59,878 bases of DNA, from the NCBI GenBank assembly GCA_038127095.1, contig JAYPGZ010000005.1, forward strand, positions 1 through 59,878, in the 5' to 3' direction. Made by a program: the position numbers and the translations under genes. The stretch is from Candidatus Roizmanbacteria bacterium (GTDB lineage Bacteria > Patescibacteriota > Microgenomatia > UBA1406 > HO2-37-13b). Position 1 is the first letter of the stretch, and every line of letters starts with the position of its first letter. Under the pieces are notes generated by a model. It ran no database searches, was not told the DNA's origin, and saw nothing but the letters and a program-made list of their open reading frames with translations. Of this stretch, positions 1-59,878 are shown piece after piece.

Positions 1-17092: not shown

Positions 17093-20000
17093 TTAATTCA
17101 CTTTCCTCCCGAAGTTATCTACGATGATTGATCCATCTTGTCCATTTACTACTCCGTCTCCATTAATGTCCGCTTTGCCCTTGTAGTCTTGTGTATTGAC
17201 CGCTTGGATATATAAAGCAAAGTCTATGCCATTAATCACATTATCGCCGTTTATATCGGCTCCTAGGCGGTATTCACAGAATGAAAGCATGTAATTTTTA
17301 CCGGCTTGGGAAGGATTGACGGTGTCGGGTGTTGATTCTACCGTATTTAACCAGCATGCATCTGCTTCTTCTGCGCCTATTAACTGTAAGAAATGTGCTT
17401 CTGCTCGCATGCGTACTTCGTCAAACGGCGCGGCTAAAATATCAATCAACAATTGACTGTCGTATTTAGGCAAAAACGAAATTCGATAATCTTCTTCTTG
17501 TGCAATAACCATATTACCTTCACTGTCTGTTGAGAGGGGATTGTCGGTAATGTCGTTAATATAAATTCCATTAATTACTAATTTTCCTTCGTCGGTCTTT
17601 TGGTAATCAGGGAATGCGTCTGCGAATCCAACAGGTGCAACGCCCTGAGGAGCAATAGCCTTACTTGGTGGGAATGGAGGAATTACCTGGCGTTGCGATG
17701 ATTTTGCCGGATCAATTCCTTCAAAGTCACGTGGACATTCGTTGAGATTAGTTTCCCATGAAACAATACCATTATTAGGCTTAAACTTCGAAACTTCCCA
17801 CGTTACTACACTTGCACTATTATTTTGAATAGTTTCTAGTTCATCATCGCCAGTTCTGTCACCATTGGGGCCAAATGGATCTTGCTGGCAATTATCGTCT
17901 GTTGCTTCACAACGACTCATTTGCCAACGAAGCTTGGCAGGATCGCTTTTTTTATTGTGGTAGCACACTGAAACCCGTTGTACATTTCCTTTTGAATCTC
18001 GTTCCACATCGCCAGCGCATGAAAATGAACCAGGAAGCTCTGATCGTATATTGCGTTTGCCATCATTATTTGCAACTGACCAACACAAATTACTGTCACC
18101 ACCTTCTTCATATTCATCTACATCGTACAAGTTTAGAGCAAATGTATTAAATTCGTTGTTTTGCACATCGCTTGATCGGGTAAATTCAGCTTGTCCTTCT
18201 TTGGAAATACATTCGGGTACGTCGTTATCGCGTGTGTAAAGGTTAACAGTATATGGCACATCACGCAACCATGTGTTTTTGGTGCGTGCATTTTGACGGC
18301 TGCTACTGGTAGGACGGTTGTATTTTAAATTACATCGTGCCTCGGTGTCGCTTGGGTCAATGTCGTGAATTGAGCATACAACAACTCCGTTGTCGGTTGG
18401 TTCAACAATATCTAAATCATACGCGTTAAATGTACAATCAGCGTCGGCGGGTTGTTCCCAGCGCAATTTTACCGATGAAGCAGAAACATCATCGCGCTGT
18501 ATGTCTTTTATTTTTGGTTCGCATCGATCGGTAAGTGAACATTGTGCTTGTGGTTTACGTTCAACAACCCAACCGTAGTTATATTCTTGACCGCAGCCTA
18601 CTGGTAATTTATCTATTCGTCGCGCGTCGTTTATTGAATCATTTTCATCTATATCAATACATTTTCCTGTATGATCGCATTTTGCAACGATTCTAAATTT
18701 GTCTTTGGGATAGTATAAATACACACTTGCAATATCGTATGGTTTTTTGCGCAAGTCATATGAATCTGCCGGCGTATTGTTGCTGTCTACGCAGCAATAG
18801 CGCTCCCCAGTTAGGTCACATCCATTTGGTCCGCAGGGTTGTAATTGACCATCATTGTCAAATGGGGCCCGATAAAATACGTCTTCTCCGAATTTCTTTA
18901 ACCGTTTATCGTTGGTAGTACTCCATTTTTCTGCATCGTCTCCAACCTCGGCAAATAGCGTGTCTTTTCCATTTTCACGGATTTTCACATAGGCAACTGG
19001 ATTGAATTTGCAACTTGGGGCTTCTTTTGGTGCAACAGTTGCCACTGGTCCGCATTCACTTGCGGGAACAGATATAGTGAAGTCGCGTGTATCGGATGCG
19101 GTAACAGGGCTTGTATGATGCTTAGAATAGTAAGCGGTTAAGTCATTTTTCATTGAACTGTCAGGTATTTGATACTCAACACCTTCTTCAAGTGCCTTGT
19201 TTTGACTATCGGTAACCAAGCGATAATTGAATACGTACAGATCGTTTTCGGGATCACTTTCGGATTCATTGACCCAAATACTGTCGTCGGCAGGCTTGTT
19301 TTGCGTTAGGTCGGTTTGTACTAAATCTTTACAATCTGCTCGTGTACCACCTTTTTCACATCGAGAAACTCGCATGCTTTCAGGTTCTTTACAGCTCTTT
19401 ACTGTTATTTTTCCAGAAATTTGTGGTTTTTCAGTTGATTTTGGAGTTACGGTTGGTTCGCACATCATGGTGCGTACAATGTGAATGTTGCAGTCTCGGA
19501 AGTCGGAAAAAATGTCGTCATCCGCAGCGCCATCTGTCCAATTCTGAACGATTGCAGTGTATTCGCCAAATACTTTTCGTACGCCAAGCCCGCTTTGTAC
19601 ACCGTCTTTTGCGCTTGCACCGCAATTGTTCAACGCTGCTACGTAAAGTGTTTCTGCGTCGTCCGCAGAAATAGATGCTCCAATAGCCCCTTCAATATAT
19701 GGCTTAACAAACAAGCGTGCTCTTTGAGATGTTCCAATTGCATCGGTAATAATGGTTTCGATGACCGGATGAACCCATAATGAAATTGAACGAATTATGG
19801 TGCCATCGCGACCGCCTTCCATGCCTACATTTACGCTATCAAATGAAATATCGGCAAATCGAGATGGATTCTTTTTGATTGCATTTACGATAGCATCACG
19901 AATAACCTTTTTTACTTCATCATCGACAGCCTGATTAATTGAGCGTACCGAACCGAGTGGAATAAGGGTAAAAAGGTCGGTTGGTGTAAGGTGTTTGTAA

Positions 20001-21169
20001 TATAAATTCGCCGGATCAGCTACAAGTGCTTTATCGGCAGCAGAAGGCCCCGAACTTTGATCGGTAATAAGACAATCGAGCGCACTTGTAGGCCATCCAC
20101 CATTACTATCACTTGGACAATCTGCATAGGCATGTTTTTGAGCCCACGCTGACGTTATGAATCGATTTCTGTCGTTATCAAGCCAACCCGGAGCATTTTG
20201 TACGCACGCTGATTGTGTTGGGATAGGTGTATTACTCGGACGTGAACAGGTAGGGAAGGGGGGATTATTGCATGGCGTTTTGGTTGGAGCGGTTGTTGGA
20301 GCAACAGCACCCTTACATCGTGGGTCGAGTGGAAATCCAATTGAAAGGCATACAGTGTCGGTGGAACAGTTCTTTTGCCCTGCAGGACACGCCATGGTTA
20401 CGCATTGTAAGCCAGGCTCGCAGGTATTTCCTGGTTGTGTACACGGCTTTCCACAAGCCCCAGGAGTACCGGGTAATGCTGTTGGTGCCACTGTTGCACG
20501 GACTGTTGGAGCTACGCTTGGACGCGTGCTTGGAGTGTTTGTAATACTCGGCTGTGTAGATGGAGTGCTTGCAGATGACGGAACGACAGATGGTTGAATA
20601 GTCGGAGATACGGTTGGCGTGCAAATTCCATTTTTATTAACTTTAAAACGTCGGAAGTTTGGCCAACGGCCTTGTCGATTACTTTGTAAATGTAAATACA
20701 CATCGACACAAGAATCGGTCAGTGGGGCGTTGAATTTTGTTATTAACGTGAAACGGCGGGCGGCTGTGGCTTTTGTGTTAGTTAGGATTGCATCACCTTC
20801 AAAGTCCGGCTTGATACAGGGCGCAGGGTAATCAGATGCTCCTCCATTAAATGTTTGTGCGTATACATTTGATAATAAATGCTTTCCTGGAGGATCATCG
20901 GTTGCCCACAAGGTGGTTTTTTCTATGCCGCTTCCCAAACCAGCACCAAAACATAGATTTCCTGTAATTTCAATTTCATTAGGTGCAGTAACTAACACAT
21001 TCAATGTTGTTTTTTGTTCGGTACGTTCAATGCGGGGAACAGGGGCATACGCGCTGCTATTTAAAATCCGACTACCAGCGCCTAGCAAAGCGCCAAATGT
21101 AACAATTAATGCAGATAAAGCAATTAGTGTAGTCGCGATTTCTCCGGAGTTGCGCTTGGCAGAGTACAT
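17093..21169 (-). CDS. Giant surface protein (1358 aa): TM anchor, P/T linker, Cys-rich region, YGW module, FN3-like domain, C-terminal type-I-like dockerin
   Basis: N-terminus IATTLIALSALIVTFGALLGAGS. Module runs from CKFNPVAYVK to CGQEYNYGWVV. Dockerin: DINGDNVINGIDFALYIQAV ... DINGDGVVNGQDGSIIVDNF. Confidence 0.8.
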   Translation of the reverse strand: MYSAKRNSGEIATTLIALSALIVTFGALLGAGSRILNSSAYAPVPRIERTEQKTTLNVLVTAPNEIEITGNLCFGAGLGSGIEKTTLWATDDPPGKHLLSNVYAQTFNGGASDYPAPCIKPDFEGDAILTNTKATAARRFTLITKFNAPLTDSCVDVYLHLQSNRQGRWPNFRRFKVNKNGICTPTVSPTIQPSVVPSSASTPSTQPSITNTPSTRPSVAPTVRATVAPTALPGTPGACGKPCTQPGNTCEPGLQCVTMACPAGQKNCSTDTVCLSIGFPLDPRCKGAVAPTTAPTKTPCNNPPFPTCSRPSNTPIPTQSACVQNAPGWLDNDRNRFITSAWAQKHAYADCPSDSNGGWPTSALDCLITDQSSGPSAADKALVADPANLYYKHLTPTDLFTLIPLGSVRSINQAVDDEVKKVIRDAIVNAIKKNPSRFADISFDSVNVGMEGGRDGTIIRSISLWVHPVIETIITDAIGTSQRARLFVKPYIEGAIGASISADDAETLYVAALNNCGASAKDGVQSGLGVRKVFGEYTAIVQNWTDGAADDDIFSDFRDCNIHIVRTMMCEPTVTPKSTEKPQISGKITVKSCKEPESMRVSRCEKGGTRADCKDLVQTDLTQNKPADDSIWVNESESDPENDLYVFNYRLVTDSQNKALEEGVEYQIPDSSMKNDLTAYYSKHHTSPVTASDTRDFTISVPASECGPVATVAPKEAPSCKFNPVAYVKIRENGKDTLFAEVGDDAEKWSTTNDKRLKKFGEDVFYRAPFDNDGQLQPCGPNGCDLTGERYCCVDSNNTPADSYDLRKKPYDIASVYLYYPKDKFRIVAKCDHTGKCIDIDENDSINDARRIDKLPVGCGQEYNYGWVVERKPQAQCSLTDRCEPKIKDIQRDDVSASSVKLRWEQPADADCTFNAYDLDIVEPTDNGVVVCSIHDIDPSDTEARCNLKYNRPTSSSRQNARTKNTWLRDVPYTVNLYTRDNDVPECISKEGQAEFTRSSDVQNNEFNTFALNLYDVDEYEEGGDSNLCWSVANNDGKRNIRSELPGSFSCAGDVERDSKGNVQRVSVCYHNKKSDPAKLRWQMSRCEATDDNCQQDPFGPNGDRTGDDELETIQNNSASVVTWEVSKFKPNNGIVSWETNLNECPRDFEGIDPAKSSQRQVIPPFPPSKAIAPQGVAPVGFADAFPDYQKTDEGKLVINGIYINDITDNPLSTDSEGNMVIAQEEDYRISFLPKYDSQLLIDILAAPFDEVRMRAEAHFLQLIGAEEADACWLNTVESTPDTVNPSQAGKNYMLSFCEYRLGADINGDNVINGIDFALYIQAVNTQDYKGKADINGDGVVNGQDGSIIVDNFGRKVN

Positions 21170-21270
21170 ATGTTCATTCTAGAATATTTCGGATGTATTA
21201 GTCAAGCGAAGTCATGATGACCGAGTTTTCTCCTGACTGCATACGGATTATTGAAATGACAAAGGTGATG

Positions 21271-21308
21271 GTCATTTCGACTCGGCTGTTGTGCCGGGGA
21301 GAAATCTC
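21271..21308 (+). repeat. REP-like element (GTCATTTC..GAAATCTC)
   Basis: gtcatttcgactcggctgttgtgccggggagaaatctc. Near-twin of 43782..43820. Confidence 0.7.
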
Positions 21309-21328
21309 TGACCGTCTGTTAAAAATAA

Positions 21329-24300
21329 TTACTTACAGGCGTTCTGTCCAAGGAAGCTAAAGAATAGGGAAGTGTCAGAAGCATTTACCGTTCCACTTCC
21401 ATCTAGGTCACGCAGACCTGTTGCATCGGCGCTTGTTACTTTACAGTCACGATTAGTGTCGGCGACCTTAAGTGGGTCAACGACTGAAGTTTGAACGGTG
21501 TTGTTTGACTGAGCAGTAATCGTGAATTGTAAACCACCGTCGCTGGTAATAAGCTGTTGAGGACATTGCTTACTTGTTCCATTCGTGTAGTTAATTACAC
21601 AACTTAATCGTCGAGTGGTAGTTGGAACAGAGAACGTTGGCTTAAATTTGGTACTTGCCCCAGCAGCCAATTGCAACGGAACGGTGTTTGACGAACATTT
21701 GTTAGAAGAGTCACAGGCTGCGATTGAGACAGATTTTATGGCAGATGAGGAGTTGTTGCGAAGAGAGATGGAGGAGACAATGGAATTGAATGCTGGTTTA
21801 GTGGGAAATCTTACTCTTCTACTATCGACAGTCCAGTTAATATCTCTATAGTTGTTAAAACCTGGTGCTTCATAAATATGACACCCTGTTTTTACGCCAC
21901 TGTTCCCAATTTGGTTACACCCATCACCTGATGGCATGCCTGTAGCTATTACCATACCATTATTGTCAGCAAGTGAAAGTGTCAACCAATAATGGTGACC
22001 TTTTTTGGAATTCTCAATAATATGTGTATTTCTTACAGATATGCCATTGGGATTAGCCACCAATTTCTCAAATACACTTTGTGCTGATCCAGGTACTAAT
22101 TCATTTTTTTCATTGTATTCTTGAATATCGATAATAATCTTGTATTTTTCCTGTCCTTCATTAATAAAGTATTTAACCTTATTCATGAGGGTTAAGGAAT
22201 TTAATTTGGTTCCATTTTCGCCAGTAGCATTTAAGGTGATCAATTGATCCCATGCACCCTTTGTTTTGTAGCCAGTTCTAAGCGTGTATGCACGGAGAGT
22301 ATTCTGTTTTTCTGTTCCATCGACTTCATATGTAGTTTCGACTACGTAATAATAGGTAGGAAATGAGTCATCTACATTGTCGATAGTGAAGGTATAATTA
22401 TTACCGTCGTCCCCAATTGTAGCTGTTTGGAACTCTCCATTTACATCATCGGTTCTATATTTTACATTGACATCTGTTATATCAATCTTTTTACCTTCTA
22501 ATGAATCATCCAATTTATAAGTCAGTTTACCCGTAACGGTGAAACCAGTTTTTTTGTCGCCACCATTTCCTGGCTTGTCAATTGGTTTAGGTTTATCGTC
22601 GTTTTTAGGTTGTGATGATTTAACTCCTGAATCACCTTGGGCGCATGGAACTCCGTTTCCAGTTGATGTGCGTAGATTTTCATCCACCATATAGCATTGG
22701 CCCTTTTTTAGCGTTACTGATGTGTCACCATATGTAGTATTTACGCCTGGTCCTGCGTTACATTGTGAGAGTTGATAGGGATTGCCGTTTTTATCTTTTA
22801 AATCTATAGCAGAACAAGCGGTGCAATCATCTCTTTTTGGCATTACATCTATAGAATCGGTGTTAGAATCATTTCGAAGTCTAACAACTACTTCGCGTTT
22901 TTCATTACGTGGGGCCAAACAATCAAATCGTTTATCAGTAATGCTTTGTGCCCAGTCGTCGGTACCGTTGTATCCGTGTCGACAATCACCATGACTCCAT
23001 GCTCCCCAACACACGCCTACGCTTTTATTCACGAGCCAATCAAGTTGCTTGGTATTCATGCGTTCACCAACTGGTTCTCCGGTTGGTTCAGGTTTATTCT
23101 CATCTCCACCATTGTCGCGTGTAGGTCGGTTAAATGAACCAATGCCGTTAAATCCAGGACACAAGTCGGTTGCCCCAGGGATTTCTTTAATTGCGTAAAC
23201 ATTAGCTACATAGTTGTGTCCTCGAATAAAGTCACCATTACCATTATCGTATGATTTATCAACTCGGCATTCAGCTTTGGTTTTACTAATTCTGTCGCAT
23301 GTTTTTACAACAGCGTTTGGATTTTGTGTCATATTTACCAGGTCGATGCGGTAGAAATCGCCATTTGATGTATTGAATGGGCATGAACTTGATACAGGAT
23401 CCCATGAAACTTCTACTCGACTTGTTGACTTTAATTTTGCTCGCACGTTCTTAGGTGTGCAATTATCGGCATTGGCATTGTCTCGCATTACACATTGGCC
23501 AGGATTGCCATCGGGAAGTTTTCTAACGATCCAACCGTACCGTGTAACCTTAGTATTGCAGTCAAAGTTGAAGCCATCTGTCGGACTTCCATATTGATCT
23601 AAATTGCGTCCGGTAACTGGTTCAGGGCTACTTGGACATCCTCTTCCTTGACAATCTGTTTTTCCTACAATCTGCCATTTATTAGTGTCGATATACAAGT
23701 TTACTTGTGCCTTATCGCCCTGATTGTATAGTGCATTTGGATCAGCAGGTGTGCTATTTCGGAATGTAAGACGATCTGTCTTAAATGTATACTTTGATGT
23801 TCTTTCTCCATTAATAATTTCTCCATAGTTCTTAAACAATGTGGTTGGTTTTGCCGGTTGTTTATCATTTGCAAGTCCCCACTTATTAAGATCACCCATT
23901 TGCGAAAGGGGAATAGGTAATTGAGTTGCTTCATCAACAACGACTGCTGTTGCTTCATAGTTACATGCCATAGGTGAAGGATTGACAGTAGGTGGAACAG
24001 AGCTTGGAGTAACCGGTGGACACACTATATTGTTTTGTGGTACCTCGTAATTAATCACCGCTTCTGTTTGACCAGTTGGAATAGTGGCATTAGCTCGAAT
24101 GTTGCCAAGTTGTGCGGCTGGGAAAGAAACTCTTCCTGGTTCACGGATTAATCCTGTTGATGTGTATTGTGCAAATGCCTGCATATTTTCATAGAATGCA
24201 TTTGTTACAACAGGTTCCATGCCTCCGTTTGCTCCAGGAGCCTGCAGGTGTTCATAGGAATAAATCCACTTATTTGGATTAACAGGATCTTGTCCAATAA

Positions 24301-25438
24301 ATGATACAGGTCCTGCTGTGTCAATACATCGGGCCGGGTTATTTTTTTCACAAATTATGGTACTTACGCTGTCTGGCTTTTTGCAGGAATTAACCACAAT
24401 TTCTCCACGTATTTTCGCTTGTGCAGGACTGTTGGTAGGAGCTTGACTAATGGCTCTCGTTGGTGTTACCGATGGATTACATTTAGGATTAAGACTTTGG
24501 CACACTCCAATTTGCAATGGGTCATTTTTTGCATGTAAACAGGCGTATCCAACAGGGCATGGATTTGCTTTGGAACATCGTATGTCTCCTCGACAATCGC
24601 CAACAGGTGTTATTGAAGGACATGGTTTTTTAGGATCAGGACATCGTTGGGTATCGGTGGGGAGAATAATGGCTGTTACAAATGGTCCGGGTGAAACACG
24701 GGTGTCAATAGTTGGTCGAGCTGTGGGTACTTTAATAGTAGGGAATTCAGTTAATACTGGCTTGTCAGTTGGAACTGGTGTATTTGCTACTGTTGGGGTT
24801 GGTCCACAGTCAACACCCTTGCCCTTCAAAAAGTTGTGCCATGAGTTCATGTCCATTTCGATAGGATCTTTGAACATAAAGCTCGAACTAGAGCTTACAA
24901 ACAATCCGGAACATAATGCATTTGTATATGGTGCCTGTAATTTAAGCGTAAAATCCCATGCTCGCCAATTTGCCTTTCCTACATCGGGGCTGTCGCAGTA
25001 GGGTCGTGATGTTTGTGGAGCAATGTATTCAACTGTTTTTCCTTCATAAACAATACAATCATCCTTTGGATCTGCATTTGTATTATCACACGCTTTTTTT
25101 GGATATCCTTGGTTTGGATCTTTAGGCGTGTGAACCCAGAAGCGCTGCAACTGAGAGGGGATTGTTGCTCCGGTAAAACAGAGTGAACCTCGGATTAATG
25201 TGTATCCTGAATTAGGTTGCCCTGGAATAGTGTCTTTATCTTGAAATGTTGGTCCAGTATAAAAGTGAGCTCTATATGTATTATTGTAGGCAAAACTTCC
25301 TAGCTTAAGAATATTGTTTTGGACTATTTGCTGAGCCCCAAGAAATGTTCCCGCGGCCATTAATACCAATGTGGCCACGGTAAATAACGTGGCTACTTCT
25401 CCCTGACGCTTCCAATTTTTTATTTTCTCTATGTTCAT
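21329..25438 (-). CDS. Giant surface protein (1369 aa), paralog of 17093..21169, with a degenerate C-terminal dockerin
   Basis: Same module order as its paralog: IRGEIVVNSCKKPDSVSTIICEK here versus ISGKITVKSCKEPESMRVSRCEK there. Module runs from CNYEATAVVV to CNTKVTRYGWIV. C-terminus DTNRDCKVTSADATGL..DLDGSGTVNASDTSLFFSFL. Confidence 0.8.
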   Translation of the reverse strand: MNIEKIKNWKRQGEVATLFTVATLVLMAAGTFLGAQQIVQNNILKLGSFAYNNTYRAHFYTGPTFQDKDTIPGQPNSGYTLIRGSLCFTGATIPSQLQRFWVHTPKDPNQGYPKKACDNTNADPKDDCIVYEGKTVEYIAPQTSRPYCDSPDVGKANWRAWDFTLKLQAPYTNALCSGLFVSSSSSFMFKDPIEMDMNSWHNFLKGKGVDCGPTPTVANTPVPTDKPVLTEFPTIKVPTARPTIDTRVSPGPFVTAIILPTDTQRCPDPKKPCPSITPVGDCRGDIRCSKANPCPVGYACLHAKNDPLQIGVCQSLNPKCNPSVTPTRAISQAPTNSPAQAKIRGEIVVNSCKKPDSVSTIICEKNNPARCIDTAGPVSFIGQDPVNPNKWIYSYEHLQAPGANGGMEPVVTNAFYENMQAFAQYTSTGLIREPGRVSFPAAQLGNIRANATIPTGQTEAVINYEVPQNNIVCPPVTPSSVPPTVNPSPMACNYEATAVVVDEATQLPIPLSQMGDLNKWGLANDKQPAKPTTLFKNYGEIINGERTSKYTFKTDRLTFRNSTPADPNALYNQGDKAQVNLYIDTNKWQIVGKTDCQGRGCPSSPEPVTGRNLDQYGSPTDGFNFDCNTKVTRYGWIVRKLPDGNPGQCVMRDNANADNCTPKNVRAKLKSTSRVEVSWDPVSSSCPFNTSNGDFYRIDLVNMTQNPNAVVKTCDRISKTKAECRVDKSYDNGNGDFIRGHNYVANVYAIKEIPGATDLCPGFNGIGSFNRPTRDNGGDENKPEPTGEPVGERMNTKQLDWLVNKSVGVCWGAWSHGDCRHGYNGTDDWAQSITDKRFDCLAPRNEKREVVVRLRNDSNTDSIDVMPKRDDCTACSAIDLKDKNGNPYQLSQCNAGPGVNTTYGDTSVTLKKGQCYMVDENLRTSTGNGVPCAQGDSGVKSSQPKNDDKPKPIDKPGNGGDKKTGFTVTGKLTYKLDDSLEGKKIDITDVNVKYRTDDVNGEFQTATIGDDGNNYTFTIDNVDDSFPTYYYVVETTYEVDGTEKQNTLRAYTLRTGYKTKGAWDQLITLNATGENGTKLNSLTLMNKVKYFINEGQEKYKIIIDIQEYNEKNELVPGSAQSVFEKLVANPNGISVRNTHIIENSKKGHHYWLTLSLADNNGMVIATGMPSGDGCNQIGNSGVKTGCHIYEAPGFNNYRDINWTVDSRRVRFPTKPAFNSIVSSISLRNNSSSAIKSVSIAACDSSNKCSSNTVPLQLAAGASTKFKPTFSVPTTTRRLSCVINYTNGTSKQCPQQLITSDGGLQFTITAQSNNTVQTSVVDPLKVADTNRDCKVTSADATGLRDLDGSGTVNASDTSLFFSFLGQNACK

Positions 25439-26034
25439 TGTGTGGTGTAAATGCCTCCAACTGTGCTGCCCAGCGTATTTTCGCCGTTGATCGCAGTAAG
25501 CGTTTTGGTATGGTCAAAGTCAATAACAACCGATTTTGCTCCGGCTTTTGGAGTAATGGTGAAGCTAAATACGACTCCTTCTTTTCGATCGGTTGGGCTT
25601 TGTTCAGAAAGCGAACCATTGTATGTGATTTTTCCATTTTCATCTTTCATACCGATGACGCGAGGGAATACGTTTCCGTTAGTAAGTCCCGAAACAGTGA
25701 CTTGCTTTGGATCGTACTTTAAAACAACATCCGCAGCTGTGACTGGTAGTTTTGAAAGAACAACATCGACTTTTGTAGCTTGTCCCACTTTTACAGTTTG
25801 CTTAGCAGGTGATAAGGCGACCGTTGTAGATGGTTTTGCATTTTCAAGTGCACCAGAAGTTGGTGTGCTAGTTGTGCTTGAATCGGTTCCTGATTTTTTT
25901 GTTACGTTGGCTCCTACAATAATACTAATAATAAAGAGTCCAAAAATAATGGCGATCACAGCCATTTTTCGATTTTGATCGAGCTTGTTAAATTCTGCAA
26001 GGTCTTGTTTGATGGTACTTGATAGATTTGTCAT
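25435..26034 (-). CDS. Membrane-anchored cohesin-like domain protein
   Basis: ATG 26034 (MTNLSS...), TM segment MAVIAIIFGLFIISIIVGA, then VKVGQATKVDVVLSKLPVTAADVVLKYDPKQVTVSGLTNGNVF. Its stop overlaps the start of the giant gene as ATGA (25435-25438). Confidence 0.65.
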   Translation of the reverse strand: MTNLSSTIKQDLAEFNKLDQNRKMAVIAIIFGLFIISIIVGANVTKKSGTDSSTTSTPTSGALENAKPSTTVALSPAKQTVKVGQATKVDVVLSKLPVTAADVVLKYDPKQVTVSGLTNGNVFPRVIGMKDENGKITYNGSLSEQSPTDRKEGVVFSFTITPKAGAKSVVIDFDHTKTLTAINGENTLGSTVGGIYTTQ

Positions 26035-26117
26035 ATTAATTGATTGTAGATAAGTTCGATATTCAATGTCAAGTGGGAAAATGGATACTTTTGAATACAC
26101 CGCTCGCGGAGGCCTGT

Positions 26118-26178
26118 CATGCCCTCGTCCCATCGTTTTTTGCGAAGCAAAAAGCCGATAGGACTCCCTCCGGGCATG
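26118..26178. repeat. GC-rich 61-bp imperfect palindrome
   Basis: CATGCCC..TCCCATCG pairs with CGATAGGA..GGGCATG around a central TTTTTGC-GAA-GCAAAAA hairpin. It lies in a 345-bp intergenic gap. Confidence 0.6.
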
Positions 26179-26258
26179 CCACCCGCTCGCACCGTTTCAA
26201 ATGCATTAAGAGGAGCTTTTGTGCCTAATATACGGTACCCCCGTATCATATATTACAT

Positions 26259-26298
26259 GTCACTCTGAGCGTTCCGCCCACTGGCGGAGAAGAGTCTC
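26259..26298 (+). repeat. REP-like element (GTCACTCT..AGAGTCTC)
   Basis: gtcactctgagcgttccgcccactggcggagaagagtctc. Confidence 0.65.
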
Positions 26299-26310
26299 TG
26301 TATTTCCTCC

Positions 26311-26340
26311 TTGACAACATATTATTGATTCTTTTATAGT
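26311..26340 (+). promoter_or_regulatory. Sigma-70-type promoter, TTGACA-18 nt-TATAGT
   Basis: TTGACA at 26311-26316 and TATAGT at 26335-26340, upstream of ORF 26380. Confidence 0.5.
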
Positions 26341-26379
26341 GAATGTATCGGGTTTAAAAAGTTGAACCCTACAATATAT

Positions 26380-27279
26380 ATGAATGTAACGCTCTATACA
26401 ATTAGTGATGCAGAATCAGATTTTTGCAAGCAGGCTAAAGACTTCCTAAATGCGCACAATATTCCCTTTGAAAATAAAGATGTTGAGCACGATAGAACAG
26501 CCCTTTCAGCTATGCTAGCTGTTTCAGAAAACTTTTCAGGCGTGCCAGTTATGGTAGTTGGAGAAGGCGCGGATCAGAAAGTAGTAAAGGGATTTACCCC
26601 ACAAGAATTTGAACAGGCACTTGGATTATCAGCACAATCTGAACCTGCTGTTTCAATGCCACCAGTGCAAGAAATGCCAGTTGCTCCAACACCATGGCCA
26701 GCAGAGGAACAAAAAATAGATCAAAATATAGCACAAGTAGATCAGTATGCCAGTATGCCAGCTGCGGCACCGGTTATGCCACCAGTTGAACCGGTTGCTT
26801 CGGTTGAACCGGTTACAGTTCCTGCAGCTCCTGAAGAACCAGTCGTTGCTGAACCAATGGCAACCCCAGAGCCGGCTGCTCCTGCAGCTCCTCCGTTAAC
26901 ACCTCCTACCGACGCTTCTCACGACGATGACTTAAAAGGAATTATGGATACATTATCGCAAAACGGCATGCAAACAACTCCACCAGCTTCAATGGAGCCA
27001 ACTGCAGTTGTTGCTGAGCCAACACCAGTAGTTGAAGAACCTGTTGCGCCAGCCGTAACGCCTCCGGCGGAATTTACAGCAACGGCACCGGCAAGTCCTG
27101 AGCCAGTTACTCCTTCAGTTACCGAACCATCGACATGGGCGAATCAACCGGCTTCAACAATGCCAGCTGCTCCTAGTACCACTGCAGCACCAGCATGGAA
27201 TAGTGAACCAGCAGCTCCAACTGAGCCCACAGCTCCAGCAGCTGATATGCCTTCTGTTCCCGATTTTCCACAGAAGTAA
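26380..27279 (+). CDS. Glutaredoxin/NrdH-like thioredoxin-fold domain fused to a long Pro/Ala/Glu/Thr-rich tail
   Basis: VTLYTISDAESDFCKQAKDFLNAHNIPFENKDV...GVPVMVVG..VVKGFTPQEFEQAL. SDFC stands in place of CxxC. About 220 aa of low complexity follow. Confidence 0.6.
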   Translation: MNVTLYTISDAESDFCKQAKDFLNAHNIPFENKDVEHDRTALSAMLAVSENFSGVPVMVVGEGADQKVVKGFTPQEFEQALGLSAQSEPAVSMPPVQEMPVAPTPWPAEEQKIDQNIAQVDQYASMPAAAPVMPPVEPVASVEPVTVPAAPEEPVVAEPMATPEPAAPAAPPLTPPTDASHDDDLKGIMDTLSQNGMQTTPPASMEPTAVVAEPTPVVEEPVAPAVTPPAEFTATAPASPEPVTPSVTEPSTWANQPASTMPAAPSTTAAPAWNSEPAAPTEPTAPAADMPSVPDFPQK

Positions 27280-27345
27280 ATGGTGCTAGATTGCTTTTTT
27301 GAATGTCCTTGACTTTTGGATGGAATTCACTTTACACTGGATAGT

Positions 27346-27663
27346 ATGAAATTTGATCAAACAACAGTAGCGCAACTAGAAATTGACTTAAATGATGCAT
27401 TGTTTGATGCCTATGCAGCAAAAAAAGTTACTGCTGAGCAGATTAAGCCAATTGCTCAAGAAGTTGTTGCAGAATTGAATAAAGTAACCTCTCAAGAAAC
27501 ACTGCAAGTATTTTTTGACACAATTGTACAGAATTACGAATTCTTTGGACATTTACGAACAGAGCATAATGGTGCACAGCAAATGAGCGATGAAAAGGTG
27601 GTAATCGACAAACTTTCCAAATACATTACTTCATTAGAACCCACCCCTGTTGTAAGTCAATAA
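27346..27663 (+). CDS. Hypothetical protein
   Basis: Track ORF 27316..27663, with the first ATG at 27346. No motif recognised. Confidence 0.45.
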   Translation: MKFDQTTVAQLEIDLNDALFDAYAAKKVTAEQIKPIAQEVVAELNKVTSQETLQVFFDTIVQNYEFFGHLRTEHNGAQQMSDEKVVIDKLSKYITSLEPTPVVSQ

Positions 27664-27668
27664 ATACT

Positions 27669-29504
27669 ATGGCAGAACCAATGGCAGATCCAAAAACAGT
27701 AGCGGAAGGAATGTTTCATAGCGCTGAAGGAAAGATTCCTACGGGTGCTACTGAAGGTGAGAAATTAGCGGCAGAATTGTTAAGAGGTCGATCGATACGA
27801 ACCGTGAGCGGTGAAAAGCCACCTACAGTGGACAGTATGAATGCTACGGTCGACAGACTTATTAAAGATCCTACTGTTAACGTGCGAGCAAAAGATATCC
27901 TCCGAGATGCACATGCCATAGCTCAAGGTGGATCCGTAATGGAAAACCGATTATCTACAAGTCCAACTTTACGTAAAAATCTTGAAGGGACAATTATGTC
28001 TTCACCAGTTTTGGGGGAAATGTATCGTGGGCTTACCGGGGCACAGAAAGATATCTTTTTGCGTGGTTATCTTAATCGACCCGAAACACGTGATTCGATC
28101 ATAAAGGGTATGGGTGTAATGTCGGCTGAAAATATTTCAAAATTATTTTCGGGTGATACAAGCGCACGACTTGAAGCTGAATTAAAAGTGTTTGGCGACG
28201 AGCTTACCGTGAAAACTGGCCGTCAAGCCGAGTTGAAAAAGCAAATAGATGCAGATGAAAAAGAATTACAGGAATTCGAAACGCGAGCCGAAGGTGGAAA
28301 GGCTGTGGCTGGAGATTTGGCAGCTGAGAGAAGCCGAATTTATGCTGATCTGGCAGGTGAAATAGATACCGCAAAATATACTGCGCAAGCAGATGGATTT
28401 CGTGCATCTATTGCTAGTTTAGAAGCACAACGAGCTAAGTATCTCACTCCTATTACCCAAACATATGCAGGTCATCCGGCACAAATGGCCGGAGGTTCAA
28501 AAGTGCGAGATGCGATGGACCCCAAAATCATGATTGAACATGTAGATATTTCGTCGGCTGGCCCTGCTAAAGATGCCGTTGAGAAACTTGACAAAGAAAT
28601 TGCTGCATATAAAACACAACTTGCTGAACTTGACGCAAAACAAGAAAAAGCAGTGCAAGCGAAAGCAAAAGCTGCGGCTGACAAAGAAGGGTTAGATTCA
28701 CGAAAAGCAACGCTTACTGCACGATTAGCTGCCAGTAGAACAGAATTGGCAGCCGTAGATGCTAAAGTATCCGAACTTACATTGGGTATTGCACAACGTA
28801 ATGCCGACATGCTGGCATTAGAAAACATAGACACACGCCGAGCAGAATTAATTGCGCAAATTGAATCGATTCCTACTCTTGCTTTCTCGGAAACGCTTAT
28901 GGCAGAACAAGAAGCGTTGGCTAACAAACAGGTAGAGATCCTGAAAAAGGCTGCTGAGAAAGTACGCGATACGGAACCAGGCAAAGCACGACTAGCTATG
29001 TTAAATGCGCTGTATCCAACTCCGGGGGGTAAAATAAGCTGGGCTGCGGGAATGGCACCTACTATGGCGTGGGATGCATTACAACGGGGTGATGACGATG
29101 CAATGATGACTATATTGTTGGGAAGTGGTAAGGCACCGCTACAAAATGATCATCCTGATATTTATGCACAGATGGTATCTGAAGCAAAGGTACAAATGGC
29201 GCGGGTTAGGAGTCGAAAAACGACACCTCGACGTTTTAGCAAAGTATTCGGAGAACGATCAGTTCCTATGACCGAAGCAGAACAAGCTCGATTAATGGCA
29301 TCATTTAAACCTTCTGAATTACATATGTTAGCAGATATTCCTGGTATGCGTAGCCAAATAAAGGAAGCAACTGGTATTGATTTGGTTGATGGTACCCCGA
29401 TTGAAGCACAACTTGAAGGAGCCGGACCAAAGAAATGGTGGATACTTGCTATATTATTAGGACTTCCAGTAGTGGCAGCAATGGCAGCAGCAAAGAAGCC
29501 GTAA
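27669..29504 (+). CDS. Tail-anchored coiled-coil protein (611 aa)
   Basis: Long Ala/Glu/Lys-rich heptad-like stretches and a C-terminal TM segment, KKWWILAILLGLPVVAAMAAAKKP. Confidence 0.6.
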   Translation: MAEPMADPKTVAEGMFHSAEGKIPTGATEGEKLAAELLRGRSIRTVSGEKPPTVDSMNATVDRLIKDPTVNVRAKDILRDAHAIAQGGSVMENRLSTSPTLRKNLEGTIMSSPVLGEMYRGLTGAQKDIFLRGYLNRPETRDSIIKGMGVMSAENISKLFSGDTSARLEAELKVFGDELTVKTGRQAELKKQIDADEKELQEFETRAEGGKAVAGDLAAERSRIYADLAGEIDTAKYTAQADGFRASIASLEAQRAKYLTPITQTYAGHPAQMAGGSKVRDAMDPKIMIEHVDISSAGPAKDAVEKLDKEIAAYKTQLAELDAKQEKAVQAKAKAAADKEGLDSRKATLTARLAASRTELAAVDAKVSELTLGIAQRNADMLALENIDTRRAELIAQIESIPTLAFSETLMAEQEALANKQVEILKKAAEKVRDTEPGKARLAMLNALYPTPGGKISWAAGMAPTMAWDALQRGDDDAMMTILLGSGKAPLQNDHPDIYAQMVSEAKVQMARVRSRKTTPRRFSKVFGERSVPMTEAEQARLMASFKPSELHMLADIPGMRSQIKEATGIDLVDGTPIEAQLEGAGPKKWWILAILLGLPVVAAMAAAKKP

Positions 29505-29523
29505 ACATTAGTAAGAAAGAGGA

Positions 29524-29745
29524 TTATTCTTCAATTTCAACCCCCAACAATCGTTGGATGACTTCTTTTTTGTAGCGGCGGTCGCCGCGGGAATTAATTC
29601 GAATAGCAGGAAGTTTTCCTCGTTTACCCCAACGCTTAATAGTAAGTGGGGAAACACGCAAAATGTCGGCTACTTCACGGATTGTTAACAGATCAGGTAA
29701 GTCGGTAAGTGATACCTTGTTATTACTTTTGTTTGATATCGACAT
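29524..29745 (-). CDS. Excisionase/MerR-family helix-turn-helix DNA-binding protein
   Basis: LLTIREVADILRVSPLTIKRWGKRGKLPAIRINSRGDRRYKKEVI. Confidence 0.65.
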   Translation of the reverse strand: MSISNKSNNKVSLTDLPDLLTIREVADILRVSPLTIKRWGKRGKLPAIRINSRGDRRYKKEVIQRLLGVEIEE

Positions 29746-29817
29746 GGTGGGAATTATAAAGTATGTAGTAGTTTATGTCAAGAAGAATATGAGGCGCTAA
29801 AAATGCTCTGAAATGCT

Positions 29818-29852
29818 GAGATTCTTCTCCGCCAGAAGCGGATCAGAATGAC
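29818..29852 (-). repeat. REP-like element (GAGATTCT..AGAATGAC), followed by a degenerate second copy to 29879
   Basis: gagattcttctccgccagaagcggatcagaatgac. Confidence 0.7.
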
Positions 29853-29886
29853 AGATTCGTTCTGGGCGACAGAATGTACGAGGGTT

Positions 29887-30198
29887 ATGTATACTAGAAC
29901 TATGTTTATTGGACCATTTTATTTTGACTCAAAAGAGCTGTTTTTGCTGTTTGCGGCGGCTATACTCTTCGTGGCCCGTTTTGTAGGGTGGGCGCCCGTG
30001 TGGTTTGATGCTGACAAGCTGTTAACGCTCCTGTTGCTCATTATAATAGTGAAAGGGCTTGTGCCGGGCGTGCATAACCAGGCGTTTTTTGTGGTGTCCG
30101 TCGTGGCGCTCATTGCGACGTTATATCTGTCGCTGCCACAGGTGTTACTGTTCTACTTATTTACATTCTTATTCTTGAAGATCTTTCGAGTTATTTAA
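29887..30198 (+). CDS. Small polytopic membrane protein of atypical (higher) GC
   Basis: Track ORF 29848..30198. Its 5' end is built from REP-like elements, so an internal ATG (29887 or 29902) is more likely. Line 29941-30000 has 35/60 G+C. Confidence 0.5.
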   Translation: MYTRTMFIGPFYFDSKELFLLFAAAILFVARFVGWAPVWFDADKLLTLLLLIIIVKGLVPGVHNQAFFVVSVVALIATLYLSLPQVLLFYLFTFLFLKIFRVI

Positions 30199-30203
30199 AA
30201 CAA

Positions 30204-30227
30204 AAAAGCTCTCTTGCGAGAGCTTTT
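30204..30227. terminator. Intrinsic-terminator-like hairpin AAAAGCTCTC-ttgc-GAGAGCTTTT (bidirectional A/T tracts)
   Basis: Perfect 10-bp stem 6 nt after the stop at 30198. Confidence 0.7.
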
Positions 30228-30307
30228 AGGTGAGTTCGAAAACTCCCTGAACGCCTGATAATCTACTTAATATTAACAACTATAGACATAATTGTCAAGT
30301 GTTAGAT

Positions 30308-30394
30308 TGGCGGAGGGTGAGGGAGTTGAACCCTAACCCTTTCGGGTCGAAACGATTATCAGACGTTCTCTGAGACCGCTCAGATTCACCCTCC
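30308..30394 (-). tRNA. Non-canonical tRNASec-like tRNA (8/4 acceptor/T stems, long variable arm), anticodon GAU, CCA encoded; candidate allo-tRNA
   Basis: Hand fold of GGAGGGTG-AA-TCTGAG-CGGT-CTCAGA-G-AACGT-CTGATAA-TCGTT-TC-GACCC-GAAA-GGGTT-AGGG-TTCAACT-CCCT-CACCCTCC-G-CCA. Confidence 0.7.
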
Positions 30395-30444
30395 AACCGC
30401 AGGCATAATATCAGGCAATTATTAAATTCTTATTAAATTTGATG

Positions 30445-30479
30445 GAGATTCTTCAATCGCTTCGCTCCTTGAGAATGAC
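30445..30479 (-). repeat. REP-like element
   Basis: gagattcttcaatcgcttcgctccttgagaatgac. Confidence 0.7.
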
Positions 30480-30491
30480 GAGATAAAGTAC

Positions 30492-30520
30492 TTGTATATT
30501 TCCACAAACTTGGTTATAAT
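30492..30520 (+). promoter_or_regulatory. Promoter TTGTAT-17 nt-TATAAT upstream of rplJ
   Basis: TTGTAT at 30492-30497 and TATAAT at 30515-30520. Confidence 0.55.
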
Positions 30521-30577
30521 ACTCCTATTCTCACAGACCAGTGGCAGAGCGCTTAAGACCACTGATAGAGAAACATC
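30521..30577 (+). promoter_or_regulatory. rplJ 5' UTR with a hairpin (CAGTGG..CCACTG); possible L10 autoregulatory leader
   Basis: 6-bp stem pairing 30539-30544 with 30559-30564. The call rests on position only. Confidence 0.3.
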
Positions 30578-31096
30578 ATGCCTAATAAAGCTAAAATCGA
30601 TTTTGTATCCTCGTTATATTCCACACTGAACGATTCTAAGAATTTTGTTGTTATTGGATTTGCCGCAACATCGCATAAAGACTTGGAAGAACTTCGCAAA
30701 GATCTTCGGGCTGCAGGTAGCAGCATGACCGTAGTAAAAAATTCACTCTTTAAAGTCACCGCACAAAAGCTCAAGCACACCGAACTACTTGAAGCGCTTG
30801 ATTTAAAAGGTTCTTCAGCCGTCATTACGCTTCCATTAGATTGGACGGCGGCTTTAAGCGCATTCTACAAATTCGCAAAAGCGCATGATACTGTTGGTTT
30901 CAAAGCGGGAATTATTGAAAGCAAAACATATGGAAAAGATGATTTGATGAAATTGGCACAACTTCCAAGCAAGGAAGAATTGGTTGTTAAGATCATTCTT
31001 TCACTGCGAAGCTCACATACCAGCTTGGTACGAAGCCTTAACTTTAACACACAAAAATTAATACAAGTTATTCAAGCAGCAGCAAACAAAAGCTAA
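30578..31096 (+). CDS. rplJ: 50S ribosomal protein L10
   Basis: 172 aa. KIDFVSSLYSTLNDSKNFVVIGFAATSHKDLEELRKDLRAAGSSMTVVKNSL. Followed by rplL. Confidence 0.85.
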   Translation: MPNKAKIDFVSSLYSTLNDSKNFVVIGFAATSHKDLEELRKDLRAAGSSMTVVKNSLFKVTAQKLKHTELLEALDLKGSSAVITLPLDWTAALSAFYKFAKAHDTVGFKAGIIESKTYGKDDLMKLAQLPSKEELVVKIILSLRSSHTSLVRSLNFNTQKLIQVIQAAANKS

Positions 31097-31131
31097 TACG
31101 ATTAGCATTTACACGAAAGGTGGTGACATGT

Positions 31132-31515
31132 ATGGCAGAAAAAAATATTGAAAAAATTGCAGAAGATATAAAAGGATTAAACGCGTTGGAACTTTCAGAA
31201 CTTGCCAAACACCTTGAGGATGTGTTCGGTGTAACCGCCGCTCCTATGATGATGGCAGGAGCAGCCGCTCCAGCAGCAGCCGGAGAAGCAGCTGAAGAAA
31301 AAACAAATTTTGACGTTGTTCTAACCGATGGAGGCGCTAATAAACTAGGAGCTATTAAAGCAGTTCGCGAACTTAAACCTGATTTAGGGCTTATGGATGC
31401 GAAGAAACTAGTAGAAACAGCACCACAAACCATTTTGACTCAAGCTAAGAAAGAAGAAGCTGAAGCAGCAAAAGCTAAGCTGGAAGAAGCAGGAGCTAAA
31501 GTGGAACTTAAGTAA
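31132..31515 (+). CDS. rplL: 50S ribosomal protein L7/L12
   Basis: MAEKNIEKIAEDIKGLNALELSELAKHLEDVFGV, an Ala-rich hinge, then GANKLGAIKAVRELKPDLGLMDAKKLVE...KAKLEEAGAKVELK. Confidence 0.9.
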   Translation: MAEKNIEKIAEDIKGLNALELSELAKHLEDVFGVTAAPMMMAGAAAPAAAGEAAEEKTNFDVVLTDGGANKLGAIKAVRELKPDLGLMDAKKLVETAPQTILTQAKKEEAEAAKAKLEEAGAKVELK

Positions 31516-31559
31516 AACTTGACTTTAATGCCACCCGCATACTACACTGAAGATACCAT

Positions 31560-31979
31560 ATGGAATCTCAGGGAAAAATGCTGGTGGCATTGTCGGTATT
31601 AGCCTTACTCACAGGTTTTTCTGCAATTGGCTACGTAGCTGTTCAAAAAAACGCAAATGTCGCTTCTCGCGCACAAGTATCTCCAAATGCTTCTGATTCA
31701 GTGGTAACTACCTCAACATCTTCATCACCATCTTCTACTACCAACGACTCGGGCACAGTGAGTCAGATAGGTAAAACATGCACTTCAAATTCACAGGGAG
31801 ACTTTGATTGTAATGGGGCTGTAGATTGTGCCGATGTTTCGTTATTTGTAAGTGAGCTCTCTGGAAAAACAAGCACAATTTCAACCGATGTTTCTGCAGA
31901 TGGAAAAGTGTCGCTTATAGATTTTGAACGTGCTCGTGCAGCGGTGCCTGCCGGTGCGTGGACTGCCTGTACATTATGA
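31560..31979 (+). CDS. Small secreted protein: signal anchor, Ser/Thr linker, dockerin
   Basis: DFDCNGAVDCADVSLFVSEL ... DVSADGKVSLIDFERARAAV. Confidence 0.7.
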   Translation: MESQGKMLVALSVLALLTGFSAIGYVAVQKNANVASRAQVSPNASDSVVTTSTSSSPSSTTNDSGTVSQIGKTCTSNSQGDFDCNGAVDCADVSLFVSELSGKTSTISTDVSADGKVSLIDFERARAAVPAGAWTACTL

Positions 31980-32353
31980 AGCTCAAAGTAATAATTATTG
32001 CGCTTGTTGCCTTGTTATCAGGTATTTTTTTCTGGCAAACAACAAATCGATTCTTATATCCGTCTAGAGCTACTTCTTCTACTCCTGCTCCAGGCACCGG
32101 TACTGCAGGACTTCCGGCAACAGGAACTGCGTCGTCCGGTACTGGTACAAATACCGATTCGTCAACTCCTTCTGGTTGTCCTATGCGAGCAAAAGGCGAT
32201 TATAACTGTGATGGAGCAGTAGATATGCAAGACCTTGCTGTGTTCCGGCACGAATATAGTGGTAAAGCTACAACTAAAGAAAGTGATGGAAATGTTGATG
32301 GGAAAGTTGATTTAATAGATTATGACGCATTGCGTGTGAATCTATTTCGTTAA
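31976..32353 (+). CDS. Small secreted protein: signal anchor, Ser/Thr/Gly linker, dockerin (paralog of the previous gene)
   Basis: ATG 31976 overlaps the previous stop as ATGA. DYNCDGAVDMQDLAVFRHEY ... DGNVDGKVDLIDYDALRVNL. Confidence 0.7.
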   Translation: MKLKVIIIALVALLSGIFFWQTTNRFLYPSRATSSTPAPGTGTAGLPATGTASSGTGTNTDSSTPSGCPMRAKGDYNCDGAVDMQDLAVFRHEYSGKATTKESDGNVDGKVDLIDYDALRVNLFR

Positions 32354-32359
32354 AAAAAT

Positions 32360-34039
32360 ATGGAATTTACTTTGAAATTTAAATTATTAGTATTGGGCAT
32401 ATTCGTTTTTGTTTCAACGGTTGTTTTTGCAACGGCTATTCATACGTATGTCTTGCGATCTCGCGCGGCAGGCACCAGTATGCCAATTAGAATTACAGAA
32501 AAAACAGGAAGCATTTCAGGTACAAAAGATGTAATGGTTAGCTTTACAAACGGCGAGAAAATTTCTGCATTTACGTTTGTACTGAAAACAACCGGTAATG
32601 TAAAAGTGCACGAAACAAAAGATCCAATAGTATTGGGTAGTACGTCGGGTTCTCCGGCAGGATTTTTTAGTCCTTTGCAACAAAAAACTATCGAAAAGAT
32701 ATCATATGGAGTAACTCGATCCGATGCGGATTTGCCTATGGGTATTTCGATACCGGTCACACTGCGTTGTGATGGGGTGGGCGCAGGTACTTTTACTATT
32801 ATGGCGGCAGGGAGTCAGGTTGTAGGAATGGGTAAAGAATTCACACTTGATGCCATAGAGGAAGGTTCGTACACGTGTGCATCTGGTGGAGTTGCACCAA
32901 CTAGTGTACCGGCAACAGGAATTAGGGCGCATTTTAATCCAGCATCAGCGCAGCTTGCAGTCGGACAACAGGTTTCAACAAGTTTTGTTATTGATGGTTT
33001 TGCAAAAGACCAATTAGTTTCGGGTTTTGATGTGAAAATGAAGGTTGATCCAGGAATTGATATTGTCCTTGCGACAGATACCAATACTGTTCCGTCTGAA
33101 AAATCTCCAAAAACTACCATTGCTCCAACAATGCCTGTTCCAGGATCAACAAATAGCGATACGGCATCTGGTGCAGGGGGAGCGGGTGGAAGCGGGGGCG
33201 GTTCTACAACAAGTCCATTCGCTCCAGAACCGCTTAATCTAGACGTATCCGATTGTAGAACAGTTATAAATGACTGGAATACTACAACACGTATTTTGCG
33301 ACTTTCACAACTTTGTACGGCTCCAACACTGTTAAATTCAGTTACTATGCCTATTACGTTCAAAGGGGTAGCAAACAGCACGGGTACAATTTCTATTATG
33401 GAGTATGAAGTAGTAGGTCCTCAGGCCCCAAATGGATATTCAGTAGCAAGAGAATCATATGCGTTCCAGGTTGGACAAGGTTCAGGTACGGGTGGTCAAG
33501 GAGGAAATGTGCAGATTAAGCTGAAACTTCGTTTGCAAGGAATTCAGGCAAAGCCAAAACAGGTAAGTGGATTGCAATTTAAGATAGGTGTTGTGGGTGG
33601 ATCTCAGACCACTCCTGTTACACAAACTGCATTGTTTATGCCCGATGACTCAGGTATGTATTCTGGAACTGTGGGGTTAAACGTAAATCCAGGCACAGGG
33701 TATTGTATTTTAGTCAAAGGACCACAACAATTACAAAAGAAAATTTGCGATCAAAATCCCACAGAGCTAACCGCTGGTTCATATAAAAGTGAAAAAGGCA
33801 CTATTACACTCGCGGCCGGTGAAAATTCCTTTGATTTCAGTAAAATTTACATGATGAGTTGTGATTTGCCGGTGCAAGATGGAATTTGTAATTCACAGGA
33901 CTTAGTAAAAATTCGTGCGAATTTGGGAAACATAGGTTCACAAACCAATGCTATAACCGACCTTAACCAAGATACCACTACGAATGGAACAGACTGGGCA
34001 TTGGCACTTTCTTCGTTATCAGTGAAATTAGACGATTAA
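32360..34039 (+). CDS. Secreted multi-domain protein: cohesin-like module(s), Gly-rich linker, beta-sandwich module, degenerate dockerin
   Basis: LAVGQQVSTSFVIDGFAKDQLVSGFDVKMKVDPGIDIV. The pre-dockerin module YCILVKGPQQL..AGENSFDFSKIYMMSCD is homologous to YCVTVKGPLHS..AGANELDFTGIRMMVGD in the M4 protease. C-terminus DLNQDTTTNGTDWALALSSL. Confidence 0.65.
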   Translation: MEFTLKFKLLVLGIFVFVSTVVFATAIHTYVLRSRAAGTSMPIRITEKTGSISGTKDVMVSFTNGEKISAFTFVLKTTGNVKVHETKDPIVLGSTSGSPAGFFSPLQQKTIEKISYGVTRSDADLPMGISIPVTLRCDGVGAGTFTIMAAGSQVVGMGKEFTLDAIEEGSYTCASGGVAPTSVPATGIRAHFNPASAQLAVGQQVSTSFVIDGFAKDQLVSGFDVKMKVDPGIDIVLATDTNTVPSEKSPKTTIAPTMPVPGSTNSDTASGAGGAGGSGGGSTTSPFAPEPLNLDVSDCRTVINDWNTTTRILRLSQLCTAPTLLNSVTMPITFKGVANSTGTISIMEYEVVGPQAPNGYSVARESYAFQVGQGSGTGGQGGNVQIKLKLRLQGIQAKPKQVSGLQFKIGVVGGSQTTPVTQTALFMPDDSGMYSGTVGLNVNPGTGYCILVKGPQQLQKKICDQNPTELTAGSYKSEKGTITLAAGENSFDFSKIYMMSCDLPVQDGICNSQDLVKIRANLGNIGSQTNAITDLNQDTTTNGTDWALALSSLSVKLDD

Positions 34040-34040
34040 T

Positions 34041-34877
34041 ATGCATATTTCTAGAAGAGTATGGTTAATGACCGGTACAATGTTTTTAGTCTCGTTATCG
34101 CTGGTGCTCGTTTATTTATATATGCAGCTTCATTCTTTACCAGAAGTAACAAAAAGTTCTCTTAATCCAATTATTGCGGTAACGCACCCAGGTTCACTTG
34201 CACTAGAGACCGATAATAATGCGCAAACTTTCGCAGCTAATAAGGAAATTGCGGTTATTGTGAGTGGGAATTCTAAGAACGTTCCTGTAGGTGGGTATGA
34301 CGCGGTTATCACGTACGATCCGATGATGCTTGAATTTATTGGTGCTAAAAATGAAATGGATGATTTTGACTTTTTTACATCGCAAAAAACGGGGGTAGTT
34401 TCATTAACGGCAAGTCTTACATTAACGAGCACACCTGTTGCGTTAACAGATGCAATTTTAGCAACACTCCGATTTAAGACAAAAAATGAAGGAAAGACAT
34501 TTATTCGTTTCCAGTATGAACCCAATAAGACTACCGATTCAAATTTACTTTCTAATAAAGCAAAAGATATTTTAGGCTCTGTTGGTAATCTTGATATTGT
34601 TGTTGGCAAGCAATTAACAATCAATTTGGCTCGGCCAACTGAGTATAATGGGAAAAAGGTTACACTCGTGGAAGTAGAAATTCCGCAAGCAACATGTAGA
34701 GATTGCCAGAGCTTAGTGAGAATAGCTATTGAAGAGAATGGAAAAACAGAGGTACTGCAGTATAAAAATGGCGGTATAAATGGCCTCGTTGAACGAGAAA
34801 AGAGTATTGGTAAGACTGTATATCGACTTGAAGATGCGAGTCAAACAACAGCACGGTTGATTGTGGGAGAGCGATAA
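34041..34877 (+). CDS. Membrane-anchored cohesin-like domain protein
   Basis: TM segment VWLMTGTMFLVSLSLVLVYLYM, then FAANKEIAVIVSGNSKNVPVGGYDAVITYDPMMLEFIGAKN...ATLRFKTKNEGKTFIRF. Confidence 0.65.
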   Translation: MHISRRVWLMTGTMFLVSLSLVLVYLYMQLHSLPEVTKSSLNPIIAVTHPGSLALETDNNAQTFAANKEIAVIVSGNSKNVPVGGYDAVITYDPMMLEFIGAKNEMDDFDFFTSQKTGVVSLTASLTLTSTPVALTDAILATLRFKTKNEGKTFIRFQYEPNKTTDSNLLSNKAKDILGSVGNLDIVVGKQLTINLARPTEYNGKKVTLVEVEIPQATCRDCQSLVRIAIEENGKTEVLQYKNGGINGLVEREKSIGKTVYRLEDASQTTARLIVGER

Positions 34878-34891
34878 AGGTATGGGGGGGT

Positions 34892-34919
34892 GTCATTCTG
34901 AACCGGAGGTGAAGGATCT
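34892..34919 (+). repeat. REP-like element
   Basis: gtcattctgaaccggaggtgaaggatct. Confidence 0.6.
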
Positions 34920-34929
34920 AGGTGTTATG

Positions 34930-34956
34930 GAGATTCTTCGCTACGCTCAGAATGAC
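34930..34956 (-). repeat. REP-like element
   Basis: gagattcttcgctacgctcagaatgac. Confidence 0.7.
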
Positions 34957-34986
34957 AAAAGCGGGTCAGAATGACAAGTAAACAAT

Positions 34987-37767
34987 ATGGAAGAAACACA
35001 GCAACATATGAGGGTAGAAAAAAAAGAAGTTTTCATTATTGCATCGCTTATGCTTGGAGTGCTTATGCTCATGGCGCTCACGTCGCTTCGCGACGCTCGC
35101 ACCCGTCAAAAATCGCAGGCACAAACGCCGGTAGAAATTGGTATACAAACGCTTTCTCCTTTGTCGGATGTGCAGCGAGCAACGCAGTCGGCTAGTATTG
35201 ATATTCGCGCAAATGGCGACAATAGTACGCAGGTTTTGTATGATGCAGCAGCAACGGGTGAAGCGGCGGTACTTGAATTTATGGACAAGAATCCGCTTAT
35301 TGATACAGCCGCGCTTTCAGATGATACACAAGTTCGTGGAGTTTCAACAGAAGGAGTCAAACAACGTGTGCTTCCTACAAATTTTCGACAAAATTCGGCG
35401 CTCTCACGAACATTAACCGACAAAATGTTTAAAAATAAACAGGAAGTGAAGCACTATTACTACACACAAAAAGTAAAAAACATTCCAGTTTTTGGCACTA
35501 CAGTTCGTTTTGATGTGGCGGGAAATGACAAGGTAGTCGGGGTAGAAGGAGACTATGCGTTGTCCGACACTACTGCACCCGTCGTACTTACACAAGAACA
35601 AGGTGTTCAAAAGGCTCTTGAGCGAGCCAAAGTCGATATGCGCGATCTATCAAGTCAAGCGAATCCTGTGGTGTGTGGTAATGCGCCTGTATCACAAAAA
35701 ATTTATAATGAAAAAGTTCTTGGAATTTCAAGCAACGAAACAAACCATGTTGTTCTTGAAGTTGTGGTGTGTGATGGAAATGATGTTGCGTTTAACACAT
35801 TCAGGCACATGTATTTAGTTTCTTTGGAATCAGGAAATATTCTTGCAGATGGTAGTCAAATTTTTGAGGCAATCAACCGCAAGGTATATAACTGTAAAAC
35901 AGCAGGTTGTTCAAAAGATAGGTACGGACGTGTTACAGCAAGTGGTTCTGTAACTCGAGCAGAAAATCAGGGGCCGGTTGGTGAAACAGATGTTGATAAT
36001 GCATATGACATTTTAGGAGAAATCTATAACTTTTACTTTAATTCATTTGGGCGCGACGGCATCGATAATCGAGGTGGCCCCTTAATTGGATATGTATACG
36101 CGCCAGTACCAAATGCACAATGGGATGGTACTTCCATGTTTGCAAGCGCCAGATTTCTTGGGAAGGATATTTGGGCCCACGAGTTAACCCATGGAGTGAC
36201 GCAGTATTCTTCAGGTTTAGGGCCTACAACCACGATGTATCAGGCACGAGCACTTAACGAAAGCATTTCAGACATGTTTGCGTATGGTGTTGATTCTGCA
36301 AACTGGACAATGGGTGAAACCAGTAAAGCGGGAGTGATTCGAGATATTGCAAATCCAAGCAAATTCGGTCAGCCAGAACGTATTTTTGATTCGCGATTTG
36401 CATGTAATGGAGAAGAGCATAAAACTAACGGACCAACAAATAAGGCATTTTTTTTAATGACTGCAGGAGGTACGTTTAATGGATGTACCATTAATGGAAT
36501 AGGTAAAGAAAAAAGTCTGGCGGTTATTTATAAAGCAAATACAGCCTACTTGAAACAGAATTCGGGTTTTTTTGACTTTAACAATAAGGTAAACCAAGCA
36601 TGTGGTGATTTATACGGTGCCTCATCAGCAGAATGTGCAAATGTTGCAGCTGCCATGCAGGCGACTGAACTTGATCAAGATCGATGTGGATCGGGAGTAT
36701 CGCGCAAGACGCCAATTTGTGCAGGGGGCGCACAGCCAACAGTTGGTCAAACACAACCAACAGCACAACCAACTCCTCAACAAGCTCGCCCGACAGTTCC
36801 CACTGCTCCGTTGCCAACGACTGTTAGTTCAAACCCACCCCCAACAGTCCCAACTGGTATAACAGGAACACCTTCACGTCTTGCAAGTGTTGTGGTGAGT
36901 CCATCAAGTATTTCGGGAGCCGTTGATACTCAAGGAACTGTTGATATACAAGTAAATCCCGGAGAATCACAGGTTGTTAGTATTGAGGCATATATTGCAT
37001 ACGATGATTCGCAACTTGAGGTAGTGACTATTAAGGATGTGTCTGGGTTTACCCTTACCAAGAAAGATGTATCGGTTCCTGGAAAAATTGTGTTGGAAGG
37101 TAAAGTTACAGATCCCCGATATCCAATTACTTCCACAAGCACTGTTGCGCAAGTTGTCTTTAAAGTCAAAGTCGCAGGAACTGCAGGTGTAAAGGTAGAG
37201 GAGACAACCAAGGTAGTGACTCCCAAAGACATCGCGCTTAATCTGGCTATTCGATTTCAGGGAATCGATAGAGCTCCATCGCGTAATGCTGGTCTTATTA
37301 CTGCTCGAATTGGTATAACTGGCGAAGGTATTGAAAATCCTGAAACAAAATTGGTGCAGCTACAAGCTGATAGCAGTGGAATTTTTTATGGTGACGTTTC
37401 ATTTCCTACGGTGACACCCGGAAAGAATTATTGTGTTACGGTGAAGGGGCCGCTCCACAGCGCGCGAAAAGTTTGTCATACAAAGCCTTTGGAAGCCCAA
37501 AGTGGGGAATATCGTCGAGGTAGCTCAACCATATTGCTTACCGCAGGTGCAAATGAACTTGACTTTACGGGGATACGCATGATGGTTGGTGATGTAGACC
37601 AAAATGGAGTAGTTAATTCGTTCGATTTATACTCTGTGCGTTCTGCAGTTAGTGGAGAAGGTCAGGTAAATCTAGATCGTTGTGACGTTAATTTCGACAA
37701 TGTTTGTAATGGTGTAGATTACGCCTTAATGGTTGCTGCAATTACAGTAAAAACAGACGAAGAATAA
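34987..37767 (+). CDS. M4 (thermolysin-family) zinc metalloprotease carrying both a cohesin-like module and a C-terminal dockerin
   Basis: Propeptide-like VKHYYYTQKVKNIPVFGTTVRFDV. Catalytic motifs AHELTHGVTQY and LNESISDMFAYG. Then a P/T linker, a cohesin-like segment (VDIQVNPGESQVVSIEAYIAYDDSQLEVVTIKD) and a dockerin (DVDQNGVVNSFDLYSVRSAV..DVNFDNVCNGVDYALMVAAI). Confidence 0.85.
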   Translation: MEETQQHMRVEKKEVFIIASLMLGVLMLMALTSLRDARTRQKSQAQTPVEIGIQTLSPLSDVQRATQSASIDIRANGDNSTQVLYDAAATGEAAVLEFMDKNPLIDTAALSDDTQVRGVSTEGVKQRVLPTNFRQNSALSRTLTDKMFKNKQEVKHYYYTQKVKNIPVFGTTVRFDVAGNDKVVGVEGDYALSDTTAPVVLTQEQGVQKALERAKVDMRDLSSQANPVVCGNAPVSQKIYNEKVLGISSNETNHVVLEVVVCDGNDVAFNTFRHMYLVSLESGNILADGSQIFEAINRKVYNCKTAGCSKDRYGRVTASGSVTRAENQGPVGETDVDNAYDILGEIYNFYFNSFGRDGIDNRGGPLIGYVYAPVPNAQWDGTSMFASARFLGKDIWAHELTHGVTQYSSGLGPTTTMYQARALNESISDMFAYGVDSANWTMGETSKAGVIRDIANPSKFGQPERIFDSRFACNGEEHKTNGPTNKAFFLMTAGGTFNGCTINGIGKEKSLAVIYKANTAYLKQNSGFFDFNNKVNQACGDLYGASSAECANVAAAMQATELDQDRCGSGVSRKTPICAGGAQPTVGQTQPTAQPTPQQARPTVPTAPLPTTVSSNPPPTVPTGITGTPSRLASVVVSPSSISGAVDTQGTVDIQVNPGESQVVSIEAYIAYDDSQLEVVTIKDVSGFTLTKKDVSVPGKIVLEGKVTDPRYPITSTSTVAQVVFKVKVAGTAGVKVEETTKVVTPKDIALNLAIRFQGIDRAPSRNAGLITARIGITGEGIENPETKLVQLQADSSGIFYGDVSFPTVTPGKNYCVTVKGPLHSARKVCHTKPLEAQSGEYRRGSSTILLTAGANELDFTGIRMMVGDVDQNGVVNSFDLYSVRSAVSGEGQVNLDRCDVNFDNVCNGVDYALMVAAITVKTDEE

Positions 37768-37776
37768 GGTAGGAAT

Positions 37777-37798
37777 GTGTTTATTTTCAGATAAACAC
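37777..37798 (+). terminator. Hairpin GTGTTTAT-tttcag-ATAAACAC after the protease gene
   Basis: Perfect 8-bp stem 10 nt after the stop. There is no clear U tract, so the terminator call is weak. Confidence 0.4.
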
Positions 37799-37825
37799 AA
37801 AGCCTAATATGTTGACAGAGTCAGC

Positions 37826-37854
37826 TTGACATTTATAGCAAAATTTTTCATAAT
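37826..37854 (+). promoter_or_regulatory. Promoter TTGACA-17 nt-CATAAT placed for a leaderless mRNA
   Basis: TTGACA at 37826-37831 and CATAAT at 37849-37854. The ATG at 37861 is 6 nt after the -10 box. Confidence 0.5.
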
Positions 37855-37860
37855 CAAACT

Positions 37861-38478
37861 ATGCAAGAAAATTATCACGGACGTCTTTTTATGACGGGAA
37901 TTATGTCGCTTATTTTTATATTAGTCATTATTTTAATTGGCGTAATTTTTGTGACATATCGGACTGGTAATTCGGGTGTGCAAACAACAGTAGATTCGCA
38001 GACTGCACAAAATAATACCAATATACCGGTATCTACAACTGAGAAGCCAAAGTATAACGGGACTTTCTTTATGAAAATAGCTAATGATGCGCGTGAATTT
38101 TCAGTTGGCGATACCATAGAAGTGGAAGTTTTTGCAGATTCTGATGGTCAAAACATAGTGGGATACGATTTAGATGTTGAAATTGCCGGTGGCGCGCAGT
38201 TTGCAAGTGCGCAATCAGCTATTGAGGATTTTGATATGCATCCAACTTCTCGAAGTGGTGGAGTTTATTTAACGAGTTTGAAAGATTTGGCGTCGAATAC
38301 ACCTTCAACATTTGTTGATAGTCAAATTGCAACAATTATGCTTACGGCAACAGCCCCAGGTACAGTTACAATTACTCCTAAGTTTGTATTGGGCGATACG
38401 CGTCATTCTAATCTTATGAGTGTTGCAAGTGAGAGCGTATTGGCTTCGGTAGAAGGGGTGTCGGTCATTGTTCGGTAA
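37861..38478 (+). CDS. Membrane-anchored cohesin-like domain protein
   Basis: TM segment LFMTGIMSLIFILVIILIGVIFV, then FSVGDTIEVEVFADSDGQNIVGYDLDVEIAGGAQF...ATIMLTATAPGTVTITP. Confidence 0.65.
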   Translation: MQENYHGRLFMTGIMSLIFILVIILIGVIFVTYRTGNSGVQTTVDSQTAQNNTNIPVSTTEKPKYNGTFFMKIANDAREFSVGDTIEVEVFADSDGQNIVGYDLDVEIAGGAQFASAQSAIEDFDMHPTSRSGGVYLTSLKDLASNTPSTFVDSQIATIMLTATAPGTVTITPKFVLGDTRHSNLMSVASESVLASVEGVSVIVR

Positions 38479-38487
38479 TATTAATAT

Positions 38488-39186
38488 ATGAATATTTCAC
38501 GGTACATAGTAAAAAAAATCAGCACATCAGTTTTTTTAATGGCGGTTTTTTTTATTGTTGCGAGTACCCAGTCATCGGTACACGCGGCAATGCTTCAGTT
38601 TGATCCGGCAACCGGAAGTGGTGCAATTGGTGAAACCGTTGATTTGGGCATTGTTGTTAATGCCGGTTCAGATGAAATTCTTGCAGTCGATGCACAGGTT
38701 CGATACGATAAAAACATTTTGGAAGTGCAAAATTGCACAGATGGCACATTTTTAAAAGTCGCACGTAAAGATTTTGCAACACCTGGTCAACTTTATATTG
38801 CTGGAATCGTGGAAGATCCGGGAAGTCCAGTTACGGGGAAGGGTACTATGGCAACTTGTACGTTTAAGATAAAAGCAAATGCTACCACAAACGTTACGTA
38901 CTTGTGTACGCCGGGTGAAACCGCAAGCGATTCAAACGTAGCCAAAAACAATGCAGATGCAACCGATGTTATTCAGTGTTCCGACAATGGAACTGCAGTA
39001 ATTACTGCGGGAACGGGTGTGGGTGGATCGCCAACCACAACTCCAGCAGGTGGTCAGGGAGGTTCAGGTACCATTCCTTCCGAACTTCCCAAAACGGGAA
39101 TAATTGATGAGCTTATGAAATTTGCTGTTCCTGGTGCTATACTGGTTGCTGTTGGTTTAGTAACGAAAGCTCTTTTGAAATTATGA
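38488..39186 (+). CDS. Cohesin-domain protein with an LPxTG-type cell-wall sorting signal
   Basis: Signal peptide ending SSVHAA. IGETVDLGIVVNAGSDEILAVDAQVRYDKNILEVQNCTDGTFL...GTMATCTFKIKA. C-terminus LPKTG followed by a hydrophobic stretch. Confidence 0.75.
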   Translation: MNISRYIVKKISTSVFLMAVFFIVASTQSSVHAAMLQFDPATGSGAIGETVDLGIVVNAGSDEILAVDAQVRYDKNILEVQNCTDGTFLKVARKDFATPGQLYIAGIVEDPGSPVTGKGTMATCTFKIKANATTNVTYLCTPGETASDSNVAKNNADATDVIQCSDNGTAVITAGTGVGGSPTTTPAGGQGGSGTIPSELPKTGIIDELMKFAVPGAILVAVGLVTKALLKL

Positions 39187-39806
39187 ATAACGATAAGGTA
39201 CTAAAATGGGCGGCAGTGGGTGTTGGGTTGGTAATTTCTATGGCTGTAGTGTGGTTTGGATTTACGCTGGTAAGTCAGCGTTTTGGAAAAGCGGCCGATT
39301 TGAATGTATCGAACTTTAACTGTGAACCGACAGGTGAAAATTCATTATTGGTAACTTGGGAAGATACTTCTTCGCAAAAAGGAGTTGTGTATTATCGTCC
39401 TGCAGGAACAGTGAACAATCTTATTAGTCTCGAAGAAAATGTTCCGCAACAGGGCAGTACTGGTAATCTGCATGAAGTTACGCTCCATTTGCTTACCGCT
39501 GGAACTTCGTATGATATACAGGTAGGATCAGGCGACGAGCCTGAAGCCGACGTTCATTCATGTAGTACTAAACAAGGTCTAAGTGTGAATACAGCAATTC
39601 CAACAGTTTCATCAGTAGGGCCTTCTGCAACTCCTGCACCTACAATTCCATCACGACTGAGTGTTGAAGAAATAAAAGATCGTTACCGTGATGGAACGTT
39701 TAAAAACGGAGAAGATTGTGCAAGTTCTTCACAAACAACGGCGCTTGACTGTGCTAAAGCAGCACGTGCGCTTTACGGGGTACAAGGACAAAGTGTAAGT
39801 CGATAA
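39183..39806 (+). CDS. Membrane-anchored protein with an FN3-like domain
   Basis: ATGA overlap with the previous gene. NCEPTGENSLLVTWEDTSSQKGVVYYRPAG...TAGTSYDIQVGSG. Confidence 0.55.
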   Translation: MNNDKVLKWAAVGVGLVISMAVVWFGFTLVSQRFGKAADLNVSNFNCEPTGENSLLVTWEDTSSQKGVVYYRPAGTVNNLISLEENVPQQGSTGNLHEVTLHLLTAGTSYDIQVGSGDEPEADVHSCSTKQGLSVNTAIPTVSSVGPSATPAPTIPSRLSVEEIKDRYRDGTFKNGEDCASSSQTTALDCAKAARALYGVQGQSVSR

Positions 39807-39815
39807 TAGGCGTAA

Positions 39816-40109
39816 TTACGCTGCTAAAGGTTTTGAAGATACTGCGGGTGCTTTTACATGAGCGAGCATTACAATAGGTTTTTTATCTTCTGCTACATCT
39901 TTTTTAATTCTCTTGATGCATTTTGTGCACAACTTTACCGAGACTTTCATGTCGTCTAATAAAATACTTACCCGTTGTAGGTTGGGTTTGAATGCACGAG
40001 CGGTTTTTACAGCGCGTTTTTTCCATCGTCCTCCAGCCACACCACGATGATGTGTGTGGGAACGGCCCATGACGGTTCCTTTTGCGCAAATGAAACAAAT
40101 GTTATTCAT
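39816..40109 (-). CDS. rpmB: 50S ribosomal protein L28 with a C-terminal extension
   Basis: CFICAKGTVMGRSHTHHRGVAGGRWKKRAVKTARAFKPNLQRV. Confidence 0.7.
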   Translation of the reverse strand: MNNICFICAKGTVMGRSHTHHRGVAGGRWKKRAVKTARAFKPNLQRVSILLDDMKVSVKLCTKCIKRIKKDVAEDKKPIVMLAHVKAPAVSSKPLAA

Positions 40110-40131
40110 AAATATTATTGTGTCTTTTTAA

Positions 40132-40160
40132 GAGATCCTTCGGTTTCACCTCAGGATGAC
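40132..40160 (-). repeat. REP-like element
   Basis: gagatccttcggtttcacctcaggatgac. Confidence 0.7.
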
Positions 40161-40218
40161 TGTTTCTGTTTAACTCTAATACTGTATAATAACATAATTA
40201 CCCACGTAAATCAATCAA

Positions 40219-40869
40219 ATGTTACTTTCAACCCTTTTTCAAAGTCCACTGTCGTTCGTAATATTCGTGAGTGTTTTACTGGTAACGCTTGCGGTTCATG
40301 AGTATGCGCATGCGCGAGCAGCAGATGAACTAGGAGACCCTACGCCACGGCTCATGGGGCGACTGACGCTTAATCCACTTGCGCACGTCGATCCGATTGG
40401 TTCGCTCATGATTCTTCTCGTTGGATTTGGATGGGGAAAACCGGTGCCGTTTGATCCGTACAACCTAAAAAATCCTCGAAAAGACAGCGCAATAATTTCG
40501 GTAGTAGGACCTGCTTCAAACTTTATTATGGCAATAGTCGGAGCAATCTTGTTGCGAGTTTTTATGAATGTCGATGCAGGTATTTTGTCATCACTATCGA
40601 TTCTTATTTTGCCTTTTTTTGTACAAATTAACCTTGTGTTAGGACTATTCAATCTACTTCCATTTGCACCTCTTGATGGTTTTAAAGTTGTTGGGGGAAT
40701 TATCCCTGAAGATCAAGCAAAAGAATGGTATTCGCTCGAGAAATATGGAATGTTATTTTTGCTCGCATTTATATTGCCACTTGCCGGCAACCGTTCGATG
40801 CTCGATATAGTGCTTGATCCTGCAGTGAGCTATTTGTATCAGCTGTTAGTTCCTCGTTTAGCATTTTAA
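40219..40869 (+). CDS. Site-2 protease family (M50) membrane metalloprotease
   Basis: HEYAHARAADELGDPTPRLMGRLTLNPLAHVDPIGS, several TM segments and LLPFAPLDG. Confidence 0.8.
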   Translation: MLLSTLFQSPLSFVIFVSVLLVTLAVHEYAHARAADELGDPTPRLMGRLTLNPLAHVDPIGSLMILLVGFGWGKPVPFDPYNLKNPRKDSAIISVVGPASNFIMAIVGAILLRVFMNVDAGILSSLSILILPFFVQINLVLGLFNLLPFAPLDGFKVVGGIIPEDQAKEWYSLEKYGMLFLLAFILPLAGNRSMLDIVLDPAVSYLYQLLVPRLAF

Positions 40870-41399
40870 AAAGTAACCAGTTCGCCGTCTTCTTCGCGAT
40901 ACAGTGTATATCCTTGTTCTAGCACGCGTTTGGTGAATAAAATACCGTTAAGGTGATCCATTTCATGCTCGATAATTGTCGCTTCAAAGCCTGAAAATTC
41001 ATCGGTGTGTGTTTTGTTGTCAAGGTCGGTATACTCCAAAACAACCTTTTTGGAGCGTACTACCTTTCCCCAAATGCGGGGAATTGAAAGGCAGCCTTCA
41101 AGGCGCGATGTTTCATCGTTTTCAGATTTCTTTGCATGCTCATGTTTGACTGCAGGAGTTGTGGTAATAATGGTCGGATTAATAAATGTTTTTATCGGTG
41201 CTTTTTTATCTTTTTTTATAATAAACAGTCTCAGACCAACTCCAATTTGGGGAGCCGCAAGTCCAACGCCTTCGGGATCATGTTGGGCAAGTAATGTTTC
41301 AATCATGTCGTCGACCAGCTTCTTCATTTTTGCATCGATTTTTTTTACCGGACGTGAAGGTGTGGTTAAAACAGTATGTGGTGCGTGAACTATTTTCAT
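40866..41399 (-). CDS. def: Peptide deformylase
   Basis: GVGLAAPQIG, EGCLSIP and HEMDHLNG motifs. ATG 41399 is preferred because the track start lies inside a REP-like element. Confidence 0.9.
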   Translation of the reverse strand: MKIVHAPHTVLTTPSRPVKKIDAKMKKLVDDMIETLLAQHDPEGVGLAAPQIGVGLRLFIIKKDKKAPIKTFINPTIITTTPAVKHEHAKKSENDETSRLEGCLSIPRIWGKVVRSKKVVLEYTDLDNKTHTDEFSGFEATIIEHEMDHLNGILFTKRVLEQGYTLYREEDGELVTF

Positions 41400-41406
41400 A
41401 ATTGGT

Positions 41407-41433
41407 GTCATTCTGAGTGAAACGAAGAATCTC
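41407..41433 (+). repeat. REP-like element
   Basis: gtcattctgagtgaaacgaagaatctc. Confidence 0.7.
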
Positions 41434-41444
41434 CGTTTATCACC

Positions 41445-41473
41445 TCGATCCTTCGGCTACGCTTCAGGATGAT
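41445..41473 (-). repeat. REP-like element that supplies the last codons and the stop of CDS 41457..44339
   Basis: tcgatccttcggctacgcttcaggatgat. The minus strand reads ..INHPEA*. Confidence 0.6.
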
Positions 41474-44339
41474 TAATAACTTTCGCTACTATTATACTAA
41501 TTCCCAGTAATCCAATGGCGCCAAAACCTATGTATTCCAACAGTTGTGGCCAGAAAAATACGCGGATAGCCCCTTTTGTACCAGCTGGAACGACCCATCC
41601 GTTTGACCAATTATTTACCTTAACATGATGTTTCAGTTCTTGGCCGTTGATGTATGCTTTCCAACCACTATTGTACGCCTGGTTATATACGATTGTTTCC
41701 TGCTTGCCGACAGATAAGACCTGACTTTCAAAAGGTAAATTGTGGCTATTTGTAGGTTGCCCTTGTGTGCCTGCAGGAGCAAAATAGAGAGCTTTTAATT
41801 GTTCAAGCGGCATACGGTATACCTGCAAGCTAATAAGCGCATTTTCAGACGCAAGACCTTCGTACGAATCATTCTGGAAACCGAATACATATCCTCTACT
41901 GTATCGATTCCCTGTGGGCAGAATATAGTATGCAACGTCTTCACTCAGGCGATCTTCAATTATTGTGCTGCCTGTTGTTTCACTTTGTGCGTAGAAGAAT
42001 AAACGCTGGCCACGAATATTTTCATTTTTAATTCTCACGATGTATGCTTGATCATGGGTAATGTCGGGTAGGGAATAGGTAATACATACGGTGAACTTTT
42101 GACACTGAACAGGCGTTGCCTTAGTGGTATCGATAGAAACATAAGAATGTTTTTGAAAAGAAACGGTTAATGCGCGCTCTTGCATAGTTCCTTGCAGCAA
42201 TGAAGTATCGGCATTTGAAAATAATGAATAGTTTTCATCGGTAAACGGCAATTGTGTAGTGAGAGAAAATGTATTAGCATTTTCTGTAAGTTTCCACGTT
42301 GGCGGAGTGAGTTTTTTTTGGGAAAATACGTCGATAAATGGGAAATAATAGTCAAATCTCTCTTTTTCTAAAGGAAGCGGGCTTCGGTAATGACCAACTA
42401 TTGCGTATGCGGTATCGTCGTTAGTAATGACGCTTTGTGAACCAACTACCGGTATGCTTGTAAGCTGGGTTACAAATGGAACGGCGTTTTTGACTTTGTA
42501 AATTGAAATGGCGCCGAATGTTTTCTCATGTTGTATAAACTCATTGGTAGCCAAAAGCTCCTGCACTTTATTGGCTAAAAAAGCCTTTTGGTGGGTAGAC
42601 TGTGCTAGTACACTCTTATCAATAAGAACGTAATGAATATTGTATTTCTTAAGTACCGCTGCTACCTTTGAGGCTTCTCCTAAAGCTAAAGCATGCTTCA
42701 TTTCCCATAAATAGCTTTCAGAATGTGTGCTCCATACATCAAAAGTAGGCGAAACTATTGGCTGTTCAATACCATACCATAGAAATCCGGATCCAGCGTA
42801 TCCCCACGAATAGTGATACCATCCCCAAAATGAATCTTGGGGCAACAGGGCAATGCGATTGTCTTTAGGAACCGTGCGAAAATATTCAATAGTTTGGAAA
42901 TAGTCGGCAGGAATTTTCACGCGAACGTGTTGTGAGAATAAATTTCCGGTGAAAACAGGGAAGGAGACGATGGCTATTAGTATCAAAGAGATTATTGTTA
43001 AGAGTATGGATCCTACTGATTGTTGCGCTTTGTCATCCTGAGAGAGCAAAGCGACCGAAGGATCTCCGTGTGAGTATTTAACACCTAGATTCTTCACTAC
43101 GTTCAGAATGACGGCAAGTCCCTGCATAAAAAAGTAGCTTGAAACGAGTGCCCAAGGAACCGCAAATTTGGTAAAGGGAGCACGGAACATTTGAGCAATG
43201 AAGCTATTTCGGGAAATAAGCTCGTTCAACTGTGAAAATATAGGCGTATTTGAAAGTAATGCAACAGCACAGAGCAACCAGATTCCAACGAATGGAGCTC
43301 TGTACGTACTCTTACGTGTGATTCCGAGAAGAATTATGGCGAACACACTCCATGAAGCGATCTGGACGACTGGATTTTCCAGGTGCTTGTGCCACGGTTC
43401 AAAGAGCGGTTTTTGATCAGTTCCTTTTAAGTCATAATAAAACCCTTTAAACGTAGCAAATGATGACATGTTTCCACGAGCTTTATTTTGAAGTTGAACA
43501 TCTTGTGTGGCGAGCTGATTGATTTTGGCATTTTCCACTGTTTGCGATCCCCCTTGTGCTAAGAAATACACTTGTGGAAGTATCCAGAAAAGGTTGGCGA
43601 TGATGATGAGGAAAAATGCAACGATGAGTTTTTTGAGCCGATTCACGCGCGGTGCTTTTTCAGATCTGCTGAAAAGGTGCCATGCTCCAATCACTCCCAA
43701 AACCAACATGTACACGACAAACAGTGTTTGCACGTAAAAACTTGGTGTCGCAAGTACATTGATTAGAAAAAGGAGTACTATGTCATTTCGACCCAGAGCG
43801 TAGCGGCGGGGAGAAATCTCGGATACAGTGCGCAAAAATATCCAAATCAACCAGGGAAGGGAAGCGAAAAAGATTGAGAATGGCTCAAAGGGAAGGAAAA
43901 AAAGCTGAACGGTGGCGAAGTTTAAGATGTAGAAGAGGGATCCTATGAAGGGAAGTTGAGACCCTTCGCTCTGCTCAGGGTGACTCGATTTGCGCTCCTG
44001 ACCAAGCAACTTAAACATTCCCAATCCTCCAACAGCCAGCATTCCAATATGAACAACATGTCGAATAAGACTCTGTGGCATTATAAGCGATATCGCCCAT
44101 ACTCCTACCGCTCGTAGCAAATCGCTTGCGTGCGCCATGCCGCCCACAAGTCCAAAACTCTGATATTCTTGCCATACCGCAAACACTGCTCTTTTTACTG
44201 CTAAAGTCGGAGCAAGTTCTGTCTGTAAGTTATCCCAGCCGGTCAAATACGTTCCAAAACGGTAATTTACCAGTCCAATAATGGCTACTACAAGGATAAG
44301 AGTAATATGGTTGCCAAAACGCGAAAGTAACGACTTCAT
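41457..44339 (-). CDS. Large polytopic membrane protein (960 aa), possibly a GT-C-type glycosyltransferase (YfhO/AftD-like), carrying in-frame REP-like insertions
   Basis: More than 10 hydrophobic segments in the N-terminal half, a large soluble C-terminal domain and a terminal TM segment. The function call is weak. Confidence 0.55.
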   Translation of the reverse strand: MKSLLSRFGNHITLILVVAIIGLVNYRFGTYLTGWDNLQTELAPTLAVKRAVFAVWQEYQSFGLVGGMAHASDLLRAVGVWAISLIMPQSLIRHVVHIGMLAVGGLGMFKLLGQERKSSHPEQSEGSQLPFIGSLFYILNFATVQLFFLPFEPFSIFFASLPWLIWIFLRTVSEISPRRYALGRNDIVLLFLINVLATPSFYVQTLFVVYMLVLGVIGAWHLFSRSEKAPRVNRLKKLIVAFFLIIIANLFWILPQVYFLAQGGSQTVENAKINQLATQDVQLQNKARGNMSSFATFKGFYYDLKGTDQKPLFEPWHKHLENPVVQIASWSVFAIILLGITRKSTYRAPFVGIWLLCAVALLSNTPIFSQLNELISRNSFIAQMFRAPFTKFAVPWALVSSYFFMQGLAVILNVVKNLGVKYSHGDPSVALLSQDDKAQQSVGSILLTIISLILIAIVSFPVFTGNLFSQHVRVKIPADYFQTIEYFRTVPKDNRIALLPQDSFWGWYHYSWGYAGSGFLWYGIEQPIVSPTFDVWSTHSESYLWEMKHALALGEASKVAAVLKKYNIHYVLIDKSVLAQSTHQKAFLANKVQELLATNEFIQHEKTFGAISIYKVKNAVPFVTQLTSIPVVGSQSVITNDDTAYAIVGHYRSPLPLEKERFDYYFPFIDVFSQKKLTPPTWKLTENANTFSLTTQLPFTDENYSLFSNADTSLLQGTMQERALTVSFQKHSYVSIDTTKATPVQCQKFTVCITYSLPDITHDQAYIVRIKNENIRGQRLFFYAQSETTGSTIIEDRLSEDVAYYILPTGNRYSRGYVFGFQNDSYEGLASENALISLQVYRMPLEQLKALYFAPAGTQGQPTNSHNLPFESQVLSVGKQETIVYNQAYNSGWKAYINGQELKHHVKVNNWSNGWVVPAGTKGAIRVFFWPQLLEYIGFGAIGLLGISIIVAKVINHPEA
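43033..43067 (+). repeat. REP-like element inside CDS 41457..44339
   Basis: gtcatcctgagagagcaaagcgaccgaaggatctc, read in frame as HGDPSVALLSQDDK. Confidence 0.7.
43086..43112 (-). repeat. REP-like element inside CDS 41457..44339
   Basis: tagattcttcactacgttcagaatgac, read in frame as VILNVVKNL. Confidence 0.65.
43782..43820 (+). repeat. REP-like element inside CDS 41457..44339
   Basis: gtcatttcgacccagagcgtagcggcggggagaaatctc, read in frame as EISPRRYALGRNDI. Confidence 0.7.
43958..43984 (-). repeat. REP-like element inside CDS 41457..44339
   Basis: gagacccttcgctctgctcagggtgac, read in frame as HPEQSEGSQ. Confidence 0.65.
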
Positions 44340-44341
44340 GG

Positions 44342-45649
44342 TTATTTGCGCGCAAACAAAACTTTAAACAGGGGAATTAAGTCAGAAGGAGTACTTGACA
44401 TCAGGTGGAGGTATTTTTTTGCAACACTACTAATATGTCGTTCTTTTGCAAGCGATGCTGAAAATTCAACAAATTGGTCATATTTAGACTGAACTATATC
44501 GAGCTTTTTCATAAAATCTCGGTGGTCTAAATCAAACATTACATCGGTAAATTTAAGATCGCTTTTTTGCAAAGCCAAACGCATATCATCATTTTGGAAA
44601 TATGCATGTAAATGTGAAGAAAATAAAACGGGTTTTTGGTGGGATAATGCATGCGCAAGCGGGCCCGAAGATGACATGAGAACACGATATGGAAACACAA
44701 CCACATCGCTTGCAGCAAAATAACGATTGATGAGTTTTTCAGGTATAAAATCGGTATGCACAATATTGGCACTGTTTTCTGCACGTTGTATAGTTTGGGA
44801 ATAATATTTTTTGTAGTAAGCCTTATCTTTTAATGTGGCACTTGCTCCTCCGGCGAGTAATAGCTTTATATTGGTATTTTTTTGTCGATCAACTGTTTTT
44901 ACAATCCAGTCAGATCCTTTATACCAGTTCACAAAGCCAAAACTCATAATTACAAAGTCGCGTTTTGCAATATTAAGTGCCTTGCGTGCGTTATTTTTTG
45001 TAAGTGGTCTGCTAGAAACTACCGCCAAAGGAACAACATTAATTTTGGAAGCGGGAATAGAGGTACTTAATTCATGCAGTAACTGTGATTCAAATACCAA
45101 TATATTTTGACTCAAGAATCCAACTGCAGTATAAAAAGCATGAAGACCCATTGAAAGTATGCGTAGAAGTAGACTATTTTTAATATTTATATGATGAGAA
45201 ATACGTGAAACATCGTTTACTACCTGATGAAATTCAAAAGTAATCGACTTTCCCAGAAGACGTAAAAATGAAAGCAATACAGGAATTCCGATGACTGGGC
45301 TTAGTCCGCCGAACACGTTAAATTCAAATTGAAACAACATTTGGTGAACTTGATCAAAGCGAAGAGCAGCTTTGGCAATGTGAAATAATGCAGTTATTGA
45401 TCCTTTTTTCCACACACGAAGCACGATTATATTTTTCCCATCGCGGGTGACTGAAGAATCGATTGATGTATTTCCTGTTTTTTCGGCAAGCACCACAATG
45501 CGTTTGCCTTGTTTGGCAAGTTCGCGTAGCAAGCGTTTACTATGCCAGGCAACTGCGGTTCGATCGGCAATGTTGTTTCCACGTGAAGGATAGCTGGTGA
45601 CTACCAGCATAGAATCAGGGCGATTAAATTTGTTTAATAATGTTTTCAT
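44342..45649 (-). CDS. GT-B fold glycosyltransferase (family 1/4-like)
   Basis: FIPEKLINRYFAASDVVVFPYRVLMSSSGPLAHALSHQKPVLFS. ATG 45649 (MKTLLNKF) was chosen because the track's 60-aa extension reads through a REP-like element (LRFLAYARNDG). Confidence 0.7.
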   Translation of the reverse strand: MKTLLNKFNRPDSMLVVTSYPSRGNNIADRTAVAWHSKRLLRELAKQGKRIVVLAEKTGNTSIDSSVTRDGKNIIVLRVWKKGSITALFHIAKAALRFDQVHQMLFQFEFNVFGGLSPVIGIPVLLSFLRLLGKSITFEFHQVVNDVSRISHHINIKNSLLLRILSMGLHAFYTAVGFLSQNILVFESQLLHELSTSIPASKINVVPLAVVSSRPLTKNNARKALNIAKRDFVIMSFGFVNWYKGSDWIVKTVDRQKNTNIKLLLAGGASATLKDKAYYKKYYSQTIQRAENSANIVHTDFIPEKLINRYFAASDVVVFPYRVLMSSSGPLAHALSHQKPVLFSSHLHAYFQNDDMRLALQKSDLKFTDVMFDLDHRDFMKKLDIVQSKYDQFVEFSASLAKERHISSVAKKYLHLMSSTPSDLIPLFKVLFARK

Positions 45650-45658
45650 ATATTCACC

Positions 45659-45686
45659 GTCATTCCGAGCATAAGCGAGGAATCTC
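45659..45686 (+). repeat. REP-like element
   Basis: gtcattccgagcataagcgaggaatctc. Confidence 0.7.
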
Positions 45687-45845
45687 AGTGACGTGCCTTT
45701 AAATACAATCTTGCGATTATCGTTAAAGGTACGACCCGAAGAGGAAACAAAATGACTGTGCAAGCACAGATCAAGCTGCTCCTCTTCGGGCCAATTGGGT
45801 TTTTGGGTTACTAACTCCTTTCTTCTCACTTAGTGAGAATCATGG

Positions 45846-47930
45846 TCAGTTGAGACCGGGGCAGGCAGGGTAGTTTGCCTTTTCGCCATCGGTGATGACG
45901 AGATGATCTCCATGACCATCATATCCATACAGCCAACACGGGTTGTTTCTGTCGCCTGCATCCCAGTCGAAAGTGCCATTCCTGGCCTCATCGACTTTGC
46001 AGGTCTTGCAGACAACCAGCTGGTCGCTGTTAAAGGATCCGTCCTGCCAGGTCGGCTGGGCGGGTGGTGGCGGTGGTGCTTCCACAACGGGGTCGCCGTT
46101 AGGCACGACCTCGTATTGGGGCTCCGGAGTGGGCGGTACTGCGGTGGCAACTACGATCAGTTGCCTCGGGGTGGCCTTCGGAACAAACCGACGGTTAATC
46201 GTTCCCTTGGGAACGAAGCGACGGTTGATCTGGCCGCTGCTGAGCGGGACTGGAAGTCCTCCGCAACTGGTCGGCCTTGGGAAACCCAAAGCGTCCATAA
46301 CCCAACCGGGCATGCCACGCGTTCTAAACCATCCTTCGCAGAACAGTCGGTTAGCCTCGCTTACGCGATTCTCGTTCCAGACTGTTAAGCCGAATGTACC
46401 ACCGATACGGGTGAGGAAGCCCCACAGATCGCCTCCGAGTGAGACAAACTGATGCGGGTCTCCAATGAAACCTTCTACCAGACAGTTTCCCATATGGAAT
46501 GGGTTTGCCGGCAAAAAGCCTTCCTTGTAGTGCCAGGCGTGAGTATGATCAAGCTGCATGACCTTTTCCCATCGGGAAGCAGAACCACCAAAGGTGATTT
46601 CGGCGTCGCGCTGAGTTTGGGGCCAATTTGCCAAACATACCGTAGGCACGTTTGTCGGTTCCGGCGTTTCCGTCGGAATGAGTGTCGGTTCGTCGGTCGG
46701 GACGCTGGTGGGCGTCTTGGTCGGCGTACGACTTGGACGAGGTGTCCAGGTCGGTTCCGGCGTTGGCGTACAAGTCGGTTCCGGCGTCGGTGATGGACAC
46801 TCAATGATCCTGCACCAGATCGGCGGTTTTGTCGTAGCCGTCGGACTCGGAGTCGGCGTGCACAAGCCTGGGAATGCCTCGCACGGGTCGCCAATTGGCG
46901 GTTTCGGTGTAGTCGTCGGTGTTTCCGGACACTCGCCATTCGGTCCCGGGTAGGGACAGCTTGGCTTGTCCGTTGCCTTCGGCGTGTTCGTCGGTGGATT
47001 CACAGGCGTGTTCGTCGGCGTCAAGGTTGACGTCGAGGTCGTGGTGGCCGAAGCTGTGGCTGTCGTCGGGCTGCTAGTGACCGTCGGGCTAGGCGTAACT
47101 GTCGGGCTTGGCGTCCACGTAGGCGTGTTGGTCGGTGTAGCCGTAGGCGCGGTTGGGCTTGGCCCAGTCGTGCTTGTGGCTGTCGTTGTCGGCGTCCGGG
47201 TGGGCGTCGAGGTCGTGGTGGCCGAAGCCGTGGCTGTCTGCGTGTTCGTTGGTTGCGTCGTCGCAGTCGGCGGATTTGTGGCCGTCCTCGTCGTGGTCGC
47301 GTTGGGCGTGACCGTTGCCGGGGGGCATTCAACCCAAAGTACTTGGTAGACCTTAGTCCCGTCCGAGCAATACGCCAAGTGACCTACCAGCCAACACTCA
47401 GTCTCTGGCGGAGGCGCCTGGACACCGTACTGTGTGCAATGTGCCACACAGTTCGTGCCATTCACCTTAACCGTAAAGGTTGCTGGGTTGGTCCTCGTGA
47501 CCTGGTTGTCGTCATTCGTTTGTCGAACAACTTCAACCTGCTTCGCGCCAGGCAACCTTCCGCCCGAAAGCTCGATGAGCTTTTGGAGCGAATTCGCCAA
47601 GGCGGTCTGGGTGATGGCACTTGCTGCCATGAACTCACCCATCTGACGATCGAACTCTTGAAGCTTTTGGAGCTCCTCGTTCGTTTCGACTTGGGCCTCC
47701 GTCAGCGGGGCGACCATATCGCTGAATTCCTTGCGGATTTCAGTAAGGTCGTTAGGTGAGACCAGCTCGGTCTCGGGGTTAGGTGCGCTTGTCGGCGTTG
47801 CCGTGGGTGCCTCTGCAGCAAGCGTTAGCCCAGGCTGGGACATGTACGCGTTGATGCGGTCAAGCGTGTTACAGCTGGTGGTGCTGAGTGCCACGAGGCA
47901 CAACAGCATCGACAGGATTCGGCTTTTCAT
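45846..47930 (-). CDS. High-GC island 1: putative lipoprotein (694 aa) with very long Thr/Pro linkers and Cys-rich segments
   Basis: ATG 47930 preceded by AGGAG. MKSRILSMLLCLVALSTTSC is lipobox-like. Long TPTxTP tracts and the tandem GQINRRFVPKGTINRRFVPKAT. The track start 48065 reads the upstream gene's poly-Thr tail in another frame. Confidence 0.65.
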   Translation of the reverse strand: MKSRILSMLLCLVALSTTSCNTLDRINAYMSQPGLTLAAEAPTATPTSAPNPETELVSPNDLTEIRKEFSDMVAPLTEAQVETNEELQKLQEFDRQMGEFMAASAITQTALANSLQKLIELSGGRLPGAKQVEVVRQTNDDNQVTRTNPATFTVKVNGTNCVAHCTQYGVQAPPPETECWLVGHLAYCSDGTKVYQVLWVECPPATVTPNATTTRTATNPPTATTQPTNTQTATASATTTSTPTRTPTTTATSTTGPSPTAPTATPTNTPTWTPSPTVTPSPTVTSSPTTATASATTTSTSTLTPTNTPVNPPTNTPKATDKPSCPYPGPNGECPETPTTTPKPPIGDPCEAFPGLCTPTPSPTATTKPPIWCRIIECPSPTPEPTCTPTPEPTWTPRPSRTPTKTPTSVPTDEPTLIPTETPEPTNVPTVCLANWPQTQRDAEITFGGSASRWEKVMQLDHTHAWHYKEGFLPANPFHMGNCLVEGFIGDPHQFVSLGGDLWGFLTRIGGTFGLTVWNENRVSEANRLFCEGWFRTRGMPGWVMDALGFPRPTSCGGLPVPLSSGQINRRFVPKGTINRRFVPKATPRQLIVVATAVPPTPEPQYEVVPNGDPVVEAPPPPPAQPTWQDGSFNSDQLVVCKTCKVDEARNGTFDWDAGDRNNPCWLYGYDGHGDHLVITDGEKANYPACPGLN

Positions 47931-47952
47931 GATCGGCACTCCTAGTAACTCG

Positions 47953-48294
47953 TCAGGGCGTGGTTGTCGTGGTCGTCGTGGTCGGTGCGGTCGGCGTGGT
48001 TGTCGTGGTCGGTGCGGTCGGCGAGGTCGGAACCGGGGTCGGCGTTGCCGATGGTTCGAACCCATCGATGATCTTGTCGACGATCATTTTGATCACCTTG
48101 TAGGCAACCAAACTGACCAGGATGAAGACGACCTCGATGACGGCCCAGGCGAGCAGCATAGCCCACCAGTAGTCCTGCAGGCCGAACATCTTGACGGAGA
48201 CGATCACTCCGACAGTTCCGAGGATCACTCCGCCGAACACAGCGGGGATCAAGATCGCCAGCATGAACACGTGTGCGATGGTCTTCTTGGACAT
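47953..48294 (-). CDS. High-GC island 1: small polytopic membrane protein with a poly-Thr/Pro tail
   Basis: AGGAGG lies 6 nt before the ATG at 48294. Two to three TM segments, with a tail ending TTTTTPTAPTTTTTTTTP. Confidence 0.6.
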   Translation of the reverse strand: MSKKTIAHVFMLAILIPAVFGGVILGTVGVIVSVKMFGLQDYWWAMLLAWAVIEVVFILVSLVAYKVIKMIVDKIIDGFEPSATPTPVPTSPTAPTTTTTPTAPTTTTTTTTP

Positions 48295-48323
48295 GATCTG
48301 CCTCCTAGGGCATGGTGCGCTTT

Positions 48324-48572
48324 TCAGCGCTGCGGGGTTGCCTGAGCTTCAGCCGTCATGAATACCCATGTCGCCGTTTGAATAGGCGTCGGGGTCATGG
48401 TTGGCGTCGGGGTTGAGGTGGCCGTTGCCGTCGGCGTGGTTGAGTTGATCAGACTTATCCAATATTTGCCGAAGAAGATGAATGCGGCGATGAAGACTAC
48501 CGCGAGCAGGAAGTCGAGTGTCCTGTGGATCCTTTCCAGCTGTCGAAAGACCTCGTCGAGTTCGCTTGACAT
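48324..48572 (-). CDS. High-GC island 1: single-pass membrane protein with a Thr/Pro tail
   Basis: AAGGAGG lies 5 nt before the ATG at 48572. MSSELDEVFRQLERIHRTLDFLLAVVFIAAFIFFGKYW..TTPTATATSTPTPT. Confidence 0.55.
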   Translation of the reverse strand: MSSELDEVFRQLERIHRTLDFLLAVVFIAAFIFFGKYWISLINSTTPTATATSTPTPTMTPTPIQTATWVFMTAEAQATPQR

Positions 48573-48615
48573 CTTTGCCTCCTTAAGGCAACTAGCGCCA
48601 AGGGCGCGCGGAAGT

Positions 48616-48816
48616 TTACTTGAGAACGAAGCCAAAGGCGTCCATGAATGCCCATACGGCTATCATGGTGCCAATTAACCCGCACGTGAAGGAGCACGCA
48701 AAAAAAGCGAGCATGCGCCGTGGTGTCCGTGGCTCTGGGGCAAGCACCCATGTGCCGAGCGCCGTGAACCACAATAGGAATGTAATTCCATTGACCCACT
48801 GAAGCTGTAATTCCAC
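48616..48816 (-). CDS. High-GC island 1: 66-aa two-TM membrane protein
   Basis: GGAGG lies 4 nt before the GTG at 48816. VELQLQWVNGITFLLWFTALGTWVLAP...CGLIGTMIAVWAFMDAFGFVLK. The longer track ORF (start 49050) is less likely. Confidence 0.45.
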   Translation of the reverse strand: MELQLQWVNGITFLLWFTALGTWVLAPEPRTPRRMLAFFACSFTCGLIGTMIAVWAFMDAFGFVLK

Positions 48817-49121
48817 TCTACCTCCTACAGTTCCTTTTGTACAGCAAGCGCTGACTGGTTCGGTGGTCAACAAAACTGCCTGCAGTATGGACATTGTCAA
48901 GACGACAATTCCGGTGCAGCAGTGATAACTGGCATCAATTAAGTGCCAGGTTGTTTTCCTGCAGAGACTGAAAAGTCTCTGTCCGGCTGTCCGCCATTTT
49001 CCTCCTTTCTGCCTTTTTGAAAATGGGGAACCAGAGAATTCAAGATTCATTATTCATAAATCCTCAGATTCCCCATTTTCACTCTTAATATAGTTAATTT
49101 AGTAACCTTTTCCATAACGCC

Positions 49122-49155
49122 GAGATCCTTCGCCCCAAAAGGGACTCAGGATGAC
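49122..49155 (-). repeat. REP-like element
   Basis: gagatccttcgccccaaaagggactcaggatgac. Confidence 0.7.
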
Positions 49156-49401
49156 AACTGTTATGGAAGTAAACCCAATTGTAAAAGTGCTTATTTGGAA
49201 ACTATGAGTAGAAAATAAATCTCTACCATCTTTCCCAAAAAATCCAACATTTTACCTTACGTCAGCCGGATGCAAAACCCGGCCTTTTGGGGTAGAAAAT
49301 GTAACCTATAGTTTATCAAATTTTAGGCCTAATGTCAAATTTCACCCTGCGGGTTCAAATGCTACTTTTCATTCAAAATTTCTGTGCTACAATACCCCTA
49401 T

Positions 49402-50601
49402 ATGTTTACACCAAATCAAAAAATGCTTTCAAATTACGCGCATGTGTTAACTGACTTTGCCTTGGGCAGTGGGGAGGGAATTAAGAAAGGTGAAGTTATT
49501 TTTGTGCAATTTGATTCTCCAGCTTTGCCACTCGCACAGGAAGTGTATCGGGCAATTCTTCAAAAAGGCGCACACCCCATGGTCAAAATGAACGAAGATA
49601 GCTTTAGTAAGATTTTTTACGATGAAGCCAGCGATGATCAATTGGAATTTTTCCCCAAAAAATATCAAAAATCGCTTATAGAAACCATGGATCACCGCAT
49701 GTATTTAATGGCTGATCGTGATCCGCTATACCTAAAAGACGTTGACCCCGCAAAAATGATGAAGGCTAACAAGAGTCGAAAAACGCTTAAAAAGTGGCTT
49801 GATCAAAAAGAAGATGCCGGCAAACTAACCTGGACGCTGTGTTTATACGGTACGCCAGGCATGGCAAAGCAGGCTGGGCTATCATTGCAGGAATATTGGG
49901 AACAGATTGCAGCCGCATGCTTTTTAGAAGAAAAGAATCCCATAGCAAAGTGGCAATCGGTGTTCAAACAAGTTGAACAAACTATGCAGAAATTGAACTC
50001 ACTGCCAATAGATAAGCTTCATGTAGTTGCTAACAAAACCGACTTATGGATTAGTATGGGTGAAAAACGTAAATTCATAGGGGGTTCTGGTAGAAACATC
50101 CCAAGTTTTGAAATTTTTACGTCGCCCGACTGGCGAGGCACAAATGGGCATGTATATTTCGATTTCCCATTGTATCGATATGGGAATATTATTAAAGATA
50201 TTCACCTTGAATTCCGCAATGGCCGGGTTGTCTCTGCACGGGCTGGAAAGAACGAAAACCTTATAAAAGAGCTTATTAAGCAGAAAAATGCCGATAAAAT
50301 GGGTGAATATTCGCTTACCGACCGCAGATTTAGCAAAATTTCCAAATTTATGGCTAATACGCTGTTTGATGAAAATTATGGTGGCGAGTTTGGAAATACC
50401 CATTTGGCTTTGGGATCATCATATCATGATACCTACACCGGTAATGCAAAAAAGCTCAAAGACGCCGATTGGGCAAAACTGGGGTATAACTCAAGCGCAG
50501 AACACACCGATATTATTGCAAAACAAGATCGAATGGTAACTGCCGTCATGCGTGATGGAAGTGAAAAGGTAATCTATAAGGGCGGAGAGTTTAAGGTTTG
50601 A
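49402..50601 (+). CDS. Aminopeptidase, M29 (AmpS/PepS) family
   Basis: About 400 aa. FTSPDW, GEFGNTHLALGSSY and SAEHTDII. ATG 49402 lies 8 nt after a TACAAT box (49388-49393). The track's GTG start 49384 would sit inside the promoter. Confidence 0.75.
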   Translation: MFTPNQKMLSNYAHVLTDFALGSGEGIKKGEVIFVQFDSPALPLAQEVYRAILQKGAHPMVKMNEDSFSKIFYDEASDDQLEFFPKKYQKSLIETMDHRMYLMADRDPLYLKDVDPAKMMKANKSRKTLKKWLDQKEDAGKLTWTLCLYGTPGMAKQAGLSLQEYWEQIAAACFLEEKNPIAKWQSVFKQVEQTMQKLNSLPIDKLHVVANKTDLWISMGEKRKFIGGSGRNIPSFEIFTSPDWRGTNGHVYFDFPLYRYGNIIKDIHLEFRNGRVVSARAGKNENLIKELIKQKNADKMGEYSLTDRRFSKISKFMANTLFDENYGGEFGNTHLALGSSYHDTYTGNAKKLKDADWAKLGYNSSAEHTDIIAKQDRMVTAVMRDGSEKVIYKGGEFKV

Positions 50602-50626
50602 GATCCTTCGCTACGCTCAGGATGAC
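50600..50626 (-). repeat. REP-like element shared by two convergent gene ends
   Basis: gagatccttcgctacgctcaggatgac. It contains part of the M29 stop codon (50599-50601) and the last codons plus stop of the ATPase gene (..KSS*). Confidence 0.7.
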
Positions 50627-52776
50627 TTTCTCCCATACTTCTCCTTACTCGTCGTAATAATCTTCTCTCGATTATCGTTCTTTAAATGGGGAAGGGGAAG
50701 GGTGAACGCCGGGAATGGCTGGGAAGTCATATTATCGACCGATAACTTCATGACTGTTTCAAATTTACCCAGCGACACTAAATCGGATTCAGTGTACAGC
50801 TCTCCGAACTCTTTAGAAAGGAAATAGGCATCGCGCGCGCCTAGAACGAATGACATAAGCGTGCCTACGTTTCCAAAAATTGCTCGTTGAATTTCAAGTT
50901 CCAATTGTTCGGTATATTGATTAGCTAAGGTAAGCGAGAGGCGATATTTTCGAGCTTCCGAGAGGATTTTTATGAAGGAATTTGTGGCAAAATTTTGAAA
51001 CTCATCAACGTACAAGAAAAAATCTCGTCGATTTTCTTCTTTGCTAAACGATCGTCCCATGGCTGCAAGCTGAATTTGGGTAATAATCATTGCACCCAAA
51101 AGCGACGCGTTATCTTCTCCAAGTTTACCCTGTGACAGGTTAAGAATCAGGATTTTGCCTTCATCCATAATTTCTGCTAAATTAATCGAAGATTTTGGTG
51201 AGCCGATAATATTTCGAATCATGGCGCTTGTTACAAATTGTCCAACTTTATTTTGAATCGGCGAAACGGCTTCTGCCCGCAATTTATCACCCATTTTGGC
51301 AAATTCAGCTTCCCAGAAGTTTTTTAAGACCGGATCGTTAATTTGGGGTACTACTTTGGCCCGATATGCGTCATCGGAAAGAATACGGAGTGCATCGACG
51401 AGTGTGGCATTAGGAATTTCAAGAAGCGTTAGAATAACGTTTCGCAGTATGTATTCTAGTCGTGGACCCCAGCTTTTTCCGTATAATTTTGAAAAAATAG
51501 ACACGATTCCTGAAGCTACTAAGTGTTTTTGTTCCGGATTGTGAATTTCAAGAACGTTCAATTTAAAGGGTCGCTCGCTATCAAATGGCTCTAAATACAC
51601 AACATCGTTTATGCGTCGTTTTGGAATGTAGTCGAGAATAATTTCTGATAAATCTCCATGCGGATCAATAATACCGATCCCGCGATCGCGGCGAATATCA
51701 TCAATAGCCATATTAGCAATAAGCGTCGATTTTCCCGCACCTGTTTTTCCGATAATATACATGTGTTTACGGCGATCGGCGGTTTTTATACCAAAAATCT
51801 GATCTTTATTCTTAAATTCGGTTTTTGCGAAGAAATTAACGTCTTTTTTCTGTTCTTCATCCATTTCTTCTGAAATGGGTAGGTTGTCAGGGGGTTCACC
51901 AGAAAGTGCTTTGCCCCATGCAATGTTTTTAACGCCTCCCAATAAAATTCCCGGTGGATGCCACAGACTTGCCAGTTCCTGTGCGTTAAGGATTTGCTCT
52001 TGATGCTCGAGCATGTAGGTAGTGCGCTTAACCATGCGCTCAAGAAGCTGTTTTTTTAGAAATTTGCGTTTTTTAAAGCTAAATTGGTTGCCATCACCCA
52101 AAGAAAATGTGCCAAACGTGCCTGCTAAATTGTGTAAATAGCTCATTGCGCCTTCGGTGGTAGAATCGGCAGTTAGGAGTCGAATTACCGCTTTTCCTCC
52201 TGAAAAAGCAGTTTTTTTAGAAATAATCATTTTTTGTGGATTCATGCCGTATTTATCGGCACCCTTGTCGTAGCTCATTTTTTGCGCAAATGCAGCAGCC
52301 GACTTTCCCCATGCAAATGAAGCGGGTGTAATAAGGATCTGAATAGCAGCTTTTTGTTGAGGAGTTGAACGTGCTAGAAAGCCTAGTATAGATGATAGGG
52401 GATCGACATCTTTAAAGTCGTAATAGGTTTTTATGGGTAAATAGTATGACGAAGAAAGGGTAACTTCTCCAAGTGCGGTATGAGGAGAGCTTGTTAAGTA
52501 TGTTAGTGGATCTTTGGTTTTAATAATTTTTGAATTGGTAAATGATGAAGTAATAAGACTTTTTACGAATGTTTCGCTTTTTTCACTCGTTGTAGCGTAC
52601 ATATAAATGGTTTGGGCAAGTAAATATATTTCACAGGCGTAATACTTTGGTTGAATGTATAACCGTTTGAGTGGGGGAAGGTAGGAAGGTAGTAAAGACG
52701 CAAAAATCTGACTTGCCGCTTCAATAGGCGTTTCGTCGTCTTTTGGGTTGCGAACTTGCAAATGAACAAGGGACAT
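50617..52776 (-). CDS. FtsK/HerA/VirD4(TraG)-superfamily P-loop ATPase
   Basis: Walker A IIGKTGAGKST and Walker B-like FFLYVDEFQNF. 719 aa with no N-terminal TM segment. Confidence 0.6.
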   Translation of the reverse strand: MSLVHLQVRNPKDDETPIEAASQIFASLLPSYLPPLKRLYIQPKYYACEIYLLAQTIYMYATTSEKSETFVKSLITSSFTNSKIIKTKDPLTYLTSSPHTALGEVTLSSSYYLPIKTYYDFKDVDPLSSILGFLARSTPQQKAAIQILITPASFAWGKSAAAFAQKMSYDKGADKYGMNPQKMIISKKTAFSGGKAVIRLLTADSTTEGAMSYLHNLAGTFGTFSLGDGNQFSFKKRKFLKKQLLERMVKRTTYMLEHQEQILNAQELASLWHPPGILLGGVKNIAWGKALSGEPPDNLPISEEMDEEQKKDVNFFAKTEFKNKDQIFGIKTADRRKHMYIIGKTGAGKSTLIANMAIDDIRRDRGIGIIDPHGDLSEIILDYIPKRRINDVVYLEPFDSERPFKLNVLEIHNPEQKHLVASGIVSIFSKLYGKSWGPRLEYILRNVILTLLEIPNATLVDALRILSDDAYRAKVVPQINDPVLKNFWEAEFAKMGDKLRAEAVSPIQNKVGQFVTSAMIRNIIGSPKSSINLAEIMDEGKILILNLSQGKLGEDNASLLGAMIITQIQLAAMGRSFSKEENRRDFFLYVDEFQNFATNSFIKILSEARKYRLSLTLANQYTEQLELEIQRAIFGNVGTLMSFVLGARDAYFLSKEFGELYTESDLVSLGKFETVMKLSVDNMTSQPFPAFTLPLPHLKNDNREKIITTSKEKYGRKSS

Positions 52777-52817
52777 GTATTGATTATATATCAGAGTGAA
52801 TGGGAGATGGAGAGATT

Positions 52818-52845
52818 GTCATCCTGAGCGGGAGCGAAGGATCTC
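52818..52845 (+). repeat. REP-like element
   Basis: gtcatcctgagcgggagcgaaggatctc. Confidence 0.7.
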
Positions 52846-53063
52846 TGCCATTGAACTCAAGCCCATAGCATAGTATAATGACCGCAGTTTTTTTATGGTT
52901 TGAAAAAACGAACGCCGCGCATTTGCTGTTCGGATAGTTTGTTCTTTCAAGCACTTTACCAATGAGGGTAGATTATTATTTGTTTCATTTTTGGAAACAG
53001 TTCAGGCTTTTTTGGGCACAAAAACAACACGGAATTCGTTCCGTTTAACCGTCAACATCCGCC

Positions 53064-53101
53064 GATAAGCTTTCGAGCTTATCTAGAGTCCTTAGGAGGA
53101 C
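53064..53101 (+). promoter_or_regulatory. UUCG-tetraloop hairpin plus conserved TAGAGTCCTTAGGAGGAC (SD) motif, copy 1
   Basis: GATAAGCT-TTCG-AGCTTATC is followed immediately by the conserved tract. The ATG is at 53105. Confidence 0.5.
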
Positions 53102-53104
53102 GTG

Positions 53105-53233
53105 ATGCTTGTGGGGAGATTGAGTTCTGCCGACGTATTGTTGCTAGTAATGGCAACCAATACCTTGTTGATCTGGACATGTCTAGCCGAATTGCTTCGT
53201 CGCAACCTGGTTGCGCAAAGGAGTCGGAGATGA
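53105..53233 (+). CDS. High-GC island 2: 42-aa hydrophobic peptide (not in the track)
   Basis: Hand-translated MLVGRLSSADVLLLVMATNTLLIWTCLAELLRRNLVAQRSRR. Strong SD, and the stop overlaps the next ATG as ATGA. Confidence 0.4.
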   Translation: MLVGRLSSADVLLLVMATNTLLIWTCLAELLRRNLVAQRSRR

Positions 53234-53382
53234 TTGTCCCGAGGATTTTTGGAAGTCTTGCGATTCTGATTGGCTTGTTCAATCTGCCACCGGCGATTGT
53301 TCATGGCAACAGGATCGAAGTAGTGGCAAGCATCTTCTTGATGATCTTCGGATCGTTTATCGTAGCGATCTTCAAGAAGTAG
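53230..53382 (+). CDS. High-GC island 2: 50-aa two-TM membrane protein
   Basis: MIVPRIFGSLAILIGLFNLPPAIVHGNRIEVVASIFLMIFGSFIVAIFKK, with GGAG upstream. Confidence 0.5.
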   Translation: MIVPRIFGSLAILIGLFNLPPAIVHGNRIEVVASIFLMIFGSFIVAIFKK

Positions 53383-53402
53383 TTCTTCATCCACCATCCG
53401 CA

Positions 53403-53437
53403 GTAGACATTCGTGTCTACTAGAGTCCTTGGAGGAC
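53403..53437 (+). promoter_or_regulatory. UUCG-tetraloop hairpin plus conserved TAGAGTCCTTGGAGGAC (SD) motif, copy 2
   Basis: GTAGACA-TTCG-TGTCTAC, then the same tract as copy 1. The GTG is at 53441. Confidence 0.5.
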
Positions 53438-53440
53438 CAA

Positions 53441-53665
53441 GTGAAAATCGTCCTGATGATCGTCGAGTGGATCGTTTGGTTCCTCTTCTTCGTGGAGTGG
53501 CTGATCCTCATGGAGAAGCTTGGGGTGGCTGGGAAATCGACGGCAATGCATTTGGCCGTGGCATGGTTATTTGCCACGATCATGATGCTGCGGCACATCT
53601 TTAAGAAAGCTCCCGGAGTTATAGACAGGGTGTTAGCCCGTCTTGTACGGAAAAAGGAGGACTGA
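53441..53665 (+). CDS. High-GC island 2: 74-aa two-TM membrane protein
   Basis: VKIVLMIVEWIVWFLFFVEWLILMEKLG..HLAVAWLFATIMMLRHIF. GGAGG lies 5 nt upstream of the GTG. Confidence 0.5.
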   Translation: MKIVLMIVEWIVWFLFFVEWLILMEKLGVAGKSTAMHLAVAWLFATIMMLRHIFKKAPGVIDRVLARLVRKKED

Positions 53666-53729
53666 GTCACTCATCTTTTTTTACCTGCCGCCGAACTCCC
53701 CCTGGAGTTCTAACAGAAAGAAGATCGCC

Positions 53730-54083
53730 GTGCTTCGAGGACTAGTCGTAAACTTGACGCTTATTCTGAGTGTCGTCGCTATGTGGTTGGTCTTTGATCA
53801 GCCCAACGTGGCGTTCGCACAGAACCCGACCCCAGCCGTTTCGTCAAGCCGTACCTTCATCGGTCCGGCTCCGTCCAGCTTGGACACCAAAGAACCTGTC
53901 GGCAACTCGTCGATGCCTGCGACTGAGCAGCGTGCAAAAGTGACCCCATGGTCATTCGTCTGGCGATTCGCCACAACAGGGATCTTGCTAGGAGTGCCGA
54001 TTCTTCTCGCTATACTCCTTAGCCGGAGCTATACAAAGCCGAAGCGGCGCAAGCGAGGAGAGTCACGGAGGTTCAAGGGCTAG
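53730..54083 (+). CDS. High-GC island 2: secreted protein with a signal peptide and a C-terminal TM segment plus Arg/Lys tail
   Basis: GTG 53730. LRGLVVNLTLILSVVAMWLVFDQPNVAFAQ ... ATTGILLGVPILLAILLSRSYTKPKRRKRGE. Confidence 0.5.
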   Translation: MLRGLVVNLTLILSVVAMWLVFDQPNVAFAQNPTPAVSSSRTFIGPAPSSLDTKEPVGNSSMPATEQRAKVTPWSFVWRFATTGILLGVPILLAILLSRSYTKPKRRKRGESRRFKG

Positions 54084-54090
54084 GCTGGGG

Positions 54091-54160
54091 GGGGCGGGTG
54101 ACCGTTTCGTAGTTGCACAGCTTTGTGCATACGGTCATTCGCCCCTTCGCGTTCTTTTTT
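54091..54160 (+). terminator. Long GC-rich hairpin (15-bp outer stem plus inner TGCACA/TGTGCA stem) followed by a T6 tract
   Basis: 54091-54105 pairs with 54131-54145, including two G-U pairs. TTTTTT at 54155-54160 lies 9 nt after the stem. Confidence 0.55.
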
Positions 54161-54214
54161 CCAAAAACCAATAACAAACAGTTTCTACCCTCATAATTTC
54201 TTCTGAGAATATTT

Positions 54215-54241
54215 GAGATCTCTCACTGCGTTCGAGATGAC
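54215..54241 (-). repeat. REP-like element
   Basis: gagatctctcactgcgttcgagatgac. Confidence 0.65.
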
Positions 54242-54253
54242 ATGGGCAGTGGT

Positions 54254-54289
54254 TCAGAATGACCCTTCGACACTCTGTTCACTCAGGGC
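54254..54289 (-). repeat. Composite or partial REP-like elements
   Basis: tcagaatgacccttcgacactctgttcactcagggc. Confidence 0.45.
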
Positions 54290-54386
54290 TAGGAGTAAGA
54301 ATGTGCTTTTCCAACAATCTAAATATTCATTTATGGGACTTCTAGTCCGTTGACGTAGAAATATTCTGTTGTATTATGTAATCGAA

Positions 54387-54569
54387 ATGTCGCCAGTTGC
54401 AAAAAATGTTCTTTCAGATCTCTTTATTAATATCGCTGCTGGATGGTGTGGAGTTATATTTATTAGTCCTTTCTTCGGTTCTGATTATCTTTTGTTGCTA
54501 TCTAGAATAGTTTTTGCTATGGTATTCCTATGTGGTGGATACTCTTTAAGGAAGGGGGCGATTCGATGA
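54387..54569 (+). CDS. Small two-TM membrane protein
   Basis: Track ORF 54369..54569, with the first ATG at 54387 (MSPVAKNVLSDLFINIAAGWCGVIFI...). Confidence 0.4.
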   Translation: MSPVAKNVLSDLFINIAAGWCGVIFISPFFGSDYLLLLSRIVFAMVFLCGGYSLRKGAIR

Positions 54570-54691
54570 ACTCCTTTGATTTTAATCAAGCAGCTAATAA
54601 TGCTCAATTACAAATGGTTCTTGCGGTGATTGCTTTTACACTCGTTTATTGGGTATTTGACCGAAGAGGCGATAAAAAGACGAATAAGTGA
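54566..54691 (+). CDS. 41-aa single-TM peptide (not in the track)
   Basis: ATGA overlap with the previous ORF. MNSFDFNQAANNAQLQMVLAVIAFTLVYWVFDRRGDKKTNK. Confidence 0.35.
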   Translation: MNSFDFNQAANNAQLQMVLAVIAFTLVYWVFDRRGDKKTNK

Positions 54692-54696
54692 GTTAG

Positions 54697-55293
54697 TTAC
54701 GCACTTTTTCGAAGTTTCAATCCAAAGTATCCAGCTACTGCGCTTAAAGCAGTCATGCCTAATCCAAATTCAGGACCTGCATTAGGAATAGTTTCTGGTG
54801 GAGCCATAACTTTTCGAATACACAAACCTGCGGTGTCTTGAGCACTTGCTTTATCATTTGATACATGAGCGGTGTTTGTTACACACGTCATAGCTTGGTT
54901 AGGTGTATTTTGTTGCACACGAGCCTGGATAATATATTCTTTTTCTTCTTGGGGCTGTAATGTTCCCACATTAATGTGAGTAGTATAAACGTCAACATAC
55001 TGTGGAGCGTAGTCTTTTAAGACAACATTGTCCAAATTAGTACTTGATGTATTTTTTACTTTGACCTTAAAGAAAATGTATCCACCTGGTACAAAAGCAT
55101 AGTCGTTTGAACCCAAGTTATCGACGTAGGTATAAACGGTTTTACCGTCTTTAAGTTCTGGGAAAGCGACCTGTTTGTCTATAGCAATAGAATAGGACTG
55201 TTGGGGAACACTATACGAATCAGCCAATACAGCTCCAGCTCCATTAACTAATAGAGTTGTTGCGATTGCCATGGAAATAAATGTTTTTTTCAT
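54697..55293 (-). CDS. Secreted beta-sandwich (DUF11-like) protein with a C-terminal sorting-signal-like tail
   Basis: Signal peptide MKKTFISMAIATTLLVNGAGAVLA. C-terminus PETIPNAGPEFGLGMTALSAVAGYFGLKLRKSA. Confidence 0.6.
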   Translation of the reverse strand: MKKTFISMAIATTLLVNGAGAVLADSYSVPQQSYSIAIDKQVAFPELKDGKTVYTYVDNLGSNDYAFVPGGYIFFKVKVKNTSSTNLDNVVLKDYAPQYVDVYTTHINVGTLQPQEEKEYIIQARVQQNTPNQAMTCVTNTAHVSNDKASAQDTAGLCIRKVMAPPETIPNAGPEFGLGMTALSAVAGYFGLKLRKSA

Positions 55294-55355
55294 ACAGCAG
55301 GTATTATACTATAAGATTAAAGACTTGTCAACTATAGGATTAGAATGGGGTTTGG

Positions 55356-55733
55356 TTACTTGCAAAGCTCTTTTTTTATTTTCTCTTGATCGGTCTTAGG
55401 AAGCTTGCTGAAATTTTCAAGAACCGGATTTATTCCGGTGGAATATACGAAGTCGGTTGCCTTAGATGTGGCTTGTTCCTTTTTTTCCTGTACAAAGCCT
55501 GAGACCTTTTTAGTTGTGTTTGTTTTGAATACATTGAACGTGTTTCCAACATTTTTAACCTCGCGTGCAATGGATTCGCCAAGCACTGCAGGCTTACTTT
55601 TAGATGGGGTGTTTTTTGCTGGGGGGTTATTATTGCTCATGAAAATTCCTGCAATTATAAGAAGAATAACAAACCCAATTTTTGCAATAGCCGAACCAGA
55701 TACGCTTCGTTTGTCTTCCACGGGTTTTAGCAT
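55356..55733 (-). CDS. Hypothetical membrane-anchored protein
   Basis: ATG 55733. The track's 37-aa extension is antisense to tRNA-Thr. Confidence 0.5.
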   Translation of the reverse strand: MLKPVEDKRSVSGSAIAKIGFVILLIIAGIFMSNNNPPAKNTPSKSKPAVLGESIAREVKNVGNTFNVFKTNTTKKVSGFVQEKKEQATSKATDFVYSTGINPVLENFSKLPKTDQEKIKKELCK

Positions 55734-55769
55734 AACTTTATTGTATAATACATTTCGATAATAAATATA

Positions 55770-55841
55770 GCCGACGTGGCTTAGTGGTAAAGCATCTTCT
55801 TGGTAAGAAGAAGAGCATGGGTTCGATTCCCATCGTCGGCT
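55770..55841 (+). tRNA. tRNA-Thr(GGU), CCA not encoded
   Basis: Acceptor GCCGACG/CGTCGGC, D arm GCTT-AGTGGTA-AAGC, anticodon arm TCTTC-TTGGTAA-GAAGA, T arm ATGGG-TTCGATT-CCCAT. Confidence 0.9.
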
Positions 55842-55849
55842 CATTCATT

Positions 55850-56566
55850 GTGGACTACACTCACATATCCGAACATAGGCGGCATCAGCAAAATGTAATA
55901 CGTGCAATTGAAAAACAGATTGCCGCTAGCGCATTGCGCGTGAGCACCGTAACTCCTGTTTCAGATTACGAACATGATTCTCGATTATGCTTAACCGGTG
56001 TTCACATTCCCCATGAGAGTTTTAAAAAAAACGTTCTAGAAAAACTTATTTTACCTTTGCAACAAATAGAGCCTAATTACTATTTTTACTATAAGGATGC
56101 AATGCATATTACGGTTAAGAATGTTCGAGTTATTAATGATCCTCCTCATTTCACACCGCACGATATAACGAAAGCAAAAAAAATTTTTGCAGATACAATT
56201 CCAAAACATGCGGAATTTAACGTGTATTTTTACCGCTTATTGTTGTTTCCAAATAATCTAGCCTTAGTTGGAACAACCGATCCAGAGCTTGACGCGCTTG
56301 TTCATGATCTCGATTCTGCATTGGAAAAGGAAGGAATTCCCGATGATAAAGTGTATGCTAATACTCAGTATTTTTTTTGCAATATAACGCTTGCTCGATT
56401 TAATACACCGCCATCGGATGCTTTTAAACAGAAAGTAAGGGAATTGTCGTCACGCACGCGATTTGATGACTACACGATAGATTCGGTAGCACTTGTGCAG
56501 TGTAATGCGGCGTTCAAGAATCCTATTATGGAAGGAGTATGGCGTTTACAAAGAAACAACTCCTAG
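55850..56566 (+). CDS. 2H-phosphoesterase (LigT-like) superfamily candidate with a degenerate second motif
   Basis: MHITVKN (H-x-T) and CNITLARF (N in place of H). Start uncertain: GTG 55850 is the first start codon after the tRNA. Confidence 0.35.
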   Translation: MDYTHISEHRRHQQNVIRAIEKQIAASALRVSTVTPVSDYEHDSRLCLTGVHIPHESFKKNVLEKLILPLQQIEPNYYFYYKDAMHITVKNVRVINDPPHFTPHDITKAKKIFADTIPKHAEFNVYFYRLLLFPNNLALVGTTDPELDALVHDLDSALEKEGIPDDKVYANTQYFFCNITLARFNTPPSDAFKQKVRELSSRTRFDDYTIDSVALVQCNAAFKNPIMEGVWRLQRNNS

Positions 56567-57241
56567 TTCAAGAGGGTTTTTGAAGGAAAGCGGCGTTATT
56601 TCAGGAACAGAGGCCGATTCTGTATCTGCTGTGCCCGCAACATAAAAGAAGATACGGTCTTTAACAGTGGGGAGCTTTTGACTTGTTGTGCTTTGAGTAA
56701 GGGTAGTATCGAGCGTTTTGCGAGCAATAAGTGAAATTCGCACATAATCACTATTTGCTTTATCTAATTGGGCATTGATAGCGGTGATAATTGTTGCTGA
56801 CTGCACCTGATTTAAGCCTAATTTCCCGGTAATAAACACCATGAATCCTTCTACTTCATTTGTACGTAAAACAAATGCGGGAGCGGTACTTTGAGCTTTT
56901 GTAATGGTATCACGGGTTTTGGTAACATCGTATTCATATGTAATCGGAGCTGTTTGTGTGGTTGAATTAAACAAAAACGCTTGCGCATTGGTTGTTGCAC
57001 CCAATACAGCCATATCTGAATTATTGGGTGACGTATACTCTGCAGCAGGCGGTATATCTTTCACAATCATGGACTGCAATTGTTCGATAGAAGGAGTAAA
57101 TGATTGAGATGTAAACAATATTACTATAATCGCGCTAAGCAATAAGAAAAAAGATACAGCAAAAATTGCAAATAGCTTTGTTTTTGCTACTCCACGCAAG
57201 CTAGAAATGACTGATGAATTCATAGGCCAATTGTATATCAC
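56546..57241 (-). CDS. Hypothetical membrane-anchored protein
   Basis: 231-aa ORF with a TM segment near the N-terminus (LFAIFAVSFFLLLSAIIVILF). Confidence 0.5.
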   Translation of the reverse strand: MIYNWPMNSSVISSLRGVAKTKLFAIFAVSFFLLLSAIIVILFTSQSFTPSIEQLQSMIVKDIPPAAEYTSPNNSDMAVLGATTNAQAFLFNSTTQTAPITYEYDVTKTRDTITKAQSTAPAFVLRTNEVEGFMVFITGKLGLNQVQSATIITAINAQLDKANSDYVRISLIARKTLDTTLTQSTTSQKLPTVKDRIFFYVAGTADTESASVPEITPLSFKNPLELGVVSL

Positions 57242-57250
57242 TATATCATT

Positions 57251-57883
57251 TTAGTCAATTTTGTTGAAAGATTGTCGAAAGTATGAATATAAACGGGGGA
57301 TTTCTAGGATTACAAGAATGGAAAGTGCTAAGGCATAGATCTGAGGAATTAATGAAGATAGATCCTCGAAATGCTCGCCTAACAGAAGTGCATGTGCCAT
57401 GATTGAAATGCTTGCTACATACACGCTTCGATGAAGCCATTTCCACCTGCGATAGCCCATTTTGCGCATTATCGAATCAAACGATGTTACAGCCAGCAAG
57501 GATAAAATAAAAAAAGCAATTGAACCAAACCTCATGGGAAACAAGACTGGTTCAGGAAGTGATAGAAAACGGGAAATTCCACCAATATTAATGAAAATGA
57601 CGATATAGGCATGTAAACTGGCAAAAATATACGCACTTATTCCAAGTCCGCGGCGCGATTTTACTAATGTGCCAGCGAAGGGGATTGTGCGAAATGTGTG
57701 CAGAAGTGGGCTAATCAGTAGCGTGCAATATAAATATGCTGTTGCTACCAGGGCGTAAATTTGCACAAGTCGCGACATATGTTCGTCGGCCGGCACCACA
57801 TTTAATACTAGTACATATATGGCGAGTGCAAGCACGAGTGCCGACAATATTATATAAAAGCGGATATTTTTTACTAAGTTCAT
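57251..57883 (-). CDS. Polytopic membrane protein, ferric-reductase-like / MsrQ (YedZ)-like
   Basis: Six hydrophobic segments with conserved His positions (SLHAY.., WLHRSVYVASISIMAHALLLG). Confidence 0.45.
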   Translation of the reverse strand: MNLVKNIRFYIILSALVLALAIYVLVLNVVPADEHMSRLVQIYALVATAYLYCTLLISPLLHTFRTIPFAGTLVKSRRGLGISAYIFASLHAYIVIFINIGGISRFLSLPEPVLFPMRFGSIAFFILSLLAVTSFDSIMRKMGYRRWKWLHRSVYVASISIMAHALLLGEHFEDLSSLIPQIYALALSILVILEIPRLYSYFRQSFNKID

Positions 57884-58431
57884 ATTAATGTATTATAAAC
57901 ATGAAATCCTACAATAGCAGCTGAAACAATAACATTTAACGAAGTATTGACTCCGTGCATAGGAAGTTCTACCACTGCATCAGAAGCTAAGAGTGCTTCT
58001 TGTGAAACTCCATGCGTTTCATTTCCCACAATCAGAGCAAGTGGAAAGGAGTATTCATATTTTGTATAGGGAACTGAATTGTGTGCTTGTTCAATTGAAA
58101 CTACTTTCAGCGTGCTTTTTTCTCCGGTATCAGGGGTCAGAGTTGTTCGTAGCTGCTCAATAGCTTCCACGGCCGTGCTGCGATATTCCCATGGAACAAT
58201 TTTATATGTGCCCACCGACGCTTTTGCAATTTTGTGATTTGGGGGAATTTCACTTTGACCACAAATATATATTTTTTCGACTGCAAGTGCATCGGCAAGG
58301 CGGAAAATGCCTCCGATATTGTACGTATCCCATACGTCATCAAGAATGAAGTAAAGCGGATAACGTTTGATAGGCTCAACCGATTCATTTGGATCAAGCT
58401 TGCGGAGTTGATCGGCATTAAACTTTATCAT
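57880..58431 (-). CDS. SpoU/TrmH-family RNA 2'-O-methyltransferase
   Basis: NIGGIFRLADALAVEKIYI, LIVGNETHGVS and LPMHGVNTSLNVIVSAAIV. Confidence 0.8.
   Translation of the reverse strand: MIKFNADQLRKLDPNESVEPIKRYPLYFILDDVWDTYNIGGIFRLADALAVEKIYICGQSEIPPNHKIAKASVGTYKIVPWEYRSTAVEAIEQLRTTLTPDTGEKSTLKVVSIEQAHNSVPYTKYEYSFPLALIVGNETHGVSQEALLASDAVVELPMHGVNTSLNVIVSAAIVGFHVYNTLI

Positions 58432-59878: not shown

Follow-up and report, generated by a model that had tools for sequence, protein, structure and literature searches.

The 87-nt gene at positions 30308..30394 on the minus strand of the window, as we call the whole 59,878-nt stretch of DNA analysed here, is by comparison with its relatives a genuine and selectively maintained tRNA of the 8/4 type with the anticodon GAU, and it appears to be one half of a module of two RNAs. 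The other half is a predicted small RNA encoded downstream on the same strand, the 5' end of which is complementary to the anticodon arm of the tRNA and co-varies with it. An earlier reading of the DNA letters without database searches (hereafter the sequence-only reading) had described an 8/4 tRNA-like gene with a GAU anticodon at this position, which we confirm. Its interpretation is partly supported: the tRNA-Sec-shaped 8/4 tRNA with GAU stands, but the antisense partner RNA had been missed.

The tRNA gene and its predicted partner RNA

The minus-strand letters from 30394 to 30308 agree exactly with those transcribed earlier. The first part of the tRNA reads GGAGGGTG AA TCTGAG CGGT CTCAGA G AACGT CTGATAA TCGTT TC and the second part GACCC GAAA GGGTT AGGG TTCAACT CCCT CACCCTCC G CCA. 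This layout comprises an acceptor stem of 8 bp, a linker AA, a 6-bp D stem with a CGGU loop, a 5-bp anticodon stem with a mismatch at 31:39 and the loop CUGAUAA, a variable arm of 5 bp with a GAAA loop, a T stem of 4 bp, the discriminator G73 and an encoded CCA. The anticodon G34 A35 U36 occupies positions 30358..30360 of the minus strand. ARAGORN, a check proposed in the sequence-only reading, did not call a tRNA at 30308-30394. The tRNA-Sec covariance model proposed there as well (Rfam RF01852) aligns the tRNA over its full length and keeps this register of the anticodon, with a score of 45.5 bits (local E 2e-8) that lies below the gathering score of 47. As the minimum free energy (MFE) fold of the single sequence is not a cloverleaf (z -3.7), the cloverleaf rests on the comparative evidence given below. 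The two ordinary tRNAs of the window, Leu (14621-14705) and Thr (55770-55841/2), indeed lack an encoded CCA. A third ARAGORN call, Arg-GCG at 47980-48074 (95 nt), falls within a long open reading frame (ORF), in a stretch that is GC-rich and full of repeats, and was not taken as a tRNA.

The partner is a predicted RNA of approximately 62 nt (30202..30263, minus strand), located 45 nt downstream of the tRNA and delimited by promoter and terminator predictions and by MFE folds. Its sigma-70-type promoter (30270..30298, minus strand) consists of TTGACA (30298-30293), a 17-nt spacer and TAATAT (30275-30270), with a TG upstream of the -10 hexamer, and obtained 10 out of 12 consensus matches plus the TG in the promoter scan. 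In all variants of the locus described below the hexamers are conserved and the spacers vary. The RNA is predicted to begin with a single-stranded seed of 15 nt, GAUUAUCAGGCGUUC (30263-30249), followed by a T-arm-like hairpin with a UUCG/UUGAA loop and then CACC (30248-30228), and to end with an intrinsic terminator and its U tract (30227-30202, terminator scan), all on the minus strand. The MFE folds of all six variants leave the seed unpaired, followed by the hairpin and the terminator. None of the Rfam families matches the partner. A small ORF within it was considered and rejected, as it has no ATG and its frame, compared by eye, differs between the window and the relative L006. Downstream of the partner terminator lies a convergent gene rather than a regulated ORF. 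The consensus promoter and the terminator flanking the partner point to a transcript of its own, and we infer that both RNAs are transcribed.

For the tRNA, a putative extended -10 element (TGaTATTAT, 30405..30413, minus strand) ends 10 nt upstream of position 1, with a weak -35. It belongs to a block, AAATTTAATAAGAATTTAAKAATTG..TGATAKTATGC, that is near-invariant across variants whose tRNAs differ. Because the consensus promoter scan makes no call at 30405..30413, we treat the tRNA promoter as putative.

Covariation within the tRNA and between the two RNAs

Six distinct variants were found at the same locus in relatives belonging to the CPR/Microgenomates lineage, namely those of the window, L001, L006, L021, L026 and L029. 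Aligned as an 8/4 cloverleaf, they show 96.2% paired cells and 16 pairs changed on both sides, a degree of pairing reached by 0 of 500 shuffles and compared with 31-55% in slid controls, although the shuffle controls overstate independence because the variants are only six related CPR sequences. All stems are kept through compensatory changes, as the homolog alignment suggested in the sequence-only reading was to reveal. All 8 acceptor pairs and all 4 T-stem pairs are kept, including acceptor pair 8, which is G-C in five variants and A-U in one (6/6). The alternative 7/5 fold was rejected, since its fifth T-stem pair forms in only one of the six variants, and the 8/4 architecture read from the single sequence is thus favoured. 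Five of the six D-stem pairs have changed on both sides around a loop of CGGU, UGGU or CGAU, and the variable arm retains a 5-bp stem and a 4-nt loop (93% of cells paired, 2 pairs compensated). An additional outer pair of the anticodon stem (columns 27-45) is kept as G:U in four variants and A-U in two. The anticodon arm is as it had been read, except that the U-U 'pair' at 31:39 is unpaired in four of the six variants. G34, A35, U36, A37 and A38 (alignment columns 35-39) are invariant; columns 33 and 34 (positions 32 and 33) vary. G73 accompanies the GAU anticodon in all six variants, and the GGAG/CUCC acceptor end, the variable arm and the CCA are also conserved, with CCC in place of CCA in L001.

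The segment of the tRNA complementary to the partner (GAACGUCUGAUAAUC, 30354..30368, minus strand) was recognised as inverted repeat I2 (15 nt, 93% complementary) and by covariation. It corresponds to tRNA nucleotides 27-41 and covers the 5' side of the anticodon stem, all of the anticodon loop and 2 nt of the 3' side. The predicted helix between columns 27-41 and 157-171 is 98.9% paired, with 8 of its 15 pairs changed on both sides; none of 500 shuffles was as good, and slid controls reached 27-42%. Nothing within the tRNA pairs with loop positions 32 (C/U/G) and 33 (U/C), yet they co-vary with the small RNA. Likewise, a 31:39 pair within the tRNA forms in only two of the six variants, but each of these positions pairs with the small RNA in all six. 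The presence of G:U pairs in the helix argues for complementarity at the level of RNA rather than DNA. Cofold energies are noisy and favour the cognate pairs only moderately (-6 to -20 kcal/mol; -1.8 for L026). A wider pairing of the partner hairpin with the D arm or the acceptor, proposed by RNAduplex for the window, shows no covariation in the CPR set and is unsupported, because the D arms change while the hairpin stays constant. Inverted repeat I1 (25 nt, 72%), which involves the 3' end of the tRNA, is likewise unsupported.

Census of partners and variation of the locus

Genomes, metagenomes and viral contigs were surveyed with a fixed-geometry pattern, the matches were de-duplicated, and all counts refer to the matches listed, up to 120 per scan. 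A partner was defined as a same-strand complement of at least 12 nt within 300 nt downstream of the tRNA. The first two patterns, a clade-specific DNA pattern, which in genome contigs found L001's genome only, and a first fixed-geometry pattern, which gave no match in JGI metagenomes, found little because they were too tied to the D arm of this clade; a looser pattern, GGAG...CTCCG, was used for the working scans.

Among the matches listed, a partner was present beside 40 of 50 distinct 8/4-like tRNAs with non-Ser anticodons, beside none of 26 8/4 tRNAs with Ser anticodons (nearly all from viral contigs), none of 4 tRNA-Sec and 4 of 228 other tRNAs (Fisher p = 4e-36). The ten non-Ser 8/4 tRNAs listed without a downstream partner include both UAU members, and also L038, whose partner precedes the tRNA and ends in a terminator of its own. 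Of the 40 partner-positive loci, which come from other phyla, 36 have a TANNNT box whose end lies 4-8 nt ahead of the first base of the helix, against 1.5% at random positions. These counts show that partners predicted in this way are almost confined to 8/4 tRNAs carrying non-serine anticodons, across several phyla.

Judged from the available assemblies, this locus is hypervariable, and close relatives can dispense with it. Mean identity is 77.5% for the tRNA and 88.0% for the adjacent rplJ DNA. Identical copies of the module occur in two more independent assemblies (L004 and L005), and the module is absent from the slot where L10 identity is at most 84% (L011-L020, 64-84%). In L021, represented by four assemblies, the tRNA has C33, a CGAU D loop and no G19. 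Efficient decoding is difficult to square with these changes, yet the stems and the partner are kept, a hint that selection acts on a function other than translation. The L001 tRNA carries, in addition to its CCC end, an insertion of 20 nt, and its partner is perfect. The tRNAs of L001 and L021 are possibly disabled. In L030 a deletion remnant is left from which both halves of the module have gone together, and none of the relatives examined combines an intact tRNA with a defective partner. L026 has a Phd/YefM-like gene in this slot, and L002 has a different irregular tRNA there, with anticodon GUC, G3:U70, A73 and its own antisense partner of approximately 30 nt.

Proposed function and comparison with known systems

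The tRNA has the structure by which Mukai et al. (PMC5389517) define allo-tRNAs, as the sequence-only reading had supposed; that definition includes a discriminator G73 or U73 and an anticodon that is usually not serine. Allo-tRNAs also have an anticodon stem longer than canonical tRNAs, a point on which the kept outer pair and the frequent 31:39 mismatch of the present variants pull in different directions. Serylation and activity in translation have been demonstrated for some members of the class. That it is not selC also holds, since its anticodon is not UCA, its branch has 12 bp and not 13 bp and its RF01852 score is below the gathering score; a Pfam scan of window ORFs detected no SelA, SelB or SelD domain, in line with the earlier statement that selA, selB and selD are absent from the window. 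The serine identity set is present (long variable arm, G73, G1-C72 and G2-C71), and tRNA-Ser identity is independent of the anticodon (both reviewed in PMC9976931). A tRNA combining these elements with an isoleucine anticodon would be expected to be serylated and to decode isoleucine codons. The anticodon-loop determinants of isoleucine are also all present, with the discriminator being however G and not A, so that the tRNA might carry Ile and be harmless. It is not a canonical tRNA-Ile(GAU), which is 7/5 with a short variable loop and A73, against the 8/4 branch, long variable arm and G73 seen here. Allo-tRNAs of S. bohemicum insert Ser at Leu codons in E. coli, and their induction leads to growth arrest and death (PMC5389517). 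In yeast, many tRNA-Ser anticodon variants are lethal (PMC6125640). Toxicity of the missense tRNA is plausible.

We lean towards the view that the locus encodes a potentially toxic Ser-for-Ile missense allo-tRNA kept masked by its cognate antisense RNA. With a co-varying partner, a masked or conditional tRNA is favoured over simple constitutive mistranslation; charging, decoding, toxicity and masking in vivo are steps that we infer. Pairing of the seed would open an anticodon stem already weakened by the usual 31:39 mismatch and would cover the anticodon. The masked tRNA would then be unable to decode, and the duplex might be cleaved. Should the partner RNA drop, for example upon transcription shut-off, stress or infection, the stable tRNA would be released and, if serylated, would place Ser at AUU and AUC codons, resulting in proteome-wide mistranslation and growth arrest. 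The outcome would be an RNA-RNA switch, either toxin-antitoxin-like or for conditional mistranslation. A wider proposal, which we advance tentatively and would sooner doubt than accept, is a widespread RNA-only system, undescribed so far, for toxin-antitoxin function or abortive infection, with missense allo-tRNAs as its toxins. The antidote would be a small RNA with the seed first, resembling the 3' half of a tRNA: first a strand pairing anew with the 5' side of the anticodon stem and covering the loop, then a T-arm-like hairpin, then CACC. It would re-pair the 5' half of the tRNA and conceal its anticodon, and tRNA and antidote would form a private lock-and-key pair that diversifies fast. 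The locus of the window would be a Ser-for-Ile version of this system, and that of L002, in the same slot, an Ala-for-Asp version.

Several other explanations have to be weighed against masking of a toxic tRNA. The version implied by the sequence-only reading, in which an expressed and serylated allo-tRNA stands alone and misreads AUC/AUU as Ser, constitutively or conditionally, under no dedicated regulator, agrees with the structure and the serine identity elements and with the activity of allo-tRNAs in E. coli (PMC5389517), but we consider it very unlikely, for it leaves unexplained the co-varying partner and the contrast between 40 of 50 non-Ser and 0 of 26 Ser 8/4 tRNAs among the matches listed, and in a small genome a heavy fitness cost would be expected of constitutive Ser at AUU/AUC, which account for 4.9% of the codons here. 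Hardly more can be said for an additional, odd tRNA-Ile charged by IleRS through its anticodon loop, with a partner that merely tunes its level. The invariant G34 A35 U36 A37 A38 would suit it, as anticodon and t6A37 are strong Ile determinants, but the discriminator is another strong determinant and is G73 in all variants, and the long variable arm and GG/CC acceptor end fit Ser identity. Moreover, a housekeeping tRNA would not outpace the divergence of neighbouring coding DNA, nor be expected to be deleted, or swapped for a tRNA with an Asp anticodon, in sister lineages. We give least credence, in fact almost none, to a decaying tRNA-Sec or tRNA-Ser pseudogene, a chance tRNA-like fold or an inverted repeat for recombination of DNA. 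The missing ARAGORN call, the Rfam score below the gathering score and the variable locus could be cited for them, but every stem shows compensatory changes, and so does the partner helix, which contains G:U pairs as well. An invertible DNA switch in particular was rejected on account of these G:U pairs, of the ORFs adjoining the module, among which no recombinase gene was seen, and of the single orientation found, with no inverted variant among approximately 20 assemblies.

The remaining explanations accept the pair of RNAs. They might act off the ribosome, the tRNA-shaped RNA serving in a regulatory or conflict module of another kind, either as a decoy or substrate of a protein that binds anticodon loops (for example IleRS, a t6A enzyme or an anticodon nuclease), with access controlled by the small RNA, or as a sponge for the small RNA. 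Consistent with this, L021 does without U33 and G19 whereas GAUAA never varies, the L001 partner is perfect despite the 20-nt insertion in its tRNA, and the allo-tRNA(UAU) species were inactive in translation, for which Mukai et al. (PMC5389517) suggested regulatory roles. We nevertheless regard such a pair as unlikely. The partners are absent precisely with serine anticodons (0 of 26 among the matches listed), a pattern that can be understood only if decoding plays a part; the seeds co-vary with the allo-tRNA instead of being constant, so that no other conserved target is apparent; and G73, GGAG/CUCC, the variable arm and CCA are conserved. A cis element, in which a read-through transcript of the tRNA folds back on its own anticodon arm and controls precursor processing or stability with no trans-acting RNA, draws on the fact that no terminator is predicted between tRNA and partner in the window, so that read-through transcripts are likely, and on the one terminator that both halves share. 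It is improbable, much as the free-standing tRNA is, in view of the consensus promoter right before the seed in the CPR variants, the TANNNT box in 36 of 40 loci elsewhere and the upstream partner of L038, which has its own terminator ahead of the tRNA.

Allo-tRNAs have been a curiosity since 2017; they are functional in E. coli and serve as tools for genetic-code expansion. To the questions of what they do in their hosts and how misreading of sense codons is tolerated, an antisense RNA that covers the anticodon, and that is absent with serine anticodons among the matches listed, suggests a concrete and testable answer, namely masking of the tRNA. Should the tRNA prove toxic once unmasked, the module would follow a toxin-antitoxin logic with RNA on both sides and deliberate mistranslation as the poison. 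The present tRNA also extends allo-tRNAs to CPR/Patescibacteria, and natural orthogonal pairs of tRNA and anti-tRNA could become switches for engineered mistranslation or code-expansion systems. Our literature search found neither an antisense partner described for an allo-tRNA nor a natural tRNA toxin countered by an RNA.

The closest known counterparts are the (8/4) allo-tRNAs (Mukai et al. 2017, Nucleic Acids Res 45:2776; PMC5389517), which share the 12-bp 8/4 branch, the 6-bp D stem with tetraloop, the long variable arm, G73, a non-serine anticodon, the near-miss of the tRNA-Sec model and a loose association with toxin-antitoxin genes. They were listed from Clostridia, Proteobacteria and Acidobacteria, whereas the tRNA described here is from CPR/Microgenomates, has an encoded CCA and, with its variants, usually a mismatch at 31:39. 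An antisense or complementary partner, the most strongly supported feature here, is unmentioned in the text of PMC5389517. The (8/4) tRNA-Ser of phages and rumen Clostridia described in the same paper have the 8/4 architecture and Ser identity in common with it but carry serine anticodons, and none of the 26 among the matches listed has a downstream partner. Bacterial tRNA-Sec (selC, RF01852) resembles it in the 8-bp acceptor stem, the 6-bp D stem with 4-nt loop, the long variable arm and G73. It is serylated by SerRS, a likeness that for the present tRNA is one of identity elements only, and it differs by a 13-bp (8/5) branch, a UCA anticodon reading UGA and the need for SelA, SelB and SelD, against 8/4 and GAU here. 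T-box riboswitches also read a tRNA anticodon through base pairing. They contact three anticodon nucleotides and, via a UGGN bulge, the NCCA end, and control a downstream gene, whereas 15 nt including a stem strand are paired here; a T-box-like reading was rejected, as there is neither a conserved UGGN nor a regulated downstream gene. RNA antitoxins are found in type I (hok/sok), type III (ToxIN) and type VIII (CreT/CreA, SdsR/RyeA) systems. Common to these and to the present module are a small, strongly promoted RNA that neutralises a harmful neighbouring product, the harm being putative here, and a compact, accessory and fast-evolving locus; type VIII systems moreover have an RNA as the toxin. 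The toxin is a peptide mRNA in type I, a protein RNase in type III and, in CreTA, a tRNA-sequestering mini-ORF RNA repressed by Cascade, whereas the putative toxin here would be a mis-sense tRNA, base-paired directly at its anticodon arm.

Sequence, setting and 8/4 fold of the GAU tRNA

The 87-nt tRNA with anticodon GAU lies on the minus strand of the window, from 30394 to 30308. Its 5' part reads GGAGGGTG-AA-TCTGAG-CGGT-CTCAGA-G-AACGT-CTGATAA-TCGTT-TC and, after TC, its 3' part reads GACCC-GAAA-GGGTT-AGGG-TTCAACT-CCCT-CACCCTCC-G-CCA, identical to the sequence and layout described in the sequence-only reading. ARAGORN, proposed there as a check, did not call it, and called three other 'tRNAs' in the window. 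The tRNA-Sec covariance model (RF01852), likewise proposed and run permissively on a 200-nt region, aligned with it over its full length, CUGAUAA falling in the anticodon-loop register, but at 45.5 bits (local E-value 2e-8), under the gathering score of 47. In an Rfam search of the whole window at gathering thresholds the GAU tRNA was not reported, the sole tRNA being tRNA-Thr. The single-sequence thermodynamic fold was stable (z -3.7) but was not a cloverleaf, so that the cloverleaf claim must rest on comparison with relatives.

The gene is located approximately 180 nt upstream of, and divergent from, rplJ-rplL (30578-31515, plus strand). In its gene content the window resembles a Candidate Phyla Radiation (CPR) genome, with genes for cohesin and dockerin proteins, an RHS protein, TatC, Pth, Def, Map and a VirD4-like ATPase; a domain search of the scanned window ORFs found no SelA, SelB or SelD, in agreement with the earlier reading. 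The nearest named L10 protein belongs to Candidatus Roizmanbacteria (64% identity), and one member of the 90% L10 cluster is labelled 'Microgenomates group bacterium'.

Elsewhere in the window, ARAGORN called a 95-nt 'tRNA-Arg(GCG)' at 47980-48074 (+), probably a false tRNA, in a repeat-rich stretch (GTGGTCGTCG...) inside a 739-aa ORF without Pfam match (45846-48065, -); the G+C content is 59.6% at 46001-48000 versus about 42% elsewhere. The tRNA-Leu(CAG) (14621-14705, -), directly upstream of pth (14729-15196), looks canonical and is called by ARAGORN; it was unlisted in the whole-window Rfam scan at gathering thresholds, probably due to speed filters. At L038, a locus from another genome, an allo-tRNA(GAU) likewise lies just upstream of a pth-like gene. 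A 2074-aa RHS-repeat protein (3081-9305, +) is followed by an AvrPphF-ORF-2 domain protein (9271-10716, +), an arrangement reminiscent of a polymorphic-toxin-type locus, here in a CPR genome.

The rplJ upstream regions of about 30 assemblies were retrieved by way of L10 and the other proteins of its cluster. Relatives with L10 at most 84% identical had other content in this slot, and its contents were tabulated for the clade with at least 95% L10 identity. The window version of the module, comprising the tRNA and a small partner RNA, was present at loci L004 and L005 (identical) and L028 (partial). Five more versions with a GAU tRNA were found, at L001, L006-L010, L021/L022/L023/L025, L026 and L029, and L030 carried a deletion remnant. 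The mean identity of the tRNA was 77.5%, against 88.0% for the neighbouring rplJ coding DNA; judged by these identities, such faster divergence is unlike a housekeeping tRNA.

At L002 (2641-2824, -) and L024, a sister lineage with L10 97% identical, the slot held a different, irregular 70-nt tRNA with anticodon GUC, called by ARAGORN. Its branch is 7/5, its 4-bp D stem is closed by a UGGU tetraloop and the 8-9 linker is missing; the alanine identity elements G3:U70 and A73 are combined with an anticodon for Asp. This tRNA too has a downstream RNA of its own, complementary to some 30 nt of it between D arm and anticodon loop. The block between the rplJ and tRNA promoters is also variable (window 30396-30470; same place in L002, L021, L029 and L030). 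A short hairpin-like unit, GTCATTCT...AGAATC, has a single copy there in the window, L002 and L030 and about three copies in L029; L001 and L006 lack it, and L021 has other sequence in its place.

We aligned the six GAU modules (alignment A3, with NN at the 2-nt linker absent from L026). In the 8/4 cloverleaf 96.2% of cells were paired, as against 31-55% in slid controls, and 16 pairs had changed on both sides; none of 500 shuffles was as good, although such counts are not probabilities because the six CPR variants share ancestry. The compensatory changes that the earlier reading had called for were found in the D stem (5 of 6 pairs), the anticodon stem (4), the T stem (2 of 4) and the acceptor stem (3 of 8). 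Acceptor pair 8, the decisive one for this geometry, was G-C in five variants, with A-U in the sixth; the 7/5 fold was rejected, the fifth T-stem pair that it requires being present in just 1/6. G1-C72, G2-C71, A3-U70, G73, the variable arm and G34-A38 were constant, and CCA was encoded in five of the six. This covariation argues that the 8/4 fold is real. The observation of an 8/4 tRNA with a GAU anticodon is confirmed: the molecule fits the structural definition of an (8/4) allo-tRNA and is neither tRNA-Sec nor canonical tRNA-Ile. The interpretation given to it earlier is supported in part, and is substantially extended below.

A predicted partner RNA complementary to the anticodon arm

A promoter, TTGACA-17 nt-TAATAT with an upstream TG, is predicted on the tRNA's strand (30298-30270, -), its TTGACA starting 9 nt past the CCA, and an intrinsic terminator is predicted about 40 nt beyond it (30227-30204, -). 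The hexamers were kept in all variants while the spacer drifted. A transcript of roughly 62 nt is predicted (30263-30202, -); it starts with GAUUAUCAGGCGUUC, which complements tRNA nucleotides 27-41, GAACGUCUGAUAAUC, by 14 Watson-Crick pairs and one G:U; a repeat finder run on the window reported the same complement as a 15-nt inverted repeat (93%). No family was found for this RNA in Rfam 15.

The seed changed together with the tRNA in every variant. Across the six, the intermolecular helix was 98.9% paired (slid controls, 27-42%), 8 of its 15 pairs had changed on both sides, and 0/500 shuffles equalled it, again a count among related sequences. Positions 32 and 33 have no pairing partner inside a tRNA; here position 32 (C, U or G) and position 33 (U; C in L021) co-varied with the small RNA. 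Positions 31 and 39, read earlier as a U-U closing pair of the anticodon stem, paired with each other in just 2/6 variants, and each paired with the small RNA in 6/6. Since the helix contains G:U pairs, the complementarity operates at the RNA level.

The hairpin of the partner is T-arm-like (e.g. GGGUUGAAUCCC in L006), so that the partner resembles a tRNA 3' half. Between hairpin and terminator, Actinomycetota-type partners (e.g. L060, L147, L194) and the window (30232-30228) carry a YC[A/G]CC motif, which tracks tRNA position 7 ((U,A) 10, (C,G) 7, (U,G) 5, (C,A) 0) as if it paired with G5-G8 of the acceptor 5' strand; the partner CACC of the CPR variants shows no co-variation.

Occurrence of partners among 8/4 tRNAs

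GTDB species genomes, JGI metagenomes and IMG/VR viral contigs were scanned with a loose pattern, GGAG...GGT...U33...GTTCRANTC...CTCCG (for JGI, the stricter GGAGGG...CCCTCCG), fixing the spacing from 5' end to anticodon loop and leaving variable-arm length and anticodon free; the census rests on this fixed-spacing pattern and covers the matches listed. After removal of duplicates, tRNAs with at least 7/8 acceptor and 5/6 D-stem pairs were classed as 8/4-like, and a partner was scored when the 300 nt downstream on the same strand held 12 or more consecutive bases complementary to the anticodon arm.

Among the matches listed, partners accompanied 40/50 8/4-like tRNAs with non-serine anticodons (GAC, GCG, GUC, GAG, GAU, GCC, GUG, CAC, UUC and others), 0/26 with serine anticodons (nearly all on viral contigs), 0/4 tRNA-Sec and 4/228 other tRNAs (Fisher p 4e-36; 1.7e-12 versus the serine-anticodon 8/4 class alone), and the remaining three flank/strand combinations resembled the controls. 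Partners are thus restricted, among these matches, to 8/4 tRNAs with non-serine anticodons. In the listed partner-positive loci the seed spans positions ~26-41 and usually starts 54-62 nt past G73; a TANNNT box ends 4-8 nt upstream of it in 36/40 (1.5% at random positions), and a terminator then follows in most of the loci inspected. Hosts among the matches listed included Acidobacteriota, Solirubrobacterales, other Actinomycetota and unclassified MAGs, with further GAU members in genomes (L038, L053, L135) and metagenomes (L162, L235). No partner was seen within 300 nt downstream of L202, L228 (allo-tRNA UAU), L152, L161 and L181, 8/4-like tRNAs with anticodons UAU, CAA, UAA or UCG; Mukai et al. 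found the UAU class to be inactive in translation (PMC5389517).

Acidobacteriota-type L103, L167 and L219 have near-identical bodies differing at anticodon position 35 (GCG, GUG, GAG), the anticodon appearing to be swapped on a constant scaffold. Their seeds follow (CGC with GCG, CUC with GAG), the GUG locus also having CGC and leaving a G:U. At L064 and L069, allo-tRNA(GAC) precedes two successive seed-bearing small RNAs, each with hairpin and terminator; the second has a different seed (L064 ...GATTATCAGGCC...), which could match another tRNA.

Proposed function, rival readings and relation to known systems

In E. coli, allo-tRNAs carrying Leu anticodons led to Ser insertion, and their induction caused cell death (PMC5389517); yeast tRNA-Ser anticodon variants are often lethal (PMC6125640). 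AUU and AUC make up 4.9% of the 8,539 codons of the window's genes. On the proposed reading the tRNA would put Ser in place of Ile throughout the proteome, with the small RNA as its antidote or gate. The latter would invade at the open 9-nt loop region, 31:39 being usually mismatched, and then displace the 3' strand of the anticodon stem, burying the anticodon. The decay pattern among relatives fits a toxin with its antidote. Likely disabling tRNA lesions beside an intact partner occur in two variants, L001 (a palindrome of 20 nt inserted where T arm and acceptor stem meet, together with an A:C mismatch and CCC) and L021 (C33 and a CGAU D loop, in four assemblies); in L030 a single deletion removed both halves, and no intact tRNA with a broken partner was seen among the relatives compared.

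In L001 (2643-2857, -) the GC-rich palindrome CCTGCCTGCCGGCAGGCAGG lies between T arm and 3' acceptor strand, the mismatch is A5:C, CCC replaces CCA and the seed is a perfect 15-nt complement; this variant comes from a single MAG contig and may be an assembly artefact. The L030 remnant (~1270-1400, upstream of rplJ) is of L006 type, the tRNA 5' part being joined at a TTGA microhomology to the partner hairpin, with the terminator partly deleted. L026 (1014-1292, +) has an extra 92-aa gene between module and rplJ, with a weak PhdYeFM antitoxin match; no adjacent toxin gene was seen.

Three rivals to the mistranslator-antidote reading were kept. The module may be a non-translational regulatory or decoy RNA pair: L021 has C33 and has lost G19, yet maintains its stems and partner, which suggests that what selection preserves in some lineages is the pair of RNAs rather than decoding. 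A harmless extra tRNA-Ile is the second; all Ile anticodon-loop determinants are present, and partial charging by IleRS is therefore possible. A purely cis-acting fold-back is weakened by the conserved promoter of the partner and by L038, where the partner is found upstream of the tRNA and has a terminator to itself, which makes tRNA and partner separate transcription units. The compensatory and G:U changes speak against a pseudogene, a chance fold or a DNA switch.

The 2017 paper found (8/4) allo-tRNAs in Clostridia, Proteobacteria and Acidobacteria, noted toxin-antitoxin genes near allo-tRNAs and considered regulatory roles possible; the words 'antisense' and 'complementary' are absent from its text (PMC5389517). 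Full-text literature searches found neither an antisense partner of allo-tRNAs nor a naturally occurring toxin tRNA neutralised by an RNA. (8/4) allo-tRNAs are now known in CPR bacteria, which were not among the 2017 host groups (PMC5389517), and the module offers a specific and inexpensive way to address their purpose, a long-open question, by experiment. It may constitute a new class of RNA-RNA toxin-antitoxin system. In the MFE folds of all six small RNAs a single-stranded seed is followed by a hairpin and then the terminator, the classic layout of trans-acting sRNAs.

Follow-up and report, generated by a model that had tools for sequence, protein, structure and literature searches.

How does an operon with the composition of a GC-rich organism come to stand, with sharp borders, among the native genes of an AT-rich patescibacterial genome? 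In the window, as we call the whole stretch of 59,878 nucleotides analysed here, positions 45840-49000 have a G+C content of 57.8%, compared with a mean of 41.5% for other segments of 3.16 kb (sd 1.6, max 44.9; z = 10), and the change is abrupt on both sides. The island is foreign in every respect measured: in GC3 and codon usage, in its spacer DNA and in its signals for translation initiation. Synonymous sites are shifted (GC3 of 0.63-0.69 in the island ORFs and 0.24-0.40 in the flanking ORFs), codon preference is reversed relative to the rest of the window in all families, for every amino acid, and the non-coding spacers of the islands are GC-rich as well (0.53 versus 0.39). An earlier note on this DNA had placed a jump in G+C at about 45840 and a drop at about 49000-49050, which these values bear out; its hand counts (37/60 for 46981-47040 and 25/60 for 45001-45060) were reproduced exactly by recounting, and the many long spurious ORFs that it described in other frames do occur.

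The note had left open whether the assembly was chimeric, with the contig of a high-GC organism joined to a patescibacterial one, and the abrupt compositional shift at both edges is what such a join would produce. However, contigs from single runs of two unrelated studies cross positions 45840 and 49000 with 100% identity, and depth over the junctions equals that of the flanks (6.6-6.8x in X1, 7-11x in X2, and likewise in X3). Five other independently assembled relatives show the same architecture. With both junctions spanned at even depth inside single, independently assembled contigs, we regard a chimera as excluded.

The island holds four genes, all on the minus strand as originally read (Table 1). 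Strong Shine-Dalgarno (SD) sites 4-6 nt before every start had been reported; this is correct for the three small genes, but in the gene for the 694-aa protein AGGAG lies 8 nt upstream of the ATG. The 66-aa protein, previously assigned two transmembrane (TM) segments, has one clear segment in a simple hydropathy scan, and family searches (including Pfam, NCBIfam and PHROGs) returned no match for it. The 82-aa protein is indeed single-pass, but its supposed tail is a TPTATATSTPTPT stretch followed by 26 further residues. The 113-aa protein was rightly called a membrane protein, with two TM segments in the simple hydropathy scan, and the exact protein was found in four independent run assemblies. 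Reading of the ORF also upheld the description of the 694-aa product as lipoprotein-like, with Thr/Pro linkers, Cys-rich blocks and an INRRFVPK repeat.

Table 1. Features of the locus and its surroundings, with positions in the window (aa, residues of the 694-aa protein).
Feature	Position	Strand	Remarks
960-aa polytopic membrane protein	41457..44339	-	Conserved left anchor; syntenic in L005, L008, L011, L017, L038
GT1-family glycosyltransferase	44342..45649	-	Native composition; Pfam and NCBIfam matches
Conserved structured spacer, lipoprotein gene to glycosyltransferase gene	45652..45822	-	Stems CCCGAAGAGGA/TCCTCTTCGGG and CCTTTAA/TTAAAGG, then REP-like element at ~45659-45700
Hairpin TTCTCAC-TAA-GTGAGAA	45823..45839	-	7 nt past lipoprotein stop codon
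694-aa surface lipoprotein-like protein	45846..47930	-	ORF; signal peptide, 22 Cys, Thr/Pro linkers; homologues at same locus
Its signal peptide and Cys20	aa 1-20	-	20 more Cys beyond signal peptide and anchoring Cys20
Its N-domain	aa 21-205	-	Helical and small beta; then Thr/Pro linker
Its Cys block	aa 304-361, 46848-47021	-	Then second linker
Its core domain	aa 431-563, 46242-46640	-	
Its tandem basic repeat INRRFVPK	aa 568-585, 46176-46229	-	
Its conserved QYEVVPNGDPVVEAPPPP	46062-46118	-	Beyond it, variable, Cys-containing C-terminus
113-aa membrane protein	47953..48294	-	Two hydrophobic segments, poly-Thr/Pro tail; AGGAGG 6 nt upstream
82-aa single-pass membrane protein	48324..48572	-	Thr/Pro-rich tail; AAGGAGG 5 nt upstream
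66-aa membrane protein	48616..48816	-	GTG start; AGGAGG 4 nt upstream
Possible 20-codon leader ORF MADSRTETFQSLQENNLALN	48935..48997	-	Doubtful; behind AAGGAGG; sequence reading; unconserved in relatives
Conserved ~300-nt non-coding leader	49010..49305	-	Holds REP-like insertion at ~49110-49160 and long hairpin at 49018-49081
Promoter-like site TTGACA-17 nt-TAAACT	49310..49338	-	TG before -10 hexamer; points into island; 10/12 consensus positions
M29 aminopeptidase	49402..50601	+	Conserved right neighbour; apparently leaderless, TACAAT ending 8 nt before ATG
Island 2	53080..54100	+	Same compositional and translational class as island 1; SD-led genes
Island 2 small membrane protein, 50 aa	53230-53382	+	SD-led
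Island 2 small membrane protein, 74 aa	53441-53665	+	SD-led
Island 2 small membrane protein, 117 aa	53730-54083	+	SD-led

The signal sequence of the 694-aa protein (...LVALSTTSC) has a hydrophobic core and a non-canonical -3 position before Cys20 when the lipobox pattern [LVI][ASTVI][GAS]C is applied to its end. The lipobox is canonical in the corresponding proteins of relatives L011 (LTGC) and L038 (LSGC), and the L005 homologue has an N-terminal TM anchor instead. Structure predictions reached pLDDT values of only 42 and 46, and the domains are therefore left without an assigned fold. The reading of the island products as putative envelope proteins is supported; their exposure on the surface is a prediction that draws on the signal peptide and TM anchors, the Cys-rich modules and Thr/Pro stalks, and the nearby glycosyltransferase genes.

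The sequences that border the operon are conserved. The promoter-like site is kept in the window, L005, L006 and L008. Outside the REP insertion, the leader is ~95% identical in four species whose flanking synonymous sites are saturated, and its consensus fold contains three compensatory pairs; short ORFs within it are not conserved, and it matched no Rfam family. Its long hairpin stands directly before the first SD site and contains the 11-bp inverted repeat first noted at the right edge, which is present but had been placed one base off and has longer arms of 28 nt (49018-49045 and 49054-49081). At the left edge, the palindrome at 45823-45839 is exactly as described. The spacer motif that it opens (hairpin, AAAGGAG, AGTAACC, AAACCC) is conserved in the window, L008, L009, L011 and L005, the sequence of the hairpin itself varying from one to the next. 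The reported REP-like elements (GTCATYCTGAG...GAAGRATCTC) do lie near both edges, at 45659 and 49145, with ~20 further copies in the window.

A new point to emerge is that native genes mostly lack SD sites, in contrast to the AGGAGG-type sites on island genes. By motif count, SD sites precede 7/8 island genes and 1/27 native genes (Fisher p = 9e-6), and the genes of L005, L008, L011 and L012 divide in the same way. To judge from sequence, the native genes of the window look leaderless. Metatranscriptome contigs map to the island and none to its flanks, these being few, short, derived from relatives and possibly including DNA carry-over; one covers the leader-island junction at 48850-49003.

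The gene order, with the M29 peptidase gene and leader on one side of the operon and the glycosyltransferase and 960-aa genes on the other, is kept in seven loci, and a homologous GC-rich mosaic lipoprotein gene stands at the same locus in at least six related lineages. Homologues were found in L005 (803 aa, GC3 0.68), L008 (P0001, 0.69), L009 (P0005, 0.66) and L010/L011 (P0006, 0.65), and L006 has part of one at the end of a contig; the genes flanking them have GC3 of 0.2-0.48 in all cases. Island codon usage is correlated between lineages (r = 0.6-0.8) and anticorrelated with that of native genes. In the distant relatives L012/L037, L014, L017, L020 and L038, the same positions carry unrelated secreted or lipoprotein genes with elevated GC3. 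Genome G+C ranges from 31% to 55% within the clade. The nearest named relative of the clade that carries the locus is labelled Candidatus Paceibacterota.

These comparisons speak against the earlier reading of the island as an acquisition from a high-GC donor (Actinobacteria, Chloroflexi or the host). Recent entry into this genome from such a non-patescibacterial source would be in keeping with the foreign codon usage, spacer composition and SD sites, and proteins of high-GC Gram-positive bacteria commonly have Thr/Pro linkers. However, there is no vacant site among the syntenic relatives: L005, L006, L008, L009, L010 and L011 all hold GC-rich homologues, down to 31% protein identity. The note had named homologues of native composition at this locus as grounds for dropping its reading; the observation comes near to that, except that the homologues are themselves foreign rather than native in composition. 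An exhaustive profile search of 1.84 billion representative proteins matched the C-terminal domain at this locus only, so that no donor is visible; a word-based search with the N-terminal domain gave zero matches, and viral and phage collections contained no match to the island. As the earlier note had stated, mobility genes are absent: Pfam, NCBIfam and PHROGs scans of the island and window ORFs detected no integrase, transposase or reverse transcriptase. The island has no flanking direct repeats, and its sole tRNA call is a 95-nt ARAGORN match within Thr codons, without Rfam support. It resembles classical acquired genomic islands in its deviant composition and codon usage, its sharp edges and its orphan genes, but lacks their integrase, tRNA target, direct repeats, empty site in relatives and identifiable donor. 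We consider recent acquisition improbable. Since all syntenic relatives hold GC-rich homologues and none was found outside the locus, any foreign origin must either lie far back or have recurred within a gene pool confined to the clade, and is not a recent event in this genome. High G+C, GC-ending codons and strong SD sites are stable traits of the clade's cassette pool, rather than marks of recent transfer.

The identity profile of the 694-aa protein against its homologues is a mosaic. Between the window and L008, a core tract at 46266-46715 is 90-99% identical (dS 0.08), compared with dS of 1.0-1.3 for the M29, VirD4 and 960-aa genes; between the window and L005, 90/90 nt are identical at 46911-47000, with a pS of 0.66 for M29. 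Overall, module dS between species is 0.08-0.15, against saturated flanking genes (dS > 1). In runs X7 and X8, where flank depth is 37-51x, a window-like allele (11x) was recovered together with a second lipoprotein allele (27x) and an L005-like cassette of GT2 and lipoprotein genes (~10x); these values, which are contig depths and not phased reads, sum to the flank depth. The GT2 piece is 99.3% identical to L005, and no L005-like flank was found in these runs. Three or more cassettes thus appear to be present side by side in a single population.

We think it likely that a replacement-type surface locus occupies a fixed position within a clade of Patescibacteria, and that the island makes up its hypervariable, expressed half. 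In this model, the conserved strong promoter and structured leader would drive an SD-led operon for three small membrane proteins and one membrane-anchored protein, whose Cys-rich globular modules would be carried at a distance from the cell on stalks of Thr and Pro. O-glycans are probably added to these stalks by the neighbouring glycosyltransferase together with the GT-C-like membrane protein. The operon and the neighbouring glycosyltransferase gene would evolve by the swap of whole cassettes and internal modules through recombination between related lineages, possibly anchored in the leader at one end and in the spacer and 960-aa gene at the other. Several alleles would be maintained per population, a pattern that fits a phage receptor or host-attachment determinant under diversifying selection.

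Hypervariability might also be programmed within a clone, either by vls-type gene conversion from silent cassettes or by a diversity-generating retroelement. As in the island, Borrelia vlsE is a surface lipoprotein gene with G+C far above that of its AT-rich genome, and its high G+C is kept between species while the sequence diverges. Conversion in Borrelia draws on adjacent silent cassettes, but the 60-kb window has no silent copies and no template/variable repeat pair, its repeats being of Thr/Pro codons only. In addition, reverse transcriptase is absent from the window ORFs, island 1 has no G-quadruplex-type runs, and the variation observed is replacement of alleles and modules between lineages. 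Programmed variation is thus very improbable.

Recombination by itself does not account for lasting GC-richness in AT-rich lineages. One possible, though not likely, explanation is source-sink import, whereby the cassettes belong to GC-rich sister lineages within the clade, in which they diversify, and keep being imported into AT-rich ones, so that there would never be time for amelioration. In L023, a relative whose VirD4 homologue is 75% identical, housekeeping genes have a GC3 of 0.78 and codon usage correlates with that of the islands (r = 0.65-0.77), but a similar correlation is expected from any GC-rich genome, and the sole intergenic start seen in L023 is leaderless and lacks an SD site. 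The spread of G+C among clade genomes, the GC-rich spacer DNA, as imported DNA would have, and the youth of tracts common to species are consistent with import. Nonetheless, none of the lipoprotein homologues recovered comes from a GC-rich background, divergence of the flanks would make homologous integration from a GC-rich donor difficult, and the exchange that was observed, that of the GT2 piece, links AT-rich lineages.

Alternatively, the operon may be a long-term resident of AT-rich lineages that is kept GC-rich by an operon-specific fixation bias. This bias could be GC-biased gene conversion, with the locus as a recombination hot spot, or selection on DNA or mRNA properties of a very highly expressed, SD-translated transcript. 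GC3 holds at 0.6-0.8 despite protein divergence to 30% identity and flank dS above 1, recombination at the locus is demonstrated, and the strong promoter, the length of the leader and the RNA contigs point to high expression. Furthermore, the corresponding gene in the 31%-GC genome reaches a GC3 of only 0.47, so the elevation is relative to background. We find such in-situ maintenance doubtful, however. The glycosyltransferase gene swapped along with the operon is not GC-enriched but native in composition, and the cassette is therefore not compositionally uniform; the ribosomal-protein genes of the window have GC3 of only 0.25-0.34, which means that in this genome high expression is not enough to raise GC3; and we know of no biased-conversion effect of +0.3 to +0.5 GC3 in bacteria.

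As a replacement-type surface locus, the island resembles flexible islands such as the O-antigen rfb locus between galF and gnd and the pneumococcal cps locus between dexB and aliA. Like them, it keeps a fixed site flanked by conserved genes and appears to differ in cassette, and even in the type of glycosyltransferase, from strain to strain within a population; its recombination tracts are mosaic, all its alleles are atypical in composition, a long conserved leader lies upstream, and its products are predicted to be surface structures. In contrast to these loci, its host is a Patescibacteria lineage, its variable product is mainly protein rather than polysaccharide, its composition deviates upwards (+16 points G+C) where the known examples are AT-rich, and its operon also departs from the genome in translation-initiation signal. 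Long Thr/Pro stretches between globular modules, with adjoining glycosyltransferase genes, are also found in the PT-linker O-glycosylated surface and secreted proteins of Gram-positive bacteria; in the island glycosylation is presumed, and the globular modules have no detectable relatives. Within the CPR, population variation in an AT-rich Gracilibacterium genome likewise peaks at a single extreme hot spot, a hypervariable Pro-Thr-Asp repeat gene for a Pro/Thr-rich extracellular protein, which was read as host-related (Sieber et al. 2019, mBio, PMC6851277). Unlike in the island, what varies there is how many 9-nt repeats, and of which types, one gene contains, and a GC-rich SD-led operon, cassette replacement and a cross-species conserved locus are not mentioned in the parts of that account relevant here.

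The neighbouring genes divide between cassette and anchor. The GT1 glycosyltransferase gene is part of the replaceable cassette, a GT2 enzyme taking its place in L005 and in one allele of the P3 samples. The 960-aa protein is possibly a GT-C/AftD-like glycosyltransferase, its sole structural lead being weak similarity in sequence to AftD (6W98/6WBX, E = 0.0025). On the far side of the M29 gene, island 2 is found in L005 and L008 and is missing from L006.

Island 1, the GC-rich segment between the GT1 glycosyltransferase and M29 aminopeptidase genes, is most likely a replacement-type hypervariable surface locus. It is unusual in two respects: its G+C stays high, and its translation initiation follows a style of its own. 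The GC island described in the earlier note is real. Its G+C content is 57.8%, against a mean of 41.5% in other windows of the same length (sd 1.6, maximum 44.9; z = 10), and both hand counts of G+C made in that note are exact on recount. GC3 is 0.63-0.69 in the island ORFs and 0.24-0.40 in the flanking ORFs, so Thr/Pro/Ala-rich protein content does not by itself account for the shift; within the 694-aa lipoprotein-like protein, GC3 stays at 0.59-0.69 in every segment, globular or linker alike. Codon preference is inverted in all codon families between island and native genes (AAG 0.78 versus 0.28, GAC 0.68 versus 0.32, CTC+CTG 0.58 versus 0.17), and the spacers within islands 1 and 2 (442 nt non-coding) have a G+C of 0.53, versus 0.39 in native intergenic DNA. 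A search of island 1 for G-quadruplex motifs found none. Apart from small corrections, the earlier description stands for the four genes with their ribosome-binding sites, for the two palindromes and for the nearby REP-like elements. The reported absence of mobility genes also holds, with no integrase, transposase or reverse transcriptase found in the window.

Coordinates of features discussed in the text (forward strand of the contig)
Feature	Position	Strand	Remarks
RHS-repeat region	3081-12092	+	gene for a 2074-aa RHS-repeat protein, then two tandem paralogous ORFs
Tandem ORF, first	9271-10716	+	AvrPphF-ORF-2 domain match
Tandem ORF, second	10689-12092	+	
tRNA-Leu	14621-14705	-	
Thr/Pro/Val-rich ORF	15931-16896	+	native composition (GC3 0.31)
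Cohesin/dockerin set	17093-39806		
Small hydrophobic ORF	29904-30198	+	GC3 raised (0.56); TATACT box
960-aa membrane protein	41457-44339	-	REP-like elements inside the reading frame at about 43032, 43102, 43974
GT1 glycosyltransferase	44342-45649	-	
Spacer 3' of lipoprotein stop	45652-45839	-	
Island 1	45840-49000	-	genes for 66-, 82-, 113- and 694-aa proteins
694-aa lipoprotein-like protein	45846-47930	-	
Core tract shared with L008	46266-46715		
tRNA-Arg(GCG) call	47980-48074	+	95 nt, ARAGORN; antisense to poly-Thr codons of the 113-aa gene
Non-coding leader, about 300 nt	within 49010-49338	-	
Promoter-like site	49338-49310	-	TTGACA-17-TG-TAAACT
M29 aminopeptidase	49402-50601	+	
Island 2	53080-54100	+	small membrane proteins of 50, 74 and 117 aa; same class as island 1
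Island 2 repeat	53084, 53421		CTAGAGTCCTT(A)GGAGGAC
Island 2 G-run	54077		GGGCTAGGCTGGGGGGGGCGGG

One cause proposed earlier, a chimeric assembly, is refuted. An exact-protein look-up placed the 113-aa protein on contigs from four separate sequencing runs, all 100% identical to the window and two of them extending from within the lipoprotein gene into the M29 gene; the same look-up returned no match for the 694-aa protein or M29. Two activated-sludge runs of one study (P1) yielded single contigs over 44912-46589 and 47050-49527 (X1) and over 47621-49571 (X3), which together span both composition borders. The estuary run X2, from a different study, has one contig across the left border (45588-47591) and another running from the flank into the right edge as far as 48882. 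Island and flanks have equal contig depth in both X1 (6.6-6.8x) and X2 (about 7-11x).

Relatives from independent assemblies were retrieved by searching with the flanking M29 peptidase and VirD4-like ATPase. Lineages with the order M29, island, glycosyltransferase, 960-aa membrane protein have in this position a GC-rich gene whose product is a homologous membrane-anchored protein of mosaic build; the neighbouring genes have a GC3 of 0.2-0.48. The homologue has 803 aa in L005 (island GC3 0.68) and 670 aa in L008 (P0001; 0.69), is 43% identical in L009 (P0005; 0.66) and 31% identical in L010/L011 (P0006; 0.65), and is partial, at a contig end, in L006 (G+C about 0.6). The earlier note had looked to relatives for same-locus homologues of native composition: the position agrees but the composition does not, the homologues being equally GC-rich. 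More distant relatives (VirD4 65-72% identical) have unrelated secreted or lipoprotein genes of strongly raised GC3 at equivalent positions, for example 0.76-0.83 against 0.22-0.35 in neighbours in L012, and 0.47 against 0.14-0.17 in the 31%-GC genome L038. Island codon usage correlates across lineages (r = 0.6-0.8), and its correlation with native genes is negative. No homology was detected among the small membrane proteins of different lineages beyond their Thr/Pro tails. L008 alone has a GIY-YIG nuclease gene (6733-7014, G+C 0.27) between its VirD4-like and M29 genes.

The other earlier proposal, acquisition from a high-GC organism, lacks support as a recent transfer: relatives share the GC-rich locus, and searches revealed no donor. 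For the lipoprotein C-terminal domain, a profile run against one representative per 50% cluster of about 15 billion proteins found only P0001, P0004, P0005 and P0006, all from this locus. A word-based search with the N-terminal domain, weaker evidence than a profile, found nothing, and a full-length search with the 694-aa protein was swamped by Thr/Pro words and gave one true match. Comparison of the island proteins with Pfam, NCBIfam, PHROGs, PADLOC and PDB sequences gave nothing meaningful, only weak matches to the Thr-rich tail, and neither a viral contig scan nor tblastn against phage genomes produced a match. AlphaFold2 models were of too low confidence for use (C-domain, four sequences, pLDDT 42; N-domain, two sequences, pLDDT 46). 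The lipoprotein ribosome-binding region shares a 17-nt match with island 2; on a rough estimate this lies within chance expectation, and it was set aside.

Exchange of modules is recorded in the alleles themselves. Between the window and L008, synonymous sites in the flanking genes are saturated (dS 1.0-1.3, pS 0.56-0.62), whereas the core tract of the lipoprotein gene is 90-99% identical (dS 0.08); in the N-domain and C-terminal tail, third-position identity is random-like. With L005, a 90-nt Cys-block stretch is 100% identical while pS in M29 is 0.66. Such near-identical tracts amid saturated flanks show that modules crossed between species well after the species had diverged. Close alleles differ mainly by recombination tracts, and outgroups are saturated.

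Several cassettes also appear to coexist. In one sample series (runs X7 and X8), depth is about 47x on the right flank (a single contig), 51x at the end of the 960-aa gene and 37.5x on the GT1 gene. A window-like lipoprotein allele is present at 11x, a second allele, with only short conserved segments in common with the first, at 27x, and an L005-like cassette of GT2 and lipoprotein at about 10x, its GT2 piece 99.3% identical to L005; no L005-like flank is present among these contigs. We infer from these sums, which are of contig depth and not of phased reads, three cassettes in one flank background. On the same accounting, the replaceable unit would begin where the 960-aa gene ends (about 44340), extend as far as the leader (about 49010) and take in a glycosyltransferase gene of native composition. 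In the X7/X8 strains, an insertion of 21 nt, CCTGCCTGCCGGCAGGCATGG, follows position 50608, in the stretch separating the M29 and VirD4-like genes.

Island and native genes differ in how translation starts. The Shine-Dalgarno motif is absent from 25 of the 27 native genes. In at least half, a TAnAAT-like (TATAAT-like) box ends 5-10 nt upstream of the ATG (for instance at the starts 14729, 49402, 50617(-), 54697(-) and 57251(-)), a placement characteristic of leaderless mRNAs, which suggests a largely leaderless native transcriptome. In island 1, each of the four genes is preceded by a properly spaced AGGAG or AGGAGG. Island 2 has Shine-Dalgarno sites before its 50-aa gene, its 74-aa gene and a preceding 42-codon ORF, with a hairpin and the tabulated repeat before the latter two; it is present in L005 and L008 and cleanly absent in L006, where window position 52797 joins 54290. 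By motif-site count the split is 7/8 island genes versus 1/27 native genes (Fisher p = 9e-6), and it also holds in L005, L008, L011 and L012. The Thr/Pro/Val-rich ORF is the only non-island ORF with a well-placed AGGAGG before its own start. The small hydrophobic ORF, with its raised GC3 and leaderless-type start, is not a member of the island class.

Conserved non-coding blocks bracket the GC-rich segment and could act as recombination anchors. Upstream of the operon, the promoter-like site is common to four species, and the leader is about 95% identical among them outside a REP-like insertion, while their coding flanks are saturated at synonymous sites. The leader ends in a hairpin of at least 13 bp just 5' of the first Shine-Dalgarno site, and its consensus fold has three compensatory base pairs. 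It has no conserved ORF, Rfam gave chance-level matches only, and a leader profile found nothing beyond the four closest species. Downstream, the spacer carries a hairpin followed by AAAGGAG, AGTAACC and AAACCC in five lineages, the hairpin sequence differing in each; GT1-type loci (the window, L008 and L009) have two further conserved stems, CCCGAAGAGGA/TCCTCTTCGGG and CCTTTAA/TTAAAGG. Three contigs of a soil metatranscriptome fall on island 1 (one 100% identical) and none on the flanks, which is suggestive of high expression, not conclusive.

In this reading, the operon encodes small membrane proteins and one anchored protein that would display Cys-rich modules on Thr/Pro stalks; the lipoprotein has 20 Cys after its signal peptide and anchoring Cys20. 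Glycosylation of these stalks could be the work of the adjacent GT1/GT2 enzyme and of a possible GT-C enzyme. The GT-C candidate is a lead only: for the 960-aa polytopic protein, the sole support is a weak match to AftD, an arabinofuranosyltransferase of mycobacteria (6W98/6WBX; E = 0.0025), and neither Pfam nor NCBIfam gave a match.

Explanations of differing likelihood can be offered for the persistent high G+C and Shine-Dalgarno sites of the cassettes. Translational selection seems unlikely, since island spacers are also GC-rich whereas genes for ribosomal proteins are not. The cassettes may instead be imported from GC-rich sister lineages, of which one exists: L023, a 2.1-kb metagenome contig (overall G+C 53%), encodes a VirD4 homologue with GC3 0.78 that shares 75% identity with the one in the window. 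Relatives L022, L026 and L038 are at about 31% G+C, so genome G+C is very labile in the clade. Another possible cause is a fixation bias acting where recombination has a hot spot. The native composition of the co-replaced glycosyltransferase speaks against a simple form of either idea, import or bias. The cassettes adjoin VirD4-like ATPase and glycosyltransferase genes. More broadly, and tentatively, each small genome across the clade may hold two expression dialects: AT-rich codons and leaderless mRNAs for ordinary genes, and GC-rich codons with canonical Shine-Dalgarno sites for exchangeable surface proteins. The cassettes would then form a trans-species pool of surface determinants, perhaps of host or phage specificity, whose composition is actively maintained, whether through GC-biased conversion, through selection or through steady inflow from sister lineages of high G+C, and is not the decaying trace of a single transfer. 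We regard this reading as less likely than not.

Polymorphic O-antigen and capsule loci are the closest known systems; there too composition is atypical in all alleles, but towards AT. The Borrelia vls site resembles island 1 in that a lipoprotein gene of high G+C stands in a genome rich in AT; unlike there, a repeat search of the window found no silent cassettes. For Patescibacteria, with a lifestyle presumed to rely on attaching to other cells, the most variable surface protein is a leading candidate for a role in recognizing hosts or evading phages; with variable cassettes between conserved anchors, the locus is a defined target for recognition studies. Composition-based island finders would flag island 1 either as recently inserted foreign DNA or as mis-assembled sequence, and neither holds; a GC anomaly in these genomes can mark a resident, clade-wide hypervariable surface locus. 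A leaderless AT-rich core beside Shine-Dalgarno-led GC-rich cassettes, and GC-richness outlasting saturating divergence, are both unusual, and both bear on how composition is maintained, where amelioration, biased gene conversion and source-sink gene flow are the alternatives. The literature has general reports of genomic islands in Patescibacteria, and we found none on conserved GC-rich surface loci; one report describes a hypervariable Pro-Thr-Asp repeat gene in a Gracilibacterium (PMC6851277).

Elsewhere in the window, the tRNA-Arg(GCG) call is probably a false positive, as it lacks Rfam support; the tRNA-Leu was likewise not reported by the Rfam scan. The RHS-repeat region looks like a polymorphic-toxin arrangement, and its tandem ORFs have identical stretches in common, including GGGAGATGCGGGGAGGGGAATGGG at 10071 and 11468. 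The cohesin/dockerin set comprises numerous proteins with these domains as well as an M4 peptidase that carries both; all are of native composition, and the set indicates a cellulosome-like surface assembly system.
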